Shown piece by piece: positions 1 to 64,000 of a DNA stretch of 64,000 bases. Source of the DNA: Lama glama (taxonomy: Eukaryota). A program made the position numbers and the translations under genes. The notes beneath the pieces are model-generated. The model ran no database searches, was not told the DNA's origin, and was given only the letters and a program-made list of their open reading frames with translations. The stretch lies in assembly GCA_028534125.1 (NCBI GenBank), contig CM052816.1:52144001-52208000 (forward strand), written 5' to 3'. Within the stretch, counting starts at the first letter, position 1. Every line of letters begins with the position of its first letter.

Positions 1-50
1 AGTAGGATCTCGTTGTTTATCTATTTTATACATAGTAGTTAGTATCTACA
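1..50 (-). mobile_element. L1 3'-UTR fragment (continues left of window)
   Basis: Matches the 3'-UTR of other L1 copies here (ttgtttatctattttata...gtagttagtatctacaa). Confidence 0.75.
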
Positions 51-62
51 ATGTATTTTTAA

Positions 63-250
63 GGCGGGGAGGGTACAGCCCAAGTGGTAGAGCACATGCT
101 TAACGTGCACGAGGTCCTGGGTTCAATCCCCAGTACCTCCTATAAAAATAAATAAATGGATAAACCTAATTACGTTCCTCCCCCAACAAAAAAAAAAGAA
201 AGAAAAAGGTTATACAAAATTAAAATACATACATACATATATATATATAA
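63..250 (+). mobile_element. tRNA-derived SINE (camelid vic-1 type) with A-rich/(TACA)n/(TA)n tail
   Basis: GGGGAGGGTACAGCCCAAGTGGTAGAG...GGTTCAATCCC (A and B boxes); probable TSD aatgtatttttaa at 50-62 and 251-263. Confidence 0.88.
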
Positions 251-269
251 AATGTATTTTTAAACTTAC

Positions 270-334
270 CTTCCAACCTTAACCCAATCAGTTGGTATAC
301 AAGATACAGCAAAATTCTTTATTTCAATCATGAA
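270..334 (-). CDS. MSH3: MSH3 exon 16 (65 nt)
   Basis: cattttag|TTCATG...GTTGGAAG|gtaagt; encodes FMIEIKNFAVSCIPTDWVKVG. Confidence 0.96.
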
Positions 335-916
335 CTAAAATGAATACAAATAAAGGTTACATATTTAAATGATTAATCATTATATTTTAAAATTTTCCTC
401 AAAATTGTGCTTAGTAGTGTAGCAAATATTATTCTAAACATTCAAAGTAAACACAGTATTGTTATCGAGAGAGCTCATATATGTACAACCAAATATTGTT
501 AATTAGGGTTTCAATACCTGGGATAAAGTATAATTTGTATTGAGCAAAAAATCTGTAATAAAGGATATTACTTGGTGCTTTAATGTTGATAACATTGTTG
601 CATTCATACTACGAATGGTAATTTTTCTTTAACGATCTCTTTCAATTGTTAGTACCCACTTATCTTAAGAATTCTATTACTCAGTAATAAGACTGAATTT
701 CTAAGTAAATAAAAATTTTAAATATTTTATTATTAGATGTTAAGCTTGAGATATGGTCAATCCCTTATCCTGAACTGAAGAGGATTTATTATAATAGTTT
801 TTATCCAAGAAACCTAAGTCCTGTAAAAGTATCCTCATAAAAAGCAATGACTTCCTCAGCAATTAAGGGAGGAAGGTACTTCCTCACATGATTACTTTCC
901 CTAGGTTTTGGTTTAT

Positions 917-1049
917 TTTTTTTTTTTTTATCGAGTTATAATCATTTTATAATGTTTTGTCAAATTCCAGTGTAGAGCACAATTATTTCAGTTATACATG
1001 AACATACCCATATTCATTGTCACATTTTTTTTCACTGTGAACTACCACA
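917..1049 (-). mobile_element. Short 5'-truncated L1 3' end
   Basis: Poly-T followed by L1 3'-UTR; perfect 17-bp TSD cctaggttttggtttat at 900-916 and 1050-1066. Confidence 0.9.
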
Positions 1050-1409
1050 CCTAGGTTTTGGTTTATATGAACCATGTCTTTATAGATTCACCTGTACTCT
1101 ACTGGCTCCTCTGAATCAGCCAACAAGCAGTGAAATCACTACTTCCAAAATATCTTGCATTTCTAGCATGACTTGTATATCATCCCTTCTTCCTGCTCAC
1201 TTTCCTGTATTACTGCAATAAAATTCAATGTTTTATTTAAACAAAGAAATAAGCAAATAGAAAATAGACTTATTTTTGTATGAGATGGAACCCAGAAGCT
1301 TTATGGCTGCCACTAATTTCAAGATGGCTACAGAAACTTTTTCACATATATTTACAACATTTCAGATATTTATAATGTGTGTATAATTAATAGTATGAGC
1401 CTGGCTCTT

Positions 1410-2442
1410 TTTTTTTTTTTTAATGGTTTTTATTTTATTTATTTATTTTTTATTTTTTACATTTTTTTATTGATTCATAATCATTTTACAGTGTTGTGTC
1501 AAATTCCAGTGTTCAGCATGTTCAGCACAATTTTTCAGTCATTCATGGACATATACACACTCATTGTCACATTTTTTTTTCTCTGTGATTTATCATAACA
1601 TTTTGTGTATATTTCCCTGTGCTATACAGTGTAATCTTGTTTATCTATTCTACAATTTTGAAATCCCAGTCTATCCCTTCCCACCCTCTACCCCACTCCG
1701 TAACCACAAGTCTGTATTCTCTGTCCATGAGTCTATTTCTGTCCTGTATTTATGCTTTGTTTTTGTTTGTTTTTGTTTTTTAGATTCCACATATGAGCGA
1801 TCTCATATGGTATTTTTCTTTCTCTTTCTGGCTTANNNNNNNNNNNNNNNNNNNNNNNNNNNNNNNNNNNNNNNNNNNNNNNNNNNNNNNNNNNNNNNNN
1901 NNNNNNNNNNNNNNNNNNNNNNNNNNNNNNNNNNNNNNNNNNNNNNNNNNNNNNNNNNNNNNNNNNNNNNNNNNNNNNNNNNNNNNNNNNNNNNNNNNNN
2001 NNNNNNNNNNNNNNNNNNNNNNNNNNNNNNNNNNNNNNNNNNNNNNNNNNNNNNNNNNNNNNNNNNNNNNNNNNNNNNNNNNNNNNNNNNNNNNNNNNNN
2101 NNNNNNNNNNNNNNNNNNNNNNNNNNNNNNNNNNNNNNNNNNNNNNNNNNNNNNNNNNNNNNNNNNNNNNNNNNNNNNNNNNNNNNNNNNNNNNNNNNNN
2201 NNNNNNNNNNNNNNNNNNNNNNNNNNNNNNNNNNNNNNNNNNNNNNNNNNNNNNNNNNNNNNNNNNNNNNNNNNNNNNNNNNNNNNNNNNNNNNNNNNNN
2301 NNNNNNNNNNNNNNNNNNNNNNNNNNNNNNNNNNNCTAGGTCTTTGATGGTTCCATATAAATTTTATTATGATTTGTTCTAGTTCTGTGAAATATGTCCT
2401 GGGTAATTGGATAGGGATTGCATTAAATCTGTAGATTGCCTC
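1410..2442 (-). mobile_element. Young 5'-truncated L1 spanning the assembly gap
   Basis: Poly-T and 3'-UTR left of the gap, ORF2 sequence right of it; TSD agcctggctctt at 1398-1409 and 2443-2454. Confidence 0.9.
1836..2335. other. Assembly gap (500 N)
   Basis: Run of N. Confidence 1.
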
Positions 2443-2868
2443 AGCCTGGCTCTTGAATTTACTTTTCTATTAATAGCAACAAAGTAGCTTTCACATTAAT
2501 TATAATAGGAATTAATGGTTAACTCCAAGATTTTTCATCCTTAGCAAAGACTTTGTAATTAATAATGTCCTCTTGTATAGAGAGGAAATTAACACAATTT
2601 CAAATCTGACATATCCAGCTAGAGTTAAGGGTAAAGAGTCTTAAAAATTCCCCTTTGGCTAAAAAAAAGCAACTGAGGGAAAAAATCCACAAAATAAGTT
2701 ATCATTGATGAGAAAGAAAATCACTTTAAGAGTATGCTAAAAAAATTCTGCTTAAATATTATTTTGAAATGTTCTATGAGAAGACATAGTGGTCTTTTTA
2801 CAAACTGGAGGAGCTATGCCAAAGGCAAGAAGTAAAATTCAAGACCGTATTAGATTATTAATATTTGA

Positions 2869-2912
2869 GTCTGTGGCCATACCACCCCAAATGCGCCCCA
2901 TCTCGTCTGATC
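2869..2912 (+). pseudogene. 5S rRNA retropseudogene fragment (nt 1-44)
   Basis: GTCTGTGGCCATACCACCCCAAATGCGCCCCATCTCGTCTGATC; 38/44 identical to the vertebrate 5S 5' end as recalled; flanked by attaatat repeats. Confidence 0.88.
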
Positions 2913-5054
2913 ATTAATATGCGGGAAGGACACGTATAACACAGAGCTCCACAGGAAATACTGCCTAAGGGATAACGGAAATTTTGAAAAGAAACTAAAA
3001 CTGCCTCAACGAGGCCTCTGGGCAGCCAGCTAGGCTGGGGTACTCAAGTTTTTCCCTGTAACACCACAGCACATCAGCTCTGGACTCACATCCATGCCTC
3101 ACAAATTATCAGCTGCCACTGCCACAGCCCTCCAGAGCACCAGGAATAGTTTGGACCATAACCATTCAACCTACAAGTATCCAGAGTCTACTCTAAGAAC
3201 CATTACAGCTCCTCAAACAAGCCAATATAGAATGGAAAAATTAGGAATCAGGAAAGCCCACGTGGACCTCCCACTTGGTAAACCTCAGGGGTCACTTCCT
3301 CAGGTGCTGGTCCTGTGTGTACTCTTCTTTTCAGCCTGTGTTTCTCCTTAGAACTGTCATCAATTAGTAGTTTTTTTTTTTCTGTTCTACACTAGCTACG
3401 GAATAGAAAAGTTTCTATTTCCTTTCACAAACATTCTAAGAATAAGTTGACAGGCCTTTAGTTCGGAGACTTTATTGCTAATGAAAAAGGAAACCAGCAA
3501 AACTTGGAAATCAACATATATCTCAGAAATCTTATGAGGCTTCTCAAAGCAATTTCCCTTAGTCAGTTCGTGACTTTGCTTCTTAGGTGTTAATGTGAGA
3601 GGTCTGTCTTGATTCATTCTAACAATCCCTTATATTCTTCTGCTGGGATCCAGTTCCATCTTGGTTAAATATCAGATATTGTTACTCAAACTACAGCCCG
3701 TGGGATCACTGAGCTGGTATCATTGCTGAGTTTGCTGAAATTCTTAGCTCACTCCAGAAATTGCTCTCTGTTTTCTCTAAGACCACACTTAACCCATTCC
3801 TACTCTTCCCCCTTTTCTTTCTCATTCTCTCTTAAGAATTCTCAAATTTTTTATGTAGATGTTAAGACTTAACAGAGAACGCTTTCCATGTCTTAAACAT
3901 GCTAAGCAGAGATGTGGATATGCTGCGAGTTGTGAATTAATTATTGTTTTCCTAACGATTTCCCCCCAATATTTCTTTCCTTTTCCTTAAGACTACTACT
4001 AACCAATGCTGCCCCAACTCTAAATATCACCCCATGTTCATTCCATATTTTGTTTCAAGGTTAAAAGACAACTCTCTCCATACATAAAACATGAAAGAGA
4101 CTGTCACAGAAGCAGTGAATTACCTATGTAAAGGTATATAAGTTTCTGCTTCATTTTCTTTCTTTCAGTATTTTCTAAACAAATACGTACACAGTTAGAC
4201 ACAATAATTCACCATAGTCAATAAGGCTTAGTATTCTAATGAGCACATAAAAACTAGGAACTAAGGGGAAAAAAATGAATGTTGCCAAAAGTAACTCTGG
4301 CTTGACAGTCTATTTAACTACTAACAATAAGATCTATGTACCAAGTGGGGTTGCTATAACAGGTCTTTAAAAATATATTACAAAAGTTATATATATGGAA
4401 ATAAAATTTCAGACAGAATAGAAGAGTATAAAATACGAAACATGTATATAAAACAAAGGTTTTCCTTCCTTCCTTCTTCACTTCTCAGAGCTAATCATGT
4501 TTGACAGAGTCTGTTGTTACATCTTCAAGTATCTCTAAATTTGCTGATATCTTCAGTATAAATAAACAGAATTTGATTATAACACTGCTGACTATTAAGA
4601 ATTCATGTGGTGTTTGAATGAATTAGAATCATTAATTCCTCAAAAAATGTTATAAAAGCGATTCTGTACTGATGTACTATTAAGATTCTAGAGGTTTTAA
4701 AAAACTAACAAGACACCTTTTGTTAAAAACTAAGAAATTTCTTGCCTCAAATTCATCACCTTTACCTAGTACAGATTAAGAATAAAAAGATAATTTATCT
4801 TCCTTGCTAATTCTCTGTAATCCAATTACTTGATTTCCATGCTGTGCATTTTCTTAAACATCTCTGCTATATGGGTAAAGAATAACTAATCTACTATCCC
4901 TTAGGAATTCCTAATCAGTTTTCTCCATTTTTACTTTAAAGCTGCCAGCTGAATTTGGGGCTCTCTTTCTAAGCTTCATTTTAGTGTTTTATTTTGAATA
5001 GTATCTAAAATCTCTGGATTTTATTAAATAAAATCTGTGATGTTGATAATTCCT

Positions 5055-5320
5055 TGTGTAGAGTGAAATAATGACATGGTATAAGGATTGGAGTCAGGCT
5101 GACCTAGGCTGGAACTGAGTTTTTTCTAACTTGGGTAATTTATCTCACTACCCTAAGCCTCAGTTTTCCTTCCTGCAAAACTGGAAAAACCCCTTTCTGT
5201 ATTGTTACATGGATTCAATAATATATGCTTGTTACAAGGATTCAATAATATATGTAAAGCACTTAGCACCATTCCAAACTTAGTAAGTGTTTGCTAAATG
5301 GTTAACTATATGACTATTAT
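5055..5320 (+). mobile_element. MIR SINE (with internal 27-bp tandem duplication near 5202-5254)
   Basis: MIR core: gcctcagttttccttcctgcaaaa...atgtaaagcacttagcac. Confidence 0.75.
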
Positions 5321-6551
5321 TATAGCACGTACACTCAGCTTTCCCCATTGTAATACCAGGTAACCACTTTTCTACTACACATCTTTTATTAAGGTATTAA
5401 GCAATTTTGATCATTTCATTTTCAACAAGTAGACCAGAACAGTGGTGCTGAGGTCACTTGTCACAGTCATAATTGTATAATGAAACCAAGAGATATTTGG
5501 TATTTGCCTGTTCAGGGAGGGCTGAGAAGTATAGATATTGTAAAATCATTTTTCTGTTATATAGAGCACTATATGGAATGCATTATGAAGTCTCTGCCTG
5601 AGTATAAATAACATCTTAAGTCCAGAAGACAGGCTAACTTAACCAATGGTCCATTAAATTAATATACATTTCTAAAAAGATTATAATTTAATGTAGACTT
5701 TCTTATTTCAAATAATCATATAAATCAACACTCCTGGCTAAACAGATAAAGTGATCTAAGTATTTTAAAAACTGATTTGAAATTAAGCCTTTCTCTCAGT
5801 TGGAATATATATTTTATCAGCCATATGATGCAATGCCTCAAGTACTCAACCACACTTAAAAAAAAGCATACTTCTTCTTGGTTCTCATTCAGATATTAAT
5901 ATCAAACTTTAAACAGAAGTACACATAACAAAAACTACATTCTAGACAGCACCATAATATTATGCAAGGCTCACTAAATGGAGGTTTTCACTACATACAT
6001 ACAAAGTTTTGGGGTTTTGTTTTGTTTTTGTTTTTTGTTTTTGTTTTTTTTTTTAGTGGACACACTCCTTCAGAAGGAAGCCTTGCCATTTAATCACTTC
6101 ATGATCTAATTAATGTAGGTTGTTTACTTTGTATCATTTCATCATCTGTAGGCCAGGAATCAAAGAGTTACTTCTCTCTCCTGGATTTAGGGCAAATGAA
6201 TTCTATAAAGTTATTATTTATAATAGTCAAGCATTTCTATAACATAATTTCAATAAGTAATATTAAAACACATGTAACATTAAGATGCATGATTTCACCC
6301 AGAGACTAAAGTATGAAGTAAATGAGCAAACAAAATGCTGTTATTAAAGGAAAATTCTTATCAAAACAAGCTATTACAACATATTCCTAAGGAACAAAAT
6401 AGAAAATCTGAAAAAAAAAAAAACAACAACAAAAAACACACACAACAAAAAAAACAACCTTTCATCCTACCCTCAGATTTTGATTTACATTTTAAAATTG
6501 CTTCTCTATTTGAGGAAAACTAACACAAAATAAAAGTGTGTTTGACATTAC

Positions 6552-6720
6552 CTCCTGTCCTGAGACTGTCACATATTGTGCAGAAGGGTTTTTGAGTATT
6601 TTTCGTATTTCTTGCAAATGTATTTGGATCTTATAAGTAACTTCTTGAATTTCATCCTTTCTCTTTTTTATTAAAGGGAAATCAGAAAGATCACTGAATA
6701 ATTCAGTTTTATCCCCAGAC
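6552..6720 (-). CDS. MSH3: MSH3 exon 15 (169 nt)
   Basis: ttttttag|GTCTGGG...CAGGAG|gtaatg; encodes [56 protein letters not shown]. Confidence 0.97.
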
Positions 6721-7453
6721 CTAAAAAAATGAAAAAATGCAAATACATATATTGAACCACATTACTTATATCAATTATCAATTCTTTTTCATAGCATAAT
6801 GAAAGACCAAAGGGTGGGAAGTCAGGAAAACAAGGTTGTAATCTCAGCTTGTTCACTAAATATTTATGGGTCAGTTTCTTAATATCTTTGAAGAGAGACA
6901 AAATTTCCCTAACATCATTTTCGTTTTTCAAGTTCGTTAGTCTCAAGATGAAACCAAGAGATGAAATTAAATATTTGTAGTTTATTCAGAAAGTAAACAC
7001 AATGCAAATACTGTCAAATCTTTTTTCTTATATATAGAGTTCCTTGTGTGATGAATTGTGAAAAAATGACTACCTCTAAACGGATACCTTTGCTTCTGTA
7101 GTTTCTGAACATAAAGCAGATCATCTCTAGACATCTAGCAAATAAGCATAAGATGCCATTTGCCATCTGTTTTTAGATTAATAAACTGCTACTGTTTGCT
7201 CAACCTGGATTTTATCTTTTCATCACCTGACACCTGGAGAAGTCCTACATTTGTTCTACATGACAGAACTGCCTAAATTTTAGGCAGCAATGTGTTTTTT
7301 CCAGCTATAATATAGAGCCTCTAGTATCCAATCATATTTGTACCTTTACATGCAACTTCTCCCATTACTTCTAGGGAAGCTTAACCATCTACACATCAAA
7401 TGGCAAACACATTACTTTCACCGCTAGAAAAGAAGTAAGAATCTGCTACTTAC

Positions 7454-7641
7454 TTGGCAGCTTGTTCGTTAAGTATCTTTAAGTAACGGTCCACTGGACT
7501 GAGGAGTTCGGGAATTTCTAAAATAACTGATTGGAGCAACTCTGACTGAACAAAGGAATTAACAGCAGGTACCAATGTTTGAAATTCTGACTTCAGATAA
7601 TACAGAGTTTTGACAATCAGGAAGAACTCTTGGGTAGAACA
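7454..7641 (-). CDS. MSH3: MSH3 exon 14 (188 nt)
   Basis: tattttcag|TGTTCT...GCTGCCAA|gtaagt; encodes [62 protein letters not shown](K). Confidence 0.97.
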
Positions 7642-7799
7642 CTGAAAATAGAAATATTTTTTTACCTAAATAGCATAAGATATATGAAAATGAAGTTTAG
7701 TCAGTGGTCCTTTTAAAGTTAGAATCAGAATAAAAGAAAATTTTAATGTATTGTATAAATTAGTTAACTGAAATAAAATACTGTTGATACCTCCTAAAT

Positions 7800-8860
7800 G
7801 TTAAATCAGTAGTTTAAACATTTTATAAAATAATAGTTTAAAGCTATAAAGAAAATAACCTGAGTCAGGCATAGGAAAGCCAATAACTTGCTTGGTATTT
7901 TAAAATTTAAAACATTGACCATATAACAAAAATTGACCATATAACAAAAAATACAGTAAACAATGTCACAAACGAAAAAGAACAACTCTGGGGAAATAGC
8001 TGCAAAATACAGATAGAGCGATAAAGGGCAAAATTCTCCCAAGTATAATGAGGTTTTGCAAATTGACATATGAAAGGTGAATAATCCAAAGAATAATGGC
8101 CAAGAAAACTGAATATGCAGCTCATAGGGAAAAACGTCCAATAAGCATATGATTAGCTTCACATATAATTATGAAAAGCAAATTAAAATGACAAGGTAGC
8201 GTTTTTCACTTATCAGAATGTCAAAGATTTAAAAGTTTGATAATAGCTAAGTCACACAGGGTATGAAAAATAACACTTTTATATACTATTAGTAAAGGCT
8301 TAACCTTTTTAAAGAGCAATCTGTCATAGATTCGTAATAAAAAGTGCATATACCCTTTGACTAAACAATTGTATTTTTAAGAATTTAACAAAATACGTTT
8401 TACAAGTAGTGAAAAAATATGTGTATTTGAATATTTATAGTAGCAGTGTTGATGATAATATTAAAAAGTGAGTAAGAAACAAATATCTAGCAACTGAGAT
8501 CTTATTAGGAAAAACTCATTCAATTTAACACTATAAAACAGTTAAAAAACTAAGATGTCTGTAAATACTGATGTACAGATTGATACGGAATTTCATATCA
8601 ACATATATTGAATATACACAGTATATTTTTACACTATGTACTATATATGTATTTACACAGTAAAATTTCATTTGTGATTCTTTAAATTATATATATTATT
8701 CTACTGAAATAAAAGCATAAATTAAAAATTTCAGGAAAGGTACACATGTAACTTATTCCAGTTACCTCCGGGTACTGGATATGCTGGAGGGTAGTAAAGG
8801 GAGACTTTCTACTCTTTATTTTACATCCCTGGATGCTGTTGTAATTTTATAACATGACAT
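7800..8860 (+). mobile_element. Old degraded L1 (L1ME-like) 3' region
   Basis: Degenerate ORF2-end/3'-UTR motifs (cataccctttgact, aatggccaagaaaactgaatatgcag). Confidence 0.6.
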
Positions 8861-9226
8861 GAATAATTTTTTTTTGAAGTTTTGGATAAAGAAAGTGACT
8901 CAACACATGCATGTGATTTCACTCTATCTTGAAGCTATAGTCCAGGATTGTTTAGAAACAAATGAAATCTCAAGAATAATTAGGAGAAAAAAATAATAGC
9001 AACAGCCCCTTCAAAGCCACAAAGTAAACGGACAAGTGGTAATCGACTTGGAAGACTCAGGATATTTGAATCTCAAGCAGACCATGAGGAAAACTAGGAC
9101 CCAATTTGAGTTACACCAAGAATCCTAAAAGACTCTGGAACTGGTGGTATAAATTACCTTTGGAAGTGAAAGCTGTGGGTAGGGGAGTTGGGAGGGGAAA
9201 AAACAACTGGTTGAAAGTGAGTTCAA

Positions 9227-9362
9227 GGGGGAAGAGTATAGCTCAAATGGTAAAGCGCATGCTCAGCATACATGAGGTCCTAGGTTCAATCCCTAGTACC
9301 TGCTTAAAAAGATAAAATAAATTAAATAAATAAATAAACCTAATTACCTACCCCCCCCAAAA
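9227..9362 (+). mobile_element. vic-1-type SINE
   Basis: A/B boxes; TSD gaaagtgagttca (9213-9225) / gaaagtgaattca (9363-9375). Confidence 0.9.
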
Positions 9363-9453
9363 GAAAGTGAATTCAGCAGCCATTAAATCCCTCAGTCCCT
9401 ATTCCTCGCCATGCCACCGAGCAACCACCATTTTCCTACCTTACAGAAGACTA

Positions 9454-9673
9454 CAGGTGACCACTGAACAACATGGAGGTTAGGGGTGCATACCCTCCAC
9501 ACAATAAAAAAATCTGAGTATGACTTTATAGTTGGCCCTCCATATCTGTGGTTCCGCCTCCAAGGATTCAACCAACATGGATCATGCAGCATTATTAATA
9601 CGTATTTAATGAAAAAACTCTGAATGTAAGAGGACCTGAACAGTTCAAACCCATGTTGTTTAAGGGTCAAGCG
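9454..9673. mobile_element. Tigger-family non-autonomous DNA transposon (Tigger2a/MER8-like)
   Basis: TA-flanked TIRs caggtgaccactgaacaacatgg ... ccatgttgtttaagggtcaagcg. Confidence 0.8.
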
Positions 9674-10519
9674 TAATTTTATTTTCAAGAGAAAGTAAAA
9701 CATGGGTATCTCAACTAGCTTCAGGTACAGTGAAGGATGAGTGTACACCAGAATTAAGGGATTAAAGGAATGATTGCAAACCGAATGCTGAGATTCCTGG
9801 CTATCCCTATTTAGCTCCCAGAATATTGACAGCCATTTAGAAGGCCAAAAGAATCCCTGGGGAAATCTCACAAGCATAAGAGGAAAATTCTCCCAATAAA
9901 TGAACCATCAAGGTCGCTCTATAGTTCACCCCCTATTTTGCAAGCCACATTCAACTACATAGATTTTGCTATCAGCATTTTAGTCCTCCACTCTTTAAAA
10001 ATGATCAGAATAAAAAGTCTAATGAAATGCAAAAACTAAAACAAATAATCAACCAATCAATCAACCAACAAATACAAGGAAGAACAGAGCCTATACAGGT
10101 AGAAGAAAACTTCTAAAAAAGAAATTGAATAATATCCTCAGTTAAACAGAGAATATTGAAATAAGAATATTGAAATAAACAGAGAATCATGAAATAAGAA
10201 TGACATGCTATTTTCTTTTAAAAAGAACTTTCAGAGAACAAGAAAACAACCAAAATTCGTAGAAATTAAACTTGAAAGCAGAAATAAAAAATGCAACAAA
10301 AGAGGTAGAAGATCAAGGTGATAAAATTTCTAAGAAGGCAAAGCAAAACTGTAAAGAGATGAAAAATACAGAAGAAGGTTTGATAATCAGTCCAAAAGAT
10401 TCAATCAACTCAAATAATAGAGTTGCAGAAAGAAAGAAATCATCAAAAAAAGTAGTTCAGAAAAATTTCCCAGAACTTGGTTGCCAGATTAAAAGGGCCC
10501 AATACAATGGATTACAATG

Positions 10520-13500
10520 GAAGATAAACAAAACTGGTAAACCTTTAGCCAGAATCATCAAGAAAAAAAGAGGACCTAAATTAATAAAATCAGAAACGAA
10601 AAAGGAAAAGTTACAACTGACACCACAGAAATACAAGGGATTATAAGAGGCTACTATGAGCAACTATACGCCAACAAAAAGGACAACCTAGAAGAAATGG
10701 ACAATGTCTTAGAAAGGTACAATCTGCCAAGACTAAACCAGGAAGAAACAGAAAATGTAAATAGACTAATACCAGTAATGAAATTGAATCAGTAATTTAA
10801 AAACTCCCAACAAACAAAAATCCAGGACCAGATGGCTTCACAGGTGAATTCTACCAAATATTTACAGAAGGGTTAACATCTATTCTGAAACTATTCCAAA
10901 AACTTTCAGAGGAGGGAACACTTCTGAACTCATCTGATGAGGCCACTGTCACCCTGATACCAAAACCAGACAAATATATCACAAAGAAAGAAAATTACAG
11001 GTCAGTATCACTTATGAATATAGATGCAAAAATCCTCAACAAAATACTAGTAAATCAACTCCAACAATATCTTAAAAGGATCATACACTATGATCAAGTG
11101 GGATTTATCCCAGGGATACAAGATTTTTCAATATCCACAAATCAATGTGATATACCACACTAACAAACTGAAGAACAAAAATCATATGATTATCTCAATA
11201 GACACAGAAAAAGCTTTTGATAAAATTCACCATCTATTTATGATAAAAACTCTCCAGAAAGTGGGCATAGAGGGAAATACCTCAACATAATGAAGGCAAT
11301 ATATGACAAACCCACAGCTAACATCATACTCAATGGTGAAAAGCTGACAGCATTTCCTCTAAGATCAGGAAGAAGACAAGGATGCCCACTTGCCCACTCT
11401 CAGCACTTTTATTCAATACAGTTTTAGAAGTCCGAGTCACAGCAATCAGAGAAAAAAAAGAAATGAAAGGAATCAAAATTGGAAAAGGAGAAGTAAAATT
11501 GTCACTGTTTGCAGATGACATGATACAGGAAATCCTAGACACTACCAGTAAATTACTAGAGCTCAACAATAAATTCGGTAAAGTTACAGGATACAAAATT
11601 AATATACAGAAATCACTGGCATTTCTATACACTAACAATGAAATAGCAGAAAAAGAAATTAAGGAATCCACCCCATTTATGATCACATCAAAAAGAATAA
11701 AATACCTAGGCATAAACCTACCAAAGGAGGCAAAGGACCTGTACTCCAAAAGCTGTAAGATACTGACAAAAGAAACTGAAGATGGCACAAACAGATGGAA
11801 AGATACATCATGTTCTTGGATTGGGTGAATCAATATTGTTAAAATGGCCATACTATCCAAGGCAATATACGGATTCAATGCAGTCCCTACCAAATTACCA
11901 ATGACATTTTTCACAAAACTGGTACAAAAAATTTTTTAAATTTGTATGGAAACACAAAATTCCCTGAATAGTCAAAAAATCTTGAGAAAGAACAGAGCTG
12001 GAGGAATCACGCTCTCTGACTTCAGACTATACTACACTACAAAGCTACAGTAATCCAAACAGTATGGTCCTGGCACAAAAACAGACACATAGATCAATGG
12101 AACAGGACAGAAAGTCCAGAAATAAACCCAAGCACTTATGGTGACAAAGGAGGCAAGAATATACAGTGGAGAAAAGACAGTCTCTCTAATAAGTGGTCCT
12201 GGGAAAACTGGACAGCTACCTGTAAAAGACTGAAATTAGAGCATTCTCTAATACCATACACAAAAATAAACTCAAAATGGATTAAAGACCTAAATGTAAG
12301 ACAAGATACTATAAAACTCTTAGAGGAAAACAAAGGCAGAACATGCTTTGACATAAATCAAAGCAGTATTTTTTTCAAACCAGCTCCTAGAGTAATGGAA
12401 ATAAAAGCAAAAATAAACACATGGGAACTAATTAAACATAAAAGCTTTTGCACTGCAAAGGAAACCATAAACAAAACGAAAAGACAACCTACAGAATGGG
12501 AGAAAATATTTGCAAATGACATGACCGACAATGGACTAATTTCCAAAATATACAAACAGCTCATACAGCTTAATATGAAAAAAACAAAACAACCCAATCA
12601 AAAATTGGGTAGAAGACCTAAATAGACATTTCTCCAAAGAAGACATCCAGATAGCCAACAGGCACATGAAAAGATGATCAATTTAGCTAATTATCAGAGG
12701 AATGCAAACCAAATTACAATGAGGTTATCACCTCACACCAGTCAGAATGGCCATCATTAAAAAGTCTACAAATAATACATGCTGGAGAGGGTGTGGAGAA
12801 AAGGAAACCCTCCTACACTTAATGGGAATGTAAATTGGTGAAGCCACTATGGAGAACAGTATGGAGGTTCCTTAAAAAACTAAAAATGGACTTACCATAT
12901 GATCCAGCATATATCCAGAGAAAACTATAATTTGAAGAGATACATGCACCCCAGTGTTCACAGCAGCATTATTTACAATAGCCAAGACATGGAAGCAAAC
13001 CTAAATGTTCATCAACAGATGAATGGATAAAGAAAATGTGGTGTGTATATATATATACAATGGAATACAACTAGGCCATAAAAAATGAATGAAATAATGC
13101 CATTTGCAGCAACATGGATGGATTTAGAGATTATCGTATTAAGTGAAGTAAGTCAGACAAAGACTAATATGGTAACATTTATACGTAGAATCTGAAAAAA
13201 AAGATACAAATTCTATCTACAAACTAGAAACAGACTCACGGACATAGAAAACAAACTGTGGTTACCATAACGGGAAATGGGGGAGGGATAGATTGGCAGT
13301 TTGGGATTGATGGATACACATTACTATATGTGAAGTGGATAAACAGCAAGAACCTATTCTATAGGACAGGGAACTATATTCAATTTCTTGTAATGAGCCG
13401 TAATGGAAAAGAAACTAAAAATGTACATATATGTATATAGTATGTATGTATATGTATAACTGAATCGCTTTGCTGTACACCTGAAACTAACCATGTAAAC

Positions 13501-13537
13501 TGACTATACTTCAATAAAAAATAAGAATAAAAAAAAA
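10520..13537 (+). mobile_element. ~3-kb 5'-truncated L1 (disrupted ORF2 RT/C domains plus 3'-UTR), nested in an older L1 ORF1 relic (~10000-10520 and ~13540-13900)
   Basis: ORF2 peptides ([27 protein letters not shown]), many frameshifts, AATAAA and A tail at ~13513-13537. Confidence 0.95.
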
Positions 13538-15546
13538 CCTACATCATGGCAAATCATCATAAATTTTAGAATACTGAGGACGAAGAGAAAATCTTGTATT
13601 TCCAAAAGGGAAGAAAAAAATGGGGAAAAAAGTCACAGAAAAAATCAGGAAGCAGTATGACTTCAGACTGTTTAACAATAGTAGAAACTATTGAAGAAGA
13701 CAATGAATACAAAATTTTGAAGGAAAATAATTTATAGCCTAGAATTTTATACCCAAGCTACCAATAAAATGTGAAAGTAGGAAAAAAAAAAAAAAGACAT
13801 TTCCAGACATCAATGTTTCAAAACATCTACATCCTTTCTTAGGATGCTTCCAGAGAATGAAGGAATAAACCAAGAGGAAGTCATGGAATACAGAAACAGA
13901 AGAGTCAATTCAACGGAAATAAACTGAATCTAAGAAAACAGCTATTCAATCATTACAGAGGGCAAAGAGTCCAGGATGAATCAGGTCAGATGGCTCAGGA
14001 AAATGAAATTAACAGACTATTTGATGAAAATAATATCATGAAGTGAGAGGACAACACAGGCTTGAGTGAGTAAGTCCACATAATAAATAGTGATATACAT
14101 AAAATGGGTGAGTGCTGACAACATGTTTAGAAAGACAATTATTAACTATAAGGAATGAAGTAAATTATGCAGAAAAATGTGAAGTTAGGTCCAACTGAAC
14201 AAAAGCTGAGTTCAAAGTCATATTATAAAGCACCTCTTCTCCAAAGAGGCCACTGTTTGCTGGGAAAGATACACATAGGAAGCTGCACTATTTGTATAAA
14301 TGCACAGCCTAGAAATAATTTATAGTCTAGAATCGGCCAAGAGTCAATTAATGATATATTGTAACAACAGTAAAGAGCTAAAAATAAACATTTTCAATAG
14401 AATTTTTGAATAATAATCTCTTATAATCACTGTAATTTGTTAGGCAAGAGAGGGATTAATTTTTCACATTCAGGGGTTTAATTTTTCATGCTCAGGTGTG
14501 ATGCAAAGTTTAAGTCAGCAACAGAAGCAATGTGAAAACCGGAAGTGCCTGCAATCAAGCCCTAAGTGCCCATAGCAGGGTGGCTCTCAAATTTCTTAAG
14601 TAAAGCAACTCAATGGAGCATCAAGAAAGCGGAGGATAAGGGTAAAGCAGTTGCTGCTGGAGTCACTCCTGTTCAGCCCCATTTCCAGCAGCAAGCTTCT
14701 CTGTGGAAGAGCTTTAGAACACATGCACAAGCGCAGGAGCAGGTCCTCACAGGGCTGGAAGAACCCCAGCCTAAGCCCCATTACTGAAAACATGGCTTTG
14801 GGCTTCTACTAGTCTCGCTAAGAGACTACTCTTGCTTACAAAACTCTAGAAACACTCTCCCTTCAACATTAATCAAGTGCTACAATCCTTTACATGTATT
14901 CACCAACCTCAGCAGTTATATATCATTTTCTTACAAAATAGTTATTGAGCAGTTAATACAGATTTCTATGACTAGCACTATTTCCTAAGATTTAAATTTG
15001 AAGTCTTACTATCAAAAGAAATGTTTATTTTATTTCAGAGTCAGCCTATTTGGTATCCTCTCTTATTATCATCATAAAAATACCTATTTGTCCCTGTTCC
15101 AGGGCACTTTCCACACAGCCAGATGGCCCAGGCTTACCACTTCCACTACATCCAAACAGTGTTTCTTACCATTTTGAGAAATTTCGCATAATTGGCACAG
15201 TCTGTACCCAGGATATCACTCACCATTTGGTGAATACAGCAGAAGCTTACTTAGAGTAATTTAATGATAAAGAATAGACATGTGTTTGATGTGTGTTCCA
15301 AGAGCCAGCTAAATAATCTGTAAAAATTTGGTTTAAAGCATTCAGACTTCCTGAAGTTGGTCTGTTACCAAATCATTTCTAATCTTCACTTTTCAACAAT
15401 CTTTAGGCACATTCTTGTGTAAACATTAAAACAGCAATAAGGAACAGCTTCTGAGTGAGTCATAAGCTCCTTTAGTAAAGTACAGCTTGAAACTAAAAGT
15501 CATTCCTGCTCTGCATATTGGTTACTTTCAAAATGAATTAGATTCT

Positions 15547-15967
15547 ATACCGTATATCTCACAGGTGGAATTTAAAACAAACAAAAAAACCTGAATTCAT
15601 AGATAACAGAGCATGGGTTAGTGGTTATGGCGGATGGGGAGTGTGGACAAAATGTGTGAAAGTGGTCAAAAGGTACAAACTTCCGTTGTAAAATAAATAA
15701 GTCCTAGAGGTGTAATGTACAGTATGGTGACCACAGTTACTAATACTGTATTATATATTTGAAAGTTGCTAAGAGAGTAGGTCTTGAAAGTGCTTATCAG
15801 GAGAAAACAAAAAAACTTTGTAACTATGCCTGGTGAAGGATGTTAACTAGACTTTAACTAGACTTATTGCAGTGATCATTTTGCCACATATACATAAATA
15901 AATCATGACATTGTATACCTGAAACTAAAGCTGTGTATCAATTATACCTCAATTTTTTTACAAAAAA
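15547..15967 (+). mobile_element. L1 3'-UTR insertion (L1MA-like)
   Basis: ggtacaaacttc...gaaagttgctaagagagtag motifs; TSD gaattagattct at 15535-15546 and 15968-15979. Confidence 0.85.
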
Positions 15968-17439
15968 GAATTAGATTCTGACATTTACCAGAGTTTTTAG
16001 ACTTTTATGAATACACAAACCTTATGAAGTGCAAATATCAAATTCTGGTTTACAGAGAAGCAGGAAGACATAACAGAAATCACAGTGGCATGGAATGATG
16101 ATGCCACCTTGACGTCTTGGGTACTCTGACTCAGCTCTTTTGATTAGCAATTGATAATTTTTTCAGCTTTGCTCCTATTTTCTTTTGAGAAAAACAAAAA
16201 TCTCTAACATCTGCCAGTGAATCCTTTCAAGTAGTGAAGGCAATGTGTTTGGCAATCTGTTGCTTGATGAAGGGAAATAAGCACTGATTGTCAGCCACTG
16301 GGACAAGGATACCAAATAATAAATGATATGACATCCACTCTGTAACCTCAAAAAAGTCAACTGCAAAACTTTCAGCTACCAGGACAGCCTCTGCTATTGC
16401 TACCAAAACAACAACACAGCGCACCAAGCAATGGTACAAGAGGCTCCACCAATCCCATAGCGAACTCACACATTTTTCCCCTAAGGATAATTATTTCCCC
16501 ATTTCAGCTTGTTCTTTCTCTTCAAATTTAGCCAAAGCATATGGAACAGTTACATAAGTTCCTCTTGGGCACTGCAAGTATTCTCAGAAGCAGTACTTAT
16601 TATTCTAGTAAACCTTTGTGGGGGGAAAAGTCCTAAAAAAAGTAAAGATATATGGGAAAAAAAAAAAGAAAAAGACTAATGTTGGATAGAGCTAATGTTT
16701 GTGCACATAAAAATTGTTCTACAGTAAAATTATTAAATTGGCAAGGATTCACACTTGGGCAAAAAAATAAAATTTGCTTATGTAGGGGATAACCAGGAAA
16801 AAAATGCAATGGTATTCAAAACTGTTACCATATAAAAACTGGTAGAGTCTAAAAATGTAAGCTACTAAAAACCAAATCAGAGACTCTGGTTTAAATATGA
16901 ATTCTGTCACTTACTAACAAGTTACTAACCCTCTTCTTAGCATCATCAATTTAGCCAACGCAATGCAAGTTGCTGTAGCATTATATACAGTAATAAACAT
17001 AATTTCCCGTAGGTAAGGAGATAAACCTTCTCAATCTCATTAAGTTTTGTTTTTACAAGGAAAAAGTGTCTCATGTATGTTAATGACTTCTACACTTGGT
17101 AAAATACTATAAAAAGTTTATTAACAATTATAAATATAACTAATTGATAACTTTTTAAAATCTTAGGCATATTTTTAAGATAAAGGAAATTATTTCTCTA
17201 AGTTTGGAAAAAACCTCGCTTGCTATGACTATGACTTAAAATGTAAAGCTTAAGTGACGAAACTCAAAATAATGTTTTTCACTTACTTTCAATATCCAAA
17301 CTTGTCTGCATATTAATACCACCACAAATATTTTACTAGCAGATTCTTCCTTTGGTTAAGTCAAACAAGAAGCTGTTCTACGGTCAAAAGAAATACAGCT
17401 TCTCTTTTTAAAAGTAGCTAATCTAGGAAAATTTCCTGG

Positions 17440-17581
17440 TTTTTATTTATTTATTTGTTTATTTAATTGGGGGAGTAATTAATTTTTTAAATTTAATTTA
17501 TTTTTTAATGGAGGCACTGGTGATTGAATTCAGGACCTTGTGCATGCTAGGCACGCATTCTCCACTAAGTTATACCCTCCC
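17440..17581 (-). mobile_element. vic-1-type SINE
   Basis: Reverse complement of SINE head; aaatttcct repeats on both sides. Confidence 0.85.
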
Positions 17582-17886
17582 TGCGACTAAATTTCCTATT
17601 TTGATGATGGTCCACAGTCTGAGGACAAACAGAAGAATGTTCTACATTGTAACAGAAGGGACCCATGTGTTGCTGTAGTTAACAGATGTGGGCAAACTTT
17701 ACTTTTTACAATGCAAAAATTGGAGTAACCTCAATTTGGGCAAATTTTCTAAGGATTCTCTCATGTTATCTGCAAGATTTTACAAAGTAAAATAATAAAG
17801 CCTTAAGGAGTTTCTCTTTAACATCTGATGTCCTCAAGGTGAAGAATATTATTGGTTTTAATAGATTTCATTTCTATCACACTTAC

Positions 17887-18019
17887 TCTTTTGTGATAAA
17901 TGCTACAGAGGCCTCGCTCTAAGTCGGGCAATTTACGTAGATAATTTTCTATGTGACCAAGCACACTGGATTCTGAATGGAGAACTTCAGATACAGCATC
18001 AAGTCGAGCATTTATTTCC
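17887..18019 (-). CDS. MSH3: MSH3 exon 13 (133 nt)
   Basis: ttctcacag|GGAAATA...CACAAAAGA|gtaagt; encodes [44 protein letters not shown] (inside ORF 17818..18042). Confidence 0.97.
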
Positions 18020-18221
18020 CTGTGAGAACAGAGTAATGGCAATTATCAGATACGTTAGGAACTCAGAATGCAGACATTTCCCACTCTAATGGCCAGCACT
18101 TGACAGCAGCCACTTAGAAATACACAAAGGAGACTCTTCCTCCTTATCTCTGGCCCTTCCCTGCCCCATATCATTTGAATTTAAGAGCAGGAACTATGCA
18201 AGGAAAGTCTTTGGCTATATG

Positions 18222-18650
18222 GGGCAGAGACTGGTTCCTTAAGTCTTTCTTTCCTCCAGGACAAACGCAGAAACTACATTTCCCAGTCTCCTCGGCAGTT
18301 AGGTATGGCTGTGTACCCAAGGTCTAGCCAATGAAATGTGGGTAGGAATGATTAAGCCACTTCTAACCCTGGCCCATAAAAACCTCCCATGAATCTTTCA
18401 CATTCACTCCCCACGCCGCCACATTCACTCTTTTCCCCTTTGTCAAGTGAATGGTGAGCCCAGGGCAATTCTGTGAGCCACCTGCTAATTCTGTCAGCCT
18501 GGGTCCATGAGCAGAGCAGAAAACCCTCCATTCCCACATTAGCTACCAAATGAACTTTACATTAGCAAAAAATTAACTTCAAATGTATTTAAACCACTGA
18601 GATTGAGGATTTATTGGCTACCATTGCTTGTATACCTGGCTAATATAGTA
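18222..18650. mobile_element. MaLR LTR (MLT1-like)
   Basis: aaactacatttcccagtctcc...ctagccaatgaaatgtgg...ccactgagattgaggatt motifs. Confidence 0.7.
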
Positions 18651-19489
18651 AGTCTACAGTGGGCAGCTGAATTTTCTACTCTGACAAATGACTGACCATC
18701 TCAGTCAAAAAAACAATCCATCCAGCTAACCAACTGCTCTGAGAGAAGGCCTGGTGGTGCTGGTTGAACTGATCAACTGTCTAACTGAAACGGGATTAGG
18801 CACATAGCCTGAGCCAAGGAAGTCCTAAGGATAAGACATCAGGAGACACGGGAGGCCAGTGCTGCAGGAGTTTATTAATGACTACACCCAAAGTGATGGG
18901 CTGCTGGGGAAGTAATGGTCAGACCCGACCAATGTAACATGGAAACCTGACTGACAATGTGCCCTAAATGAGCTGTGGCCCCTCCATCATGTATACATAT
19001 CAAATACACTAGGTATACACTGGCCATATGTGGTATTAAAGACTGCATTGTTAAGTTTGAGATGTCTGATATCCAGTGGATAATGGGACTTTGGTAAATT
19101 TTTTTTTTAATCAATGAACAAACACGCAAGCAAATCAAAGAATTAACTGACATTTGCGGAGAAATGAGGACATCAGCTACTGAATACCCTTTTGTCTATC
19201 AAAGTCCTATTGATACCACACACACTGATGTGAAGGTCTGATCTGATGATGAAACCTTACATCACAATCCTGCCTAGATGAGTGTTTTGCAATTAGTTGT
19301 GTGATTTTACCTTTGTTTTCCGTGTAACTATCCTGTAAGGTCATGACCATTCACAATACGGATACTAACTTCAGGTCTCATTTTTGCTCCATTTTCCTCT
19401 GGCTCATCCTCCATTATGCAGAACAGGCATTTGGTTTAACACAACAAAGTAGAACAAGCCAGAGCTTCGTAGACACACAAACTGGTTTC

Positions 19490-20235
19490 TCCATTCTCAG
19501 TGGGCGGCCTCTTAAATCTATTCACTTTCTTTCGATGTCTGCTGCCACTATACTAGTCTAAGTAAAAATCATTTCTCACAAGACTACTAAAACAGCCTCC
19601 TCACTTTCCTCCCCACATGCACTTCTGTCCCTTTTTCCCATCTATTCTCCAGACTGTAGCCTGAGAGGTCTTCCTAGAACCCAAATCTGTTCATGCCATA
19701 CCTCTACTTTAAGCTCATATCAATGACTTGGAATTAATCTTAGATTCAAATCCAGAATCCTTAACTGACTCATAAGACATTTGATCCCTGATCACCTCAC
19801 GAGTCTCACCTCAGATCACCTGTCACTTTATTAAATTCACTCTAAGTTGCAGTCAGACTGAACTCCTTCCAATACCTGGGTCACTCCAAGTTCTCTGACA
19901 TCAGGGTGTTCTCATTTGCTACTCACTCTGCCTTGAAGACTCTTGTCCCCTTTCTTACCATCTACCTGCTTCTACTCTGTTTGGCAAACTTCTACTCATC
20001 CTTCCTCTGAAAGGGCTTTCGAGACTTACTAGACTAGATTTAATCCTTTGACGTCCCTTTTCATATCCCTCTCTGTTTTCTTTCCTTGGTGGAACTCATA
20101 ACTGTATATTAGTTCTGCATTGTCTCTTCCACTAGACAGTAAGCTCAGTGAGAACAGGGAACAATTCTTCATTCTCATAGTTCTGGGATCATGATACATG
20201 CTCAATAACTAGTTGTTTAATTCAATTCAATTTAA
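19490..20235 (+). mobile_element. L2 LINE fragment, 3' end
   Basis: ccactagacagtaagctcagtgagaacaggga...catgctcaataactagttg. Confidence 0.7.
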
Positions 20236-20915
20236 TGCCAAAGGCTACATATAAAGTAAATCAAGATGAGGTGAAAATATAAAAAATTAAATTTTCTATG
20301 CGTAAGCTTGTTGTGATAAAATAAATCAATGTCTTATCCTAACGTTTACCCAAAATGCTACACAAATATAAAGTTTTACTTTAATAACTCACTTGTGCAT
20401 AAATGAAAGATGACACCAATGGAAATAGACTAAGCTGATGCTGCAGATGGTATGAGGACAGATAAAACAATGCCATCTGTGAATGTATAAGACAGCCAGA
20501 TAGCTACTCTCTCAAAAATTATAAAGGCCGTCTGAGACATGGAAAGATAAAAGCAAAAGAGGTAAATAAAAACCTAAATCATACTTATGAAGTATTCCGG
20601 AAGACTTTTTAAAAAATATTTTCTGGGAAAATATAAAGGTAGTGGCTTTTATTTTAGGCTCACGACAATTAGCACAGACAAAAGCACGTTCACTATGAGT
20701 CATTTTCATTTTAACCCAGTCTTCATTTTGTTGGGGAGGTTAACAGCTCAGAGGTTAAGAATTTGGACTGAGAAGGCAAATGACGTCAGTTCAAATCTAG
20801 GCTCTACCATTTCCCAGTTATTTAGCCTTGTCCTAGTTTCTTCATCTGTAAAATGGGAATAGTAAAGGTCCCTAATTCACACAGAATTGTTGCATTAATT
20901 CAATGAAACAATACA

Positions 20916-21042
20916 GGGGTGGGAGTATAGCTCAATGGTAGAGCATGTGCTCAGCATGTGCAAAGTCCTGGATTTAATTTCCAGAACCTCCATTAAAAAA
21001 AAAATTCCAATAAATCTTTAAAAAAAAAAAAAAGAAAGAAAG
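20916..21042 (+). mobile_element. vic-1-type SINE inserted in a MIR (~20745-21125)
   Basis: SINE head with A tail; MIR halves resume across an aataca repeat. Confidence 0.85.
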
Positions 21043-22376
21043 AACTAATACATACAAGCACTTAGCACAGTGCCTGGTACATGGTAACTACTCAATACTC
21101 TGTAGTTGTTGCCATCCTCATTATTATAGTAATCTTTATTTGGTTACAAAATCTGTTTGATAGGTACTACAAAGAACAGCACAGGGGAGAAATAGCACAC
21201 AAAATATAAGCTTTAGTTAGACAAGTTTTAAGGCATAGCTATGCAAAAAGGTATTTTGTGCAAAGTGAACAAGGAAGGATTATATTCGAAACCTAGTCCT
21301 GGGATCTCAAATGCTGAATATTACTGCTAGTGATGACCTGAAGTACTGTGCTGATTGTTAGCAGGGGAACTGAGAAGGAATGCCATAACCAATTACAGAT
21401 GTCTAACATGGTCAGGGAGAGGTGAGAAGGAGAGATGGTGTGTGACACTGTTTACCGCAAATGTCTCATCACTGGGGCAGCTAAAATTCCACTTTAATAT
21501 CCTACAAGCAGATCAGAATGCAAATGAATAAAAATGACTTCTAGTCAAGTTTTTTAAATAAAATAGCTTGCATACCTTAGAACTGTTCTTTAATTAGCAG
21601 GTGTAAGAAGACTTTCCAAATAACTGTAATAAAATAATAAGCCAGACCACCAGAAGAGAAAACAATTATTTTGGTAAAATCAATGAGAGAGATGTGGTGA
21701 TTGTGACAGTCAACAAAACCGGAAGTAGCACTGTTAATTAAATGATGCTAAAGATATTATTCCCAGATGCCCTACAGTATTCTACAATTGATCTTACCAC
21801 ATGACACCTTCTAAACAAATGAAAAGAGGACACCTGAGTCATTCGTTTCATTCCATATGACAAAACACAATGGATCTGTGGTCCTAGAGATGATGAAGAT
21901 TCTTTACTACCACCAAAGATCCAACGACTAAATGTGGGTGTCAACAGGAGTCCTTCACAGTTGAAGGTGAACTGAGTGATGACGTTAGTATCTGTTGCGT
22001 GTGGCTGCCACTCAGAAACACAGTGTGTGACCCATAGCTACTGCTATTGTAAGGACATGTGTTGAGTCTACCTACTAGTTGCTATTTGTGGAGATGCCAC
22101 TATAATTCTAACACAAGGTTATTTGGGGAAGGAAAGATGAAATACTGGGGAGAGGTTGGTTTTTTGTTGTTTGTTCTGATTTTTTACTGAAAAGTTTGCT
22201 CTAAAGACAGATGACATAAAATGAGTAAATTAAATTCAGACATTAACACATTAGTAACGAGATATGGCTAAACCACCTACCTAAACAGCTTTCTGGTAGA
22301 AACATGAATCACAGGCCTTCTCCTAGGGCCTAACCATCATTACTTGAATCTACCTAGCTATGCCTTTCACATACAC

Positions 22377-24720
22377 CATTATTCATTCATTCGATGAACA
22401 ATTACTGAGAGCTTATCAAGTACAATAGCAGAAATAAAAGATGGAAGGTGAAAGTGTGATAGTAGGAGCTAGAAAGGGAAGCAGGGACCAGGTCATGAGA
22501 GTAATGCAGACCACATAGGATCCAGACCTTATCCTGAATTCAAGAGGAACCAATGGCTAATGTTGGAAAAGACAAGAACAGTGACAAAAAGACTGGTTAG
22601 AAGACTGAGTAATCCAAGGGAGTGACCTTGATGATCTAAACTCAGTTGGAGGATATAGTCATGGAAAGAGCACATAGTTTGAAGAGATGTTAGAGAGGTA
22701 AAATTAATAGGAGTTGTGACTGATTAGATACGGAGGCAAGAATATATAAAGGAGAAAAGACAGTCTCTTATTCAATAAGTGATGCTGGGAAAACTGGACA
22801 GCTACATTTAAAAGAATGATACTAGAACATTCCTTCACATCACATACAAAAATAAATTCAAAATGGATTAGAGACTTGTATAAAGACCTGAGACCATAAA
22901 ACTAGAAGACAGCATAGGCAGAACACTCTGCAACATAAATTGTAGCAGAATTTATTTTTAGATCTCCTAAGGGAAAATAAATAAAAGTAAAGATAAACAA
23001 ATAGGGCCTAATTAAACTTAAAAGCTTTTGCACAGCAAAGAAAACCATCAACAAAATGAAAAGACAACCTACTAAATGGGAGAAAATATTTGCAAATGAT
23101 ATGACCAATAAGGAGTTACTATCCAAAATATAAAAACAGCTCTTATCAAAATATCAAAAAAACAACAACAACTATCAACCAGATTAAAAAATGGCTAGAA
23201 GACCTAAATAGACATTTTCCCAAAGGATATACAGATGGCCAACAGGCACAAGAAAAAATGCTCAACATCGCTAATTACCAGAGAAATGCAAATCAAAAAC
23301 ACAGTGAGGTATCACCTCACCTGTCAGAATGGCTACCATCAAAAGTCTACAAATAACAGATGTTGGAGAGGATGTGGAAAAAAGGGAACCCTCGTACACT
23401 GTTGGTAAAATTGTAAACTGGTGCAGTAACTATGGAAAATAGTATGGAGGTTCCTCAAAAAAACTAAAAATGAACTACTATGTGATCCAGCAATTCCACT
23501 GTTGGGCATATATCCAAAGAAAATAAAAACACAAATTCAAAAAGACACATGCACCCCAATGTTCACAGAAACATTATTTATGATAGGCAAGAGATGGAAG
23601 CAACCTAAGTGGCCATCAACAGATGAGTGGATAAAGACAATGTGGTGTATATATACACAATGGAACATTATTCAGCCATAAAAAAGAATGAAATTCTGCC
23701 ATTTGCAAGAATGATAAACAAATATCAATCATAGTAAGTTTTATAAAATATCTAAAAATGATACAAAGAGCAATTTAGATTAGGAGATCAAAAAAAGCCT
23801 CTCTGAAGAAGTAACACTTCATAATAAGACCTCAAGGTAAGGAATTAGCCACATAAAAATTGAAGAGAAAAGAAAGAACATTCTAGATAGAGAGATGACC
23901 AAATAAAGAGACCACAGATGAGAAAAAGCTTTGGGATGCACAGAAACCAAAGGAGGCAAGAGTGACAACAAACACATGAATGAAAAGGGGAATCAGACAG
24001 AAGAGTCATGCTCAAGAATTTTAATTTTATTTGAAGCATGATGGAAAGCCAATAAAGAATTTAAGGCAGGGGAGTGACACAATTCAGTCTTTATGTTCAA
24101 ACAAGAGATCAGTCAGGAGGACAGTGCAGCAGTCAAGTGGGAATTGATGGCAGTTTAGATCAGGGTGACGGCAGTCAAGATGGCAAGACATGCAAGGACT
24201 CTGGATTTATTTTAGAGGTAAAGGCAACAGGACTCAGTATTAGATTGGATGTGGTTGTCAAAAGGAAATGTCCAGAATAACTCCCAGGTTTCTGGCCCAA
24301 GCAACCCATTAGATGGAGGGGCTGGATCCTAGAACAGGGAAATCAGGAGGAGGAACAGGGATGAACATGTTAAGTTTGAGATGTCTGTGATACACCTATG
24401 TGTTTAGGAATCCAAGTTGACCATACAAGTCTGGAGAACAGAAGAGAGTAAGGGCCAGAGACACAAATTTGGGATTGTTTACATTTTGCTGTTCATGGTA
24501 ACGGGAGTAGATCAGTTAGTTCATAGGGGTAGAGGAGAGGGTAGGAGAGAGTGAAAAGGTAAGAGGAAGAGAGAGGAGGCTAAGGGAGCTGAGCTCTTAA
24601 GGTTCAGGCCTCAGGAACCCCATCATTTAAAGGATACAGAAAAGATGAAGAGCGAACAAAGGAAACTGTGCTGCAGCAGCCAGCAAACTAAGAGGGAAAC
24701 TAAAATGAGTAGAAGTTACC
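22377..24720 (-). mobile_element. L2 relics (about 22377-22730 and 23770-24720) flanking an L1 fragment
   Basis: attcattcattc L2 terminus; typical purine-rich L2 motifs (catgttaagtttgagatgtct). Confidence 0.65.
22731..23767 (+). mobile_element. L1 ORF2 3' fragment without poly-A
   Basis: Collinear with ~12150-13210 of the large L1. Confidence 0.9.
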
Positions 24721-25102
24721 ATTTTAGAAAAAGGAACAGGCTGTACAAAAGTCCAGAAATAAATTACACCTCAGTGTGTTGTGAGAACTGTAAACAGTAG
24801 AGAGCAAAACATAATCAGATACACACTTAAAAAAAAAATCTTTGGGTAATGCAGATAGAAACAAAGAAGGGCAAGACCAGAGGCCTGGAGATGCTTAGTT
24901 TCTTCAACAAACAAAAAGCCTTTCATGAAGACTTTCATCTGACTGCCTTTTATAAAAAGTGATTTTACAAAAAGGCAAGATGATGTAACACTAGCCCTTG
25001 CCAAAGATCCAATGTTTTCATCATTGATCAAACAGTTCCTCCACTAGAAGGGGAAGAACTGATTTCTCAGATTCCCTTTGTGGTTAATAATCTGCTGTTC
25101 TC

Positions 25103-25148
25103 CACGTGTATATGCATACACATGCACATGCATGTATGTACGTACGTA

Positions 25149-25180
<32 letters not shown>
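25103..25180. repeat. Alternating purine-pyrimidine tract ending in (CA)n
   Basis: cacgtgtatatgcatacacatg...cgtacgtacgta(ca)n. Confidence 0.95.
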
Positions 25181-25183
<3 letters not shown>

Positions 25184-27731
25184 CTGTATTTCCAAGAAAT
25201 CATTATCTCACTGAAGGAAATGCTTCATTTTCAATTTGTCTTGCAAACGCAAATTGAATGTTTCCTGAGGCAGAGATGTTCCAGCAGATGTGTGGGTCTG
25301 GAGCTGCTGGAAATAATGGTGACTAAGTCATCGGCAAACGAGTTAAAGGAGAAACCATGGCCACAGATAAGATTCCAAGTAGTGCTGAAAGTAAGAATCA
25401 GCCCCGGAGGGAACTACGGGTAACATCGACATGTAAGGTGCAGGCAGAAGAGGTACCCATGGAGAAAATTCTGAACTTACTTTGGTTTAATATTTCAAGA
25501 TACAGAGAAAGGTACTGAATCTTGAATACTTATTTTAAGATGACCAAATCTGCCTTGGAAATTAATATTTTACCTAAACTTTTCTGCCCCTATCAGATAT
25601 TTACAAGCAGAATTTGCGTTTTGGGACTTTCTGACAAAACCAATAAAGTACATATGGTGAATATATAAAAGACTGACAAGATCATATCAACTCAAAGAAA
25701 CTGAAGAAATTCGAAGATGGAACCTCAAAAAAAAAAAGAATTCAATATAACTTACTTAATTTTAAAAGGTCTTAGGACTAATGGCTTGCCAACATGACAT
25801 GCATTTATAAGAACGGGCCAGTGACCTACAATGAAAAATCTTAACTAAAATTAGAGAACTGATGAAAAGCATAGGTCTCAACATATAAGAAAATAAAACC
25901 TATTTAGAAAAGGCAGTGTGGTTTTAGTAGAGTAAAATCCTGTCTCAATAACCCAAGTGCATTCTTTGAATCAGTCTGTAAATATAGGGTAAAAACATTT
26001 TTACCTTATAGAAAGTCATTAGAAAATTTTGCACCAAAGAGGCCATTTTGTAGTGGGAACGGAAAATCATCTGAAACTTGAAACACTTGGTCCTGAATTT
26101 ATGAACTGTGTGACTGCCCTGGGAGCTGAAAGAGCCTAAAAGTATAAAGAAACGATCCTAAGGGCTTCTAATTCCTGGATGACTGATAAATAATGGGCTC
26201 TTGGAGAACTTTTGGAAGATCCACCCTCGATCTTGCTAAATTCTCTTGTCACTAATTATTTGTTCTATAAACACTGTGATTTCACTATAAAAGAAAATCA
26301 GCCCTAAACTAACCACCTTTGGCTGCCAATGTCAGAGAGAGAACATTAGCCTGGGTGAACCACTGACGTGACTAGCATGGCACCTATGTTAGTGTTAAAA
26401 AAAAAAAAGCCAACAGCAACAACAAATATAGAGCCGAACCACTGACAAATCAGCTGAAGATTTTCTCTATGTATTTGTTTGGAATAGAATGAATATGCAA
26501 TTAAGGTTTAACTGGAATTCTTTTGAAGTGAATTTTAATGGATTAGGAAGCCTAGAGTTTTAAAACTGTGACCTAAAATAAAAATTGCAAAGGAAGAAGT
26601 TTTGTGTGCTTGTTTTCAGCTCTATACATTTTAGGCTGGTCTAAAGTACATACTTGAAAGCATCAGAGTTCAATGCATGGTATACTTTCTCTCAGCGTTT
26701 CTGAGGAGGTTGGGTCCTGAGGGATACATGATCAGGCCGACAAAGAGCATGCAACATGGTCTACCGAAATTATCTCAAATTAATCTTGCTTATATAAAAC
26801 AAATTTAACAGAAATAAAAATTTTAATTTACATGAAAAAGTCTGCTAGCAAGTCTGTTTCTGCTGAATATTTCAATCAAGCAAATAAAATTTAAGAATTG
26901 TGTGGCTGCTTAGACAGATGCCTTTCTATCAGCCAGGAGACACCCCTTATACTGCTGTCCACAGACTGCAGAAAACCATCTTGTCTGTTTTTGCTCCACA
27001 AATTACTTTTATCTCATTTGAATACTGAATCAAAGTAGACACTTCCATTTTCAGAATTTCTTATCTAGTCAGTTTCCCCTGTCTGAGGGTCTTCATGATC
27101 AAGAAAAGAATTGTCATGACCCGCTAACGCTGAAGTGATTTAGTCATCATCATTATCAAAACAATGTCTTAAAGCTTATGACTAACAGTAACGGCACCTG
27201 CTGTCCTTTGCCAAAGATGTCTGTTTACCAAGCACAGGGTAAAATGCAGCCATCAGTGAGGCTGTTGTGCAGTTTAAAAGATTTGGTGTACATAAAGCCC
27301 CTAGCATAGTGCTTGCTATACGACAAAGAGCTCAAAAAACGGCAGTTAGGTTTACTGTCTCATTTCACTCCTTACATCAACCCTGGGAGGTGGTACTGCA
27401 GCACTGCAGAGGTGAGAACATGTTGGGCGGGGGGTGGCAGGCTGCCGGCTTGGTGGGATTGAGTCTCCCAACTGACAGCCCACACACAGCACCACCACCA
27501 CAACTCCCTCTGGTCGTCCCTATGGGAAGCTGTTCAGGACGGAGTCCATGCTGGTTTTAAATCTAGGCTCTACCAGCTGTGAAACAAGTTACTGAAGTGC
27601 TTTGGATCTGTTTACTCATCTCAAGGACCCACCTCGGAGGATGATTTTGAATATTAAATAAAGCACAATAAATAACAGCACTCAGTCAGTAAACATTAAC
27701 TGGACTCCTCCTACTAAGTGACAGGCACTAG

Positions 27732-27908
27732 TCACAGTTCCCAAATGCATCGGCATGTCAAAATCATCTGGGGAACTCCTAAAAATTCCAACTCCCCGGC
27801 CACACTGGAGACCAATTAAATCACAATCCTTGGGCGTCGGATACAGGCATCAGTATCTGTGACACTTCCCAGGTGACTCCACTGTGCAGACAAGCTTGGA
27901 AACCACTG
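27732..27908. mobile_element. MER5-like hAT DNA transposon
   Basis: aaaatcatctggggaactc...ccaggtgactccactgtgcag...gaaaccactg. Confidence 0.75.
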
Positions 27909-28504
27909 TTTTAGGCACTAGGCTCACCTACCTTCCCTGAAAGCACTCCTCGTCTTCTCATGCTACTTTCCTCAACATCTCACACCTAACCCCTCTTTCC
28001 GATTCCTACTGGTACTTCTTTAGTTCAGGTCCTCAGAACCTCTCCGTGAACTTGCTAACATGCCCCTCCAAAACCATTTTGTCGGCTCCCACACACAAGC
28101 CCAGCTCTGATCCTATCACTCCCATGGGCAGAATCACTGGATTAACTTCCTCTGGCTACCAGCTCCTCAGCCTGGCCTTCACAGTCCTCCACAGAAGGTA
28201 GCCCCTCTCCCCAGCCCCTTTCTCCCTACTCCCTGATGCTGCTGATGATCCAAACCAACTGGATAACTCACTTTCCCCAGGCCGACTCCATGTCTTCCAA
28301 CTGCAAGCAAATTCGCTCTTGAGGACAAGGAAAAATTCCTCAATATTAGACAATCTATGGCCAGATACAAATTAAAATCTTCCCCAATTTAAAACTGTGC
28401 TCTTATAAGCCATGGTAACCTTGGTTTTAAGGAGGCTAACATACCTTTCATTTCTTAATTTTATATAATTTCATATTAAACACACAAAAAGGAATTGCTT
28501 TTAC

Positions 28505-28614
28505 CTTAATTTAAGGAGTGGTTGGGTCACCCACTTCCTTAACTTCCGTCTCCCAAATGAAGTTCTAGTATGGTCTAAAACCCAAAATAAACTTCCTCTG
28601 GTTTCCATGTCAGT
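28505..28614 (-). CDS. MSH3: MSH3 exon 12 (110 nt)
   Basis: tctttcttag|ACTGAC...AAATTAAG|gtaaaa; encodes [36 protein letters not shown](R). Confidence 0.97.
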
Positions 28615-30978
28615 CTAAGAAAGACCAGAAAACAAGTTTTATTAACTAGACGATTGTATTTGTACCAAAACCACTAGTTGTTTATACGCCCTAATTATTC
28701 CATATACACTAATTTTAAATGTTACATATGCCTAGCATAAAATATAGCTCAAAACAGGTGTTCATTTAATGTCTGATGAATATATATACACACATATATA
28801 AACACACAAAGTGTTGATATTTTGCACAGGAAAGATACAGTCTATATGTAGTTTTTAGTTAACTAACAATACGGTATTGAGAAGTTTCTTTTGAAACACC
28901 TTATAAATATAACTGTCTTCTTTCCTCCCTTGGGAAGCACAGTGAAGATAATTTGATTTTCCTTTGGCAGTTCAGGATCTCCCACTGCCTAAGAGCTGCC
29001 GTTCTAAAGACAGATCCCCCATGTCAACACTGAAAAAGGCTCAGGAGGGAAGTGGACCTGTACTGCACTCTAGGAATGCATCCTGGAAGGGTCTGACTTT
29101 AGTCTGTTTTATTAAATCCTTAGCAAAGGTTTATCTGTCTATACTTTGCTACTTTAAAATTAAGCCATAAAAAAATTATAATTAACTAGAATTGTAGTTA
29201 ATTTTAACCAAGGTTTCACTGTAGTACAAAATGTCTACTAACAGGTTTAAACCGTATTGGGAACATCAAGTTGCAGTTTTCACCTGAATTTTTTTTTTCC
29301 ATTTTCCTTTTCTTTAAATCAGCAAGCAAGTATTTAACAGAACACCTCTTGTGTGCTTAGCAGTATGGCTGGCAAAGGTATATTAAAACATGATTCCTCC
29401 CTAAGGGCGCTTATATCAGAGTGTGGGAGAAGAGACTCCTAACAAGGACCCAGTGCCACCTGGCAGAAATCAACTACAAAAGGTGTGACATAACTTCCCC
29501 AGGCCTTAGGAGCCCAAAGAGAGCAGCCACAGAAGCTGCAGTGGTCACGGAAGGAAGGCTCCCTGAGGATGGGCTGGGAAGGCAGAGCTGACCTCTGAGG
29601 GGATCCACATCAGTGACTGCACCATCCCTTCTGAGACAAGAGCCTGACTGGCCTGACCACAGAAAGGGTCCATGAAGAGGACGGTGGAGGGGAATCACTC
29701 TCCAACTACCTGGCATCACTGGGGAAGCAGGCTCGGACAAGAGAGGGAGAGTGGGAGAGACCCGAGTCCTGCTACATCTCTGCTCTCCCTGACACCCAGA
29801 CCCTCCCCATGATCCCCTTCTACTGCTCCACAGTAAGGAGGCCAAAGCTGCAGTGCAAAGACAAGCAGAAGATGTTAATTCTCAGCTTCCATTTCTCCAA
29901 GAGCCCAAGTCCTGATAAAGAAAGGGATTTTAAAGGGTATTTTGATTATGGATGATTTTTGCCTTAGGCATTCGATTTCAAAACCAAATCCACTGTAGTA
30001 GGATTTGAACAGGGAGGATGTGGCAGAAGAAAGGAAAGCCTGAAATGCCAAGGCGGTATCTGCAGGCTTTGACTATAGGCTCTTCTTCACCCAAGAAATA
30101 TCCTTTTATTCTTACTACTTGTTTCCTAACCCAAGGACGTATATAGAGTTGATGAGAAAGACCTGCCAGGAAAAGACTCTCAACTTCCGGATAACAGAAC
30201 GACAAGATAAAAATGTTTTTGAATAAACGGAAGGCTGACTCCAGTATGCAAGGACAGCCTAGCAGAAGGAGAAACCGAGTGAGAGAAACTAGCTAGCTAT
30301 ACACAAAGTCAGGAGAATAAATTCAGCATTTACTTTAATTCACAGCAGTGGTAGTAATTCACAGCAGATGGTTCAGCTTTTCCACTACTCAAATGACTTG
30401 GAACTGCTTTTTATTTTTATGAGTTTTTTATAAGAACATTAGTTTTACAATACAACATCTCATATTTTTAAGTGATAATTTAATAAATGAAAGCAATCAT
30501 TTTAATGTCTTCATTATCTTCCTCGCTCATCAGTAAAGGGCAAATGAACAATGATGGAAGTTTGTGAAATGAACTATTATGCATCTAACAGTCAAACTGA
30601 ACATTGCGGTTACTTGTTCTATATACTGAATAATGAAATAAGACTGCAACACTTCAACAAAAAGTTAAAAATATGTAGAAAGAGATAACCAAGCAGACCA
30701 GAAAAATCTACTTCACTGAATTCCCAAAGATGATGCCTTTCCAAAGAAATATATGATACAGAAGTTGTCAGAACAGGCATGCTGCTTCAATCATTGAAAA
30801 GCACAGCGCTATAGCTCCCAATGTAACCCCCAAGTATTTCATGTATTTGACTCTCCAAAAAGTGAGCACTATCAGCTGAAGACAACACCTTCACCTTCAC
30901 TCCTAAGAACAGACTGCTACCTAGCCCCCATCTTTTTTTGAAACCATTTTGAATCAAACAGCCCTATGTTTACCTGAC

Positions 30979-31063
30979 CTGATTCTGAAGGATTTCCAGG
31001 TTCCTTAATGTTGTTCCATTAAGTGTCATAAATTCCACTTCTCCTGACAACTGTTTAAAATTC
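30979..31063 (-). CDS. MSH3: MSH3 exon 11 (85 nt)
   Basis: ctttttacag|GAATTTT...AATCAG|gtcagg; encodes [28 protein letters not shown]. Confidence 0.95.
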
Positions 31064-31767
31064 CTGTAAAAAGAATGAAATATGAACCATGATATAAGTG
31101 CATAAAGAAATAGGAAAACTAATTTAGGCTTTAGAAATACTTAGTAACATCATGATAAATGTTAGCCCTTTGCTAGGAAATCAAACCAAAAAAAGCAAAA
31201 ACAACATTCATTAAGATACTGTTTTCCATCATTGCTGGTACTTAGGTAAGCTGACGTGAAAGGACAGTTACTCTCACAACAAAAACAAGAATAAGGAATG
31301 GAAGTAACAGTACCAACAATTCTTAATTTTTTTTTTTTAATTTCCAGTAACAGGACCAAACATAGTCTTTTATCATTGGCAGAACAAGTGGTGGTCTCTT
31401 CAGGAAAAGCTATGCAATTTGCTAGAAAAATATGTCAAGATACTTAAAAGCATCCTTCTTTTTTGTTAGCATGAAGTCATTTTGATAAACACTTTAAAAG
31501 CTTTTAATCAATATTCTGATATGTGCAAATATTATTTAGTCTATAATTAAGACCACACATTTAATGTGGCTGTTTTCATAAAGTATAAAACTGAAAAAGT
31601 AGCAGGAATTATTTCCTTAAACTCAAATAATTCACTTTCTCCTTATGTCCCTGTAACTATTTCAAACTAGATTAAAAGTTCAGTAAGTTCCAAATAAACT
31701 TGAGTCCTGAGCTCAATATGATTAATATATGTATGCATAATTCAAATTTTGTCCTTATTAGTCTTTC

Positions 31768-32020
31768 ATTTTTTTAAACTGAAGTATAGTCAGTTTACAA
31801 TGTTGTATCAACTTCTGGTGCACAGAATAATGTTTTAGTCATACATAGATACATTCATTTTCATATTCTTTTTCATTATAAGTTACTACAAGATACTGAA
31901 TATAGTTCCCTGTGCTGTACAGAAGAAACCTGTTCTTTATCTATGGTAGTTAGTACCTTCAAATCTCAAACTCCCAATTTATTCCTTCCCACCACTCTTC
32001 CCCCATGGCAACCATAAGTT
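31768..32020 (-). mobile_element. Short L1 3' end
   Basis: Poly-T then gaagtatagtcagtttacaatg...caaccataagttt. Confidence 0.88.
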
Positions 32021-33439
32021 TCATGTTAAAAACTATATTAATCAATGCATTACTAATAGATTAATTTCCTTTATAAGCCAGTCCTTTGACATTTCTATCA
32101 ACAGCACTTAAGGAACTGATGGCTCATTTTTCAAAGCAAGAAAAAAACTGGCAGGTCACTAAACTATCTGGAGGGAAAGCATGAGTGTTTGCATCATAAA
32201 ACTAACCCAACTCATCATGGCCATAACAAGATGAATAAAATACAGTTTCCCAAACCAGTTACAGAAGCAAGCCTTCATCCAGGAATCTAGAGCCTAAAAT
32301 CAGAGCCCAAAGAGCCAGAGCTCATTGAGAGATGCCTCCACTTCTGGATGAGCCCCACAACCCTGAAAAAGAAATGACTTATTGTATATTAGGAACGTTG
32401 CCTGGTAACTGAACACTGTCCTTTGGCAACGTAATTTATGTATGACAGGTTTAACCTGGCTTCCAAAGGGTGACATTAATGATTTTCAGAGAGAAGCAAT
32501 TCCAACACTGATTGATAGCTGGGGTGTGTAGTCTGTTTCTCCTTCTTATAACCGTTAACTTAATTTGCCTTGCATTACAGTAATTTATATTCTTCTGCTA
32601 TCCTCATTAATAGATCTGAGCTCCTTGCAGGTAAGGGTTATTTATGTCTTACGCATTTTGCAGCACCTGCAGAGCCTAGCAGAAAGTAGATGCTCAGCAA
32701 AGGTCTGCGTCTTTCTATGGGGAGGCCAGTTTGTGTTGGTTGGTTTGTTTTCCTTTGAGTCATAAAGCCCAGAAATGTATGTGAAACACCCAGGACAGTA
32801 ATAAAATGTAAAACATTATTTTCAGGAAGAAACAATTAGGCAGTGATTTGTTTTGTAGCTAAGAGATGTTCACACACCTTCATAGTCAAAGATACAAGCT
32901 GGGAGTGCTGATAGCCTGGACTCATAGTTGGTATCTCATCAGTACCCATGCGCTTAAGTGTAAGTCATTTGGTTCCCCTGTTCCTGACAGTTAGGTTTAA
33001 CCCACACCGTAGAGGTGATTAACACTTGAGTATCTTAATCAAAAACAGACTCTCAAGGGATGCTTAGTTGGCATCAAGAACCCACAATTCAGAAGCCTTT
33101 CCTAAAAATATCTCAGCTAGCTGCCTTTATCTTCCATGAACACCAGAGGTGTAAGATACATAAGAGGCATTTAAGATGTGCGGACTACCCGGAAATACTG
33201 CTCAGTTGCCTTCACCTTCACAAAAACTAGTAAACCTAACAGTCTATACCCTGAGGAATGGTGTCTTAGATTTAATGTCCAGAAAGCACCCCTGTTCCAC
33301 CAATTATTTGAGGGTTTTGTCACTTAATTCAAACTAAAGGTGAAATCTTGCCTCATGGTAGGAACCATGCCTCAAGTGAACCTTGGGAGCAAGGAACTGT
33401 TCAAACATTAAAATGACTGAGAATTAAAATTTCATGGAG

Positions 33440-33950
33440 CACACGACAGCTTTTGCGCCATCTTGCTAAAAATTACATCGGGGTAGAATTTGGTTTGGAA
33501 GAGGATACAAAACAAAATTAGAAAAGGGAAAAGGTACATAAAGCAAAGTCTAGAAGAAACCAAGGGCAAACATCCAAAAGTCCTCTCCTGGTAGAGTCAC
33601 ATAGGATGTTCTTAATTGCCCCAGCAGTGAGTTGTGACAACTCACGTGAAATGTCCACCAGAGAAGTTCATTAGAGACTCAGCACCCAATGCTTTTGCTG
33701 CAGGCTGGTCGCATAGGCATCTTCTTCCTAATATGCACAATTCCACCTCCCAGAAAGAAAGGAGGGGCTCAGCATTAACCATATTGTCTGAACAGTTTAG
33801 GCAGAGAGCCACTCTTATCAGAGAATGCTGGAGACCCTCCCCAAATCCAAGGTCCCAGATGCCAGTCAAGGGTCAAGCTTGCAAGTAGGGCTTTCTTAAC
33901 TACTGCTGTTTCATCAGGTTTGCTCTGCTAACCTTTTTTTGCATCTCTCT
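33440..33950. mobile_element. ERV LTR-like (MER21-like)
   Basis: aaagtctagaagaaaccaagggcaaacatccaaaagtcctctcctggtagagtcacataggatg motif. Confidence 0.55.
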
Positions 33951-34200
33951 CTTTCCTAATTCTGTTTCTCTATGTTATGCTTATTTACTTTCATATTCCT
34001 TCTAGCTTATTCTTCATTCTTAAATTGATTTTTCTTTAATGTACGCTCATTCTTCAATCCCAACATCTTGTTTCAAAGCTCTCCTATTTCTCATTTATTA
34101 TCACTTGTTATTTCACATTTAATGTCATTTCCTTAAAGTCTTTTAGCTCATTTTGCAGTAGTAGGTTATAGTAGTTTTTATTTCATTTGTGGGCATGTCT

Positions 34201-34286
34201 CTAAAAAAAAAAACAAAAGAACATAAATGCCACAAGAGATCGCTCATATGTGGAATCTAAAAAAAAGAAAAGAAAAGAAAAAAGAA
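34201..34286 (+). mobile_element. 86-bp L1 3'-UTR-derived insertion with 17-bp TSD
   Basis: gagatcgctcatatgtggaatctaaaaa matches reverse complement of ~1776-1804; TSD catttgtgggcatgtct at 34184-34200 and 34287-34303. Confidence 0.88.
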
Positions 34287-34407
34287 CATTTGTGGGCATG
34301 TCTTTCTGGCAAGCATTCATTTTCTATAAGGACATTATCCTGTCCCTTATTCTTTTTTAAAATAATTTTATATGGGATTTGAATTTGGTTCTTTTTCGAG
34401 TGCTAAG

Positions 34408-34655
34408 TTTTTTTTAAAAATTGAAGTAAAGTCGATTTATAATGTGTTAATTTCTGGTGTACAGCATAGTGATTCATTTATACATATATACATTCCTTTT
34501 ATCTGCTCTTTCATTCTGGCGATTACAAGGTACTGAATATAGTTCCCCATGCTATACAGTAGTACCTTGTTGTTTATCTATTTTATATTATAGTAGTTAA
34601 TATCTACAAATTCCAAACTCCCAATTTATCCGTCCCCATCCCTACCCCTCCCCAG
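34408..34655 (-). mobile_element. Short L1 3' end
   Basis: Poly-T then L1 3'-UTR similar to 31768-32020. Confidence 0.85.
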
Positions 34656-35945
34656 TGCTCATTAAGTGAAGATGAGTTTTCCAGAAGTTTTAGAAGATGG
34701 CATTGTTTAGGGCAGCTGCTGTAACTTCACACATCTCCCTCTTCTGTTGTTTTTGTATAGCATTCAGTTATGGCACCTGACTTCTGTTTTCATTCATAAA
34801 GGATTAAATGCATGAGAACTGCCCTTTAACCACCAACAGTTAGAAAACTGGACAAATTATACATATATATGGATATATTTTAAATGTTTTCAAGCCGTTG
34901 GACATGAGGCATATAGAACTGTGATCCTGAGAGAAGAAAAACAAAAGAGGTAAACACTGACTGACTCCTAGGAGAGACCAAGGAAAGAAGAATTCGTGAG
35001 ACAGAACGCAGAGATGACAGAGCTGCACACTGAGAGATCTGCAGAAGAGTCCCCTCAGGTCTTTGGCCAAGTACTGATTCTTAAATGTGTAGGGGAACTT
35101 CCATGAGATCGGGAAAGAAACATAAGAAAACAGTAGGATGAACAATGACCAGGGTTCACACAGAGCTTAGAATAGTTCACTCTCTGACCAATGAGAGTAG
35201 AAATACCTCAAAATACTTGGGTATACAGTGGGTAAAAGTCTCAGAAGTGTATTACTCTAGGGGTGGGGTTAAAATAGACATAGCAAGAACTTCCCAGTCT
35301 TAGTACTAGTGACATTTTACTGAGATAGATCTTATCTCCACAACAAGAAGTAGCTTACTTATCCAGGATTGATATGATATAGAGTAATTCTTCAGAGAGC
35401 CAAAGATAAGGGGCCAGTGAAGGTAGAATACGGAAACACAAGAAAGTTATTCTGCTATCTTTTTTTTATTCCACTGGTTTTTAAACTAGCATTTTGTTAG
35501 AATGTCAATTGCCAGCTTTTAAATCTCTCGACTCTACAAAGTTAATCACTCTTTCAATAAGCTGTCTATGTAAGTAGCTGTCCTTTTTATCTCCAACTTT
35601 ATGGTCTATGAAATAAGAACTAAAACCAAGAATAAGAAAGATGATGAAGTTTTATGAATGCTTTCAAATACCTCTTCTTAATACTACTTCTGTAGGCAAA
35701 ACTATAATACATTAGTTGTCATGAATACAAAAATTGACAGAATTCTTAAGCTTGCCATTAATTTTTTGAATCAATTAATATTTTTAATATTTTTCAGCAA
35801 CAACACGACACCTCATTCTTGATCCAGAACACAGCAGGCTAGCAAAAGCAGGTAAACTTCTGAGTATAGTACTTACCAAATTCAATTTAAGAAGTGTTTT
35901 TTAATATAACCTCCCCCCTTTTTTTATTTTTGAGAAATCACTTAC

Positions 35946-36060
35946 TTGGGTTTGGAAAGCACCTTTTCCAAGTTAAATTCTTTGAGATATCTTATTATGG
36001 CAGCCAAAGAGCAAATCACAGGTTTCTCCAACTTAATGATGACAGACAAATTTTGAGAAT
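35946..36060 (-). CDS. MSH3: MSH3 exon 10 (115 nt)
   Basis: gtgttttag|ATTCTC...AAACCCAA|gtaagt; encodes (D)[37 protein letters not shown](K). Confidence 0.96.
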
Positions 36061-36539
36061 CTAAAACACAGAGTACATACCTTCATTAAAATTATTATTC
36101 ATCTTTACTAAAAACAAACCTTAAGTAAGACTTAGTTTATTATTATTCACATAATAATTTAGACAGTATCTTCTAAAATTGCCCTTTGGAAAAACATGGA
36201 AGATTATAAACATCTAGGGCATGGAAAAAAGGGCATTTTCTGATGGAAGATGAACCTTTTTTGGAGAACAAAAGAGTAATTATTTTCAAAGTGTAAAATG
36301 CTCATTCCCTTTGACTCAGAAATACTCCAAAGTGCTTATTTAAATGTGTATATAAGGAAGTGAGTTGAAAAATCTCTTGTCGTAGGAAAAAATGAGAAAC
36401 AACCTAACTGAACATCATTAAGTACATCCAGATGATTGTGCACCTCTAATGGGAATAACTTACAGCTATCTGTACTGATATGGAAAACTTTCCATAATAT
36501 ATTGAATGAAGAAAAAAAAAAGTTACAAGATCACTCTCA

Positions 36540-37192
36540 TCTCTCAGCAGGAATATAGCAACAGCTCTCCATCTGGTCTCCCACCTTTATCCCTGTGCCC
36601 TACAGGGTATTCTTAACACAGCAGCCGAGGGAACCGTTAGACTACTTTGCTTACAAATCCTTCCACATTTCCTAACTCACTGAGAGAAGCAGCTCAAGTC
36701 CGTAAAGGTCTGTAAGGCCCTCCACAACCTGCCTTCCAAATCCTTTATTCTCTGTGCTCACCTTCTAATATTCTCCTCCTTAGCTCCTCTGTCCCAGCTC
36801 CCAGGCTCGTTGATATTCCTTAAACATGACAGGTACTTAAGGTACCTACTGCTGTCTCTGCCTGAAACACTGTTGCTTCACCTGTCCTTATGGTTTTCCC
36901 CCTTAACTCCTTTAATCCTCATTCAAATCTTTGTTCAAGTGCCATTTTCTCAGTGAGGCTTTCCTTCACTACTTTATTTAAAAATTCACCTCCTCCCTGC
37001 CTATCTCTATGGTACTTAGCAACTTTAAACACTATTTTATTGTACATCTCCTCCCTCTAGGCTGTAAACTCCAGAAGGGCAGGAATTCTTGTCCGTTTAA
37101 TTCCTCATCATACACACAATGTCTGTGTAATTCCTTATCATATACACAATGCCTTGAACAGGCATTCAATAAAAATTAGCTGAAAGAATAAA
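36540..37192 (+). mobile_element. L2 fragment
   Basis: ctgtaaactccagaagggcagg...ggcattcaataaaaattagctgaaagaat; internal ~30-bp tandem duplication near 37098-37152. Confidence 0.7.
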
Positions 37193-38697
37193 TCCAAGTT
37201 ATATTAAATAAATATATAGAACTATGTATGTATGTTTACGTGTAGATTTGCACATTAAGAATTCCTAAGGATTCGAGGGGAGGGATTTTCACTTTTTTCC
37301 TTCTATACAACCATGTTTTGGCTTTTTTTGCAGTAGGTATTTATTACTTTGAAGAAAAAAATTACAAAATATCCTCCACAAATCTGTAATATAAAATATA
37401 TTAATTTCAACTATAGCTTTCTGTAAAATCAAGGTGTAAATGAAGAGTAACCATCAGTCTCCTACTGTGAATTTCATCTTTTAACTTTCTAGCTCTGATC
37501 CCCAGGAAACCTGATAAAGATGAAGTGCCAGTGTTTTATGAGGTAGCACTATGTATGGTAAAAATGACCTGAAATCAGTCTATTGCATCTGGACTAGGAT
37601 GAATTATAAATACCTGATTCTAGAATTTTGGCCGTCTCTGAGTACACCGATTCTTTGAATTTGGCATGTCCTTTGGAGAAATCCCAGCACGAGATATGAC
37701 TTTCTGTAGGGCATGGGGCTTCTAAGCCAGGGCAGATCCTGCACCCACCTGATGAGAGTCTGCTTTCTTTGCAACTGAGCTGTCACTAGAGGAGGGAGGG
37801 GAACTTAAGCACCCAAAGGCTCTGCGGACCGCTGCATAGACTGCAGAGGACTCCTCCCGCTAAGAGCAACAGCGCCCTGCAGCAAGCTGCATTGTGTCCT
37901 ACACCCTTCTAAGTGAGTCGGGTACCAAGAGTGGCTTATGGTCATCTCCTGATTTAGTCTGAGCTTTAACTGAGCACAAGCTGATGATCCCTTGGTGACA
38001 GCACAGATGGGTGTCTAAGTGGGTTACACTCTCAGATACTTAATTCTATTTGGCCAAAGCAACATGAAATGAAAAGAGATGGGGATAGAAATGCCAACAA
38101 GACACTGATGCCTGAGAGGGAGCTGGGGGAAGCTGATCTATTTAGGGTCTTATGGTGAAAGCTCTGCAGCAGGTGACAGGGGATAAAAGTGGACCTGAAC
38201 ATAAGCTGGACTGGAAGGAATGAGGGGTACAGACCAAATCAAATAGATACCTGGCTGAGGAAATGTGAATTAGACAAACAATGGTGATCCAACAAACTAA
38301 GACCCTGTCACTAATGTTCTGATATTTTAATTCTGGCCATCAACTTTTGGAATTGCTGGCTTTCACTAGGAGATTTATACCGACATTTTGTAAAACTGCA
38401 AGGGAAATAATGGGCCATCTTTTAAGAGAAGCAAAAAGGAAGGATTTTCAGTAACTAACTTGTTACACTCCAACGAATATGTCAAAATATCAAGTTATGA
38501 AATGATCGTAACTACAAAGAAGCTGCAGTGGTGCTTTTTATGAGTGCAAAAACAGTGATTTCTTCTCTCTACTTCTTCCATTTTTTAATTGATAATTATC
38601 TAGTTTTCATTAAATTGAAAATCAAACTTGCATCTTTATCCAAATCTCAACTCAGTTAAATCTGAGGACATAAAGCTAACAAGTGTAAAATATTTAC

Positions 38698-38810
38698 CAT
38701 TAACGTCATCTCCATCTTGTGCATAAAAGTCTGTAACCTCCTGGAAAGCATGGCTGTATTCAAAATACATGTTAGCCATCCTTTCTACTCGAATTCTGTC
38801 ATCCCGCACA
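38698..38810 (-). CDS. MSH3: MSH3 exon 9 (113 nt)
   Basis: tttctttcag|TGTGCGG...GTTAATG|gtaaat; encodes VRDDRIRVERMANMYFEYSHAFQEVTDFYAQDGDDVN. Confidence 0.96.
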
Positions 38811-39289
38811 CTGAAAGAAAAATATGAAAACATTAAAGACGATGATCCATAACCTCGAACTTTTGGTATTTAGGCCTTGGCCTGACGAAGGAAAAAAAAA
38901 AAGACTCATTCTTTATTCTCTCCCAAGTTGAAGAAAAAGTGAGAAAGAACTAAGGCTTCCCTGTCAAGAGGCCACATTTCATAAAATATAATTATTACTT
39001 TTACAACTGGTATCCTACATTATCAAGCACATTGTGAATACTTTATATATATTGTTATCAAAAACTCACTGAAATTAAGGTCAATTACTTTAACAAATAC
39101 AAAAGTGGAAAAAATGGAAAAGCATCAATTTAATTGCATCATTTGTTTAAATACTCTAGCAACAGAATACATCATTGAGCAATTCTTTCCTTGAAGTGGC
39201 ATCTTTGTCTGGCTGGCTTTTTGGCAAGTCCATTTCTTCTACCACAGCCTCCAGTCAAACACAGTAAATTCCCCTTATGTCAACTCTCA

Positions 39290-41310
39290 TTCTTTATTTA
39301 AGTGGTTCTACAGTCTTTTTAAAATATGCATGTGTGCATGTGTGTATATCTATGATTATATTAAGTACATAAACAAAATCATCAAATCATCATCCACACT
39401 TGTGGTGTTCTGTCTTTCCCATTTTCTTTGCTTGACTCCCCATTCCTCCTTTTTTCTCTTTCCTTATCACCTCACTCCCAGCCCATGTTAACAGCCTATA
39501 ATGAATCTTTAATTTTTTTCATGTTCATATGGTCATACACAATTATGTCATACACACACACTCACACATGCATTGCTTTATAAAAATGGGGTGACTTTAG
39601 ACAAACCTTCCCGCATCTTGTTTTCTTCACTAAGTAATCACTCTTAGAAATCCTCCATATAGTTACCTAGCTACCACTCATTCTTTTTAATGGCTGAAAA
39701 AATATTCATAGTATGTAAAAGCCAAAATTTATTCAACCAATTTTTTTTACTGTTGGTTATTCATTTGGTGTTAACATTTTGCCACATATTGTTTCATAGT
39801 ATTTTTATCTAAAAAATTACAAATACAATTGTATACTGCACACATCCCTCTTCAGCCATATTCATCTCTCTACCATCTTCAGAAGTAAACAGTACCTTTA
39901 ATTTGGTGTAGAGTACCACCATGTATGTCTTTATACTTTACAATGTATTTTAGCATCTTTACACAATACATTGTATTATTTCATGTCCTAAATTTTATGT
40001 AAGTGGCACTTTACTATACCTGTCCTTCTACAACTTGCTTTTGCACTCAGTATTATATTTCTAAGATCTGATTTCAAAATGTTTAACTGCTGCCAATTTA
40101 ACTGCTTATATTTTTGAGCAAATTTTTAGGATTTGCTTTTCAAATTTAATTCACCTGAACTATTCTGGGGGGATGGTATGAAGTTAGAAATACAATTTTA
40201 TTTTCCATATGATTATCAATTAATGATCAAGCACCATTTATAGACCATTCCATCTTTTCCTATTGATTTATAATGCTGCCTCCAATGCACATCATATTTC
40301 TATATATGTGTGATCCTGTTTCTGGCTTCTACCTTGTTCCATTGATTTTTTGTTTTCCTCTGTCCTTATATGAGGATCACAGTATTGTAATTTCCATGGC
40401 TTAGTCTCTGTGGCAAGTCCCCTACTTTGTTTTGCAAGATTGTCTTGGCTACTCCTTGGCTTTTGGTTTTCTTTATAAATTTTAAGTTCATTTTATCAAG
40501 TTCCAAAAAAACCTTATTGGGATTTTGATATGCAATGAATTAATTTAGAGAGAAATGGTATCTTAAAAAAATCAAGATACCCCATTGTTAAGCATAATTT
40601 CTCTATTTATTCATGTCTTTTATACCTAACAACACTGTTCTGTCATTTTCTTTATATATCTTTGGTTGTGCTCACTCATAGATATGTTATACATTAATAC
40701 TATTGTGAAGTGAATCTTTTCTTCTACTGCATTTACTAAAAGGCTATCAACTGGGGTACATGAACCTAAATTTTGACACGTAGCAGCTGTGCTGAACACG
40801 CTTTTCTTGTATTGCCCACGTATGGATTAATATCATCTGCAAGAAGAAAAAAGATTGTGTGGTCTCTCCCATACAATTTCTCTTTTTCATTTCTTTTTCC
40901 TGTCTCATTATACTACTGGCTAAGACCTTGTGCTAAACAAAGAAAATGCTAACAGGTATCCTTTGTTTTCTTACTGACACTAACAGGAATGTTTCTGAAG
41001 TTTCAACTCTGAAGTATGATGTTTGCTGTGGGCTTTAGAACAAATGACTTTTTAGCCCAAAGTTTGGTAAGTTTCCAAGTTTTAGCAAAAACAAACAAAA
41101 AAATAACTCAAAAAGGATTGTTGATTCTTACCTAATGCTGTTCCTACAGGTGTTAAAATGATCATACAGTTTCCTCTCACTTAATCTCCTAAAATATTAT
41201 TCATACTTTCTGATGCTGATTGATCCTTGCACTCCTGGAACATATCATACTTGTCATGATGTTCTATGCTGCTTAAATAAAGTTATCAACTTGATTTCCT
41301 AGTGTTTTTT
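39290..41310 (-). mobile_element. Old degraded L1 (L1M/ME) ORF2 and 3'-UTR
   Basis: Degenerate antisense ORF2 motifs (attgtcttggctactccttggc, atcatctgcaa, gatgtttgctgtggg). Confidence 0.65.
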
Positions 41311-44300
41311 TCCCCCAGAAAATCTGTGCCAGCATACCTAGTTCCAAAGTCTCTTTCTGTTCTACTGCAAGACTAGACAGGCATAAGCTGATTCAGGAAG
41401 AAATCTAAGAGGGAGGATTTTCTCCCATCTGTGATGCTGGAGAGGATTTTTCCACCTTAATACAGTAGAGAGAGTACCAGACTATTATAAATCTCATAGC
41501 GTTTTTTATCTTCCTGTAGACTCCCTTAATACTTGGATTTTTAGAAGCCTGCTGAAAAGTTACTTAGCAACTCAAAAAAGCAACGAATGACCTTACATGA
41601 GTTCCAAACTGTTTTTGTACAACTTCCTAGAGTGAACACAGGAGGCAGTTGGTAACTCAATTACTGCTCTAATTAACATTTTGTTTGAGAAGCATAAAAG
41701 GATTTAGAAACCCATTAAATTTGATAAAAATGGATTTGTCAATTATCCTTGAGGCTTTCATGGAAGCATTACAAGAGCGTTAAATTCAAAGTTCTACAAT
41801 CTATATTAAATATCCTCATTTTTTCCCCACAAACTGGAATGGAGCTTTATGTAAAATCTCCTGTGTTTCCCTAGATTTCTTAATTGAATAAAGTTATGGT
41901 AAAATCAAATCACTGTATCTTTGAAACAAAAGTCTACTTGAAACACTGTATACATAATGAGTAATATCCAACCAGAATTTTGCCAAACTAGATTTTAGTA
42001 AAATTTCCAGATTAAACAGAGAACTGTCAATCTTGGTTCCCTGAGACTATAGTCTGTGAAATCAGAATCACCTGCAACACATATTAAACGCACAGAGGCC
42101 ACACCCCAAGTGTGTTCAATCTGAATTCAGCAGGAATCTGGAGGAGCGGGGGCACATTCATTTTCAACAGGATTTTGGTGTGATTAACTTTTAAAAATCA
42201 AGGAAATTAACTATGGTCATATAATTGACCAAGGACTTAAAAAATTATTAAAAAAAAACCACACAAAAAAAACACCCTCTCCTTCCCACCCTCTATAGAG
42301 GATGCGATCAGGGGCTGAAGCCTTATGAATGGAAAGAAGGCTGAACAGAGGCGATGCTCCTCCATGTGCCTGGGGTGGCAACCACCCTTCCGTGCTGGAT
42401 GGAGCACTAACGTCAGGATGTGAGTCTCGGTCATTACATGGCGGGTGTCAAGTTGCACTGTTTAAAGATTTCCAATTTTAAAAAGTCCTTTTCATATATT
42501 ACATGTCTCTCTGTTGTCAAATATATCGTTTTTGAAAAACTAAAAGGTGGTAAAACTCTCAACAAGTGTGAAGCCCACACTAAAAAAAAAAGGAGAGGGG
42601 GACTTTACACTCAGTATCCTTTAATGTCAACTTGGACATAAAACCGGTGACTCTTTGGTGGTGAGTAACAAACTACCTACGAAGATTTTGGACTACTGTT
42701 CAATTGTGACCAAACAATGTCAGCTTACCAACTTTATGATCTATGCTGACTTTAGAAGCTGTACTTTTTATAGATAAAAAGAGCCTTGTTAAAGGCTGAA
42801 AATCAAACTCAAGTTCTCTTCTGACAGTGTACTTACTGATGATAGTAACACTGCTAACTGAGTTCCAAGCTTAGTTGAGTGATTAATTCTCTTCTCTAAG
42901 GATAGAATGCAACAGAGATCTAGACTGAATAAGGCAGACCATGTAACATAGTTACAATGTCTCTACATTAGAATTAGTATGAAATTCATTAATTTTATCA
43001 CTGCTTACGATAGGGAACTATCACTATTTTCTTAGAAGACTAAAGGCATGGTGTCAAATTATAAAGATAACCACTAGAACAAAAACATCAGAATACTCCA
43101 TAAGAACAGTAAGGAAAACAGACCACATTGTGAAAGATTCTTTAAAAGACAGAAAGATAGAAAATAAAATGTGGACAAACTAAAATCAAATATATCTGCC
43201 ATACTGACAAATATAAATGGGCTGATAAACTCACCGATTTAGAGAAAATTACCCTCAGAATGTATTACAAAGAAGAAAAACCTATGCTACAAGCATGAGC
43301 AAAACTTAAAATTCAGAAAGATGAGAAATAAAAGGATGGCTGAAGAACACTGCCCAGATGGATAATTAGGCTAATGCAAATAAAAAGAAAGCATGGGACA
43401 AGATTTTGTTATCAGGCAAGATAAAATTCAAAACAGACAAAAAGCATTAAGCAAGACAAAGAGAGGTACTTTATAATAAAGAAGACAAGATGGAAGAAAA
43501 GCTTTCTATCCCACATCCTTAAAAGAGTTTTAGATTGTTGAACCGTTGGGACATACTACTTATTTAAAAAATAAAAGTGTTTATTCAGAAGAGAGAAAAA
43601 AGGAAAGAGCAGATTTCAGGATTTACACAGGAGCTCCCAGATGTTTGTCACTTCCCTGGACTTGAACCTGGGAGGCTAGGAGTCCAAGGAACAGAGTAGC
43701 TGCAGCCATCCTGCCACCTTGTGGAACATGAGATAAAGGCAAACACAAGAGGGAGGGACAAGGAGAAGAGCCCCTAAATCCAGCCATGCCCAACCCCAGC
43801 CTACCTTTGAACTTTTCATTCATTTCATTCATTTTCATTCACTTACATGAGCCAATATGTTCGTTTTCAACTTTTAAAAATTCATTAAGGACTCACTAGA
43901 AAGTACTGGGCTTTCAAAAGGAAAAAAGGGTCCTTTGCTGTCCAGAGAAGAAAGTGGACACAATCACACAGGTAACGTCTTAGAAAGATGGCAACCTCTA
44001 CTGCTGGCCAAATGGCCAGTTTGATTTCGGCTGGTGAGTCTGCTTCAGACCAAACCAACAGGGGGACAGACTACAAGTCAGAGAGTCTAGAAACCAGGAA
44101 GACCCCTCCTCCCACACTTCCCCACCAAGCAGAGGTCCAGGGACCTTAGCCAAGTCACCACTGGGGGCTAGAAACCAAGAGCAGATTTAGGGCCAAGGCC
44201 CCTGCAGGATTAGAGAGACCTGAGGTGAAGGGACACTGGGACCCAGAGACAGGCCTGCTGGGGAGCGGGAGGAAGGACCGAGCATTTCCTCACTTGCTGT

Positions 44301-45539
44301 GCAAACTCCACAGGGCCTCAGACTGAGGAGGCCTCCGGCCCAGGAATAACCAAGGCCAGCACGCCTGGCAGCTGTGACGCTCAAAAGACCAAGAACTATA
44401 AGAGGTATTATCTTTTTTTTTGTGAAAAAGTCATCATCATCATTCTTTATCTGACTTCCTCAGAGAACATCAGAGGGGGAGGGTCTATCTTACCCACTGA
44501 AACACTGTGTAAGTCCCTTTTTCCTTTTCTCTCCAAATTCTCTCATACTTCGTGGCTGCTCTGGAGTCTCTCTTCATGCGTCACCCCCAAAAATTACTCT
44601 CTTGTAATTCTTAGTTTTTTTAAAATTAATTTATTAAAAAAATTTAAAGTAGCTTTATGTTAGGAGATATTATCGTAAGGTAAGAAGCCAACACCAGGTA
44701 AACTCAGGTAAAACTTCCTCTGGCTCTTTCTAATCAAAAGATTAGAAGGTTTTTTGCTTTTTTTTTAGAGTGGTTGCTACTTTAAAAAAATAAAAATAAG
44801 AAAATAACGCCCCATCAAAAAATTTCTAATCTGTCTTGGCAAACCTGACAGGCAAGTATCTCTGTCTGCAATGAGGTCAGGAAAACTAAGAGGATTAGCG
44901 TACTCAAACTTGGGAAACCAAAGGGAAGGGAAACGGTGAAGGGGGAGGGAATGAAGGCAGAAAGCCCAAGGGCCTAGACAAGCCATCACTTCTGCCTGTA
45001 CTCATGGCCTCCCACTTCTTCTTCCTTGATCCCGGAAATCTCTAAGGACAAACTCCCTTGTAACAACATTTTAAAACCTCCATTCTCGCTTAATCTGTCA
45101 GCCCATCCTAATCCTGGGTCTTTTTCCCACCCAGGTCCACATACCGTGCCCCCAGGCCTGTGCGCACTTTCTTACTTAACAAGCCCGCCAAGACTTACCT
45201 CCTCTAAGATGCTTTCCCAGAAGAATAACCACATGGCTAGGACAGCCTGTACCTTCCACTGGACACGTGGGACTGCGGTTTGTAAAATAATACCTTCAGA
45301 AATAAAGCTACTTTGTTTGAGCACACATGCTTCTTGTCAGAAACTTTACTGCTAGAGATAGAAATCCAAGCTATAATATGCATTATAAAGGAATGAAAGC
45401 TTCATGGAATATTAACCAGAATAATGTCGGCTGTGCTATAAAACATGACTCCTTCTGAAGTCCAGAAGCAGAGGTGAAGGAAGGGACTGGCTGCTTCTTT
45501 GTGTGTTTTCCCCAAGAAGTCGTTATAACCTAATGGTTC

Positions 45540-45770
45540 AAAGCCAGGAAGGATGGACCAAATCGCAGTTCTGCCACTTACTAGCTGTTTAATCCCAGAC
45601 TTCACATCTCGCTGCCTCAGTTTCCTGGAAATCTGTATGAAAAGAATAGTAACTCCCTCACAGGGTGTTGGTGAAGATTAAATCACCCAATAAATATAAA
45701 GCCCTTAGAGCAGCACCTAATACATAGTGTTAGCCACTGCAATTATTATTAATACTATTACTGCTACTTA
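45540..45770 (+). mobile_element. MIR SINE
   Basis: ctgccacttactagctg...gcctcagtttcc...cagggtgttggtgaagattaaat. Confidence 0.75.
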
Positions 45771-46094
45771 AGAATGAAAAATAGTAGTCATGCTCAAAGG
45801 AAGAGGGGAAAAGGGAAAGAGCGTTAGCACAGACATAATCGGGCAGGACAGACACAAAGAAAAGAGCATGTCAGCAATGAGAAATACTCTCATCAGCTAC
45901 CAAGATGTGTCTCTAACAATACCCTTTTCACTTCAGGGGAACAGAGGATGAAGAGGAGTAAAAGCTAATGTGGGATTTCAGAAACCACTGCCCCTCTCCA
46001 AAATAACACCTCACCTCCTTTTGATGCCTGAAATGCCTTTAAACAGACACCAAGCATTTTCATTTCACAAGTAGAAACAAAAGAAGCTACTCAA

Positions 46095-46259
46095 GGGGGG
46101 AGGGTATAGCTCAAGTGGTAGACCGCATGCTTAGCATGCACAAGCGCTGGGGTTCAATCCCCAGTATACCCCCTAAAAGTAAATAAATAAACCTAATCAC
46201 CTCTACCCACCCCCCAAAAAAGGGAAAAGACAAATTTGAAAGAAAAGAAAAAAAAAAAA
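46095..46259 (+). mobile_element. vic-1-type SINE
   Basis: GGGGGGAGGGTATAGCTCAAGTGGTAGA...GGTTCAATCCCC; agctactcaa repeat on both sides. Confidence 0.92.
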
Positions 46260-46689
46260 GCAGCTACTCAAAGGTCACTTAAATAGCAGTCTTCAAAGAT
46301 GGGAAGACAAAAGACATAAAAAGGCTTTTCTATATACTAAGGTTATTTTTAAAGTTAAGTATTAGAAAATTTAACAAAAGTTGCTAAATTCTAAAACTGA
46401 TTACCTAAAATGATACCAATTATGCAATATTTATGTGCTTTCCTGAATGTTCCAAATTCCTTAGCTTAATTTCTCTCTCTCATACACACATACACGAGTG
46501 CACACACACGTACAGAATTATCCTTTTTACCTTCATCTCTAATTGGGTCTCTATTAGGAAGAGGTTGGCATGGTAGGTGTTTAAGAGCTCCCATGTGGTA
46601 AATAACTAAATTCTAACATATAAATAACTTCTGACACCCACAAAACACACACACTTTTAAAAATGACATCCTACAACATCAGTGTCCAA

Positions 46690-47950
46690 ATTATCTACTA
46701 ACCTAAGTAGGTCATTTTTCAAAGCTAAACTCAAAATAAAGCCTTTGACATCAACATAATTCAATGCGGTCAGAAGAGTCTTTAAGACAAATGGTGTGGA
46801 AGCAACTATTAGGCAAAGATTTTTTATGACATAAAAGAAACTAAGAAAACTGATAAATTTGATTTCCACCAAAATTAAAACCTTGTGTTCTTCCAAGGTC
46901 ATCAAGAAAATTAAAAGGCAAGCCACAGACTGGGAGAAAATATTCACAATAAACATATCTGACAAAGGATTTGTATTCAGAATATAGAAAGAATTCTTAC
47001 AGCTCACTGATCAGACAAGCAACTCAATTTGTTTAATGGGCAAAAGAAGATATATGAATAGCCAATAAACACATGGAAACATCATTGGTCATCAAAAAAA
47101 AAAGTAAATAAAACCAAAATGAGACACCACTTCACACTCAGTATAACGGCTAAAAATAAAAAGAATGTCAACACCAATCGTTGGCAAAGATGCACAGCAA
47201 CCGCAACTCTCCTACCTGCTGCTGAGAGCATATAATTGGGGAACTACTTTTTTTTTTTTTGCATTTCTAAAACTTTTTATTATTGCTCCCCTTAAGGAAA
47301 CTTTTTAGACATGTTTTCATAAGAGTCCCACACCAGGAAAATTTTAATATCACAGATGTTGTGATATTAAACACTGCATATCTACTTTTAAAAATAGTTC
47401 AGCTGTTTCTTATACAGTTAAAACATACACTTACCCATATAGCCCAGAAATTCCACTCTTAGGTATTTACCCAAAATAAAGACTTAAGTCCATAAGAAAA
47501 CTAGGCTACAGATGTTCTCAGTAGCTTTACTGAAAGTAGCCAAAAAGTCAAATGCTGAGCAAGTGAATGGATAAACAAATTTTGTAGCAATACTACTAAA
47601 CAATACAAAGGAACAAACTACTGATACACTCAACACTGGGTGAATTTCATAGGCTTTATGCTGAAAGGGGCTGGACATAAAAGAGTATATCCTGTAATGA
47701 GTCCATCTATGTGAAATTCTGTAACAGTCTAATCAGATCAGTATTTGTCTGGAGTAGGAGGTGGAGGTGGGGAGAAAAATGACTGCAAAAAGGCATAGGG
47801 AACTTTCTGGGAAGATGGAAATGTTCTATATCTTAACTGGGGTGGTGGTTATATTGATGCATATATTTATCAAAATTGATCTGATTCATACAGTTGAAGT
47901 GTGTAAATTGTATTGCATGTAAATTATACTTGATTTAAGAAGATTAAAAA
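46690..47950 (+). mobile_element. Old L1 (L1MB/MC-like) 3' region
   Basis: aaaaggcaagccacagactgggagaaaatattc...; 3'-UTR gaactttctgggaagatggaaatgttctatatc. Confidence 0.8.
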
Positions 47951-48825
47951 TCAAAGCTTTTGATATTTGCCATATTAATTTATAGCTGAAAATTTTGTAT
48001 TAAAAAAATCTGAACATTTAGACCAACAAATTCCTGTGCATATGTGTAATTCAAATACACTTTTGAATTAAGATTCTAATTCCAGTATTTAGTCACCAAA
48101 AAGCAATGGTGCAGAGAAGTATCTCATTTTGAAGAAAAACATTTAACTTCAAAAAGTACATTCCATATTTAAGTGCGTTGAGATAATCACAGTGTAAATG
48201 CCATCTATTTTATATATATATAATCATCCTAACACGAGGCAGCTTTTTACAGAATAATTTATGCTTCCTGTGGTTCAAAGACATTTTTTTTCAACCATAA
48301 AAATCACCAAGTCATTACCTGACATTATATGCTTTTGAGAAAAAGCAAAAGAAACCCTTCTTTTCTGAGAACTCCATAGGCTTACATAATCCTGAAGAGA
48401 ATGATCAGCATTAAAACATTCTCAGATTACTGGAAATTTGTCTCAAACATTTTCTTCATGCATGATTAAAAGCAGTTTCTCAGTAACAGACACAAAATCA
48501 AGACCATTTCACTTGATCATATGCCTTTTGAGTTCATTAACAAGCTTAAGCCTGCCTCAGGCAACCTAAGGAAAAAAAAAATCTTCCTCAACTAATGTTT
48601 TTCTCCACAAATACTAATTCTGATGTTATCCTCACAAAAAGCCACTTCAAAAAAATTTATCAACAAATTGACAATCTGGAATTCACAGTACAATGAATAA
48701 AAAATTATACACAAATCATACACCAACTAACTGGTGTTTCCTTTTCAGTTCAAGTCAACAAATCTTCACTGTGTAAGTACTACAGGAACAAAAAGAAGAA
48801 AAGAAAAAAGAAGGTCCCTGCCCTA

Positions 48826-49233
48826 TGTTATGGGTTGAGTTGTGTCCTCCTAAAATCTGTACAGAGAAGTCTTAACAACCCCCAGCACCTCAAAATGTGA
48901 CCTTATTTGGAGATAGGGCCCTTACAGAGGTGATCAGGTTGAAGTGAGGTCATTAGGGTGGGCCCTAGTTCAATATGACCAGTGTCTTTATAAAAAAGAG
49001 GAAATTTGGACACAGAGCCACACATAAAAAGAAGACACAGGTAGAAGATGGCTGTCTACAAGCCAAGGAGAGAGGCCCAGGAGATCCTTCCCTCTCAGCC
49101 CTTAGAAGGAACCAACCCTGCCAGAACCTTGATTTTGGATTTCTAGCATCTGGAAGTGTAAAACAATAAATTTCTGTTTTTTAAGCCATCAGTCTGTGGT
49201 ATTTGTTACAGCAGTCCTCACAAACTAAACACA
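48826..49233 (+). mobile_element. MaLR solo LTR (MLT1A/B-like)
   Basis: TG...CA termini, aaatgtgaccttatttgga, ggaaccaaccctgcc, AATAAA. Confidence 0.85.
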
Positions 49234-49669
49234 GCCCTACTAAAAGCCTCAACATCTGCTCAGGACGCTTATAAACAAATCGCTAGAACACCAAGTAGAC
49301 TGAAAGGAATGCTGTGACAGTATCTGCCAATTTCGAGAGTGTAAATATTTCCACCGTGGCTCTTTTAAGCTACCAATGCTTTAACAACCTGAAAGAAAAT
49401 CCCATGGAAATGTACCAATCCATTCTCACAAGCCGCTATAAGCCAGGTCTACCACAGACCAACAATGCAGGCATTAGTAGTTAATATCCACAGGCAATTT
49501 CAATGTTCAGCCAAGGCTAAAACCACAGCGAAAAAGTATATGACAGCTTCATAAAAGCAGTAAGGCTGTTAAAATATAGACTATTTCAGAAGACAGATAT
49601 AGGGAAAACACATGACTAAAAATAGTTAAAGAATGGCAGAAAAACAAGTGATGAATGAAAATAAAAGAG

Positions 49670-49843
49670 TTAACAATTAATGAGCACTTACTGTGTCCAA
49701 GGCACTGCTTTAAACCCATTATAGGTATGAAATAACATAATCCTCACTACTACTCTATGAAAAAGTTCTATTTTTATATACCTTTTATTTACATATATAT
49801 ATGTGTGTGTGTATATGTATACATATATGTGTATACATATATA

Positions 49844-49875
<32 letters not shown>

Positions 49876-50020
49876 TACATATACATACCTGTCTTTGAAT
49901 AAGGAAACAGAGCCAAGGAGAGGTTAATAAGATCCACAGCTAAAAACGAGGGAGCTAAGATTCAAATAGATTGGCACCAAACTCTGTAGTCAGACCACTG
50001 TTCTGTGCCGTTTCTCACTG
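49670..50020 (-). mobile_element. MIR interrupted by a (TA/TG/CA) microsatellite at ~49790-49887
   Basis: tgagcacttactgtgtcc...aaggaaacagagcc. Confidence 0.7.
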
Positions 50021-51309
50021 TACTTGACATATTCAGAACATGATAATCAATCTAGTGCAACTAGAACCCAGAGGTAAGGACTAGGGACCAGACAGTAGGA
50101 AGGATGCCACACCCCTGGCCTCATATGTTACTTTACATAAGCAATGGGTTTGCAACTCAAACTCTTTTAAAATGAAGCAATTTAAACTTCTTGCATAATT
50201 TGTTATTTAAATATGCCAAATCAAATTAGAAAAGTTTGCAAGTGAAAATCTTCCTGTAAAACAAAATCCCCACCTTTGAATTTATCTTGTGCCTAAATTC
50301 TGGTTTTACATACAAGGACTGCTTAGCAGGCAAAAAGCACCTGTGATCACTCAAGAGCAATTAACATGGCCAAGAGCCTCTGAGAAGGAATCCAGGAAAA
50401 TCATACACATTCCCTAAGCCACAAGGAGAATTCTAGAAGAGGCTGCACTCACCAAGCACCTGGGGCAGAGACAGCACCAAACAGAAAAGGCCTACATTTT
50501 CCACTTTTGAGGTTAGAGGAAAGATACCCACGAACACTTCACATCACCATGGCCCGAGGGGATGAATGGATTCCACCACTGTTTCCAACATTCAGCCAGT
50601 ATTTAACTCTGGAATTGTTCTCTCTTTCTAGAGGCATATATTTCAATGTGCACAGGGCCTTGGAACTAAAGTAAGGAAGCCCTTTCCTCTGCAGCCCCAG
50701 GAAAATGACAGAATGTGATGAGAGGCTAAGCTCGGTAACTGTAGCAACAGGTTGGTGGGAGGAGGCAGAATATGACAATCAATCTACAGGCCAGGCTGCT
50801 CCCACTGTTCTCTGGCAGGCAAAGAAACAGGATTTTATTCTGTATGGGTGGGCCACCTTTTGTCTTACTCAATTTAATCACCCACAAGTAAACTCTGTGA
50901 TATCTGAGGGTTGGCAGTTCAGAGTTACATAAAAGACTGTACACTATCCTTACCTGTAAGTCAAGTCATACATAAATCACAGCCTGATTTAGCAACTAGG
51001 AACTGCTCAGACTTAAAAATGGCAGTAACCACTTTACCAAGCACTTCCAAACTCCCAATATTTTAGGCAGAACCAAACTACTAATTACATTCCTACTTGC
51101 AAAAGTTATGTCTGCTTTAACAGTATTAAACACCGGTCACTTTTCAGATAGTTTGCAAAATGAGGTAGAAGAAACTGAGCATCCAAGGAAAAGAGGCAGT
51201 GGTCTGACAATTCAGGTAAACAGTTACTGATTAACAAAAAGTTCTTTAAAGCCAGGATCATGTTAAGAAACATTTTACATCACTACCCAACCCCCACAAA
51301 TAATCACAG

Positions 51310-51760
51310 TGTATTACTCTTCTATTAATAATGTAACAAACTACTACAAACTAAGTGGCTTAAAACAATACACGTTTATTATTTCATAGTTCTGTATGTC
51401 AGAATTCCGACACTGGTCTTGCTGGTCTGAAATCAAGGTGTCAACAAGGCTGTGTTCTTTTCTGGAGGCTCTAGGAGAGAAATCTGGTTCCTTGCCCTTT
51501 CCAATATCTAGAAGCAGTCTACCTTTCTTTTAAGCCAATACTGGCGGTTCAAACACATCACATCACTCTGACTCCTCTTCTGTCTCCCTCTTCCATATTT
51601 AAAGGACTCTTATGATTAACTGAGCCCTCCTAGACAATCCAGGGTACTCTCCCTATCTTAAGGTCAGCTGAGTAGCAACCTTAATTCCTCTTTGTCATTT
51701 AATCTCACATATTCTCAGGTCCCAGTGTTTGGGACATGGTATCTTTGGAGACAGACACAT
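51310..51760 (-). mobile_element. MaLR LTR (MLT1B/C-like)
   Basis: gtggcttaaaacaa...gaaatcaaggtgtc...ggaggctctagg. Confidence 0.8.
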
Positions 51761-52092
51761 ACATATATGCATATAAGCTACTAGACCACCTGTGCCTGTT
51801 TCCTCATTTATAAAATATATAATTTGTAAGTAATATAGTAGTTACTATATAATAACAGTAACTACTTCAAAGGGTTGCTATGAAGATTATAAGAGTTAAT
51901 ATGAGCAACGGTTACAGAATACACCTGGCTTATAGTGTGAGTTTCATTAACTGCTTTTTTTACAAACTCATATCCACCTTTGTTTAAACTGTTCTCTCAC
52001 TGGAGAATATATCTTCCCAACATCTGTCTAGTTAAGTGTTGCCTAAACTTCTAGGCCCTCTCTTGCATGAAGCATCCCTACACTGTGTAAAA

Positions 52093-52408
52093 CTGCACTG
52101 GTCTAATACAGTAACTACTAATCACATGCAGCTACTGAGCCCTTGAAATGTGGTCTGAACTGAGATGTGCTGTTAGTGTAAAATTCACACTGGATTTTAA
52201 AAACTTTGTGAAAATGTAAAGATTTAATGTATAAAAAAGAATGTAACAGAGTTAACATGTTGAAATGATATTTGGGATATAATGAATTAAATTAAATGTA
52301 TTATTAAGGTCATTTTCATCTGTTTCTCTTTAATTTTTAATGTGGCTACCAGAAAGTTTAAAATTACATATATGATTCACAGTATACTTCTATTGAGCAG
52401 TGCTGCTC
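52093..52408. mobile_element. MER3/MER33-like hAT DNA transposon
   Basis: cacatgcagctactgagcccttgaaatgtgg...aatgtggctaccagaaagtttaaaattacata. Confidence 0.75.
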
Positions 52409-55400
52409 TACCCAAAATTATCTTCTCCCTTTCATGGACTCTCTTAGCATTCTGTTTGCTTTCCTATCACACACTTTATATTATAATTTATTTTTATATT
52501 TATTATATTTATAATTTATATTTATAATTTATAATATATAATTTATAATTATATTTATAATGTGCTTTGTACTGGAGTGATTTGTATAATATGGTAGCTT
52601 TCCAAATAGATTGGCAAAGGTCATAGATCTTTTAATCTCAAGAAGATCCATGGTTATTATACAATCAATGTTTGTGAGGCTGAATGGAAAGGGAAACATT
52701 ATGTAGCTAATGTGTTTTGTATACATTATTTGATTTATTGTTAACAGGAATGACCAAAAGTCACTTTGTCTTTGAAGCAACTTTTCCTTGGGTTAAAGAC
52801 ATGATTAGGATCCACAGCAAATGGAAAAACTGTAGCTACATACAATGCACCCTTCTACCTTTGACAATACACTATTCTAATTTCATTTTTTTTAAAGTGT
52901 CCATTGTAACCCATAAAATTGCTTTTATAATCCACCAACGACTTGTGACCACAGTTCAAAAAGCACTGCCTTGATAGGGCATGTGCAGGCCTTCCTGGCT
53001 GGACACAAACCATGAAGGCTGTCATGTGATACTCAGCACCAGGTATGGACTAACTGTGCGCTGTGGTCATGGTCAACGTGGCCATCAAGGAAGAAGATAT
53101 GCACATTCAGTCATCATGCACTCTTCTCTCCACCAGCCTTCCTGTTAGGGCTGGAAACAATCTAGTACACAATCTAGTATGGTGTGTTCAGGGTCCACGT
53201 CCACTCCCATGAGATGGAAAGCTTAGCTCAGCCTGGCCAGGAAGAGACGGTCACAGCCAAAGGATCAAAGTAAGAGAAAGAGTTCATGATGGCACTGAGG
53301 GAAAGGGTCCTGGGAGCTTGTCAGAGTTTTCCGAGCTGTTGTTGTGTTGGGGAGCTTCCAGGAAAGCCTGGGAAAATGCCATCAACCTCAGTATTATGTA
53401 TAGTAAATCAAACTACATATTGAGTCAAATACTAAACAGGTATTTTCTTAAAGAGAGTGAAAGGAGGAGGGGTAAGAGACAGAGGAGGAAGAGGGAAGTA
53501 GGGAAGAAAAATGGTAGAGGAAAAAAGCAAACCAGGACTTTACAAACTTTTACTGCTTGAGGGATGAAGACTTGGTTTGGTGGTTAAAAAGAACCCACAA
53601 AAAGAGGATGGGAGGGAAAAGAAATTTCTGGCCTGAAAATAAGAGAGAAGAAAATAATCTGAGTAATCAACAAAAATGATGGAAATTAGTAAGAAATCTC
53701 CCTTCAGCAGAAAGCTTCGACAGGAAGGAGTCATTGAAAAGATAAATGGATAAGACCACGTCCACAAAGGCTCAGACATAAGCAAGCCCAGGAGGCTCTA
53801 AACCAAGTTTTTGATTTAAGGTAGAGAATGAAAGGAAGCTTTGCTAGAAGGGAAGAAAATGAAAGGAATCTCTCTGAACTATGGAGAGGAAAAGGGAAGA
53901 AAAATACTTGAATAGATGCTAAGGACAGACGGCTGCCTGTATTAAGAGTTCAACTAAAGAGATTTTTATATTTATATTGCTATTAGATTATATCTTAATG
54001 ATGGCAAGGTGGACTTGCCAACATCAAACAGGACTGGGGATTTAGTGGGCTTTGCCACTAACTACCTTGATGATCATGTAACTTCAGAATAAAATGTTTT
54101 AGTTAATTAAGAGATTTCATGAATTTAAATCTTCAGCCTCAAACGAACAGGTGATTTACAAAAGTCAAGTAGAATCACTAAAATAACTGCATGTCTCACA
54201 CAACTGCTCCCCAACTTTCTGTTCAAGTGGTATGGCCCCACCTTGGGAGTTGTCCATGGTAATTAATCAGATCATCCCCCTGCCCCGATTCCTCAAATAC
54301 TGTTTCTTCCTATTCGACTACTACCAATAAACCTCTAACACGTACACCCCCTTATTCCTTGTAAGTTAGAGATAATTCTGAGGAATTACACTCAATGAAG
54401 ATGCACAAAGAAGCTCATTATTTAGATAAACCCTACTGCAAACACTCTCGCAGAACAGATACTAATTTATGTTTTAAAATCTGGATTTTCATGTATATAA
54501 ATTTAAAGTGCTATGCAGGAAAAGTGCTAGCTAGCTAGATAAGTAAAAATTAGCAGTACTACTGAAAATACAACAGCATTTCTACCAGGGAATGAATTAA
54601 TATAATTTTTAAAAGGAAATCAATATAAAACAGATTTTTATTATTAAGACTCTTTTTTTAAATGTCTTCCTTGAGACATTTTCCTACTGTGTTTGAGATT
54701 TATTTCTGCTACTTAATCCACTACCATCCCTATCACCATAATCAATTCTCTATTTCTGAATTTTCTAAATAGTAAAGTGAAATTATTAGATATAATAAAC
54801 ATAAAGAAATAGAATGACAAAGGAGGTCAACTTTATATTTTACCTTCCACTCTAGACACATGGAATGAAGAAGATGAGAAAAACAGAATAGACAGAGAAA
54901 AAAAAATTCTATGTGCATCACAACAGAAGTTTCAAGTGCCAGAGATGAGGATGGAATCTTATCACCACTATTATCAATCCTTAAAATAGCTACCTAACTC
55001 CTCATTAAGAATAAGGACATGCAGATTCCATTAATATTTACTGTAAAGGAATGTCCATGGAAATGGCAGAATGCTCAAATAAACTAATTTAAAGTGACAT
55101 TTTAAAAATTTTTTTGAAGAATTAAAAACAATGGGGGTGGAAATGATAGTATGGTCTCCCCAAAATGAGTTGGCTATACCTGTATCATTTAAATACACAT
55201 TCATCATTACATATCATGGATGAATCTCCAGCTACTAAAACAATCCCTTTACATTTATAAAAGCCACATCATTTTTTCCTAAGAAAAACAAATAGGAAAT
55301 ACCCATTATTTTCCTTATTCCAAAAGTTACTTGTCTAGTCATTCATTCATCAAGCATTTATTAAGTGCCTACTATATCTGAGCTACTATAAAAGGTGCTG

Positions 55401-57996
55401 GGGACACAAAAGATTATTACACAGTTTTTTCTACCAGCCATCCCGCCTGTCTTCCTCTGAGAAAACGCTTTACCCAACCCCTCCTTAACATCGCTCTCTC
55501 TCTACTGTTTCACTCTTGACTCTTTCATTTTCACTTAACACAACCACATGTGTCCTGCCTTAGGCTGCTATGTTCACCCTGGCAGGGCAGCCAATCAAAC
55601 TACCTTCTGCTCCCTAGGAAAACCATGCTCTCTCACACCTCCATCTGCCTGGCTGCTGTTCTCAAATCTTAATGTTGGCACCCTCTTGCGCAAAGCATCG
55701 CCTAATTCCCGAGGCACGGCTTCGCATTCTTACTCCACCAGTGACTCTGTAGGACCGTAACAATCAGCACTTCCGTTATAACTGCTTATCTCCATGACTA
55801 CCATGCCTGTAGACTGGAAGACTCTGAAAGGTAGGGACCTCACTCATTTTTGTATCTTCACCATCTAGCTGTGAACTTGGCTCATAGTAAGCACCCAATA
55901 AATGTTTTTTAAGAATGAATGAATTAATGTATGTATGTATAATAATGTACAACTCAGAGGATATAACACTAAAGTGAGAATTTACTGGAAACATCTATCT
56001 ATACAAACATTTTAGGGATAAGAAAAGGATAATCAATCAGTGTTTACTGTAGCTCTCTAAATTAGTAAAATTAACTTGAACGTGGAATTAAATACCTCAA
56101 TTAGAAAGGTCAGCTACTACAGGAAAGGTCAGCTACTATGGAGAGGAGCTCAACTTGAGGGAGCTGAAATGCCCTTTCTGGGCCTCAAATTCATCACCTA
56201 TATTTCTCTTAAACTCTGGGTTTTTTTTTTTTTCATTCAAGCAATGGTCCCATTTATATTTGATTTAGCTCAAACACATGTACAAAATCTAAATGACAAG
56301 AAGCGGATAAATATGACATATATGCCCCTAAAATGTGCTCCAGCAGGTTTCCCCTACTTTGGTCATTCCCCCTCCACCTTCAAGAATGTTCCCACGTCGG
56401 CAAGTACATCACTACTACAACTCAATAGTTTTTGTTAAATCAACCCACATTTTTTAACTCAAATACCAACTTAAGAATCTTTCTATGCCATAAAAATTTA
56501 CGAAATCACAGGTTTGATTCACTAATTACATGTTTTAATATATCTTAAATAAATATTTAACTACGAAAGTAAGAAACATTTATTTGTGAACTGCTCAGAA
56601 TTCTATCAGGTAAGTAAACCAAGTGTGACTCGGCTATGCCTGCAGTGGCCAGTGTCCTGTGTAGCCCATCTCCTCACCCTCCCTGCTTCAGGGCCATTCC
56701 TCTGTCCCTCTAAGACTCCACACCTGATTTATGCCCTTCTCCAGGCTTTCTGGATTCACTTGGTATTGAGTTTCCTTCAAGTCCATCTGATTTTTAACTT
56801 AAATACTTAATTGTTTTGCAGTAAGAAAAGAAAAACTTTATAAAAAGCTAACATGACTTAATTACGACAACAGCATTCTGACGGGAGACTGGTAAGACTT
56901 CACTGTTATTTTCTGTATGCTGAGATGGTTAATTCACTAAGGAATTCAAGAGGGACTTTCCCCATTGGTGGCGCTTTCAAAAATATTCTAACATGCTTAA
57001 ACTGTAAGGGATACTAAAAACATTTTTTAATGTTTTAAATTACAAAAACATTTGAAAAGGGAGTTTTCTTTTTCCCTTAATCAGATTCACCAATGTACAA
57101 AACTCAGTTTTGCTACAGTAAACACTTACACATTGGCATGATCAATATAATCCAAGTGTTTTTTACATTTTAATTTTAATCAAATTAAAATAATATCAAG
57201 GAAGCAAAATTCAATCATACTCAGAGTAATCTCTAAAATAAGATCTTGACTAGAAGTGCTTCTGGGAAGGAGGGGTAGACGTACTTTTCCCTGTTTCTCC
57301 TGCTGAGTACAACGCCCTGCGCATTATACATAAAACAAAGAGAAGACAACACTGAAAGGGGGAAAGAAAGTAGACCAGCAGGAAACTGGAGACCTTAGAA
57401 GTGCCATGGAGGTGAGTCCCCTGGACTCATTTTTGCCACATATATCCCAGGCTTGAAGCTGAAAAAGGTGACAATCATGAAAGGCCAACAGGAGAGGACA
57501 AAAAAGCCCCAACAAGACTGCTCTCTCCAGATCAACACCCAGGACAGGTGCAGCTATAAGCAAGACAGAAAACTTCTAGACAATAACCACTCTCCTCTGG
57601 CCAAACACCCCAGAAAAAAGTGTGGTCTAACCCCACCCATGCTAGCAGAGACCAGGAGGGGAACCTAGGCTTCCTTTTTCACCAGACTGATAAATGGTAT
57701 TAACTGGTTAGAGAATGTCACAAAGCTTCAAAAATTTTAACAGAGTCAATATGGCAAAAAAATTAACACGCACCGCTGACCGTATCATTTGCAACAGATG
57801 AACAGCAGCTACACATCTCTCCCTTGTCCTGGTTCTCGACCCAGCTCTTTATCCCCTCCCTTCTGTTTCTTCCTATTCTTCTTCCTCCTATTCCCAACTA
57901 TTGACATTCTTCAAACTCCTGGGTCTTACTCTTTTCTCTGTACACTAGTTTTTCCCTTATGGGAACTGTTCATATTTTTAAAATTCAACTCTTCTA

Positions 57997-58443
57997 GGTG
58001 TGGAGAAAAGGGAACCCTCCTACACTTTTGGTGGGAAATGTAAATTGGTGCAGCCACTAGGAGAACAGTATGGAGGTTCCTCAAAAAACTAAAAATAGAC
58101 TTACCATATGATCCAGCAATCTCACTCCTGGGCATATATTTGGAGAAAATTCTAATTTGAAAAGATACATGCACCCCAATGTTTATAGCATCATTATTTA
58201 CAACAGCTAAGACATAAAAGCATCCTAAATGTCCATCAACAGATGACTGGATAAAGAAGATATGGCATATAAATAAAATGGAATATTACTCGGCCATAAA
58301 AAAGAATGAAATAATGCCATTTGCAGCAACGTGGATGGACATAGAGATTATCATACTAATTGAGTAAGTCAAAGACAAATATCATATGCTATCACTTACA
58401 AAATACTGTAAATCAACTACACTTCAATTAAAAATTAATATAA
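57997..58443 (+). mobile_element. Truncated L1 3' insertion with internal 3'-UTR deletion
   Basis: TSD aaaattcaactct at 57980-57992 and 58444-58456. Confidence 0.88.
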
Positions 58444-58472
58444 AAAATTCAACTCTCCCATCTAGGCCTCTT

Positions 58473-58824
58473 CGTATTTTTTTTAAAATATGTTTTTATT
58501 AAAGTATAGTCAGTTTACAATGTGTCAATTTCTGGTGTACAGCACCAATGCTTCAGTCATATAGGAACATACATGTATTTATTTTCATATTCTTTTTCAC
58601 CATAAGTTACCACAAGATATTGAATATAGCTCCCTGTGCTATACAGTATAAACTTGTTATTTATCAGATTTTGTGAGAATCCTGTATTTCAAAGCAAGAG
58701 ACACTCTGCCAGAATTCAGCAGGTATTCTGTGCGATTCAGTGGGTTTGTAGATGTAATTCTTGGTGTATCTGTGGGAGAGGGAGAGCTGTGAGTCTCTCT
58801 ACTCTGCCATCTTGGCTCAACCCC
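58473..58824 (-). mobile_element. L1 5'-end/3'-end fusion element (putative spliced L1 retrocopy)
   Basis: Minus strand starts GGGGTTGAGCCAAGATGGCAGAGTAG (L1 5' start with YY1 motif), joins the L1 3'-UTR at 58665/58664 and ends AATAAA plus A tail; TSD ctaggcctctt at 58462-58472 and 58825-58835. Confidence 0.85.
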
Positions 58825-60359
58825 CTAGGCCTCTTATTACCCCATTCCTTTGCCCAGATACCCTATTGCCTTCCACTGGGAGGCCATACCCCTTTGCTGG
58901 ATTTTATGGTTCTTGACCCTTTCTCCCCCAACACTCAACATGTAAGTTCTCCTCCATTCAGAAGTCTCCCTGCTGTCTTCACACCTCCTCTAATATTTCC
59001 AGCCTGTATGTCTCAGAGCGAACATTATTTCCACACACACACAGAACATATCCTCCTTCCTTCCCGCTACCAATGCAAAGCCTTCCATCCTGCAAATGTC
59101 CCCATCCCAGCCAACCTCCTCCACAACGCCTTCCTTGCTCTGCCAGGGCCTAGAAGCTCTCCTTCTCTGAACTCGAAAATAACCATCATCTGCTTCGTTC
59201 ATCTGACTTGCCTCAAAAATCAGTTTCTTTGAGAACTAGTAAATATTAACTAATATTTGTTTATTGCTTTCTATAGCTTTCCTCTTGACCAGGTTTATAA
59301 GCATATAAAATCTCTAAGCTTAACTGCAGTTAATACAATGCTTAAAATCATTGCTTTCCCTTTGTTTCTCTCTCTAGAGAGTATCTAAGAATATACACAC
59401 TCTTACAACAAATGAAAAAGACAACACTTAAGACAGTAGGACAAATTTCCTAAGAACCAACTGAAATCTTTCAAACATATTTTACATAAATGAAAAAAAC
59501 TAACCTAAGAAAAATTGATAGTTTATTATTATTTAGAAACAATACTATAGTTTAGTACTGTCTTTGACTAATAGTTATTCATTCTAAATACAAAGTAATT
59601 AAGCCTGTACCTAGTCATATAAAAATAACAGCGAAGCTGCTATTAGTCTTTTAATTGAAATTCATAGAATATAAAATCCTTTGGAGACCTCTTGTGGTCA
59701 AAGTTAAAAATATAAAAAAAAAAAACAAAAACACACAAAAACCCCGCCAAAACCCAATACATATTTAAAATGGATATTCTGTAATTCCAAACCATTCTTC
59801 CATCTTTTCTCACAAAGCTCTATTACTTCTTCATTAGTATTAATGAAATAACCACTAGCTGACAAAAACCTCTGGTTTTACCCTCAGATTTGCGTGGAAG
59901 AAAAAGAAGGGATTCCAAATAACTACTCATCACTATTTAAAATACAGAAGACAGCACCAAAAACACAACAAAACTCCTTGAAAATTCAATGCTGTGTTAC
60001 TTACTGGAAGTAAATATGGAACAGAATTTTGGCAAGCTATGTTCTTCATACTTAATTAAAAGAATTCCCTATCCCCGTTGCTAACTTTTTTTCTTTTTTT
60101 TAAACATGGCCGAGAATTGCATCTCTGGTTGATAGAAGCTAAAGATTATGGATGTAAACCAGTGTAAATGGACCCACTAGCATTTTCAGGGAATTAAGGT
60201 AGGACCACCTCACCTCAGTGAAGCAAAATAAAGAAAAAATGAATAAAAAGTTGAATGTAAAAATTTTTAAAGAAAAACAAATTGACTAAAATAAAACACA
60301 AATGATTGTGTTTCCAAAATGAAGTGAGATCTTTCTAAATAGAAAAATAATGGAATGCT

Positions 60360-62487
60360 TACATTTGTTTTTATGTCCATCACTCTAGGAACTGGTTTGA
60401 AAAAAATATTGGTACAATTTATGTCAGAGTGTTCTCCCTATGTTTTCCTCTAAGAGTTTTATATAATATCTGGTCTTACATTTAGGTCTTTAATCCATTT
60501 TGAGTTTATTTTTGTATATGGTGTTAGAGAATGCTCTAATTGCAGTCTTTTACAGGTAGCTGTCCAGTTTTCCCAGCACCACTTATTGAAGAGACTGTCT
60601 TTTCTCCACTGTATATTCTTGCCTCCTTTGTTATAGATTATTGACCGTAAATGTGTGGGTTTATTTCTGGACTTTCTATCCTGTTCCATTGATCTATGTG
60701 TCTGTTTTTGTTCCAGGACCATACTGTTTGGATTACTGTAGTATAGTCTAAAGTCAGGGAGCATGATCCCTCCAGCTCTTTCTCAAGATGCTTTGGCTAT
60801 TCAGGGACTTTTGTGTTTCCATACAAATTTAAAAATTTTTTTGTATCAGTTCTGTGAAAAATGTCATTGGTAATTTGGTAGGGACTGCACTGAATCTGTA
60901 TATTGCCATGGGTAGTATGGCCATTTTAACAATATTGATTCACCCAATCCAAGAACATGATACATCTTTCTATCTGTTTGTGTCATCTTCAATTTCTTTT
61001 GTCAGTATCTTATAGCTTTTGGAGTACAGGCCCTTTGCCTCCTTCGGTAGGTTTATTCCTAGGTATTTTATTCTTTTTGATGGGATGGTTTCCTTAATTT
61101 CTTTTTCTGCTATTTTGTTCTTAGTGTATAAAAATGCAAGTGATTTCTGTATATTAATTTTGTATCCTGCAACTTTACTGAATTTATTGATGAGCTCTAG
61201 TAGTTTTCTGGTAGCATTTTTAGGATTCCCTATACATAGTATCATGCTATCTGCAAACATGACAGTTTTACTTCTCCTTTTCAAATTTTGATTCCTTTTC
61301 TTTTTTTTTTCTGATTGTTGTGGCTAGGACTTCCAAAACTATGTGGAATAAAAGTGGAGAGAGTGGGCATCCTTGTCCTGTTCCTGATCTTAGAGGAAAT
61401 GCTTTCAGCTCATACAGTTTAATATCACAAAACAAACAAACAAACAAAACAAAACAACCCAATCAAAAATTGGGCAGAAAACCTAAATAAACGTTCCTTC
61501 AAAGAAGACATCCAGATGGCCAACAGGCACATGAAAAGATGCTCAATATCACTAATTACTAGAGAAATGCAAATCAAAACTGTAATGAGGTATCACCTCA
61601 CACCAGTCAGAATGGCCATCATTAAAAAGTCTACAAATAATAAATGCTGGAGAGGGTGTGGAGAAAAAGGAATTCTCCTACGTTGTTGGTGGGAATATAA
61701 ATTGGTCCAGCCACCATGGAGAAAAGTAAGCACGTTCCTTAAAAAACCAAAAACAGACTTACCATATGATCCAGCAATCCCACTCTTGGGCATATATCCA
61801 GAGGAAGCTCTAATTTGAAAGGACACATGCACCCCAATGTTCACAACAGCACTATTTACAATAGCCAAGACATGGAAACAACCTAAATATCCATTGACTG
61901 ATGACTGGATAAAAAAGATGTGGTGTATATATATCACAATAGAACTTGGAAATAGATATACAATGGAGTATTACTCAGCTATAAAAAGAAATGAAGTAAT
62001 ACCATTTGCAGCAACATGGATGAACCTACAGATTATCATATTAAATGAAGTCAGAGAAAGACAAATATCATATATCACTTATATGTGGAATCTACAAAAA
62101 AAATACAAATTTTATTTACAAACCAAAAATAGACTCACAGACAAAGAAAACAAACTATGGTTACCAAAGGAGAAAGAGCAGGAAAGGGATAGATTAGGAG
62201 TTTGGGATTAACAGATACACATTATTATACATAAAACAGATAAACAAGAAGAACCTCCTGTATAGCACAGGGAACTATATTCAGTATCTTGTAATAATCT
62301 ATAATTGAAGAGAATCTGAAAAAAGAACATATATATATGTATATGTATAACTGAATCACTTTGCTGTACACCTGAAACTAACACTGTAAATCAACTACAC
62401 TTCAATTCTAAAAAAATACATATATTAGCATGCATTAGCCAGTTCCTTTGACATAATGAGTACTTAATAAAAATAATACACAACTGG
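60360..62487 (+). mobile_element. L1 with 5' inversion (60360-61408 inverted; 61405-62416 sense) and putative 3' transduction (62417-62487)
   Basis: ORF2 peptides on opposite strands meeting at cagct; TSD gaaaa(t/a)aatggaatgct-type repeat at 60342-60359 and 62487-62504. Confidence 0.9.
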
Positions 62488-62809
62488 AAAAAAAATGGAA
62501 TGCTATCATAAGCATGGAGGACTTAATTGGTTCAGGCAGTACATTAAAGACACAGAGAAATACTGAATCAAAATATAATCAAAAATGCTTTCTTCTAGAG
62601 ATCCCCTCCAAAAAAAGGAAGTCCTAAGGGCCAAAAACAATTAGAAAAACACAGCTGTAGATGGGAGATGACACCATAAAGAGCCATGCACAGAGAGTAG
62701 AATATACGAAGATCCAACGTACTTCTGGTTGGAGTTCCAGAAGAGCACAGGGAGAGGCAGTATAGAAAGAGGGAATGGCTGATAGGAATAATCAAAAGGA
62801 CAGCTTAAT

Positions 62810-63020
62810 CTGCAGAAAACTTTCTAGGTTGGGCACTATTTCAAGCACTTTACCTTTACATTAACTTATTTAATCCTCACAATACTATAAGGTAAAAACT
62901 CTTACTTCCCCTATTTTAAAGAAAATGAAACTGAAGGACAACACGATTGAGTAATCTGCCCAAAGTCACTAAGAAGAAAGCCAATTTTCTAAGCCAAACT
63001 CTATGTCACAAGACCACACT
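62810..63020 (-). mobile_element. MIR SINE
   Basis: ttatttaatcctcacaata...gaaactgaagg...gcccaaagtcac. Confidence 0.75.
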
Positions 63021-64000
63021 GTTTTATTGCTTGACTTTTGAAACTCTACCACTCCATTCTAAACATAGATACAAATCAGCCTTAGACTCCACAGAGATGT
63101 GGACTATTTGCCTATTCATTATGTCCATTATGTGAAAAAAATAAAAATTACATGTGGTCGGTAAACATAGGAAAAATTACATACTCTCAGTGCTAACCAG
63201 AGCAAATTAAAATGTGACAAAGGCAGTCATCAAATTTGGTAAAACCCACATATGATATTCAAACTATCTTTGGTACTCCAAATGGCTTTTAAAGCTCATT
63301 TGATGAGTAAACATTTAGAAATATCCCCAGGCAATGCTGCCTGCCGGACAAAAAATCAGTTTTGGCAAAGTCTCTATGGAATGTTTTGACATTCTACTGA
63401 ATTTTAACTTTATTGTTTTATAAAAATAAGGGGAAATCAGAAAATGAAAGTGTTGATTCAACTGATCAACTTTAGTCTCAATTCATCTAAATTAATCAAA
63501 TATACACTCAGTTATGAAGAAAAATTAACAAAATCAAAGATATAAACTATGGGAAATATAGTTTTAAAAGACTACCCTAAAAATCTTTAGAGATTTTATT
63601 AACTTTTTCAGTTCTCTGAGAGCAGCACCCCTTATCAGTCCACTTGTGTGACTTTTAATTATTCAGGTCTGAGCACACTGTCAGAAAGGATTAAGAACAA
63701 AATAAGGGGAATTCATGCAGAAATTTTCATCTATCCAATTGGCAGAGATTATTTCAATGATCACTCCTCATGTGGGCAATGGCTCAAATAACCCACCAAT
63801 ACTATAGTGGGGTTAGCATAAATTGTTATTACCAATTCTAGCAAGCAATCAAGAGCTTTATGAATGTTTATACCCTCTCACCAATTAATTATACTTTTAA
63901 CAATTTAGCTTAAGGAAACAATCAGAAATATACACAAATATTTCTACGCATGGATATTCACCATAGCAATATTTGTAGTACTGAAAAAAATGAATACAAC

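What the first reader, a model, noticed from the sequence alone, without database searches (positions are those of the whole stretch)
58462..58835. ~350-bp mini-L1: L1 5' end fused to L1 3' tail at an apparent splice junction, inserted as one unit
Seen: on the minus strand, 160 nt beginning GGGGTTGAGCCAAGATGGCAGAGTAG are joined at ...CACAAAATCTG|ATAAATAACAAG to ~190 nt of L1 3'-UTR with AATAAA and an A tail. One 11-bp TSD (ctaggcctctt) brackets the whole unit, and both ORFs are absent. In sibling L1 copies here the same 3'-UTR position is immediately preceded by AG (cag|ataaac near 62237-62245; aaaatag|ataaac on the minus strand at 21-22). The copy at 1-50 has a perfect TACTAAC branch point (38-44) ~19 nt upstream of that AG. 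Known: CAAGATGGC is the YY1 site at mammalian L1 5' ends, and spliced integrated retrotransposed elements (SpIREs) are described in primates. Inference: almost the whole L1 body was removed as an intron and the non-coding RNA was retrotransposed in trans. It may represent a camelid non-autonomous, SINE-like L1 derivative family.
Basis: partly seen in the sequence, partly recalled or inferred. Interest (0 to 1): 0.8.

Follow-up and report, generated by a model that had tools for sequence, protein, structure and literature searches.

The report
Spliced, ORF-less mini-L1 retrocopy family
This 352-bp insert is a LINE-1 transcript that lost almost its whole body as one intron before being copied back into the genome, and a few hundred independent copies with the same splice junction lie in this genome.

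Summary
On the minus strand an 11-bp target-site duplication (58825-58835 and 58462-58472) brackets 160 nt of L1 5' end joined to 192 nt of L1 3' end with AATAAA and an A tail.

Unspliced L1 copies read ...AAAATC[C/T][G/A]|GTAAGAG directly after the junction position (21 of 23 L1 5'UTRs examined). L1 3' ends read ...TACTAAC(N17)AG|ATAAAC (AG in 87 of 100 listed). A 6.85-kb L1 (L113) carries both halves about 6.5 kb apart.

The junction is not unique to this locus. There are 197 matches at up to 3 mismatches, against 235 for the unspliced donor site. The copies have different flanks and their own duplications.

The copies fall into at least four sequence subtypes, and each subtype also occurs in true L1 copies. 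The same donor is also joined to a second AG acceptor inside the 5'UTR.

Best reading: a SpIRE-type by-product, produced repeatedly by splicing of successive L1 subfamilies and mobilised in trans. A self-propagating SINE-like lineage is less likely. The copies are old (pairwise K2P about 0.15). The camelid origin was not tested, and no RNA evidence was obtained.

The parts
58825..58835 (-). Target-site duplication, copy on the 5' side of the element (AAGAGGCCTAG)
   Evidence: identical 11-mer at 58462-58472
58665..58824 (-). Exon 1: the first 160 nt of an L1 (5' terminus and start of the 5'UTR), ending ...CACAAAATCTG
   Evidence: It aligns to L1 5' termini that continue with GTAAGAG and the rest of the 5'UTR.
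58806..58814 (-). CAAGATGGC motif near the 5' end. That this is the YY1 site of L1 promoters is recalled knowledge, not tested here.
   Evidence: conserved in family and parent copies
58664..58665 (-). Splice junction G|A (exon 1 | exon 2)
   Evidence: The junction string recurs 197 times at up to 3 mismatches. Parents read G|GTAAGA at the donor side and AG|ATAAAC at the acceptor side.
58473..58664 (-). Exon 2: the last ~190 nt of the L1 (ATAAATAACAAG... to the A tail)
   Evidence: 85-91% identical to the 3' ends of L062, L063 and L113, which carry the L1 body upstream.
58495..58500 (-). AATAAA polyadenylation signal, followed by ...TTTTAAAAAAAATACG
58462..58472 (-). Target-site duplication, copy on the 3' side
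1..50 (-). Comparator, not part of the insert: an unspliced L1 3' end cut by the window edge, with TACTAAC at 38-44 and AG|ATAAAC at 21-22/15-20
62233..62418 (+). Comparator: an L1 3' end of another subfamily reading ...AAAACAG|ATAAAC

Best explanation
The insert is a retrotransposed splice isoform of L1 RNA, of the SpIRE kind. An L1 was transcribed from its own 5' end. The spliceosome then joined a strong 5' splice site 160 nt into the 5'UTR (G|GTAAGA) to an AG acceptor about 190 nt before the poly(A) site. That acceptor is the first AG after a TACTAAC branch-like motif.

This removed an intron of about 6.5 kb that holds both ORFs. The resulting ~350-nt polyadenylated RNA codes for nothing. 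It was reverse-transcribed at an A-rich target by L1 proteins supplied in trans, which left an 11-bp duplication.

The same event recurred over a long period from at least four successive L1 subfamilies. It gave about 200-300 copies, roughly 3% of the 3' ends of this L1 lineage and about as many as the L1 copies that keep the 5'UTR donor.

Shown here: the anatomy, GT-AG in the parents, the constant junction, the independent insertions, and subtypes that parallel those of L1. Inferred: splicing itself (no RNA was seen), trans-mobilisation, and that most copies are first-generation products rather than offspring of other mini copies.
For: (1) All 40 scored matches of the whole-genome search span both halves and the junction at 86-90% identity, apart from the element's match to itself.

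(2) The junction is constant in 30 of 30 aligned loci, and their flanks are unrelated except for L020 and L021.

(3) Donor. Of 30 loci that carry the 5' segment followed by a base other than A, 23 are L1 5'UTRs. 21 of those 23 read GT (mostly GTAAGAG) exactly after the junction position; L041 and L060 read CT. The donor pattern has 235 genome matches.

(4) Acceptor. 4139 L1 3' ends match the acceptor pattern, and 87 of the 100 listed have AG directly before ATAAAC. 12 of 22 L1 3' ends have an exact TACTAAC whose branch A lies 18 nt before the AG, with no AG in between.

(5) Both halves lie in single L1 copies: L113 (5' at 31-191, 3' at 6676-6853), L063 and L062. RVT_1 lies between them in L063 with E 8e-14.

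(6) The same donor is joined to a second acceptor...CCCCTCTCCAG|CCAGGAGG inside the 5'UTR, in L039. There are 5 such joints in the genome.

(7) Signs of L1-mediated insertion. An exact flank repeat of 9 nt or more occurs in 23 of 59 copies against 31 of 352 mismatched flank pairs. 30 of 32 unique copies of an unbiased sample reach the L1 5' terminus.

(8) Recurrence. The 5' and 3' markers are associated (Fisher p 1.1e-5). Each class also occurs in L1 proper: (T,A) in L062 and L063, (A,A) in L115, (A,C) in L113 and L114. The TATGTGAC subtype has 51 rows in L1 context and 7 in family context out of 58. In the tree of the 3' ends, family and L1 rows are interspersed, and 0% of bootstrap trees make the family one clade.
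Against: No RNA evidence was obtained. Junction reads would in any case be confounded by transcription of the genomic copies.

The AU test does not formally reject a single clade for the family on the 3' segment (p 0.073, lnL difference 37.8).

The polypyrimidine tract before the acceptor is poor (CTACTATATATAAAATAG).

The derived 3' types are commoner in the family than in the sampled L1 3' ends: C or T at the marker in 38 of 57 family rows against 4 of 22 L1 rows. Part of the family sample is biased towards the query's type. Even so, some secondary amplification of mini copies is not excluded.

A share of about 3% of insertions is higher than I recall for trans-complementation of ORF-less L1 RNA in human cell assays (recalled, not checked).

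Individual old parents have mutated splice sites. L062 and L063 read AA and AT at the acceptor.
Confidence: 0.8

Rival explanations
1. A self-propagating, SINE-like non-autonomous family. One or a few mini-L1 copies kept enough of the L1 5' promoter to be transcribed, and their RNA was mobilised again and again by L1 proteins. Most copies would then descend from mini-L1 masters rather than from fresh splicing.
For: The 5' 160 nt, with the CAAGATGGC motif, is kept in 30 of 32 unique copies. The copy number is about equal to that of L1 5' ends (197 against 235). Derived subtypes are over-represented relative to the L1 3' ends sampled. The AU test does not reject one clade (p 0.073). In the TATGTGAC subtype, 7 of 58 rows have the family context, a higher share than the overall ~3%.
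Against: I found no family-private diagnostic positions in the 5' segment, apart from the frequencies of 5' terminus types that L1 copies also carry. Every family subtype examined has an L1 counterpart at both ends. A single lineage would therefore need five or more parallel substitutions. Family and L1 rows are interspersed in the tree (14 label changes). Human SpIREs that lose 5'UTR sequence show reduced promoter activity (PMC5860796, abstract).
Confidence: 0.13
2. The junction arose without splicing. Either the reverse transcriptase switched template, or a microhomology-mediated deletion between the 5'UTR and the 3' end occurred once, and the product then spread.
For: One base (G) is shared at the breakpoint, and TAA recurs just after it on both sides (GTAAGA against ATAAAC). 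Five of the 100 listed family copies read GTAAAC instead of ATAAAC.
Against: The breakpoints coincide exactly with GT and AG. The donor matches GTAAGA. A TACTAAC lies 18 nt upstream of the first AG. The same donor is joined to another canonical acceptor elsewhere. The junction recurs on at least four L1 subtype backgrounds. The GTAAAC variants are few enough to be A-to-G substitutions at about 7% divergence per copy.
Confidence: 0.04
3. The reverse direction: the 160-nt head was an independent short element with an L1-derived tail, and L1 later captured that head as a new 5' end.
For: In L1 copies the head is followed at once by a variable A-rich tract (GTAAGAGAAAAAAAGAAAAAG...), which looks like a linker.
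Against: This does not explain GTAAGA at the exact point of divergence, the AG on the other side, or the second joint that uses the same donor. It also does not explain why head and tail subtypes co-vary in the mini copies exactly as they do in full-length L1 copies.
Confidence: 0.02
4. A deletion inside a full-length L1 after it inserted at this locus.
For: None beyond the bare structure.
Against: The same junction occurs at about 200 other loci, each with its own flanks and duplications.
Confidence: 0.01

Closest known systems
Human SpIREs (spliced integrated retrotransposed elements; Larson et al. 2018, PMC5860796: abstract, section 7 and passages read)
   Same: These are retrotransposed products of spliced L1 mRNA. 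One 5'UTR donor is used with several acceptors. The junction sits at GT...AG of the unspliced element. They show L1 insertion hallmarks, they recur across successive L1 subfamilies, and they are regarded as evolutionary dead ends.
   Different: The human classes are intra-5'UTR or 5'UTR/ORF1 and keep ORF2. They number 131 copies, about 2% of annotated full-length L1PA1-6 (section 7). Here the intron runs from the 5'UTR to ~190 nt before the 3' end and removes both ORFs, so mobilisation must be wholly in trans. There are 197 junction matches against 235 unspliced donor sites, in a non-primate genome. A minor intra-5'UTR class like the human one also exists here.
Trypanosomatid pairs ingi/RIME and L1Tc/NARTc
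   Same: A short ORF-less element shares its ends with the autonomous non-LTR retrotransposon of the same genome and depends on it. PMC5814959 (abstract in the search listing) calls NARTc the truncated version of L1Tc.
   Different: Those elements are treated as self-transcribed families with the Pr77 promoter at the 5' end. Their origin by splicing is not claimed, as far as I recall. Here the evidence favours repeated splicing, and promoter activity is untested.
HAL1 (half-L1) and processed pseudogenes
   Same: All are L1-dependent copies of RNAs that cannot supply the full machinery. Like a processed pseudogene, this copy lacks an intron and has a poly(A) tail and a duplication.
   Different: HAL1 keeps an ORF1-like frame (recalled). 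This element has no ORF of 30 aa or more on its sense strand. The source 'gene' here is the L1 itself.
SINEs with LINE-derived 3' tails
   Same: Short, with a 3' end shared with the partner LINE, and mobilised in trans.
   Different: SINE heads derive from Pol III genes (tRNA, 7SL, 5S) with internal promoters. This head is the L1's own Pol II 5' end. No master lineage was detected.

Membership tests
SpIRE (retrotransposed spliced L1 RNA) | The missing segment is bounded by GT...AG in the unspliced element | tested here: met
   GT follows in 21 of 23 L1 5'UTRs. AG precedes in 87 of 100 listed L1 3' ends. L113 has both, ~6.5 kb apart.
SpIRE (retrotransposed spliced L1 RNA) | Both sides of the junction are collinear parts of one L1 lineage | tested here: met
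   L113, L063 and L062 carry both segments at 84-91% identity to the element. RVT_1 lies between them in L063.
SpIRE (retrotransposed spliced L1 RNA) | L1 insertion hallmarks: duplication, poly(A) signal and tail | tested here: met
   An 11-bp duplication, AATAAA and an A8 tail. Across the family, a flank repeat of 9 nt or more occurs in 23 of 59 copies against 31 of 352 controls.
SpIRE (retrotransposed spliced L1 RNA) | The same junction at several independent loci | tested here: met
   130 matches at up to 1 mismatch and 197 at up to 3. The flanks differ.
SpIRE (retrotransposed spliced L1 RNA) | The spliced RNA is detectable, or the splice sites work in an assay | not testable with these tools
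Indirect support: the donor is also joined to a second canonical acceptor.
Described human SpIRE classes (97/622, 97/790, 97/976) | Acceptor within the 5'UTR or ORF1, with ORF2 retained | tested here: not met
   The acceptor lies ~190 nt from the 3' end and there is no ORF. This is therefore a different class.
Self-propagating non-autonomous family (SINE-like) | Own lineage: private diagnostic substitutions, or a single clade apart from the autonomous partner | tested here: inconclusive
   No private positions were found, and rows are interspersed in the tree. However, the AU test gives p 0.073.
Self-propagating non-autonomous family (SINE-like) | A functional promoter inside the element | not testable with these tools
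   Only the CAAGATGGC motif is seen. Its role is recalled from the human L1 literature.
Autonomous L1 | ORF1 and ORF2 present | tested here: not met
   352 nt with no sense ORF of 30 aa or more.

The most novel reading that the evidence does not exclude
The spliced mini-L1 was more than a dead-end by-product. It kept the L1's Pol II start region and its 3' end, so it was itself transcribed and re-mobilised. On this reading it was a Pol II-driven parasite of L1 in a mammal, comparable to RIME on ingi. It took a growing share of L1's insertions: about 3% overall, and 7 of 58 rows in one subtype.
Probability: 0.15. Interest if true: 0.7.

Novelty: new variant of a known kind. Interest (0 to 1): 0.55.

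Why it matters
Spliced L1 retrocopies have been described in humans as rare, ORF2-retaining dead ends (PMC5860796). Here one splice removes both ORFs, yet its product makes up about 3% of the lineage's 3' ends. It is also as numerous as the L1 copies that keep the 5'UTR donor site.

Three things follow.

- **Cis-preference.** The copies give a natural, long-running record of how often L1 proteins copy an RNA that does not encode them. That bears on how strict cis-preference is outside primates.
- **Cost to L1.** A strong splice donor persisted in the 5'UTR through at least four L1 subfamilies, although it diverts transcripts into non-coding RNA.
- **Annotation.** Such copies will be annotated as two adjacent L1 fragments, or counted as full-length 5' ends, which distorts counts of full-length elements.

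The copy in the window is an old, neutral fossil, and nothing suggests that it has a function.

Tried and rejected
**Steps that failed or found nothing**
There is therefore no read-level evidence on presence in other organisms or on RNA.
- The look-up of sequencing runs lists 14 DNA runs under five coded organism labels that hold 65-78% of the sampled words of the 1-kb stretch. Without laying the reads I draw no conclusion on orthology or age from this.
- A scan of metagenome contigs for the junction found nothing.
- The search of earlier findings returned nothing by sequence, by words or by place.
Smaller requests were used instead. Only five long L1 loci with both ends were examined (L062, L063, L113, L114, L115). 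L065 showed no 3' end within 8.7 kb.

**Analyses replaced or inconclusive**
- The regex typing of markers miscalled some copies, such as L094. It was replaced by column-based typing. In one search the 3' calls of L097 and L100 (rearranged) and the 5' call of L109 (truncated) are unreliable.
- The AU test for several origins was not significant (p 0.073).

**Rows dropped before the tree**
- L021, L052 and L112, which are duplicate loci of L020, L011 and L028.
- L061, L064 and L065, which are the same loci as L036, L058 and L043.
- Hits shorter than 130 nt or starting after position 15 of the 3' segment. This removed L072 and L083 (2 of the 20 fetched L1 3' ends), L097 and L100.
- Two unrelated older L1 3' ends (L034:1717 and L039:1169).
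- L056, which has a deletion at the junction.

**Literature**
- Searches found no description of a spliced L1 family running from the 5'UTR to the 3' end. The passages read from a Camelus/Vicugna transposable-element survey (PMC8605555) do not mention one.
- Belancio et al. 2006 is not held.
- Repbase and Dfam cannot be searched here, so a library entry for this family may exist.

**Rejected readings**
- Post-insertion deletion, non-splicing deletion and head capture by L1 were considered and rejected (see the rival explanations).
Full report
**What is at the coordinates**

Read on the minus strand, the stretch 58835-58462 has five parts in order.
- An 11-nt AAGAGGCCTAG at 58835-58825.
- 160 nt beginning GGGGTTGAGCCAAGATGGCAGAGTAG and ending ...GGATTCTCACAAAATCTG (58824-58665).
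- Directly after that, ATAAATAACAAGTTTATACTGTATAGCACAGGG... (from 58664), running to AATAAA (58500-58495) and ...TTTTAAAAAAAATACG (to 58473).
- The same 11-nt AAGAGGCCTAG at 58472-58462.

The insert has no ATG-ORF of 30 aa or more on its sense strand. Within the window the 3' half matches five other L1 3' ends at 69-81% identity, and the 5' half has no second copy.

AG directly precedes ATAAAC in 4 of the 5 window copies examined (the copy near 13338 reads GG). It also does so in the truncated copy at 1-50, which has TACTAAC at 38-44.

**It is one of many copies**

A search of the window's own assembly (2.35 Gb) with the 374-nt stretch scored 40 of 4734 first-look candidates. All 40 span both halves and the junction, at 86-90% identity apart from the self-match.

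In an alignment of 30 loci with 80-nt flanks the junction reads ...TTCTCACAAAATC[C/T][G/A]|ATAAACAACAAGTT in every copy. The flanks are unrelated, except for L020 and L021, which share flanks and are one locus present twice.

Pattern counts over the whole genome, with reversed-pattern controls of 0 throughout:
- the junction has 130 matches at up to 1 mismatch;
- the junction has 197 matches at up to 3 mismatches;
- the unspliced donor region has 235 matches at up to 3 mismatches;
- the unspliced acceptor region has 4139 matches at up to 1 mismatch.

At comparable stringency the spliced form is therefore about 3% of this lineage's 3' ends (130 against 4139). It is about as frequent as L1 copies that still have the 5'UTR donor (197 against 235). 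The two bases before the junction are CG, TG or CA in most copies, the pattern expected from an ancestral CpG.

**The parents have GT and AG at the breakpoints**

I searched for the last 19 nt of the 5' segment followed by two free bases and then any base other than A. This gave 80 hits. I read 30 of them with their flanks.
- 23 are L1 5'UTRs that continue past the junction position. 21 of these read GT there, mostly GTAAGAG followed by a variable A-rich tract and then ...GGTGCAGGACCGGTCCTGCAGGGAGGGAG. L041 and L060 read CT.
- 5 are family copies with a substitution at the first base of the 3' segment (L034, L042, L045, L046, L052).
- 1 is a family copy with a small deletion at the junction (L056).
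- 1 is a different joint (L039, described below).

The parents start at the same 5' position as the mini copies and have unrelated upstream flanks. The 160 nt is therefore the true L1 5' terminus.

On the other side, 87 of the 100 listed L1 3' ends have AG immediately before ATAAAC. The other 13 read AA (5), AC (4), GG (2), AT (1) and TG (1).

In 22 L1 3' ends read with context, the common form is TTTGCAGATACTAACTACTATATATAAAATAG|ATAAACAAC. 12 of the 22 have an exact TACTAAC. Its branch A lies 18 nt before the AG, and that AG is the first one downstream. The pyrimidine tract is poor.

By established splicing rules (donor consensus MAG|GTRAGT; a U2-complementary branch site; first AG downstream of the branch), this is a strong donor paired with a branch-driven acceptor. 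That comparison rests on recalled consensus motifs. No splice-site scorer was available.

**Both halves lie in single L1 copies**

- L113 has the 5' segment at 31-191 and the 3' segment at 6676-6853, at 89% and 91% identity to the window element. It reads ...AAAATCCA|GTAAGA at the donor and ...ATATAAAATAG|ATAAACAAG at the acceptor. The removed part is about 6.48 kb.
- L063 has the segments at 111-262 and 5159-5349, and L062 at 111-270 and 3056-3217. Both have GTAAGAG at the donor and a mutated acceptor dinucleotide (AT in L063, AA in L062).
- In L063, a frame fragment between the two sites matches Pfam RVT_1 with E 8e-14.

I did not map the ORF1 start or the ORF2 stop codon.

**An independent sign that the donor works**

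In L039 the same 5' segment is joined to CCAGGAGGTCA.... In six L1 copies that string lies about 100 nt further into the 5'UTR and is preceded by ...CCCC(N)TCTCCAG|, a textbook acceptor. In a seventh copy, L063, CAC stands in place of CAG. This joint has 5 genome matches at up to 3 mismatches, two of them on one contig. It is the counterpart of the human intra-5'UTR SpIREs.

**The copies are independent L1-type insertions**

I compared the 5' and 3' flanks of 59 unique copies. An exact shared string of 9 nt or more occurs in 23 of the 59, against 31 of 352 mismatched flank pairs. For 10 nt or more the figures are 18 of 59 against 14 of 352. Many further duplications have a single mismatch, for example in L003, L009 and L012.

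The duplications are A-rich at their start, as expected for L1 endonuclease targets (recalled).

I also took an unbiased sample: all 33 copies that match the junction pattern exactly. These are 27 newly fetched loci plus L003, L008, L010, L023, L025 and L028. L112 is a duplicate of L028, which leaves 32 unique copies. 30 of the 32 reach the L1 5' terminus; L106 and L109 are 5'-truncated.

**One origin or many**

The 5' segment shows no position that separates family copies (33) from L1 parents (21), apart from the type of the first ~10 nt. The family is mostly ...GTTGAGCC or GAGGAGCC, with A at the marker in 27 of 33. The parents are mostly GAGGTGCC, with T in 13 of 21 and A in 5 of 21.

In the 3' segment the main markers are these.
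- TCATGTATGAC changing to TCCTGTATGAC and then TCCTATATGAC.
- GAAGCATT changing to GAAGTATT.
- GGTGAA changing to GGTTAA.
- Family rows carry C 34, A 19 and T 4 at the first marker. L1 rows carry A 16, C 3, T 1, G 1 and one gap.

The 5' and 3' markers are linked in the family: (A,C) 31, (T,A) 12, (A,A) 9 and (T,C) 1, with Fisher p 1.1e-5.

Each class also exists in L1 proper.
- (T,A) in L062 and L063.
- (A,A) in L115.
- (A,C) in the 6.85-kb L113 and in L114.

Eight L1 copies with the TTGAGCC terminus and the GTAAG donor match an exact gapped pattern. L1 3' ends with the derived haplotypes also occur (L076, L079, L069, L075).

A well-supported clade of six family copies (99/94) carries a further type...AACCATATT...AACCTATGGTGAAGAAG...TATGTGAC. 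A gapped pattern for that type gives 58 rows. 51 have the L1 acceptor context and 7 have the family junction.

In the maximum-likelihood tree of the 3' segment (57 family rows and 22 L1 rows) the two labels are interspersed. The tree needs 14 label changes, and 0% of bootstrap trees make the family one clade. Most branches are weak, however. The AU test of one clade gives p 0.073 with an lnL difference of 37.8, so it does not reject a single clade.

Taken together, a single mini-L1 lineage would need the same five or more substitutions as L1 at both ends. Repeated production of the same joint from successive L1 subfamilies is the simpler account, and a deterministic joint is what splicing predicts. 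Some secondary amplification of mini copies is not excluded.

**Age**

Mean pairwise K2P distance is 0.146 among 59 copies and 0.162 in the unbiased set. The window copy's nearest relative, L003, is at 0.067. Each copy is therefore about 7-8% diverged from its source.

At commonly quoted mammalian neutral rates (recalled: roughly 1-2.2e-9 per site per year) that is tens of millions of years. The window copy is a fossil.

**Comparison with what is known**

Larson et al. 2018 (PMC5860796; abstract, section 7 and passages read) define SpIREs. They report 131 in the human reference, about 2% of annotated full-length L1PA1-6. All use one 5'UTR donor with acceptors in the 5'UTR or ORF1. The authors conclude that these are generally dead ends.

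The present element meets the structural criteria of a SpIRE but belongs to a different class.
- Its acceptor lies ~190 nt from the 3' end.
- Both ORFs are lost.
- Mobilisation must be wholly in trans.
- It is far more numerous relative to full-length copies.

In architecture it resembles RIME and NARTc of trypanosomatids, which are short versions of ingi and L1Tc (PMC5814959, abstract in the listing). I found no sign of a lineage of its own.

Searches of the held literature found no report of such a family. Repeat libraries could not be consulted.

**Limits**

Five coded organism labels hold most sampled words of the locus, but nothing was laid.
- Only five long L1 loci with both ends were read.

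Noticed in passing
L039 (G000:C4:72539205-72539234) and 4 further matches: A second spliced L1 form. The same 5'UTR donor is joined to ...CCAGGAGGTCA about 100 nt downstream. In six unspliced L1 copies that string follows ...CCCCTCTCCAG|. This is an intra-5'UTR joint like the human SpIRE97/622. It has 5 genome matches at up to 3 mismatches, two of them on one contig.
   Followed up: partly
L031-L060, directly after the donor GTAAGAG: The L1 5'UTR has an A/G-rich tract of very variable length (about 10 to over 40 nt) immediately downstream of the splice donor. It looks like a microsatellite or a linker between two 5'UTR modules.
   Followed up: no
window 61-180 (+): A stretch with a tRNA-like head (...GGTAGAGCACATGCTTAACGTGCACGAGGTCCTGGGTTCAATCCCCAGTACCTCC) followed by an A-rich tail. 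It is probably a tRNA-derived SINE. From memory it resembles cetartiodactyl SINEs; this was not tested.
   Followed up: no
window 1836-2335: A run of 500 N, either a gap or a withheld stretch. It lies next to the L1 3' end at 1448-1641.
   Followed up: no
L020/L021, L011/L052, L028/L112, and pairs on contigs C961247, C95731 and C450146: Several copies occur twice with identical flanks, on different contigs or far apart on one contig. These are assembly duplicates or segmental duplications. They slightly inflate the pattern counts.
   Followed up: partly
L034, L042, L045, L046 and C13:13321915, C23:7286739: A few family copies read GTAAAC instead of ATAAAC at the first base after the junction (5 of the 100 listed). 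I read this as A-to-G substitution. L034 and L042 also share the GAGATGCC 5' terminus, so some may be related.
   Followed up: partly
L114 and L115: L1 copies of only ~2 kb that have an intact 5' terminus, the donor and a true L1 acceptor context. These are internally deleted L1 copies of another kind, with breakpoints inside the body. Their breakpoints were not examined.
   Followed up: no
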